A stretch of DNA of 24,000 nt from Chroococcus sp. FPU101 (GCF_017312365.1 NZ_BLJI01000001.1:461417-485416), one strand, 5' to 3'; counted from the first letter of the stretch, positions 1 through 24,000 are shown. A program made the numbers and translations. The notes: generated by a model not told the origin, from the letters alone.

Positions 1-1686
1 CCTCTCGAAAAAACGCCGATTTGGAAAGCTATTCACGGCGAAAGTAGTACCGTAGATGATATGGAATTACACTTAAATGATCTTAGAATTCCTATCCAGG
101 CAAGCGGCACACCCATCTATGATCAAGAAGGCAATATTATTTATGGTATCGTTGCCTTTCAAGATATTTCAGAACGCAAACAAGCTCAAAAGGTTCTTTC
201 TGACTATAATCGTACTCTAGAGATCCAAATTTCCGAACGTACCGAAGCCCTTCAAGAAGCTAAAGAAGCCGCAGAAGCCGCAAATAAAGCTAAAAGTGCT
301 TTTTTAGCGCATATGAGCCATGAATTACGAACGCCTCTGAATGCTATCTTAGGTTTTGCTCAACTCATGGAACGAGAAGCCAGTTTAACGCCGCGACAAC
401 AAGAATTTCTCGCTACCATTAACCGTAGTGGTGAACATTTATTGAATTTAATCAATGATGTATTAGAAATGTCGAAAATCGAAGCAGGGCGAACTGTTGT
501 ACACCCCGTTGCTTTTGATTTACATCGACTTTTACAAACCTTACAAGAAATGTTTCAAATTCGCTCTGAAGCAAAACAACTTTATTTACAGTTTCAAAGT
601 AGTACAGATTTACCGAATTATATTATTACCGATGAAGGAAAACTGCGTCAGGTTTTGATTAATCTTTTGAGTAATGCCGTAAAATTTACTCAAAAAGGTG
701 AAATTATTTTGCGAGTGAATTGGCATCAACTAAAAAGCGACAAACAAATTAAGCTTTTATTTGAGATTGAAGATACAGGAGTTGGTATCTCAACATCAGA
801 AATCCAAAATTTATTTCAACCTTTTATCCAAACCGAAAGTGGCATTCACGCGAAAGAGGGAACAGGGTTAGGTTTAGCCATTAGTCGTCAGTTTGTACAG
901 CTAATGGGTGGCAATATTTCAATTAGAAGTAGCCTAGGTAAAGGTTCAGTTTTTGGCTTTGATATTAAAGCTAAACTCGCTGATGCTTCAATGATTATGA
1001 TTCCATCAGCCAAACGAGTCTTACAACTGGCTCCTGATCAACCACAATACCGCATTTTAATCGTTGATGATCAACAAGAAAATTGTAATTTAATTGCTCA
1101 ACTCCTCGATAGTGTCGGTTTTTTGACTGAAACTGCGTGTAATGGAGAAGAAGCAATTAGTATTTGGCAAACTTGGCAACCTGCTTTAATTTGGATGGAT
1201 ATGCGAATGCCGATTTTAAATGGATATGATGCAACGCGACGCATTCGACAATTAGAGACACAATCCCATACGGTTATTATTGCACTCACCGCCAGCACTT
1301 TTGATGAAGAACAACATCACTGTCTTGCTGTTGGTTGTGACGATTTTGTCGGTAAACCGTTTAGAGAACAAGATATTTTTGACAAAATGAGTCAATATTT
1401 AGGAGTGCGTTATCTCTATTCTGAATCAATTTTGTCTGTTGTATCTTCATCTGCTCACTGTCAACTGAAAGCTGATTCTATGACACCATCCGATTTATCT
1501 ATCATGCCGAAAATTTGGCTTAGTGAAATGAATCAGGCTGCTACTAGAGTCAATGCTAAATTATTGAATCAACTCATACAACAAATTCCAACTGAACATC
1601 AAAACTTAGCCAATGCTTTAACCGAATTAACTAGACAATTTCGCTTTGATCTCATTGTTGAGTTAACCCAGTCTAACCATGAATGA
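1..1686 (+). CDS. Hybrid sensor histidine kinase (PAS end, HisKA, HATPase_c, receiver, ~100 aa C-terminal helical extension). It is 5'-partial because the frame is open to the window edge.
   Basis: Frame 1 has no stop from nt 1, so the ATG at 61 is probably internal. Motifs seen: H-box FLAHMSHELRTPLN; N-box LLSNAVKFT; G1 DTGVGI; G2 GTGLGLAIS; receiver ILIVDD...WMDMRMP...ALTAS...GKPF. The C-terminal ~100 aa lack the Hpt HxxKG motif. Confidence 0.9.
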   Translation, partial: PLEKTPIWKAIHGESSTVDDMELHLNDLRIPIQASGTPIYDQEGNIIYGIVAFQDISERKQAQKVLSDYNRTLEIQISERTEALQEAKEAAEAANKAKSAFLAHMSHELRTPLNAILGFAQLMEREASLTPRQQEFLATINRSGEHLLNLINDVLEMSKIEAGRTVVHPVAFDLHRLLQTLQEMFQIRSEAKQLYLQFQSSTDLPNYIITDEGKLRQVLINLLSNAVKFTQKGEIILRVNWHQLKSDKQIKLLFEIEDTGVGISTSEIQNLFQPFIQTESGIHAKEGTGLGLAISRQFVQLMGGNISIRSSLGKGSVFGFDIKAKLADASMIMIPSAKRVLQLAPDQPQYRILIVDDQQENCNLIAQLLDSVGFLTETACNGEEAISIWQTWQPALIWMDMRMPILNGYDATRRIRQLETQSHTVIIALTASTFDEEQHHCLAVGCDDFVGKPFREQDIFDKMSQYLGVRYLYSESILSVVSSSAHCQLKADSMTPSDLSIMPKIWLSEMNQAATRVNAKLLNQLIQQIPTEHQNLANALTELTRQFRFDLIVELTQSNHE

Positions 1687-3172
1687 ATCTAATTTAACTA
1701 AAGGTAATATTTTAATTGTTGATGACACTCCCGATAATCTCCGCTTGCTTTCAACCATGTTAGTTGAACAAGGTTACGATGTGCGGAGTGTGATTAATGG
1801 TGCAATGGCTATTATGGGGGCTAAAGCTGAACCACCCGACTTGATTTTACTAGATATTAATATGCCGCAAATGAACGGATATGAAGTCTGTCAGCGTTTG
1901 AAAGCAGATAATGAGACCCAAGAAATACCCATTATTTTTATTAGTGCTTTAGAAGATGTTTTTGATAAGTTACAAGCTTTTTCAGTGGGTGGAGTTGATT
2001 ATATTACTAAACCGTTTCAAGTTGAAGAAGTTTTAGCCAGGATTGAAACTCATTTAACGATTTGTCGGCTACAAAATCAATTAAAACATCAAAATCTACA
2101 ATTAAAATTAGAAATTGAACAACGCACACAAGCTGAAGAAAAGTTTGCTAAAATTTTTCGATCTAGTCCGAATCCAATTGCTATTGTCAGTTTCAATAAT
2201 CATCAATTTTTAGATGTTAATCCGAGTTTTTTAAAATTAAGTGGTTTTACGTTAGATGAAGTACTAGGACATACCACTTATGAACTTTGGTCAGGGAAAG
2301 ATAAAGAAGCGATCTCAATAACGATTCAAGAGTTACCACAAACGGGTATTATTTACAATAAAGAATTTGAACTACGAACTAAAACAGGTGAATTGAAAAT
2401 TGTTTTATTTTCTTTAGAATTAATTGAACTTTCGGAACAAGTTTGTGCTTTACTGATCGCCAATGATATAACAGAACGGAAACGCTTAGAAAATGAATTT
2501 ATCTCTTTAGTGAGTCATGAATTAAGAACACCGTTAACCTCTTTAATGGGTTCATTAGACCTTTTAGAATCAGGACAATTAGGTAAACTTGAGCCATCGG
2601 GACAAAAACTTTTAAATATTGCTATTACCAATACGGAAAGATTAATTAGACTTATTAATAATATTTTGAATCTAGAACGGATGAAATCGGGAAAAATTAG
2701 TATAGAAAAAACACAATGTATGGCAGCAGAATTGATGAAACAAGCCATAGAAACAATGCAAACAATGGCAGAGCAATCACAGATTCAACTTATCAGCCAG
2801 CCCCTTGATCTAGTCATTTATGCTGATAGCGATCACTTGTTACAAACCTTTACGAACTTACTTAATAATGCAATTAAATTTTCCCAACCTGATACTAAAA
2901 TTTGGTTTAGTGCAGTTACCAATGAACAACATATTTTATTCCAAATAAAAGATCAAGGACGAGGCATCCCTAAAGATAAACTAGAACTAATCTTTGAACG
3001 ATTTCAACAAGTGGATGCGTCTGACTCACGGACTAAAGGAGGAACAGGACTAGGTTTAGCCATCTGTCGTCAAATTGTCGAACAACACAAGGGAAAAATC
3101 TGGGTAGAAAGTGTCTTGGGTGAAGGTAGTCAATTTTTTGTGCAATTGCCGTTAGAAATAGATTCTAAATAA
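1679..3172 (+). CDS. Receiver-first hybrid histidine kinase (REC, coiled coil, PAS, HisKA, HATPase_c)
   Basis: Motifs seen: ILIVDDTPDN...LLDINMPQMNGYE...KPF receiver; PAS-like segment; H-box LVSHELRTPL; N-box LLNNAIKFS; DQGRGI; GTGLGLAI. The start ATG overlaps the upstream stop by 8 nt (ATGAATGA). Confidence 0.9.
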   Translation: MNESNLTKGNILIVDDTPDNLRLLSTMLVEQGYDVRSVINGAMAIMGAKAEPPDLILLDINMPQMNGYEVCQRLKADNETQEIPIIFISALEDVFDKLQAFSVGGVDYITKPFQVEEVLARIETHLTICRLQNQLKHQNLQLKLEIEQRTQAEEKFAKIFRSSPNPIAIVSFNNHQFLDVNPSFLKLSGFTLDEVLGHTTYELWSGKDKEAISITIQELPQTGIIYNKEFELRTKTGELKIVLFSLELIELSEQVCALLIANDITERKRLENEFISLVSHELRTPLTSLMGSLDLLESGQLGKLEPSGQKLLNIAITNTERLIRLINNILNLERMKSGKISIEKTQCMAAELMKQAIETMQTMAEQSQIQLISQPLDLVIYADSDHLLQTFTNLLNNAIKFSQPDTKIWFSAVTNEQHILFQIKDQGRGIPKDKLELIFERFQQVDASDSRTKGGTGLGLAICRQIVEQHKGKIWVESVLGEGSQFFVQLPLEIDSK

Positions 3173-3195
3173 TCAGTCGAAAATGTTAGTTTTGT

Positions 3196-4308
3196 GTGCC
3201 TAATGGGAATTCTAAACTCGAAGCCATAGATATCAGGCATAAGGATAGGAAACTCACTATGGATAAATCACCCGAAACAGTCATTAACAACTCTAATGCT
3301 CTACCTTGGTGGAAACTTCCGATTTGGGGTGAGGAAAGTATTATCGAATATATACTCAGTCGTGGTAAGTCTCCCATTGCTGAAACAGCCATCATGTTAC
3401 ACAGTCGGGAAATGATGGATGCTCATTTTTTTGCTAAAACAGCCGAGAGCATTGATAGTGAGAAATTTACAAGCCAAGAATTTATTCTGTTTCTCAAGAT
3501 TAAATACTGTTTAGCTAAAGGAATAGAAGAATATGAAGGACTTGCAGATAGTGTAAAACTCTTACAAGCCGCTATTGAAGCCAAAAATAGTTTTATTACC
3601 CTCGACCAAACTGAATTACGTTATCGTAGTTCCAAACAGCAGGAATTTTATCAGTTTGTTGAAAAGTTATTAACGAATCATGAAGATAAAGAAAACTTTA
3701 AAACTCAAATTCAAGAAAAGTTAAACGAAGTTTTGCCATCTGTGAAAACAGAAGAAGGAAAAGTAGCACTCCAAGGTTACGTCAAAGAACTAGATAAACT
3801 ATCGGAGTATGAACTAGGATTAAAACTACTCGCTTTGTTTAAAACCTATCAACTAGCAGATTATTCAATTCTTAGAACGGTTGCTGATATGGTTAGTACC
3901 TTACGCGAAAAAGAAGCGATTGATTTTAAGGGTTTAATTGCATTAGTAACCAGTAAATATGAAGTCTTTGAAAAACTGAGAAACATTATCGGAGTTTCCG
4001 AAAAACGAAGCAATCCTGATACTTATGCGCGCATGATTCAGTACATCACCCTTGGCTCTCGACATAAAGCATCATACGCTAAATTTGATGAACTGCTTCA
4101 AGTATTAAGAAAATGGATCAAGCCTTATTTTGCAATTAGTGCAATTCGTGGAGAAAATCCCCCCGATAAATATCGTCAACCCAAAGCATTTCGAGAACCA
4201 ATTCCAGGTGAAAGTACTTACCAAAAATATAAGAAATCATTAACTGACCCAAAAACGGGGCGTATCTATCTTGATTTGGATGAGGAAACGGTTTCAGAAA
4301 AAGCATAA
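3196..4308 (+). CDS. Hypothetical, mostly helical protein with no recognised domain
   Basis: Long ORF, same strand and close to the kinase pair. The longest form starts at GTG 3196. An alternative ATG at 3259 (MDKSPE...) has AGGA about 10 nt upstream and may be the true start. Confidence 0.6.
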   Translation: MPNGNSKLEAIDIRHKDRKLTMDKSPETVINNSNALPWWKLPIWGEESIIEYILSRGKSPIAETAIMLHSREMMDAHFFAKTAESIDSEKFTSQEFILFLKIKYCLAKGIEEYEGLADSVKLLQAAIEAKNSFITLDQTELRYRSSKQQEFYQFVEKLLTNHEDKENFKTQIQEKLNEVLPSVKTEEGKVALQGYVKELDKLSEYELGLKLLALFKTYQLADYSILRTVADMVSTLREKEAIDFKGLIALVTSKYEVFEKLRNIIGVSEKRSNPDTYARMIQYITLGSRHKASYAKFDELLQVLRKWIKPYFAISAIRGENPPDKYRQPKAFREPIPGESTYQKYKKSLTDPKTGRIYLDLDEETVSEKA

Positions 4309-4375
4309 AAAAAATTACTGCTGCTTTCGGCTACAATGCTTTTATAGGTAAATCATCACCTTCAGCATTTTAAGA

Positions 4376-4942
4376 ATGGCAGTACAGCAAGTAACCCAAG
4401 ATAACTTAGTCCTTCGTCAAGAGGTCATCGGTTCTCGTCGTTTTAGTAATTATTGGTGGGCGACCATTGTATCTCTCGGTGGCCTTGGCTTTTTGCTATC
4501 GGGACTTTCTAGCTACTTGAAGGTTAATTTACTTCTCGTTAGCAATACGACAAGTCTACAATTTATTCCCCAAGGCGTGGCACTCCTATTTTATGGAGTA
4601 GCAGGTACTCTACTGGCCTCCTATTTGTGGTTGTGTATTTACTGGAACCTTGGAGGGGGCTACAACGAGTTTAATAAAAAAACGGGTACCATTAAAATTT
4701 TTCGTTGGGGTTTTCCTGGGAAAAATCGTCGGATCGATTTAGATTACAAGATAGAAGATGTCCAAGCGGTTCGTGCCGAAATTAAGGAAGGAATTAACCC
4801 AAAACGAGAACTTTATCTCAGAGTTAAACCTCGTCGAGATATTCCTTTAACCCGTGTCGGACAACCTCTATCTCTCTCGAAACTGGAAAATCTCGGTGCA
4901 GAACTAGCTCGATTTCTAGAAACTCCTTTAGAAGGTTTGTAA
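4376..4942 (+). CDS. ycf4: Photosystem I assembly protein Ycf4
   Basis: 188 aa. The signature [16 protein letters not shown] followed by two TM helices matches remembered cyanobacterial/plastid Ycf4. Confidence 0.93.
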
Positions 4943-4961
4943 ATCTTTACAAAAAGCAATC

Positions 4962-5699
4962 ATGGGTAAATCGCTCCAATATTGGTTTAGTTTTTTGCTG
5001 TGTTTTTTGGTTTTAAATACTGTATTACTTACAGGTTGTTCATCAAATGATACAGGTACCAACACCAGCAATGCAACACCAACTGAAACCACCACTTTAG
5101 CTCAAGCAAATAATTTAAGTATGGATAATTATGTACCTCGTCTTGACGGCACTGCTGTAGTCGAGATGACAATTAAAGGTTCTCCCGTTCTCATCGAAGT
5201 GGATGGGAACAACGCCCCCGTCACAGCAGGAAATTTCGTTGATTTAGTGCAACGGGGTGTTTATAATGGGCTGGTCTTTCATCGCGTTGTTAAAGATCCT
5301 GAACCCTTTGTCGCGCAAGGGGGTGATCCTAGAGGTAATGGAACAGGTGGTTTTATTGATCCCACGACTAAAAGAGAACGTCAGATCCCTTTAGAGATTA
5401 AACTTAAGGGTCAAGAGCAACCTACATATGGCAAAGGACTTGGACGACAAGCGGGTGTTTCTGCCCCTTCTGTTGTCTTGGAACATAAACGGGGTGCGCT
5501 TGCAATGGCACGTTCTCAGATGCCGAATTCCGCGTCCTCTCAGTTCTATTTTGCTCTATCGGATCTAGAATTTCTTGATGGTGACTATGCCGTTTTTGGT
5601 CATGTTACTAAAGGAATGGAAGTCGTTGATCAGATTAAGCAAGGCGATAAAATTGATTCAGCTAAAGTAATTTCAGGTTCCGAAAACCTGAAAAAATAA
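4962..5699 (+). CDS. Cyclophilin-type peptidyl-prolyl cis-trans isomerase, probable lipoprotein
   Basis: Signal peptide with lipobox LLTGC. Cyclophilin motifs seen: FHRVV, QGGDP, GNGTGG, SQFYFAL, VFGHV. Confidence 0.9.
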
Positions 5700-5715
5700 T
5701 TGGATTATCGCGTCT

Positions 5716-6183
5716 TTACAAAAATTGCCACTCAGCAAAAGTCGCCGCTTGTCCTAGATAAATCCCGTGAGCGTTCGTAATATTCCAAACGATCGCATTT
5801 TCAATTTTAAAAAGTCTTCCTGTGCTAGTAATTCGGATACCTTGATAATGATCGATGTATCCTTTTTTTTTAGCGGTATCAAGCATTTTGGCTCGTTCTG
5901 CCTCAGAAATCGTATCTTTTACTGTTTTTCTAGAAGGCGTTTTTAGTAAATCTAAGAAACTGATTTCCCAGAGATTGAGTGCTGTTTGATTACCATAATT
6001 AAATATGGGGTCACTTTTAGTATCATGAGAAACAACAACAAAGGGAGCTAAAAAAAGACTTTTTGCTTGTTCTTCTAAATCACTTTTTCGTTCAATTAAA
6101 GCTCGATTTAGTCTATTCTCATAGCTATTTAGTAAATTCTGTGTCCAAATTATAACTTCTGAATTTTGCCAAATTTTGCTCAT
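5716..6183 (-). CDS. Stand-alone MEKHLA (PAS-like) domain protein
   Basis: APFVVVSHDTKSDPIFNYGNQTALNLWE...GYIDHYQGIRITSTGRLFKIENAIVWN matches the remembered MEKHLA consensus. Confidence 0.8.
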   Translation of the reverse strand: MSKIWQNSEVIIWTQNLLNSYENRLNRALIERKSDLEEQAKSLFLAPFVVVSHDTKSDPIFNYGNQTALNLWEISFLDLLKTPSRKTVKDTISEAERAKMLDTAKKKGYIDHYQGIRITSTGRLFKIENAIVWNITNAHGIYLGQAATFAEWQFL

Positions 6184-6196
6184 GATGAATGACTAA

Positions 6197-6664
6197 CTAC
6201 CAACGTTTGACAGCGCGTTGCATTTCTCGTTGATCCTGACGACGCTTTAAGTCTTCTCGTTTGTCGTGTAGTTTTTTCCCTTTACCCAGTCCAATACTCA
6301 CTTTTACCCAACTTCCCTTAAAATACATCTTGAGGGGGACGAGGGTTAAGCCTTTTTGTTCAACTTGACCGATTAGTTTATTAATTTCTTTGCGGTTCAT
6401 CAACAATTTTCGACTGCGACGCGGGTCATGATTGAAGTATTCACTACTCGCATCATAGGGTGAGATATGAACATTAATTAACCACGCTTCCCCATTGCGT
6501 AACAAAGCATATCCATCGCGTAAATTGACTTTTCCCGCACGAATAGACTTGACTTCAGTTCCCACCAGTTGCACTCCTGCCTCAAATGTCTCTAAAATCT
6601 CATAGAGAAAACGTGCTTGGCGGTTGTCACTAATAATTTTGATTTTATCGTCTTGATTTGCCAT
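6197..6664 (-). CDS. smpB: SsrA-binding protein SmpB
   Basis: 155 aa. Typical SmpB sequence seen: NRQARFLYEI...EAG..L.GTEVKS.R...NL.D.YA...GE.WL.N.HI.PY. Confidence 0.95.
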   Translation of the reverse strand: MANQDDKIKIISDNRQARFLYEILETFEAGVQLVGTEVKSIRAGKVNLRDGYALLRNGEAWLINVHISPYDASSEYFNHDPRRSRKLLMNRKEINKLIGQVEQKGLTLVPLKMYFKGSWVKVSIGLGKGKKLHDKREDLKRRQDQREMQRAVKRW

Positions 6665-6688
6665 ATTGATCTAGGATAACACCTGTTT

Positions 6689-8107
6689 TCATCTTGCGCT
6701 TTGCCAAGTTCCATGAAATCCAGGGGGAATGACACTAGGAAGTCCTAAACGACAAATTGGATCATTTTCTAAGTGTTCGCTATTATAAATTTGAACTTCG
6801 CTACGATGCTCATTCCCATCATAGACAACGGTGATTATCCATCCTTGTTCATCGTGAGAAACAAAAATTGGTTCACTTGCGTAATAATTTTTTTCTAGAT
6901 TAGCAACGGATAACGTTTGTGTCTTGTGGTCAAATTTGGCGGGAATTCCTAAAATTTCTCCTCGGTTGTCTACATCTTTAGAATAAACCAGTAAATAAGT
7001 CACTTGATGTTGTTTTCCCACTTGGTATGATGGAATAATTGGAAATTCGCAACCTTGTTCACTCAGCACATTTGTATCAATTAGTTTGCCTGTTTTTGGA
7101 TTGAGACGAATTTGGGTTAATTTCCCCTCTGCAAGGGTATGAGTTTCTCCTGTGACAACTTCTTTAAGAAATTGGTTGGTTAGAAAATCTTGATAGCGAA
7201 CACATTCAACAACAATCGTACCGTCATTCTCGACATATCCGTTTGTAAAATGCCACTGAAACCAAGAATCAATGGTATTTTGAGTAATTAAATTGAGAGT
7301 TTGACGGTCAAAAATTAATACTTGTGTTCCTAAGTCGGGTTTCCATTCAAACGCATCACCGACACTCTTTAAACCCGATAAAGCAAAAAACAGATTCACT
7401 CTCAAGGGTGAAATAAAAAAGATGATATACTCTCCCGCAATGACAAAATCATGAATTAGCGGTAAACCTTGTAGGGTTGTTGAGCGTTGTTGTAGAATTT
7501 TTCCATGACGATCACAGCGATATAATTTAAGTTGGGTATCTTTTCCCGCAACGACACCAAAATTATAGATTTCTCCAGTTAGAGGATCAATTTTTGGATG
7601 TGCAGAAAACGCATCCCCTGTTGTGAGTCCCCCTAAATCATCGGTTCCAAAAGTTTCGAGGGTTTGCAAGTCTAAAGCATGAGGGTATCCCCCTTCCCAC
7701 AAAGCGAGAAGTCGATCGGAAAACGCTAATACTGATGTATTGGCACAATTTTTATACGTTTTTCCCCAACTTTTCCAAAAAGCACCTGGTACCGTCATTC
7801 CATAATTTGGATAAATATATTGATTTGCTTTAGTTTCTTCTTGATATCCTTCGGTTTGGACGTAGCGATAAACCGCAGAGGCACCATCGTTGGTAAAATG
7901 AACTCCTAAAATCGCACCATCACCATCAAACCAATGACCGACTCTTGTTCCCCCTCGTTCTAGTCTACCAGGGCCATTGCGGTAAAGTGTTCCTCTAAAT
8001 GATTCTGGAATAGTACCCGAAAGAATGGGTAAAGGAGTTAAAGGGAATTCTTCTGCAGTGGTAGAAATCGCTTTTGACCAAGATTTCGGCGATGATGTTT
8101 TAATCAT
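6689..8107 (-). CDS. Carotenoid cleavage oxygenase (RPE65/apocarotenoid oxygenase family)
   Basis: 472 aa. All four iron-ligand His contexts are present: SAHPKIDP, LIHDFV, QWHFTNG, GFHGTW. Confidence 0.9.
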   Translation of the reverse strand: MIKTSSPKSWSKAISTTAEEFPLTPLPILSGTIPESFRGTLYRNGPGRLERGGTRVGHWFDGDGAILGVHFTNDGASAVYRYVQTEGYQEETKANQYIYPNYGMTVPGAFWKSWGKTYKNCANTSVLAFSDRLLALWEGGYPHALDLQTLETFGTDDLGGLTTGDAFSAHPKIDPLTGEIYNFGVVAGKDTQLKLYRCDRHGKILQQRSTTLQGLPLIHDFVIAGEYIIFFISPLRVNLFFALSGLKSVGDAFEWKPDLGTQVLIFDRQTLNLITQNTIDSWFQWHFTNGYVENDGTIVVECVRYQDFLTNQFLKEVVTGETHTLAEGKLTQIRLNPKTGKLIDTNVLSEQGCEFPIIPSYQVGKQHQVTYLLVYSKDVDNRGEILGIPAKFDHKTQTLSVANLEKNYYASEPIFVSHDEQGWIITVVYDGNEHRSEVQIYNSEHLENDPICRLGLPSVIPPGFHGTWQSAR

Positions 8108-8110
8108 AAT

Positions 8111-8620
8111 TTATTCTTTTATTTCTGCACCAGGAAGCCATAATAAATCAGTAACACCTGGTTCATAACCGACTTGCTTAATCAAAGTCGTCACTTGTCC
8201 ACGATGATGAGTTTGATGATTGAAAAAGTGTAGAACCAAATGCCCTAAAAGATAAGTGTGATCTTTTTTTCTCACAATACTATGATAACGAAACGGTTGG
8301 GCGAGTTGGTGTTCTGTAAGATTATTAATCCAGTTTTCTATATCTTGATCAGTTTTTTGTCGTTCTTGCCAAAGTGTTACAAAGTCTGAGTATAATTCTT
8401 GCTCAAGAGAGTTGACTTTAAACAAATTATTTTTAAAGCGTCCTAACCAAATGCGATCGGCAAGTAAAATATGATTTAGGGTACCGTGAATGGATTTAAA
8501 AAACGCGCCTTTGTCTTCTTTACGAACCGCATCTGGAATATTTTGACAAATGCTGTAGATTTTCTCATTCATCCAGCAATTATAGGAACAAAGCGTTTTT
8601 ATATAGTCTAATCCTTGCAT
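8111..8620 (-). CDS. DinB-family (four-helix, metal-binding) protein
   Basis: DinB-like His pattern seen: HGTLNHIL...HLVLHFFNHQTHHRGQ. The longest ORF starts at TTG 8626, but the ATG at 8620 (MQGLDY...) is more likely. Its start lies 26 nt downstream of the Asp-hydroxylase-like gene, and its stop is 3 nt from the start of the next gene in the operon, the carotenoid oxygenase. Confidence 0.8.
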   Translation of the reverse strand: MQGLDYIKTLCSYNCWMNEKIYSICQNIPDAVRKEDKGAFFKSIHGTLNHILLADRIWLGRFKNNLFKVNSLEQELYSDFVTLWQERQKTDQDIENWINNLTEHQLAQPFRYHSIVRKKDHTYLLGHLVLHFFNHQTHHRGQVTTLIKQVGYEPGVTDLLWLPGAEIKE

Positions 8621-8646
8621 TTTCAAGCCTTTTTCGGCAGTTAACT

Positions 8647-9210
8647 CTATTTTGGTGTTAATTTTTTAAAGATCTTTTGCAACAAGTTAGCATCATCAGG
8701 CGATTTTTGAGCCACCTCAATTACTTCTAGAGGATATTGGAAATCGAGTAATAAAACAACCCTTTTTTCTGGGCCACGATGCCAAACTTCATGTTCTGTT
8801 GTATCATCAAAAACCAAACATTTTCCTTCTTGCCAATTCCGAGTTTCTTCTCCAACTCGAATTCCACAGCCAACGCATCCCATTAAACCTAAATGACAAC
8901 GTAGCACACCTTCAGGATAACCCGAATGAGGTGCGATATAAGTATTCGGTTGCAATGAAGAAAAACCAGCAGTTATCATCCCTAGAATGCTTTCTACCAG
9001 TCGCGTTGTCTCAGGACACAGTTGACAGTTTTTATGAAGTTTCATGTTATAGGCATATAAACCAAAAACGTCCCAACCTTTACCATATAAATGTTTTTCT
9101 GGCCAGGGTAAAAAGTCATTTTGCTGAAGTTGTTCTAATTCTCGTCGAACAATTTGCCAGTTATCCTCTAATGTTTTGATAAAAGGAAATTCATCTGTAT
9201 TTTTAAACAT
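8647..9210 (-). CDS. Aspartyl/asparaginyl beta-hydroxylase-family 2OG/Fe(II) oxygenase
   Basis: IAPHSGYPEGVLRCHLGL and FDDTTEHEVWH match the Asp_Arg_Hydrox family pattern. Confidence 0.8.
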   Translation of the reverse strand: MFKNTDEFPFIKTLEDNWQIVRRELEQLQQNDFLPWPEKHLYGKGWDVFGLYAYNMKLHKNCQLCPETTRLVESILGMITAGFSSLQPNTYIAPHSGYPEGVLRCHLGLMGCVGCGIRVGEETRNWQEGKCLVFDDTTEHEVWHRGPEKRVVLLLDFQYPLEVIEVAQKSPDDANLLQKIFKKLTPK

Positions 9211-9231
9211 CTTACACCCCTGTCAAATCAG

Positions 9232-9471
9232 CTACTTATTAAGTTTTTTTAATCTTCTTTTGTGTTGTTTTTGTCGCCAAGCACGCTGTATCAAAATTAA
9301 GGCAGTTGTCGTCAAAGTGCTGACAATTTCCTTTATTCCTCCCATCCGCTTTAAATTCTGCCAGCTAAAGACGAGCCATTGCCAAGATCTTTTAATCTCT
9401 CTTTTTAAAGTTTTCTTTTCTTTAGGGGGATAGGATACTGTAAAAGGTGAGTTAGGTTCTGGGTTAATCAT
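9232..9471 (-). CDS. Doubtful small basic ORF (79 aa from the internal ATG)
   Basis: This is the only ORF filling the 370 nt gap between the ExbD-like gene and the hydroxylase gene. It has a very basic C-terminus (RAWRQKQHKRRLKKLNK). There is no SD and no recognisable family. The longer 9232..9660 form overlaps the ExbD-like gene and is unlikely. Confidence 0.25.
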   Translation of the reverse strand: MINPEPNSPFTVSYPPKEKKTLKREIKRSWQWLVFSWQNLKRMGGIKEIVSTLTTTALILIQRAWRQKQHKRRLKKLNK

Positions 9472-9580
9472 TGAACTTATACTGTTTTTGACACTCCTGT
9501 ATATAATACTATTTACCCTAAAAGTCATTAAAAATAAAGAGGTTAGTTCAATTAGTATTGACCCATGCTGTGCTAAAAGT

Positions 9581-10279
9581 CTATTGTACGCCGATCGCAC
9601 GTCCACCAGAGCCAAAAACGATCGGTGTTTGTAGGGTATGGGGTTCCCAACCGACATCAAAACCGTTATCCCAAGCTTGTTTTCTGGCTACTCGAAATGT
9701 CGCAAAACTATCGGGACGCACAATAAAAGCTAAATAGTCTGTTTTCGGATTAAGTGTTTTTAGTAAAGTCGCAAATTTAGCATCTTTTTGAGACAATTCT
9801 TTAATCGTTTCCCCAACATTAGCCGATTTAGGTTCATATAAAATTGCATCACCTCCTACAAAGCGAACTCGATAAAAATCTGTTTCTGTTTGAAAAGATT
9901 GTAGTTGTTTCATCATTGTTATTCTACATCTTTCATATTCTTGGATTTTAAAAAGATAATCTTGGTAGGAGTATTCATCAAGTGTTGAAGGATCAGGGGG
10001 TTCTTGACAAGTTGGTAAAGTATTTAATAATTCATTTAATTGTCGATCAACTATTTTGTCATCAATATACGACACGCGATTATTGCGTATTTCAAAAAAA
10101 TAAGGTTGTTTTTTACTGGCTTTAACTAAAGGAGTCCGTATAATAGAACCAGTTTGAACCGTAATTAAAGTAATAAATAAACTGACAAACATCAAAACAC
10201 CAACAGTATTTGTTAAAATATCTAAAAATGAATCTAGATTCTGTGTTGGTAGATTATTTTGTCTTCGTCTTCTTCGCAT
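9581..10279 (-). CDS. ExbD/TolR-like protein, paralogue 2 (232 aa, retains the TM Asp)
   Basis: N-terminal MRRRRR, then a TM segment SFLDILTNTVGVLMFVSLF. This resembles E. coli ExbD TPFIDVMLVLLIIF with the Asp conserved. The C-terminal YLAFIVRPDSFATFRVARKQAWDNGFDVGWEP parallels the neighbouring paralogue. Its start overlaps the upstream gene by 26 nt. Confidence 0.75.
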   Translation of the reverse strand: MRRRRRQNNLPTQNLDSFLDILTNTVGVLMFVSLFITLITVQTGSIIRTPLVKASKKQPYFFEIRNNRVSYIDDKIVDRQLNELLNTLPTCQEPPDPSTLDEYSYQDYLFKIQEYERCRITMMKQLQSFQTETDFYRVRFVGGDAILYEPKSANVGETIKELSQKDAKFATLLKTLNPKTDYLAFIVRPDSFATFRVARKQAWDNGFDVGWEPHTLQTPIVFGSGGRAIGVQ

Positions 10280-10736
10280 CTGTTTCTGTCTCTATTTTAA
10301 TTTTCCAATTTTGATCAATCGGTTCGTAACCGATATCAATTCCTTGTTTTTCGATTAATCCTCTAACTTGCTGAAATGTTTCTATCCCATCGGGACGCAC
10401 AGCGACAATTAAATACTCTTTATCTTTATTTTGTTTGAGAGTCAAAAGCAATTCTAAGAGAGTATCAGAAAGTTTTAAGTATTGTTGAGGGATAAATTCT
10501 TCTTGAGGATAAATAATAATTCCATCTTGACGACATTCAATATATCTAGGTTTTTTAGACGCATTTTTACCTGTTTCAGATTTAGCAATAATTGTAACTG
10601 ATTGCTGTTCGCCAAATATTTGAGTCGTTAAAACAATAATCAATAAAATAAGTGTGCCGATGGTACAAGCTAGAACAGAAAGAAAGGGAAATAATTCGAT
10701 TTCTGTAGCTGGAGGAGAAAAAGAACGCCGCCGCAT
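10254..10736 (-). CDS. ExbD/TolR-like protein, paralogue 1 (160 aa, TM Asp replaced by Ser)
   Basis: N-terminal MRRRS, then a TM segment FPFLSVLACTIGTLILLIIVL. The periplasmic block YLIVAVRPDGIETFQQVRGLIEKQGIDIGYEP is ExbD-like. It starts 5 nt after the MotA/ExbB-like stop. Confidence 0.75.
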   Translation of the reverse strand: MRRRSFSPPATEIELFPFLSVLACTIGTLILLIIVLTTQIFGEQQSVTIIAKSETGKNASKKPRYIECRQDGIIIYPQEEFIPQQYLKLSDTLLELLLTLKQNKDKEYLIVAVRPDGIETFQQVRGLIEKQGIDIGYEPIDQNWKIKIETETDAKKTKTK

Positions 10737-10741
10737 AAAGA

Positions 10742-12151
10742 TTATTCATCATCCATAAAACTAACAATTCTTGGTTTACTCAATTTATCTAAACTAGGTT
10801 TGAGTTGAGTTAAACTTTCTTTAAGATCAGTTAAAAGTTTTTCGGATTCTAAAACTTCTATCAAAGAATGGTTTAAATTTAGTAATCCTTCTTTGATTTG
10901 ATTGATTTCTGTCAGTTTTAGGGTCGCTTGTTCTAATGAATTTAGTCGATTTTCTAATAAATTTGAAGTACTTTCTAAGTTTTGACTAATTTGAGCAGCT
11001 TGTGCTAAAAGATTTTGAACCGTTTCTATATTACTAGAGCGAATCAGTTCGATAATATTTTCTAAATTAGCCAGTAAAGTAACCTGATTTTTTTGTTGTT
11101 CGATTAAAGATTCGGAAAATTGATTTCTATCTTGTAAATTATTTTGATTAAGTTGTTCGATTTGTGTCACCCAATTAGAACTTAAATTTTGTAGCTTATC
11201 TAATTCTATGACAAAACGCTGTGTGAATTGGCTAACCGCTTGTTGAGCGTATTGATGAGCAGGTTCAATCAATGATTCAGGAGAGGGAAAATATTCTTTT
11301 AAAGCTTCGGAAACGGTTTGATTAATCGTCGTCGTATCTAATAAAGTTTCCTGTTTTTCTCCAAAATTTCCTAATAATCGATCATGAATAAAAATATCTA
11401 TTGCCAATAATAAGCGAGATTCATAACGTTCAACTAAAACCAAAGGAATCATCACTAAAATACTTAATAACAAAGCTAAAAGAGTCGTATCAAAAGCAAT
11501 AGCTAAACCCGTGGTTACTGTGCCAATTCCTTTTTTAATTTGTTCAATATCACCCGCTTTGTCTAATAATCCTGAAAAACCATTAACAGCAGCACTAATC
11601 CCAAAAACTGTACCAATAAATCCTAAGAGTGGAATCGCCCAAACTAAAATTCTTGGTAAAGCATAAGAACTTTCGGAAGAACTTAGATAAAAGGACGAAT
11701 CATCTAACGCAATTTCTGAAGCAGCTTTCCGACTATTGGACTGAAGATAAGCGGCAATGACTCGACTACAACGAGTGGCTAATAAACTGTTAGAACGAGA
11801 TAAGTTTTTTTGTAAAATAGATAAATCTCTATTGGATGGATCATTAAAAAGGTTGGGAATTTCGGGAACTAAATTTTGTTTAAACAAAGATAGTTCTTTG
11901 CTCACCTTAAGCCATTTAGTTATCGTCAACGTAACCACGATCGCACTAAACCAAATTGCTAAATATTGCGTCCAGCCTCTCTCATATAATAAAATACCTA
12001 AATAGGAACCCCTAAAAGGTAAAACTAGACCATAAATTACTAGACTCAGAATTAAAGCGATCACCAAAGTTAAGCCAAAATTAATATCTAGTTTTTTCCG
12101 CTCATGATCACTCGCCACCCAGGGAGATAAACCCTCATTTCTTCGCTGCAT
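10742..12151 (-). CDS. MotA/TolQ/ExbB-family proton-channel protein with a long C-terminal coiled-coil tail
   Basis: AIPLLGFIGTVFGISAAVNGF and GLAIAFDTTLLALLLSILVMIPLV resemble the ExbB/TolQ channel helices. Two hydrophobic segments precede a ~90 aa loop. The last ~190 aa are L/Q/N/E/S-rich heptad-like sequence. The ATG at 12151 (MQRRNE...) is preferred. The ORF track's start at 12163 is a TTG. Confidence 0.85.
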   Translation of the reverse strand: MQRRNEGLSPWVASDHERKKLDINFGLTLVIALILSLVIYGLVLPFRGSYLGILLYERGWTQYLAIWFSAIVVTLTITKWLKVSKELSLFKQNLVPEIPNLFNDPSNRDLSILQKNLSRSNSLLATRCSRVIAAYLQSNSRKAASEIALDDSSFYLSSSESSYALPRILVWAIPLLGFIGTVFGISAAVNGFSGLLDKAGDIEQIKKGIGTVTTGLAIAFDTTLLALLLSILVMIPLVLVERYESRLLLAIDIFIHDRLLGNFGEKQETLLDTTTINQTVSEALKEYFPSPESLIEPAHQYAQQAVSQFTQRFVIELDKLQNLSSNWVTQIEQLNQNNLQDRNQFSESLIEQQKNQVTLLANLENIIELIRSSNIETVQNLLAQAAQISQNLESTSNLLENRLNSLEQATLKLTEINQIKEGLLNLNHSLIEVLESEKLLTDLKESLTQLKPSLDKLSKPRIVSFMDDE

Positions 12152-12180
12152 TTGATTGTTCAAAATATAAACTAAACAAA

Positions 12181-12223
12181 TAATACTAGAAAACCCGCAT
12201 CAATCTGTTATATCATTGCGGGT
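12181..12223 (-). terminator. Putative intrinsic terminator or attenuator after the 69 aa ORF
   Basis: Stem ACCCGCA (12193-12199) pairs with TGCGGGT (12217-12223) around a 17 nt loop. On the minus strand it is followed by TTTCTAGTATTATTT. It lies between the 69 aa ORF and the MotA/ExbB-like gene. Confidence 0.4.
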
Positions 12224-12250
12224 CTAAAAGTCAGTAATAATTACAAATTT

Positions 12251-12460
12251 TTAATAACTATCGTCTTTTAGAACTGTTTTAGAGGATAATAATTGATTAG
12301 CGGTCACCAGAGAATCAGCAACGGCTGTACGATCCGTTAAGGCAACAGTCGGAGTTGCTAGAATTTCTTGTGCTTCTTGACGATAAATAGCCCCAGTGAC
12401 TAAATCAACTTGATCAATTGTCTCTAGGTTGGTACACACTTTTGCTACAGATTCAGGCAC
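12251..12460 (-). CDS. Small hypothetical protein (69 aa)
   Basis: GTG start with GGAGGG about 8 nt upstream, which is a good SD. A hairpin lies downstream. No family recognised. Confidence 0.5.
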   Translation of the reverse strand: MPESVAKVCTNLETIDQVDLVTGAIYRQEAQEILATPTVALTDRTAVADSLVTANQLLSSKTVLKDDSY

Positions 12461-12702
12461 TTGAAAAGCCCTCCTATCTCGCTTATCTTTCTATTTTAGA
12501 CAATAAAACAAATTAATTTCAAAACACATCTATCGAGGGGAGAATTATACTTAGACTCACCCCCAAGTGAAGAATCAACATTGTTTTTTGCATAAAGTGT
12601 ACCGAAACAAGGACAATAGGATAAAGAACTGTTTAAGACTTTTGATCAGCAAAAGTTTTTCTTAAAGAGCGATGAAAGCCTGAGCGAACATTTGTATTAC
12701 TA

Positions 12703-15279
12703 ATGTCTAGCAACAACATTAATTCTTCCCCACCCTTCAAACAAGAAAATTCATCGATTCTAATGATTAACTGGGACAAACCGCCCTTTTGTTGGCTAAG
12801 TCCAGAACAACAACTACAATTAAATCAAAAAGCACAAGTTTATCACTACAAATTAGGCGAAAAAATTTGGGGTTCTGAGGAGACAGACGATCGCTTTACA
12901 GGATATTTTCTAATTATCGCAGGTAAAGTTCGCCTTAGACAAGAAGACTCAACTCAGTCTCTAGCAACCTTAGATGTAGAAAGTTGGTTTGGTGATTGGT
13001 TAAAAACAGAGATCCCCATTAAAGCAGTTGCAGCGAGTAAAACCGTCGAAGTTATTCGCTGGGATAATACGCTGTGGAACTCAGTTACCACCGTCGCTAT
13101 CCAACAGTTTTGGACTCAGCAGCAAACCCGTTTAATCACTCACACCGTTGAAACCTCAAAAACTATATCAGGTTATCCATTTATTTCAAGTACAAATACA
13201 GGTGCAGCGTGTTTAACCATGGCTGCCTATTATCTCCAACTTCCTGCACAATTAGAATGGATACAACGGCGTTTACGAGGGCAAAAACCCCAACAAATCA
13301 TTGATGCTGGCGAAAAAATCGGGCTACAACTGAGAAAGCTACAACTATCTTGGATGGATCTAAAACAGATACAATTTCCTGCGTTAATCCACTGGCAAAA
13401 CGAATCATGGGTTGTTGTCTATGGCATTAGAGGCAATCGTTTAATCATTAGTAATCCGCTTAATCCTGATTCTAAGAACGAAAGTATCCCTAAAACCCTT
13501 GTCGAAGCATCATGGGATGGCAAATTATGGCAAATTGAACTCATTCAAAAGCAACAACGATTTAATTTAACTTGGTTTCTCCCTGCGGTTTGGCAATATC
13601 GAAATCTACTTTTTGAAGTTCTGTTAGCCTCATTTACCCTACAAATTTTGGGTTTAGGAACACCGATTATCACTCAAGTCATCATCGATAAGGTCATGGT
13701 ACAACAGAGTATCCCCACTCTCGATGTTATGGCACTTGCTTTACTCGGTGTTGCCGTTTTTGAAGCTATTTTAGGGATTCTACGTTTATTTATTTTCACT
13801 CATACGGCGCGTCGTCTCGATTTACGATTATCTTCTCAGCTATTTCGTCATCTAATGCGTCTTCCTTTAGCTTACTTTGAAAATCGTCGAGTAGGTGATA
13901 CAGTAGCCAGAGTTCAAGAATTAGAAAATATACGAGAATTCCTTACTGGAACAGCAATGACAGTCATTCTCGATAGCATTTTTGCGGGTGTTTACCTGGC
14001 AATTATGTTTTATTACAATACTAAATTAACCTGGATTGCCTTAGCTGTTTTACCCTTATTTGCGCTACTCACTTTATCCGCCACCCCGATTTTACGATAT
14101 TGGTTAAACGAAACATTTAATCGTAGTGCCGACAGTCAATCTTTTTTAGTTGAAACAATTACTGGAATTCAATCTCTTAAAGGTCATGCTGCCGAAAATA
14201 GCACGAGAGAACGCTGGGAGGGATTATTTGCCCGTTTCATTCGTACAGGTTTTAAAGCCTCTACAACATCGAATATTAGTAATAACATTGGGGGATTCCT
14301 AACCAATTTTTCTAATCTTTTAATTCTTTGGTTTGGGGCGCAATTAGTCATCGAGCAAAAGTTTACAGTAGGTCAATTAGTCGCTTTCCAAATGCTATCA
14401 GGACGAGTCACAGGGCCATTATTAAGATTAGTGCAATTGTGGCAAAATCTACAACAGGTTTTACTCTCAGTGGATCGAATTGGTGATATTCTTAATGTTC
14501 CTCCCGAAGCTGAAGCAGGAACAGGATTAGTTTTACCACCCCTACAAGGTGAAGTCATTTTTGATCAGGTAATTTTTCGCTATCAACCTGATCAAGAACC
14601 GATATTACGAGGTATTTCTTTTACGGCTAAACCTGGAATGTTTGTCGGAATTGTGGGTAGAAGTGGCTCAGGAAAAAGCACTTTATCGAAATTAATTCAA
14701 CGATTATACCCGATCGAAACAGGACGAATTTTAATTGATAGTTTTGACTTAAATAGTGTTGACTTAGGCTCTTTACGACAGCAAATTAGTGTAGTTTTAC
14801 AAGAAGATTATTTATTTAATGGAACGATTTTAGAAAATATTTCTTTGAATAATCCAGATCTGACCGATGAGCAAATTGTTCAAGCAGCTAAACTAGCAGT
14901 CGCTCATGATTTTATCTGTGATTTACCCTATGGATATGATACAAAAGTCGGTGAAAGAGGTGTCGCTTTATCAGGAGGACAACGACAAAGAATTACACTA
15001 GCACGTCTGTTTATTTCACAAGCACCTATCCTAATTTTAGATGAAGCAACAACGGGATTAGATGCAGAAACCGAGCAACAAGTTTTACAAAATTTACAAA
15101 ACTTTTCACAAAATCGCACCGTTTTTATGATTGCCCATCGCTTTGAACCCTTACAAAAAGCAGATTCAGTTTTAGTCTTAGAGAAAGGGATTTTAGTAGA
15201 ACAAGGAACTCACTTAGAATTATTACAAAAACGCGGTTTATATTGGTCACTCTATCAACGTCAGCAAAGTAGTTTTTAG
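12703..15279 (+). CDS. ABC exporter with four parts: degenerate cNMP-binding-like domain, C39-like domain lacking catalytic residues, 6-TM ABC membrane domain, ATPase
   Basis: ATPase motifs seen: Walker A GRSGSGKST, signature LSGGQRQR, Walker B ILILDEAT, H-loop IAHR. C39-like blocks: PFISSTNTGAACLTMAAYY and ALIHWQNESWVVVYGIRGNRLIISNP. These align by eye to ComA/CvaB peptidase domains. The N-terminal beta-barrel-like segment (FGDWL...VAASKTVEVIRW) is cNMP-like. Confidence 0.9.
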   Translation: MSSNNINSSPPFKQENSSILMINWDKPPFCWLSPEQQLQLNQKAQVYHYKLGEKIWGSEETDDRFTGYFLIIAGKVRLRQEDSTQSLATLDVESWFGDWLKTEIPIKAVAASKTVEVIRWDNTLWNSVTTVAIQQFWTQQQTRLITHTVETSKTISGYPFISSTNTGAACLTMAAYYLQLPAQLEWIQRRLRGQKPQQIIDAGEKIGLQLRKLQLSWMDLKQIQFPALIHWQNESWVVVYGIRGNRLIISNPLNPDSKNESIPKTLVEASWDGKLWQIELIQKQQRFNLTWFLPAVWQYRNLLFEVLLASFTLQILGLGTPIITQVIIDKVMVQQSIPTLDVMALALLGVAVFEAILGILRLFIFTHTARRLDLRLSSQLFRHLMRLPLAYFENRRVGDTVARVQELENIREFLTGTAMTVILDSIFAGVYLAIMFYYNTKLTWIALAVLPLFALLTLSATPILRYWLNETFNRSADSQSFLVETITGIQSLKGHAAENSTRERWEGLFARFIRTGFKASTTSNISNNIGGFLTNFSNLLILWFGAQLVIEQKFTVGQLVAFQMLSGRVTGPLLRLVQLWQNLQQVLLSVDRIGDILNVPPEAEAGTGLVLPPLQGEVIFDQVIFRYQPDQEPILRGISFTAKPGMFVGIVGRSGSGKSTLSKLIQRLYPIETGRILIDSFDLNSVDLGSLRQQISVVLQEDYLFNGTILENISLNNPDLTDEQIVQAAKLAVAHDFICDLPYGYDTKVGERGVALSGGQRQRITLARLFISQAPILILDEATTGLDAETEQQVLQNLQNFSQNRTVFMIAHRFEPLQKADSVLVLEKGILVEQGTHLELLQKRGLYWSLYQRQQSSF

Positions 15280-15296
15280 AACTTGTCGTTGTTGAG

Positions 15297-15569
15297 TCAT
15301 GGTAGATTCCATAGTCTTTTTACTTCTTGCACACTAACTTCGGCAGCAGCTTTCATTAGCTTGTCCCTTGTCAATGGCTCGCACTAACAAGTCTAGCATA
15401 GCACTTGGTGAAAAAGGTTGAGCCTCTAAAACACCTAATAAGGCAGTATTTAAGCGAGAATAAGAATATTTAATCGTTCTCTTACATTTTGCAGTTCTTC
15501 TAATTCTAAGATAGTTCTTTCGGTTTCTCCATAATTTTCAAAGATTAACCATTCTTTACGCTGAAGCAT
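15297..15569 (-). pseudogene. Frameshifted remnant of a small gene, possibly antitoxin-like
   Basis: The minus-strand reading starts MLQRKEWLIFENYGETERTILELEELQNVRERLNILILA and stops at 15450. It continues sensibly only after frame changes: ...LNTALLGVLEAQPFSPSAMLDLLVRAIDKGQANE..., then ...AAAEVSVQEVKRLWNLP, stopping at 15297. The tail resembles C-termini of small addiction-module components. Confidence 0.3.
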
Positions 15570-15680
15570 CTTCTATCCTTACTGCTAGTTGTCGTAATAA
15601 GTTAAAGATAATAGTTAATATTTCATCGGTTAATTTTACTATTTTTACTTTAAGCTAAATCCAAAATATAATCAATAAAT

Positions 15681-15703
15681 TTTATAGCTATATTTGCTAT
15701 AAA
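15681..15703 (-). terminator. AT-rich hairpin immediately after the STAND gene stop
   Basis: TTTATAGC (15681-15688) and GCTATAAA (15696-15703) form a perfect 8 bp inverted repeat with a 7 nt loop. A T-rich run follows on the minus strand. The stem is weak because it is all-AT apart from the GC at the loop end. Confidence 0.3.
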
Positions 15704-18037
15704 TCATAGAGCAAAATTAGCGTTTATCACTTGCTGAACTTTTTCAATTTGTTTAGGTGCTTCTATTTCTGTAAACAGTTGTATGGCTATTTTAAAAGAT
15801 TTTTTGTAATTTTCTCCTAATTGCTGTTGTGTTATTCCTAACTGATAATAGCTTTCTGCTAAATCACATTTCGCGCCAATTTCTTCTAAAAGATTAATCG
15901 CTTCTAACTGTTTAGTTATAGCTAAATCTAAATTTCTTTGTCTTCTATTAATTTCTGCTAAACTGATTAAAGCTTTGGCTCTAACTTGCGGATAATGACT
16001 CTTTTTAGAAAACGCGATCGCACTTTCTAAAAGTTTAATTGCTTTTTCCATTTCCCCCAAATTTACATAGGTTTGTCCAAGAATTTGCATAAAATAAGCA
16101 AAACTTCCAGTTTCTTTAAATAAATCTTTATTCAAATAAATATTATCTGCAAGTAATAAAGCTTCTTGTTCACCTCCTAAATAAGATGTTACTAATGCTA
16201 AACAAATCGATGCTTTTTGCGCCCAACGAAAATGAGGAGTATTTTCAGATAAATTAATAACTTTATTCAAAAAAGAAATAGATTTTTTAAGTTCCCACAA
16301 ATCAATATGATACAAACCAATACTGAGTAATGAATCTATTTCTAGCATTTTTAGATAATGAACTATCCGTTGGTTTTCTGTTGATTCTTGAAGACTTTTA
16401 ACGGTAATCTTAATCGTTTCTTCTTGACACAATATAGCACTTTTTATATTACCTGTAATCCAATATAAATCACCTAAAATATTATAAAGCTCACTACGAT
16501 GGGAAGGATTTTTGACCTGCTCAATAATCTGACTAATTGCTGTGAGAACAGGTTGCAGTAAACCCATCCTATAGAAAATACTACCAAGGGGTAAAAATTG
16601 TCCCCATTGATTTTTCTTAGGTTGTAGAATAACCTGACTCGCTCGCTCAAAATCATTAATTTCAAGATAATGATATAATGCTTCCCAAGCCGTTATACCA
16701 TCTTGTAATGTCAAAATTTCTCCAATACTTTCTGTCCAAAATTTAGCCGCTTTAATGTTTGTTTGCTGCCATTCTTGAGTACAACGTAAGCGAGTAATTG
16801 CTTCACAACGTATAACTGGATGTAACCAGTATTCCCCTTGATCATACTCAATTAAAGAGCGATGATATAAAGACTGAATCACTCGTTTACGTTGATTATT
16901 ATCGACATCCCAAAGTAAAGCTAATAAAGCTTTTCGTGAAAGCTTAGGAATATCTTGATAACGATAACACCCCAAACGACACAACAATTTATAAGCATTA
17001 AGCTCAAGAATTTTGATGCGCTCAAATTGACTAGCAACTAAGTTTTTTAAATCGATTTCACTTAAAGGATCATCTTGAATCTCTTGCCAATATTCCCGCA
17101 TATTTCCCGCAAAATCCGTTTTAATCACTCCACACAAAATTCTCATTGCTTTAGGGTTTCCTCCATAGGTTTTGTGCATTGCTTGTAATGTAGCAAAATC
17201 AATCTTTATAGAAGAAGCATTAAAATAATTTTCCCATGTTGGTAAATCTAACCCAGTTAAACGATAATGATAAAGATTTAAAGCAGGTTCAAAAATACGA
17301 TCGCGGCTAGTAATTAATGTGACAGATTGAACTTTTGAGGCTAACACTCGCAATAATTCTACATAGCCACTGTGAACAGGAATAAACATACCTTTAGCAT
17401 CTAGGGCAGGTTCCAAATTATCGATTATGATGCCAATCCGTCGTGTTTCTAGATGACGTTTTAACCGTCCCAAAGTAATACCAAACTCTCGTCCTGGTTC
17501 TTCTTGTAAGTCTTTTTTTAGCCATTCTTCGATCACATTTTCAACAGAAGTAATATTCTGAGTTTCCTTAGCCATTAAAAGTTCTAAGACCAACTCAAAC
17601 TCCTGTTGTTGAAAATAGTGTTGCGCTAAAGTTGTTTTTCCGATTCCTCCTTCTCCTTGAATAACAATGACTTTATTTCCTTGTTGAACAAGAGTACACA
17701 GGTCTGTAATATCACTGTTTCGCCCAACAAAATTTAGATTTGTCGCTAAAAATATCGATAAATTTTCTTCAGATTGAGTGAGCAACTTTCGTTCTAATAT
17801 GGAGCGAACATTACTTTTAGTGACCTTTTCTCCTAAAGCGATCGATAACAATTTCCATAACAGCGAAGCGACATCCTTAACGTATCCTTCAGTGCAGTTA
17901 TACTCATTGGCAATCTCAAGATACTTTTTACCTTGCCAAACTTGCCGTAAAATGGTGCATTGTAAATCGCTGAAATGTTTGCCAGTCTGAGTAAAAATTA
18001 GGGTATCTGCTAATATTAATGCTGCTTCTACATTCAT
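15704..18037 (-). CDS. STAND NTPase with N-terminal HTH-like module, NB-ARC-type ATPase and C-terminal TPR array
   Basis: Motifs seen: Walker A GEGGIGKTTLA (nt 17630-17656); Walker B RIGIIIDNLE; LITSRD (NB-ARC sensor-like); GGNPKAMRIL (GxP motif). Repeated TPR-like helices fill the last ~330 aa. The N-terminal 85 aa (LQCTILRQVWQGKKYLEIANEYNCTEGYVKDVASLLWKLLS) looks like a LuxR/sigma-r4-type HTH, seen at N-termini of many cyanobacterial multidomain proteins. Confidence 0.85.
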   Translation of the reverse strand: MNVEAALILADTLIFTQTGKHFSDLQCTILRQVWQGKKYLEIANEYNCTEGYVKDVASLLWKLLSIALGEKVTKSNVRSILERKLLTQSEENLSIFLATNLNFVGRNSDITDLCTLVQQGNKVIVIQGEGGIGKTTLAQHYFQQQEFELVLELLMAKETQNITSVENVIEEWLKKDLQEEPGREFGITLGRLKRHLETRRIGIIIDNLEPALDAKGMFIPVHSGYVELLRVLASKVQSVTLITSRDRIFEPALNLYHYRLTGLDLPTWENYFNASSIKIDFATLQAMHKTYGGNPKAMRILCGVIKTDFAGNMREYWQEIQDDPLSEIDLKNLVASQFERIKILELNAYKLLCRLGCYRYQDIPKLSRKALLALLWDVDNNQRKRVIQSLYHRSLIEYDQGEYWLHPVIRCEAITRLRCTQEWQQTNIKAAKFWTESIGEILTLQDGITAWEALYHYLEINDFERASQVILQPKKNQWGQFLPLGSIFYRMGLLQPVLTAISQIIEQVKNPSHRSELYNILGDLYWITGNIKSAILCQEETIKITVKSLQESTENQRIVHYLKMLEIDSLLSIGLYHIDLWELKKSISFLNKVINLSENTPHFRWAQKASICLALVTSYLGGEQEALLLADNIYLNKDLFKETGSFAYFMQILGQTYVNLGEMEKAIKLLESAIAFSKKSHYPQVRAKALISLAEINRRQRNLDLAITKQLEAINLLEEIGAKCDLAESYYQLGITQQQLGENYKKSFKIAIQLFTEIEAPKQIEKVQQVINANFAL
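16014..16021. repeat. HIP1 palindrome GCGATCGC
   Basis: Exact octamer. At least six further 7/8 variants are scattered through the window, for example at 8453, 9591, 17300, 17844, 20144 and 20347. This is a cyanobacterial genome signature. Confidence 0.8.
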
Positions 18038-18159
18038 GGATAATTTTTACAACCAGATTGCTCTTTAGTCTAGTCTAACTCTAGGATGCTGTTGAGCAAG
18101 TCAATATTAAGGCTAAATCACCGCAGAATAACTGAAATGTGAGGCAATTTCCCTGTAGG

Positions 18160-18187
18160 TTGATAGCTGTTTCTCACACCTTATAAT
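18160..18187 (+). promoter_or_regulatory. Near-consensus sigma-70-type promoter
   Basis: TTGATA (18160-18165), 16 nt spacer, TATAAT (18182-18187). This sits 33 nt upstream of the ATG at 18220. AGGA lies at 18207-18210. Confidence 0.5.
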
Positions 18188-18219
18188 CTAGCTGTAAGCC
18201 TTATATAGGATTTTAGATT

Positions 18220-18537
18220 ATGCTGGCACATCGTATCGAAACGACTATTAATCAGGACAAAACCCTAACCTTAGAAAATTTACCCTTTCATTCTGGTGAA
18301 CAGGTTGAGGTAATTATCTTATCTCGTCCACGGGAAGAGTTTTTTAGCACGTCACGATGGTGGAAACCTGTAACGTCATTGAGCGTTCTTGTTCAAGTCG
18401 ATCCTGAAACATTAGCTTGGTTTCAAGCGCACGGAGAAGACTATGAAAAGAGGATGGCTACTGCATTACGGATTTATGCAGAGGCACACAAGATATCGTT
18501 AAGTTCAGTAGAAAGCGACACAACAAAATTTACTTGA
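18220..18537 (+). CDS. Chimeric orphan antitoxin-like ORF: small AbrB/SpoVT-like antitoxin N-terminus joined to a BrnA-type C-terminus
   Basis: The N-terminal IETTINQDKTLTLENLPFHSGEQVEVIIL is typical of short cyanobacterial antitoxins. The C-terminal VQVDPETLAWFQAHGEDYEKRMATALRIYAEAHK matches the remembered BrnA pattern (D.D.L.WFK..G.GYQTRIN..LR.Y). No toxin ORF follows it. Confidence 0.55.
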   Translation: MLAHRIETTINQDKTLTLENLPFHSGEQVEVIILSRPREEFFSTSRWWKPVTSLSVLVQVDPETLAWFQAHGEDYEKRMATALRIYAEAHKISLSSVESDTTKFT

Positions 18538-18552
18538 ATCAATACTATCTAA

Positions 18553-18604
18553 TCCGACTTTTTCCGACTCGGTAGGTTATCGAAATTCCCGACTTTATTC
18601 GACT
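18553..18604. promoter_or_regulatory. Duplicated 16 nt composite motif CCGACTTTNTNCGACT (four CGACT half-sites)
   Basis: CCGACTTTTTCCGACT at 18554-18569 and CCGACTTTATTCGACT at 18589-18604. Half-sites are 10 nt apart within each copy, and the copies are 35 nt apart. The second copy ends 60 nt upstream of the ATG at 18665. Confidence 0.35.
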
Positions 18605-18664
18605 GACAAAGTTTATGAGTCTATCTAAATTGGAACAAGGAATACAAATAAGACTCAGTAAACA

Positions 18665-19612
18665 ATGCTTTCTTACAAACTCAATATCGATAAGAAAAGT
18701 GAAATTGATCCTAAGAAGAACATCTTAAAGCGACTTGATACGCTTATTCACCAATATCTTACCCCGCAAATACTAAACGCTCGTCTTGAAGATCTCCCTA
18801 TCCAATTCAAAAACCCTCAACCGCGTCCTTGGCAGCCCATTCACTGGCAGAATATTAAACCAGAACAAGTGATTGACATTAAATTAGAAGTATTTCTTTC
18901 AATTCTAATTGGTGCAATAGAAACAGAAGAACCTATTCGCGGTTATACCCAAACCAGTCGTCAGTATCTAGAACCCATTCACCCACAACTAGCCCGTTTT
19001 GTTGGTGGGATTGCTGCCCTTGATGGCACAATGTTAGAACTAGGGTTATGGGAAAAAGAGGAACGACAACACGCACCCGCATTAATCAAAATCTATAAAC
19101 AGCTTACAGGCAAACATCCTAGCTTTACTCTTCATACTCCGAAAACTTATGAACTTTTAAATAATCCCTATGATGACTTATACCGTCATGGACTTCATCG
19201 TGTCATCACTGAATATAGCGCGGTTTGTCTTTATCTGTGGTTGATGGCACATACTACTGGAACATTGCAACAAGTTTTTGCTGAACTACTACAAGATGAA
19301 ATCAATCACATGACTAAATTTTGGGGTTTTGGCTTATGGTTATTCCCAGAATCTTATCTGAGTCGAATTGGGTCTAGTTTACGTCAAATGTTTGTCCGAC
19401 AAAACGCTACTCAAGCGAGTCATATCCAATCTACAATCCATTTATTTCGCACTTTCCGCCGCATGATGGGTGTCTTGAATTGGAATGGTTGGTCATGGCA
19501 TCACAGACTAGAGTTAGTCTACATCTTTATTAAGGTTTTACATCTCCTGTGGCGTTGGAGCAAAAATCTAACACCACAATATTTAGAACAACTTTTTGTA
19601 ACTGAAGATTAA
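18665..19612 (+). CDS. Ferritin-like di-iron carboxylate protein (acyl-ACP desaturase / AurF-like class)
   Basis: The four-helix ligand pattern E ... ExxH ... E ... ExxH is visible: AIETEEP, EERQH, ITEYSAV, DEINH. Confidence 0.65.
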   Translation: MLSYKLNIDKKSEIDPKKNILKRLDTLIHQYLTPQILNARLEDLPIQFKNPQPRPWQPIHWQNIKPEQVIDIKLEVFLSILIGAIETEEPIRGYTQTSRQYLEPIHPQLARFVGGIAALDGTMLELGLWEKEERQHAPALIKIYKQLTGKHPSFTLHTPKTYELLNNPYDDLYRHGLHRVITEYSAVCLYLWLMAHTTGTLQQVFAELLQDEINHMTKFWGFGLWLFPESYLSRIGSSLRQMFVRQNATQASHIQSTIHLFRTFRRMMGVLNWNGWSWHHRLELVYIFIKVLHLLWRWSKNLTPQYLEQLFVTED

Positions 19613-19622
19613 TAAGTGACCT

Positions 19623-20372
19623 ATGAAACGAGCGACATCTATATTCTTCCCAAATCTGCCTTCTAAAATCCCGAATTCCTTACCGCGTCACGTGGCTATT
19701 ATTATGGATGGGAATGGACGCTGGGCAACTCAACGAGGACTACCCCGTATTGCTGGACATTACCAAGGGGCAGAAGTCGTTAAAGATATTCTACGCTGTT
19801 GTAAGGATTGGGGAATCAAAGTACTTACTGTTTATGCGTTCTCGACTGAAAACTGGGGCCGTCCAACCGTTGAAGTAAACTTTTTAATGCGTTTATTTGA
19901 ACGTTTGCTACGTGACCAATTAGAGGAAATGCAGCAACAGGGGGTTTGTTTAAGTCTTCTGGGTGAGTTAGATGCTTTACCTCTATCTTTACAACGGGAA
20001 ATGCAACGCGCAATTAATCTAACTTGTCAAAATCAAGAGGTTTATTTTAACGTAGCGATTAACTATAGTGGTCGTCAAGAAATAGTCCGCGCCTGTCGTC
20101 AGGTGGCTAAACGAGTGGAACAAGGAGAACTAAAAGCAGATGCGATCGATGAAATAATCATACAACAATCCCTATATACACTCGATCTTCCTGCGCCTGA
20201 TCTTTTGATACGGACTAGCGGCGAAATGCGTCTGAGTAATTTTCTCTTGTGGCAACTGGCCTATACTGAGATCTATTTTACTAATACACTTTGGGCTGAT
20301 TTTAATCGTGAGGAGTTTCGCAAAGCTATTGAAGATTATCAAATGCGCGATCGTCGTTTTGGTAAACTATAA
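19623..20372 (+). CDS. uppS: Isoprenyl transferase (undecaprenyl-diphosphate synthase family)
   Basis: Motifs seen: HVAIIMDGNGRWA, YAFSTENW.RP, IRTSGE.RLSNFLLWQ.AY.E. Confidence 0.95.
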   Translation: MKRATSIFFPNLPSKIPNSLPRHVAIIMDGNGRWATQRGLPRIAGHYQGAEVVKDILRCCKDWGIKVLTVYAFSTENWGRPTVEVNFLMRLFERLLRDQLEEMQQQGVCLSLLGELDALPLSLQREMQRAINLTCQNQEVYFNVAINYSGRQEIVRACRQVAKRVEQGELKADAIDEIIIQQSLYTLDLPAPDLLIRTSGEMRLSNFLLWQLAYTEIYFTNTLWADFNREEFRKAIEDYQMRDRRFGKL

Positions 20373-20386
20373 CTATCCATAAAATC

Positions 20387-21421
20387 TTATTTTTCTTTGG
20401 CTAAAGCATTATCAAAATAAACGGTTGCTGCTTCTTCTTTACCCCGCATTGAAAAAACCGCTACTTTGCCAGATTTAAAAGATTGATCCCGAAAACTTCC
20501 CACCCTTTTTCCATTAATCACACCAAAAATGAGATTGTTTTTGCAGACAATTCTTAAATTATTTTTATGATTTCCTGCCTTGATCGCTCCATCTTTTTGC
20601 CATCCCACTTTAGGGAACCAACCGTCTTTTGTGTGTTTACCTAACACAAAATTTTCTTTTCCATCAATTAATAAATAATAAAAATTTTCTGATGATTTGC
20701 CGTTGACTCTAGCGGTGATTCCATAGGCATTATTATCTCCACCCTTTATTTGGGTTACATCTGTGGCAAAATCAACATCTGTAAAATTCTTTTTTGTCCA
20801 AATTGAAGCACCAAAATGATAAGGAATCGGCTGTCTTTGAAATAAACTTCCTTTTCTAACAATTGAGCCATCGGTTAAAGACCAATTTTTAGAAGATTTA
20901 AAGCTTTCTTGTAAAACAACTTTTTTAAAATCACTGGTATTAAATTGTTGCATCCATAACCAATAGCCAAAAACTCCCGATATCCCTAGAATAATTGGAA
21001 TAATTGGATTTATAAGTAAATTAAATTTTTTCTTTTGTGATGAACGAGATTTAGGCGATGATTTTTGATACGGCGAATATGAATTAGAGGGACTGGAGTA
21101 GAGAGGTAGAGACGGTTGTGAGGTCGTTTTTTGATGTTTAATAACAGGAGGTACAATTAAAGAACTTTCAAGACTTGGTGATGATTTTTTACCCGTTGAT
21201 AGATTAGTTTTAGGTAATTTTTCTGCTGATGAATGAAGAGAAGATGATAAAAATTGAGTTTTGCTAGAACTCGGTGAATTTTTTCCTAAATCACTATTCA
21301 AGGATTTAGAATTGCCACGACGAATTATGCTAAATTGACGAGATTGACAACTTGGACATTGTCCAGGTTTAATTGATAAAGTGATTTCATTTCCACATTT
21401 TCGACACTTATAAATAGGCAT
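20387..21421 (-). CDS. Membrane protein: N-terminal Zn-ribbon, S/P-rich linker, one TM helix, C-terminal jelly-roll (DUF1080/LamG-like) domain
   Basis: CRKCGN...CPSC forms a CxxC-x17-CxxC ribbon. A ~110 aa Ser/Pro/Lys-rich low-complexity stretch follows, then the TM helix PIIPIILGISGVFGYWLW. The C-terminal pattern is W.L.DG....G.L...W....F.D.DF..DV....G..N.YGI..R...FYYLLIDG...F.LGK. Confidence 0.7.
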   Translation of the reverse strand: MPIYKCRKCGNEITLSIKPGQCPSCQSRQFSIIRRGNSKSLNSDLGKNSPSSSKTQFLSSSLHSSAEKLPKTNLSTGKKSSPSLESSLIVPPVIKHQKTTSQPSLPLYSSPSNSYSPYQKSSPKSRSSQKKKFNLLINPIIPIILGISGVFGYWLWMQQFNTSDFKKVVLQESFKSSKNWSLTDGSIVRKGSLFQRQPIPYHFGASIWTKKNFTDVDFATDVTQIKGGDNNAYGITARVNGKSSENFYYLLIDGKENFVLGKHTKDGWFPKVGWQKDGAIKAGNHKNNLRIVCKNNLIFGVINGKRVGSFRDQSFKSGKVAVFSMRGKEEAATVYFDNALAKEK

Positions 21422-21514
21422 AAGCGTATTCTGAAATAATTAAAAAAAGCCTTAAAGCTTCAATTGAACCACAAACTATATTTTATTAAGCATTTTTACT
21501 TAGAAAAACCACTG

Positions 21515-21556
21515 AAAAAAATTTATGAGAAAAGAGAGGTTTAATTCTCCTTTCTC
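21515..21556 (-). terminator. Putative intrinsic terminator for the cupin gene
   Basis: GAGAAAAGAGAG (21527-21538) pairs with TTCTCCTTTCTC (21545-21556) as a 12 bp stem with one mismatch and one G-U pair, around a 6 nt loop. On the minus strand it is followed by ATAAA then T7. Confidence 0.5.
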
Positions 21557-21626
21557 AATAGATATGTGAGAAGTTGATGAATCATTAAGAGTCTAAAATC
21601 AGTATTTGATACAGTTTAATTGAGGA

Positions 21627-22031
21627 TTACGCCTTATGACGGGAGTAATCATCTTGAAAGCGGATGATATCATCTTCTCCTAAATATTCCCCATTTTGGA
21701 CTTCAATTAACACTAATTTGATCACACCTGGATTTTCTAAACGATGAGCAGTACATTGAGGAACATAAGTCGATTGATTAGCCGCTAAAATTTCTTCAAT
21801 TTCTCCGCAAGTTACTTTAGCAGTCCCCGAAACGACAATCCAGTGTTCACTGCGATGGTGGTGCATTTGTAAACTCAAACGGTGGCCAGGGTTGACTTCA
21901 ATGCGCTTAATCTTATAGCCAGGTCCTTCTTCTAGAGTCGTAAAAGAACCCCAAGGACGCATTTCTGTCGCCCCTGTCGGTTCAGCAACCGAGATCATTC
22001 GAGACATCATGGTAGTAGTTTCTTTTGCCAT
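21627..22031 (-). CDS. Stand-alone cupin homologous to the C-terminal domain of type II phosphomannose isomerase (ManC-type)
   Basis: RPWGSFTTLEEGPGYKIKRIEVNPGHRLSLQMHHHRSEHWIVVSGTAKV...AHRLENPG...LIEVQNGEYLGEDDIIRF closely matches the remembered ManC C-terminal sequence. Confidence 0.88.
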   Translation of the reverse strand: MAKETTTMMSRMISVAEPTGATEMRPWGSFTTLEEGPGYKIKRIEVNPGHRLSLQMHHHRSEHWIVVSGTAKVTCGEIEEILAANQSTYVPQCTAHRLENPGVIKLVLIEVQNGEYLGEDDIIRFQDDYSRHKA

Positions 22032-22234
22032 ATAAATTTATCTCCAAAATAACAAAGTGATTACAAAATAAAAATTAAACTGGTGGGTATACGCTACCTT
22101 TGTACAAAGATAGCAGTTAATTTTAAAAGTGGTAAAAAAAGTCTGACCTCACCAAAAAATTGTGATAGAGTAAGAGCCAATGCGATATAATAGAAAATGC
22201 TGTCTAAATAAAGAATCTATAAAAGAATTCAGAT

Positions 22235-22537
22235 ATGGCTAAAAAGTCCATGATTGAGCGCGAAAAAAAGCGCGAACGTCTAATTGCTAAACACGCTGCC
22301 AAACGCGAAGATCTTAAAGAACAATTCCGTCTTGCAGAAACCCTCGATGAAAAACTAGAAATTCACTCTCAGTTACAACAACTGCCCCGTAATAGCGCAC
22401 CAAGTCGTCACCGTAACCGTTGTTGGGTAACAGGAAGACCTAGAGGTTACTACAGAGATTTTGGATTATCTCGTAACGTTTTAAGAGAATGGGCGCACCA
22501 AGGTTTACTCCCTGGTGTAGTTAAATCTAGCTGGTAA
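22235..22537 (+). CDS. rpsN: 30S ribosomal protein S14
   Basis: 100 aa. Starts [13 protein letters not shown] and ends [19 protein letters not shown]...RE.A..G.LPGV.K.SW. Confidence 0.97.
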
Positions 22538-22561
22538 TTTAAGTTAAGCTTGGTTTCTTGG

Positions 22562-22596
22562 GTCGTTAGGATGCTGATCTAACGACTTATTTTTAT
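22562..22596 (+). terminator. Intrinsic terminator of rpsN
   Basis: GTCGTTAG (22562-22569) pairs with CTAACGAC (22579-22586) around a 9 nt loop, followed by TTATTTTTATATAT. Confidence 0.65.
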
Positions 22597-22602
22597 ATAT
22601 GT

Positions 22603-22938
22603 TTAGCTTTGTCCGCAACAGCGATCAATTCCTAGACTCGCTAAAATCAGATCACTGACGGCATTAGCGATCGCAAATTCACTATAAAAGCTTTCTCGAA
22701 AATCAAAGGCTTGCATTTCCGTTACAATAGCAATCACCAATGAGCCAAGATCGTTTTCCCCTTCCAAGCGTTGTCGGGTATAAATTTGAGTCGCTCTTTC
22801 TGCTATTGTGGCATTTATAGGCTCTGGAATGAATTCTTGATCTAACCAGCGATGTAACGCATCACGTAACCATATCCCTTCTTGTTGGGGATCTCTCATC
22901 GGAGGCAAGGTTATCGGGGGAATCGGTTCAACGCTCAT
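22603..22938 (-). CDS. Conserved hypothetical protein (111 aa from ATG 22938)
   Basis: The ORF is coherent from MSVEPIPP onward. The longer form to 23055 would overlap aat by about 95 nt and its N-terminal 39 aa look non-protein-like. Confidence 0.6.
   Translation of the reverse strand: MSVEPIPPITLPPMRDPQQEGIWLRDALHRWLDQEFIPEPINATIAERATQIYTRQRLEGENDLGSLVIAIVTEMQAFDFRESFYSEFAIANAVSDLILASLGIDRCCGQS
22667..22674. repeat. HIP1 palindrome GCGATCGC
   Basis: Exact octamer inside the 22603-22938 gene. Confidence 0.8.
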
Positions 22939-22959
22939 GACGAGAATTAGTTTTAATGA

Positions 22960-23556
22960 GTGATCAAGGGGAGAGGGGTGATCAAAGTGGATACTGCATC
23001 TATTATACAAGGCTATGCTCACGGTTATTTTCTGATGGCAGACGATCGCGGTCAATTGGGATGGTATACAAGTCGTAAACGTGCTTTAATCCCTTTAGAT
23101 CAACGCTTTCATTATCCTAAATCTCTTCGTCCTCTCATCAATCAAGAGCGTTTTAGTGTGGCGATTAATCGTGATTTTAAAGCCGTTTGTTCTGGATGTG
23201 CTAACCGCGATACAACTTGGATCTCATCTGATTTGATGAATGTTTATTTAAAACTACATCATGCAGGATGGGCCCATAGTTTTGAAACTTGGTATGATGG
23301 ACAGTTAGCAGGTGGAATTTTAGGGATTGTCATTCGGGGTGCATTTATTGGCGAATCGATGTTTTATCAGGTTCCTAATGCTTCTAAGGTGGCAATGGTT
23401 AAGTTGGTTGAACACTTAAGAAATCGAAATTTTTTATTATTCGATGCTCAGTTACAAAATCCTCATTTAGCTCGTTTTGGGGCTTATTTAGTAAATGACA
23501 AAGAATATAATCAACTTTTACAAAAGTCTTTAGCTCGACATTGTGTATTTAGTTGA
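22960..23556 (+). CDS. aat: Leucyl/phenylalanyl-tRNA--protein transferase
   Basis: [30 protein letters not shown]...NASKVA...L and [17 protein letters not shown] are the Leu/Phe-transferase pattern. The start is uncertain: GTG at 22960, 22978 or 22987. Confidence 0.85.
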
Positions 23557-23567
23557 GTGAAATTTCA

Positions 23568-24000
23568 ATGACTCAAGAAAAATTTTTAAACAATCTTTAT
23601 AATCGGCTTTTATTTGTTCTCGTTTTTTTAGCACTTGCGTCCTCATTTTGGTTCTACAGTAGTCTTGTCAGAATTATTTTAAGTTTGATTCTTGTCATTT
23701 TTATCTATAGTGTTATTCATACTTTTTACCCTCATAAGAAATTTCATCGTAATGCTTATTTAAGTTTTGCTGTTATAACTCTTTGTTCGCAAATTTTGAT
23801 TGAAACCAAACCCAGTTTTTTAGGAAGACCTTTTTTAGTTTTTCTTATTGGAATTATTAATTTATCTTTTTTAGGATTAGCTATTTACTTAATTGCTGAA
23901 AAAGTAGCACAGGCTGATCGGGTTAATGACGATATTCTGAAAGGAGGAATCTGTATTTATTTTTTAATTGGAATTTGGTTTGGTTTTTTATATGAGATGA
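23568..24000 (+). CDS. Multi-TM membrane protein, possibly a potassium/ion-channel family N-terminus, 3'-truncated by the window end
   Basis: The frame is open from ATG 23568 to the window end (not in the ORF track because no stop is reached). It has several hydrophobic helices. ILKGGICIYFLIGIWFGFLYE resembles the helix preceding the pore in 2-TM K+ channel proteins, but the pore motif itself would lie beyond the window. Confidence 0.55.
   Translation, partial: MTQEKFLNNLYNRLLFVLVFLALASSFWFYSSLVRIILSLILVIFIYSVIHTFYPHKKFHRNAYLSFAVITLCSQILIETKPSFLGRPFLVFLIGIINLSFLGLAIYLIAEKVAQADRVNDDILKGGICIYFLIGIWFGFLYEM

Follow-up and report, generated by a model that had tools for sequence, protein, structure and literature searches.

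Which process does a putative ion-driven motor energise when its genes lie beside no recognizable output partner? This question is raised by three adjacent minus-strand genes, hereafter A, B and C, in a 24,000-nucleotide stretch of the Chroococcus sp. FPU101 genome (the window; positions are counted from its first letter). A first-pass annotation had described them as a stator-like module, made of one MotA/ExbB-type channel protein and two paralogous ExbD/TolR-like proteins. Literature searches found no published description of this A-B-C cassette.

Operon organization

Gene A (10742-12163, minus strand) encodes a channel protein of the MotA/ExbB/TolQ/ZorA superfamily, supported by its ORF, Pfam, structure model and Foldseek results. 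Gene B (10254-10736, minus strand) encodes a divergent ExbD/TolR-like single-pass protein of 160 aa and gene C (9581-10279, minus strand) a paralogue of B, of 232 aa. ORF calling reproduced the coordinates of this minus-strand unit, with a gap of 5 nt between A and B (10737-10741) and an overlap of 26 nt between B and C (10254-10279). As read from the sequence, this spacing indicates that the three genes are translationally coupled.

With a TTG start, A is 473 aa long; an ATG alternative is present at 12149-12151. The database copy of A from Chroococcus sp. FPU101 is 100% identical and 469 aa long, which fits the ATG start; thus, A is probably 469 aa long. Database homologues at E ≤ 1e-3 numbered 690 for A, 542 for B and 443 for C, and the A-B-C order is conserved in most of ~42 dereplicated cassette-bearing lineages, mostly cyanobacterial. 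Therefore A, B and C are genuine genes and not chance ORFs. The cassette family is old and mostly cyanobacterial.

An ORF at 12251-12460 was considered as a fourth component and rejected, its conservation being limited to the two closest relatives. The ORFs at 9232-9660 and 10582-10767 are by-products overlapping the genuine genes.

Protein A is a channel subunit with a long cytoplasmic tail

A belongs to the MotA/TolQ/ExbB proton channel superfamily, as first annotated. It matches the Pfam MotA_ExbB family (PF01618) at 25.3 bits, above the gathering cut-off of 22.9. The match covers residues 158-241 (11441-11692, minus strand) and spans TM3 (11585-11662, minus strand), the periplasmic loop and TM4 (11435-11512, minus strand). 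The structure model of A, a monomer prediction with a mean pLDDT of 77, was compared to known structures using Foldseek, and TolQ, ZorA, MotA, ExbB and PomA chains were matched with a probability of ~1. The target-normalised TM-score was 0.5-0.55 to TolQ, ZorA and ExbB chains, and lower to MotA and PomA. Both motifs on which the annotation had relied, PLLGFIGTVFGI and AFDTTLLAL, were located in A.

A MotA-like layout and a long tail had also been suspected, and the model agrees: two helices, a cytoplasmic loop, two further helices and a long C-terminal helix, i.e. four TM helices and a helical tail of ~165 residues. TM1 (residues 29-50; 12014-12079, minus strand) corresponds to model helix H29-50 and to a hydropathy maximum of 2.68. 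TM2 (residues 64-88; 11900-11974, minus strand) corresponds to model helix H64-95, with a pLDDT of 87-96; this call rests on the model, since Kyte-Doolittle hydropathy is under the 1.6 threshold used. As TM2 is a second helix ahead of the cytoplasmic loop, the layout is a four-TM one of the MotA/ZorA kind. T185 aligns with the Thr of the GTVWGI motif of ExbB and TolQ, and T227, in TM4, with a Thr in TM3 of TolQ. D225, also in TM4, is invariant.

The NCBIfam models for ExbB and TolQ gave no match on A at E ≤ 1. The NCBIfam motor matches of A were to ZorA only (NF033915, ZorA_2: 18.4 bits, with a cut-off of 100), and its PADLOC matches were ZorA models, with a best E-value of 5e-4 for the window protein. 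The A homologue of Anabaena cylindrica matched ZorA1 at 1.7e-8 and the tail region of ZorA3 at 1e-5. ZorA chains (8qyd and 8vvn) were also among the top Foldseek matches of A. Beyond the generic Pfam domain, the sequence models closest to A are those of ZorA, a relationship that the first-pass annotation had not seen.

The cytoplasmic tail (residues 295-459; 10787-11281, minus strand) is a single continuous helix, H295-459, in the model. Its hydrophobic periodicity of 3.45-3.6 residues, with a peak ~8-10 times the mean, is consistent with a predicted coiled-coil-like structure. Tail length differs by lineage: A copies of the Crocosphaera type are 389-394 aa long, and those of Gloeothece, which carry tandem repeats, 584-627 aa. 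The tail is followed by a conserved C-terminal motif, KLSKPRIVSFMDDE (10745-10786, minus strand), which is part of the family motif LKPxLxxLxKPRxI. P456, P464 and R465 never vary among 38 A sequences; L454, L458 and K463 are almost as strictly conserved. No motor subunit other than ZorA is known to have a long cytoplasmic tail, which in Zorya signals to nucleases. A has such a tail yet no linked effector (see below), so that tails of this kind may serve more generally as output devices.

B and C are paralogous subunits with an Asp/Ser asymmetry

Comparison of the B and C families using hhalign gave a probability of 98% and an E-value of 7.5e-14, bearing out the proposed paralogy. The other half of that proposal, an ExbD/TolR-like nature, stands as a credible homology; neither protein reaches the curated ExbD or TolR cut-offs, unlike A with MotA_ExbB, and the link of C to ExbD/TolR runs solely through B. 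The best curated match of B was TolR (NCBIfam TIGR02801; E = 0.029, residues 11-115), with 15 bits for a cut-off of 127.3. Pfam ExbD (PF02472) was matched by 13 of 36 B homologues, below threshold and colinearly across TM helix and periplasmic domain alike; the best of these scored 18.7 bits, compared to the required 25.4, over profile positions 3-109. None of 36 C-family members matched this model, and neither B nor C of the window had a Pfam or PADLOC match.

Searching PDB sequences with the B and C profiles returned chance matches alone, with no ExbD or TolR, and a Foldseek search started from the C model likewise retrieved neither of these proteins. Individual ExbD and TolR sequences from E. 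coli gave weak hhalign scores with both profiles, in alignments limited to the TM region and, for ExbD, its flank. B shares with the ExbD/TolR proteins colinearity with their models and an E-I-x-L-x-P-x-L motif at the TM entry; C has a TM Asp, which B lacks. Moreover, the TM motifs of wider C relatives, e.g. SLVPLADMLTN, grade into the ExbD/TolR type. B and C are thus credible, sequence-based candidates for ExbD/TolR homologues that fall outside the formal family limits.

The TM helix of B lies at 10623-10694 (minus strand). In C, the TM motif QNLDSFLDILTNTVGVLMF (10187-10243, minus strand) includes D16 (10232-10234) and D20 (10220-10222); its D-x-L-T pattern seems to resemble the MotB type. 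The periplasmic domain of C (9584-10117, minus strand) is modelled with a pLDDT above 90. Compared to B, C has an insertion of ~80 residues holding two invariant cysteines (C91 and C118). The C family ends in GVQ, and 19 consecutive residues are invariant across 36 of its members. C-like proteins form 2383 representative clusters at E ≤ 1e-3, and no Pfam, NCBIfam or PADLOC model was found for this type of subunit. In at least 20 of 149 representative clusters, the members are single secreted proteins in which a B-type domain is followed by a C-type domain. These fusions, together with the translational coupling and the kept A-B-C order, suggest that the B and C domains act jointly.

The two subunits differ at the residue expected to carry the proton. 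D20 of C is conserved in 120 of 120 homologues. At the corresponding place B has Ser20 (10677-10679, minus strand), also in 120 of 120 homologues, in a TM helix with no acidic residue. According to weak alignments, Ser20 is at the position of ExbD D25 and TolR D23, and C D20 aligns with TolR D23. This Asp/Ser asymmetry between C and B is new and had not been seen in the first-pass annotation. Rotation models for MotAB, ExbBD, TolQR and ZorAB involve two equivalent Asp residues on a homodimer, alternating at each step of the ring. With Asp fixed in C and Ser fixed in B, the present family therefore directly tests whether two Asp residues are required.

Gene neighbourhood and distribution

The absence of an output partner, remarked upon in the first-pass annotation, was borne out on a larger scale. 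No partner was detected among the ORFs of at least 100 aa within the 24-kb window. Genes for TonB, TolA or a TonB-dependent receptor were found neither in the window nor in ten annotated homologous loci, so that linkage to tonB or receptor genes was not observed in any of the loci examined. OmpA-type and Zor effector genes were not seen near the cassette. Across ~42 other lineages, no recurrent neighbour emerged when 680 neighbouring ORFs were clustered and the 146 nearest were scanned by family. The largest clusters were histidine kinases and FGE-sulfatase/kinase/WD40 proteins, which were not counted as partners because they belong to promiscuous domain families.

When genome contigs were scanned with one cassette protein, Aphanothece hegewaldii was the sole match; synteny with this organism covers the cassette and continues upstream. 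Cluster look-ups of representatives led to Cyanobacterium, Microcystis, Rubidibacter and Thermosynechococcus. Within families, sequence identities track taxonomy, and the neighbours of the cassette are often housekeeping genes such as ruvA, tsaD and those for NDH-type subunits. In Thermosynechococcus, with genomes of ~2.6 Mb, C occurs as a fixed orphan gene next to hisF and to genes for a transpeptidase PBP and an M23 peptidase, with an AMIN-amidase gene ~8.5 kb upstream. Such orphans indicate that A, B and C are not always retained together. The cassette of Spirulina is immediately preceded by genes for MltA and for a PG_binding_1 protein; the PG_binding_1 gene is co-oriented with it, at a distance of 26 nt. 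These identities, syntenies and neighbours, including the fixed orphan C and the Spirulina arrangement, make a housekeeping role plausible. A minority of the copies sit in plasmid defence islands, which the first-pass annotation had not seen. No cassette relatives were found in the viral contigs and phage genomes searched.

A proposed motor with a heterodimeric stator

The explanation that we favour, to which we give about an even chance, is a proton-driven motor of the 5:2 type (that of MotAB, ExbBD, TolQR and ZorAB) with a single-Asp heterodimeric stator, probably a housekeeping energiser of the envelope, which may be the same family as Synechocystis sll0477-0479. Five copies of A would form a rotating ring in the cytoplasmic membrane, by homology to the known motors, with the two conserved Thr residues lining the channel and the invariant Asp of TM4. 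Inside the ring, the usual homodimer would be replaced by a B-C heterodimer, giving a 5:1:1 stoichiometry. Both partners are predicted to be TolR/ExbD-type single-pass proteins with related periplasmic alpha/beta domains, and C would be the only one to provide a protonatable TM Asp (D20, plus D16), B having the invariant Ser. Proton flow through the Asp of C would turn the A ring against the B-C pair, itself anchored in the envelope by its paired periplasmic domains. The tails of A (~165 residues, a putative coiled-coil-type helix) would project into the cytoplasm as the sole visible cytoplasmic output. The cassette is self-contained and most likely acts as a Ton/Tol-type energiser working with partners encoded elsewhere.

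Several known systems resemble this machine in part. The Myxococcus AglR-AglQ-AglS motor and the exbB-exbD1-exbD2 sets also associate one channel gene with two TolR/ExbD-type genes, a likeness of composition only; in contrast to these, no Glt-type or TonB partner is found at the cassette, and in neither member of those pairs is a Ser known to replace the TM Asp. MotAB and PomAB share the four-TM topology with A, and MotA and PomA chains are among its fold matches, but the cassette has no OmpA-like domain of the MotB type. Cyanobacteria are not known to have flagella.

Relationship to ExbB-ExbD systems

A resembles ExbB and TolQ by its Pfam MotA_ExbB domain, by the conserved Thr of GTVxGI and of TM4, and by a TM-score of ~0.5. 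However, ExbB and TolQ have three TM helices, with a single one before the cytoplasmic domain, whereas the model of A has four (29-50 and 64-95 being the first two) and a tail. The cassette also differs from Ton and Tol by its predicted heterodimer with one Asp, by B and C scoring under the curated thresholds, and by having no TonB, TolA or receptor gene in cis.

In Synechocystis sll0477-0479, an ExbB-like gene is followed by two genes for hypothetical proteins; together they form one transcription unit, which is induced 6.7-fold under iron limitation and has a Fur box (PMC4195498, PMC8634477). Three exbB-exbD operons were reported in this organism, making mutant analysis difficult (PMC7020235). 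The genes sll0477, sll0478 and sll0479 are named exbB, exbD3 and exbD4. The three ExbB-ExbD sets are reportedly redundant, and the triple mutant is said to have resisted segregation (attributed to Jiang et al. in ISME J, 2015).

The cassette might thus be nothing more than the counterpart of exbB-exbD3-exbD4, a third TonB-energising ExbB-ExbD set, already described as redundant to the canonical ones in taking up inorganic iron, its tail and heterodimer being lineage decoration. The iron- and Fur-regulated operon of identical 1+2 composition speaks for this, as does the JGI annotation, which labels A homologues ExbB/TolQ and B homologues ExbD. We nevertheless consider it rather unlikely, because A has four TM helices, a tail and no NCBIfam ExbB/TolQ match, the essential Asp of ExbD is missing from B, tonB or receptor linkage is missing from the examined loci, and some copies are plasmid-borne. 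Moreover, no Synechocystis protein was present among the best 120 matches of the A, B or C searches, nor in the cluster look-ups. The likeness between the cassette and sll0477-0479 of Synechocystis sp. PCC 6803, also a unicellular cyanobacterium, is one of composition. In contrast to the iron-induced operon, the 24-kb window contains no Fur box with up to 3 mismatches to the E. coli consensus, which may not be that of the cyanobacterial host; an asymmetric stator and a tail are not described in the publications consulted on sll0477-0479. The two may belong to the same family.

Relationship to Zorya and to defence

Like A, ZorA is a four-TM ring subunit with a long C-terminal cytoplasmic helical tail, and some cassette relatives, as for Zorya, are found in defence islands. 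The cassette could then be a minimal Zorya-like anti-phage or conflict system, in which the B-C periplasmic module would sense envelope damage upon infection and the motor would spin or open in response. Its output would be a signal passed down the tail of A to effectors, whether these are encoded at other loci or provided by neighbouring systems, or a proton leak with growth arrest. Besides the ZorA-like tail and the ZorA matches of A in NCBIfam and PADLOC, several loci are in keeping with this idea. On the Anabaena cylindrica plasmid pANACY.03 and at two related loci, a type III-B Cmr module and Csx1 immediately precede the cassette, and a viperin gene lies downstream of the cassette in this context. 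On a Microcystis NIES-2481 plasmid, CBASS and an HKD-Snf2 helicase precede the cassette, and DUF559, NUDIX, HNH and GIY-YIG genes follow it; at a related Microcystis-type locus, a WCX-domain regulator is found upstream. A soil contig has an AAA_15/DUF3696 ATPase adjoining the cassette, and neighbours at several loci carry FGE-sulfatase, CHAT, trypsin or WD40 domains.

However, clear defence contexts amount to ~3 independent cases in ~42 lineages (a raw count), and most neighbours are ordinary genes. A scores far under the ZorA family cut-offs, outside family level, and its tail is much shorter than that of ZorA (the matched ZorA models have lengths of 383-1063 positions, compared to 473 aa for A). 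B and C have no PADLOC match; in place of a ZorB homodimer, a TolR/ExbD-like heterodimer without an OmpA-type peptidoglycan-binding domain is predicted. No effector recurs, and none of ZorC, ZorD, ZorE, ZorF or ZorG is present in the window. The taxonomy-tracking identities and the absence of relatives from the phage and viral-contig collections also argue against a Zorya-like system, which we hold to be fairly improbable.

A variant that we regard as doubtful is a stand-alone, Zorya-like envelope sentinel with no dedicated effector, which would answer an envelope insult by leaking protons or by activating neighbouring immune modules through its tail. Finally, a peptidoglycan- or division-linked motor, a Tol-Pal substitute that would support envelope remodelling, its B-C domains engaging the cell wall, is very unlikely: the Spirulina and Thermosynechococcus loci described above, TolQ among the best fold matches of A and TolR as the best curated match of B are favourable to it, but these are the only two such contexts, the cassette is linked to no gene of the TolA, TolB or Pal-like kind, the tail of A has no counterpart in TolQ, and the C domain has no TolR fold match.

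Implications

The family constitutes a natural test of the dual-aspartate model, and the C-type subunit represents a large unnamed family. If sll0477-0479 belong to the same family, the published iron-uptake genetics would bear on the cassette, and that operon would have to be seen as something different from a plain copy of ExbBD. If the sentinel reading were true, the plasmid cassettes of Nostocales would provide type III-B CRISPR/Csx1 immunity with a membrane arm, the obligately asymmetric single-Asp stator and the tail of tunable length performing the conversion.

Organization and source of the cassette

Three minus-strand genes lie head to tail: A, encoding the channel protein (10742-12163, 473 aa), B (10254-10736, 160 aa) and C (9581-10279, 232 aa). 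A and B are separated by 5 nt, and B overlaps C by 26 nt, so the packed three-gene unit proposed in the first-pass annotation was recovered as such; overall, that description was right and the finding is real. Because database searches returned 690, 542 and 443 homologues of A, B and C, respectively, we regard all three as real genes. The window is cyanobacterial, as it encodes Ycf4 and as A is 100% identical to a Chroococcus sp. FPU101 protein. Since this database version of A has 469 aa, translation more likely starts at the ATG at 12149-12151.

Protein A, a predicted four-helix ring subunit with a variable tail

Protein A matched Pfam MotA_ExbB with 25.3 bits (gathering score 22.9) over residues 158-241. 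Comparison of its model to the PDB with Foldseek returned TolQ, ZorA, MotA, ExbB and PomA chains with a probability of about 1. The initial assignment of A as a MotA/ExbB-type channel protein is well founded. The best target-normalised TM-scores (0.5-0.55) were shared by TolQ, ZorA and ExbB chains, with no clear family winner. The AlphaFold2 model, built from 38 homologues (mean pLDDT 77), displayed transmembrane (TM) helices at 29-50 and 64-95, a helical cytoplasmic domain at 112-166, further TM helices at 168-201 and 206-266, and a tail predicted as a single unbroken helix (295-459). On this model, the layout is of the four-TM MotA/ZorA type, whereas ExbB and TolQ have three TM helices, and both the MotA-like arrangement and the long tail noticed at first reading were reproduced.

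Profile alignments placed T185, in the GTVFGI motif of A, with the Thr of GTVWGI in E. coli ExbB and TolQ, and T227 with the TM3 Thr of E. coli TolQ. In the TolQ alignment, D225, which is invariant, is located one turn away from the TolQ Glu position. In NCBIfam, the only motor model matched by A was antiphage ZorA_2, at a score far under the cut-off; the PADLOC models matched were also ZorA only. For a plasmid homologue of A, the E-values were 1.7e-8 with ZorA1 and 1e-5 with a segment of the ZorA3 tail.

The hydrophobic periodicity of the tail is 3.45-3.6 residues and its length depends on the lineage. Crocosphaera-type proteins (389-394 aa) have lost most of it, while Gloeothece proteins reach 584-627 aa and contain tandem repeats. 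The 627-aa protein of Gloeothece citriformis PCC 7424 (locus L003, 10001-11884), for instance, repeats a unit of about 50 residues in tandem within its coiled-coil region. The terminal motif LKPxLxxLxKPRxI is conserved. At one short-tail locus (L011, 10001-11179), B and C are separated by an inserted 226-aa gene of opposite orientation.

Proteins B and C are paralogues, and only C has a transmembrane Asp

Between the B and C families, hhalign found homology (98%, E 7.5e-14) spanning both the TM helix and the C-terminal domain, in agreement with the paralogy first suggested. Relative to B, C contains an insertion of about 80 residues holding two invariant Cys. The window B matched TolR (TIGR02801) at E 0.029 over residues 11-115, and 13 of 36 B homologues matched Pfam ExbD colinearly along the TM helix and the greater part of the periplasmic domain; these matches scored no higher than 18.7 bits (cut-off 25.4). 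The C family gave no Pfam ExbD match; its wider relatives carry TM motifs such as SLVPLADMLTN that bridge to the ExbD/TolR type. Because of the B matches and these bridging motifs, we accept B and C as divergent members of the ExbD/TolR lineage. The ExbD/TolR-like character initially proposed for them therefore stands as homology, but both proteins stay below the curated cut-offs for formal membership.

The two proteins differ at the position equivalent, on weak alignments, to ExbD D25 and TolR D23. B has a Ser (S20) there in all 120 homologues and no acidic residue in its TM helix. C has an Asp (D20), likewise in 120 of 120; D20 and D16 both fall within QNLDSFLDILTNTVGVLMF, 19 consecutive residues that do not vary. 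The periplasmic domain of C was modelled confidently (pLDDT >90), and a Foldseek search of the C model against the PDB found no significant neighbour.

In at least 20 representative clusters (P0387, P0399-P0401, P0411, P0413, P0414, P0423, P0471 and others), B-type and C-type domains are fused in one secreted protein that has a signal peptide and lacks a TM helix, and hence the TM Asp. Some fusions are also annotated as LolA-like, and at the two loci inspected (L096, L097) the genes stand alone among housekeeping genes. These fusions serve as Rosetta-stone evidence for paired action of the B and C periplasmic domains.

Proposed mechanism

By homology to solved 5:2 motors, we infer that five A subunits would surround one B-C heterodimer. 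Protons would pass where D20 of C faces T185, T227 and D225 of A, and the A ring would rotate relative to the B-C pair, whose periplasmic domains, paired with each other, would anchor it in the envelope. Together, the tails of the five A subunits might make up a cytoplasmic bundle, estimated from 165 residues of 0.15 nm to measure up to about 25 nm, which would be the sole visible cytoplasmic output. Homology, predicted topology, the Asp/Ser difference, conservation of the cassette and the lack of a linked partner are thus what the data show; stoichiometry, rotation, B-C pairing and role are proposals.

Distribution and variants

The order A-B-C was found in 10 of 10 annotated genome loci and in most metagenome loci long enough to judge. 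After dereplication, 55 lineages remained, about 42 of them with A or B adjoining C. Named hosts include Chroococcales, Pleurocapsales, Oscillatoriales-type genera, Spirulina, Chroococcidiopsis, Nostocales, Microcystis, Cyanobacterium and Rubidibacter; the cassette also occurs on one taxonomically unassigned metagenome contig from forest soil. When 1.84 billion representatives were searched with the C profile, 2383 representative clusters reached E ≤ 1e-3, and 713 of these reached E ≤ 1e-10. Two loci (L033, L080) have two tandem B genes (A-B-B-C). Orphan C genes, with an intact NLDSFLD Asp motif and no adjacent A or B, were found at L098, L075-L078 and L060-L066. In the Thermosynechococcus chromosome (L098, 9001-9660), the orphan is flanked by hisF and, on its opposite side, by genes for a transpeptidase PBP and an M23 peptidase; its position beside hisF is fixed in this genus. 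Inside families, pairwise identities track taxonomy, and the plasmid copies show roughly the same distance to every other copy.

Genomic context

Downstream of the cassette, the window encodes an Asp/Asn beta-hydroxylase-family protein, a DinB-family protein and an RPE65-type oxygenase. Upstream is a divergent ABC exporter of 858 aa with a C39 peptidase domain and a long N-terminal extension (12703-15279, plus strand), also adjacent in Aphanothece hegewaldii (L001) and in a 90% relative (L016). Synteny with Aphanothece covers the cassette and the upstream region and stops about the 3' end of C (9573-9581); the downstream genes of the two genomes differ. A 69-aa ORF (12251-12460, minus strand), conserved in the two closest relatives only (97% and 82% aa identity), lies just upstream of A on the same strand and leaves very little promoter space for it. 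On its 3' side is a terminator-like minus-strand hairpin (12193-12223; ACCCGCA...TGCGGGT followed by TTTTCT, -13.3 kcal/mol). Given its location between the motor operon and the exporter, this ORF could encode an exported leader-type peptide.

Beyond the exporter, a 777-aa STAND NTPase with NB-ARC/nSTAND3 and TPR repeats (15704-18037, minus strand) adjoins a small BrnA-antitoxin-like ORF (18220-18537, plus strand). This pair has the flavour of a conflict system, and PADLOC gave one weak match only (PDC-S73, 8e-5). A protein with a 3-keto-disaccharide-hydrolase domain is encoded at 20387-21421. As the first-pass annotation had stated, no gene for a TonB-like protein, a TonB-dependent receptor, an OmpA-like protein or a Zor effector was found among the ORFs of at least 100 aa in the 24-kb window.

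No neighbour recurred across lineages, and no Pfam family appeared more than three times among the 146 nearest neighbours. Locally, a histidine kinase gene lies 40-214 nt upstream in the Gloeothece/Crocosphaera clade, ruvA lies downstream in three lineages, and Spirulina has MltA and a PG_binding_1 protein upstream. In several metagenome lineages (L069, L085, L088, L095), the adjoining genes encode large multidomain proteins with FGE-sulfatase and Ser/Thr kinase, CHAT, trypsin or WD40 modules.

Clear defence settings were observed for a minority of copies. On Anabaena cylindrica PCC 7122 plasmid pANACY.03 (L013, 3005-14544), a type III-B CRISPR module (Cas10/Cmr2, Cmr3, Cmr4, Cmr6) and CARF-HEPN Csx1 precede the cassette. 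There and at the related loci L008 and L047, it lies directly 3' of Cmr/Csx1 on the same strand (gap 79-128 nt), with deoxynucleoside kinase and viperin-family genes downstream. On Microcystis aeruginosa NIES-2481 plasmid p1 (L012, 7035-15346), the order is CBASS cyclase, 2TM/SLATT effector, HKD-Snf2 helicase (1094 aa, weak ZorD-like and DrmD-like matches), cassette and DUF559, the last starting 68 nt downstream. Related Microcystis-type contigs (L049, L052) have an upstream regulator with a WCX domain. On the soil contig, likewise counted among the defence settings, an AAA_15/DUF3696 ATPase adjoins the cassette.

Role and classification

We favour a housekeeping envelope energiser working with unlinked partners. 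The copies within plasmid defence islands, together with the ZorA-like architecture of A, would fit a Zorya-like defence role. We nevertheless consider defence unlikely and prefer the housekeeping function, since the cassette mostly has ordinary neighbours, sequence identity inside families mirrors taxonomy, and an orphan C gene is a fixed feature of the small genomes of Thermosynechococcus.

The work of this energiser would depend on a possible link to Synechocystis. Jiang et al. 2015 reportedly found that its three exbB-exbD sets are redundant with one another in the uptake of inorganic iron, and that the triple mutant could not be segregated. In Synechocystis PCC 6803, sll0477-sll0478-sll0479 encode an ExbB-like and two hypothetical proteins in a single transcription unit, induced 6.7-fold by iron limitation (PMC4195498). 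This operon has a Fur box and its genes are named exbB, exbD3 and exbD4 (PMC8634477); reviews cite the three exbB-exbD operons as an obstacle to mutant analysis (PMC7020235). Its gene composition, the level at which the two were compared, matches that of the cassette, and orthology to A, B and C seems slightly on the probable side. The cassette may coincide with an operon studied genetically and never described structurally; our literature search brought up no description of the stator asymmetry, of the tail or of the family at large. If this link holds, the energiser would serve iron or outer-membrane transport; otherwise its work would be wall-linked.

Altogether, the cassette belongs to the MotA/ExbB superfamily and fell outside ExbBD/TolQR, MotAB and ZorAB in membership tests. 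We would place it among the 5:2 motors, as a variant marked by a proposed heterodimeric stator with a single Asp, by a ring subunit with four TM helices and a tail, and by the lack of a linked output. The asymmetry, if confirmed, would be of high interest to motor specialists, and of less if the cassette is only a redundant ExbBD copy.
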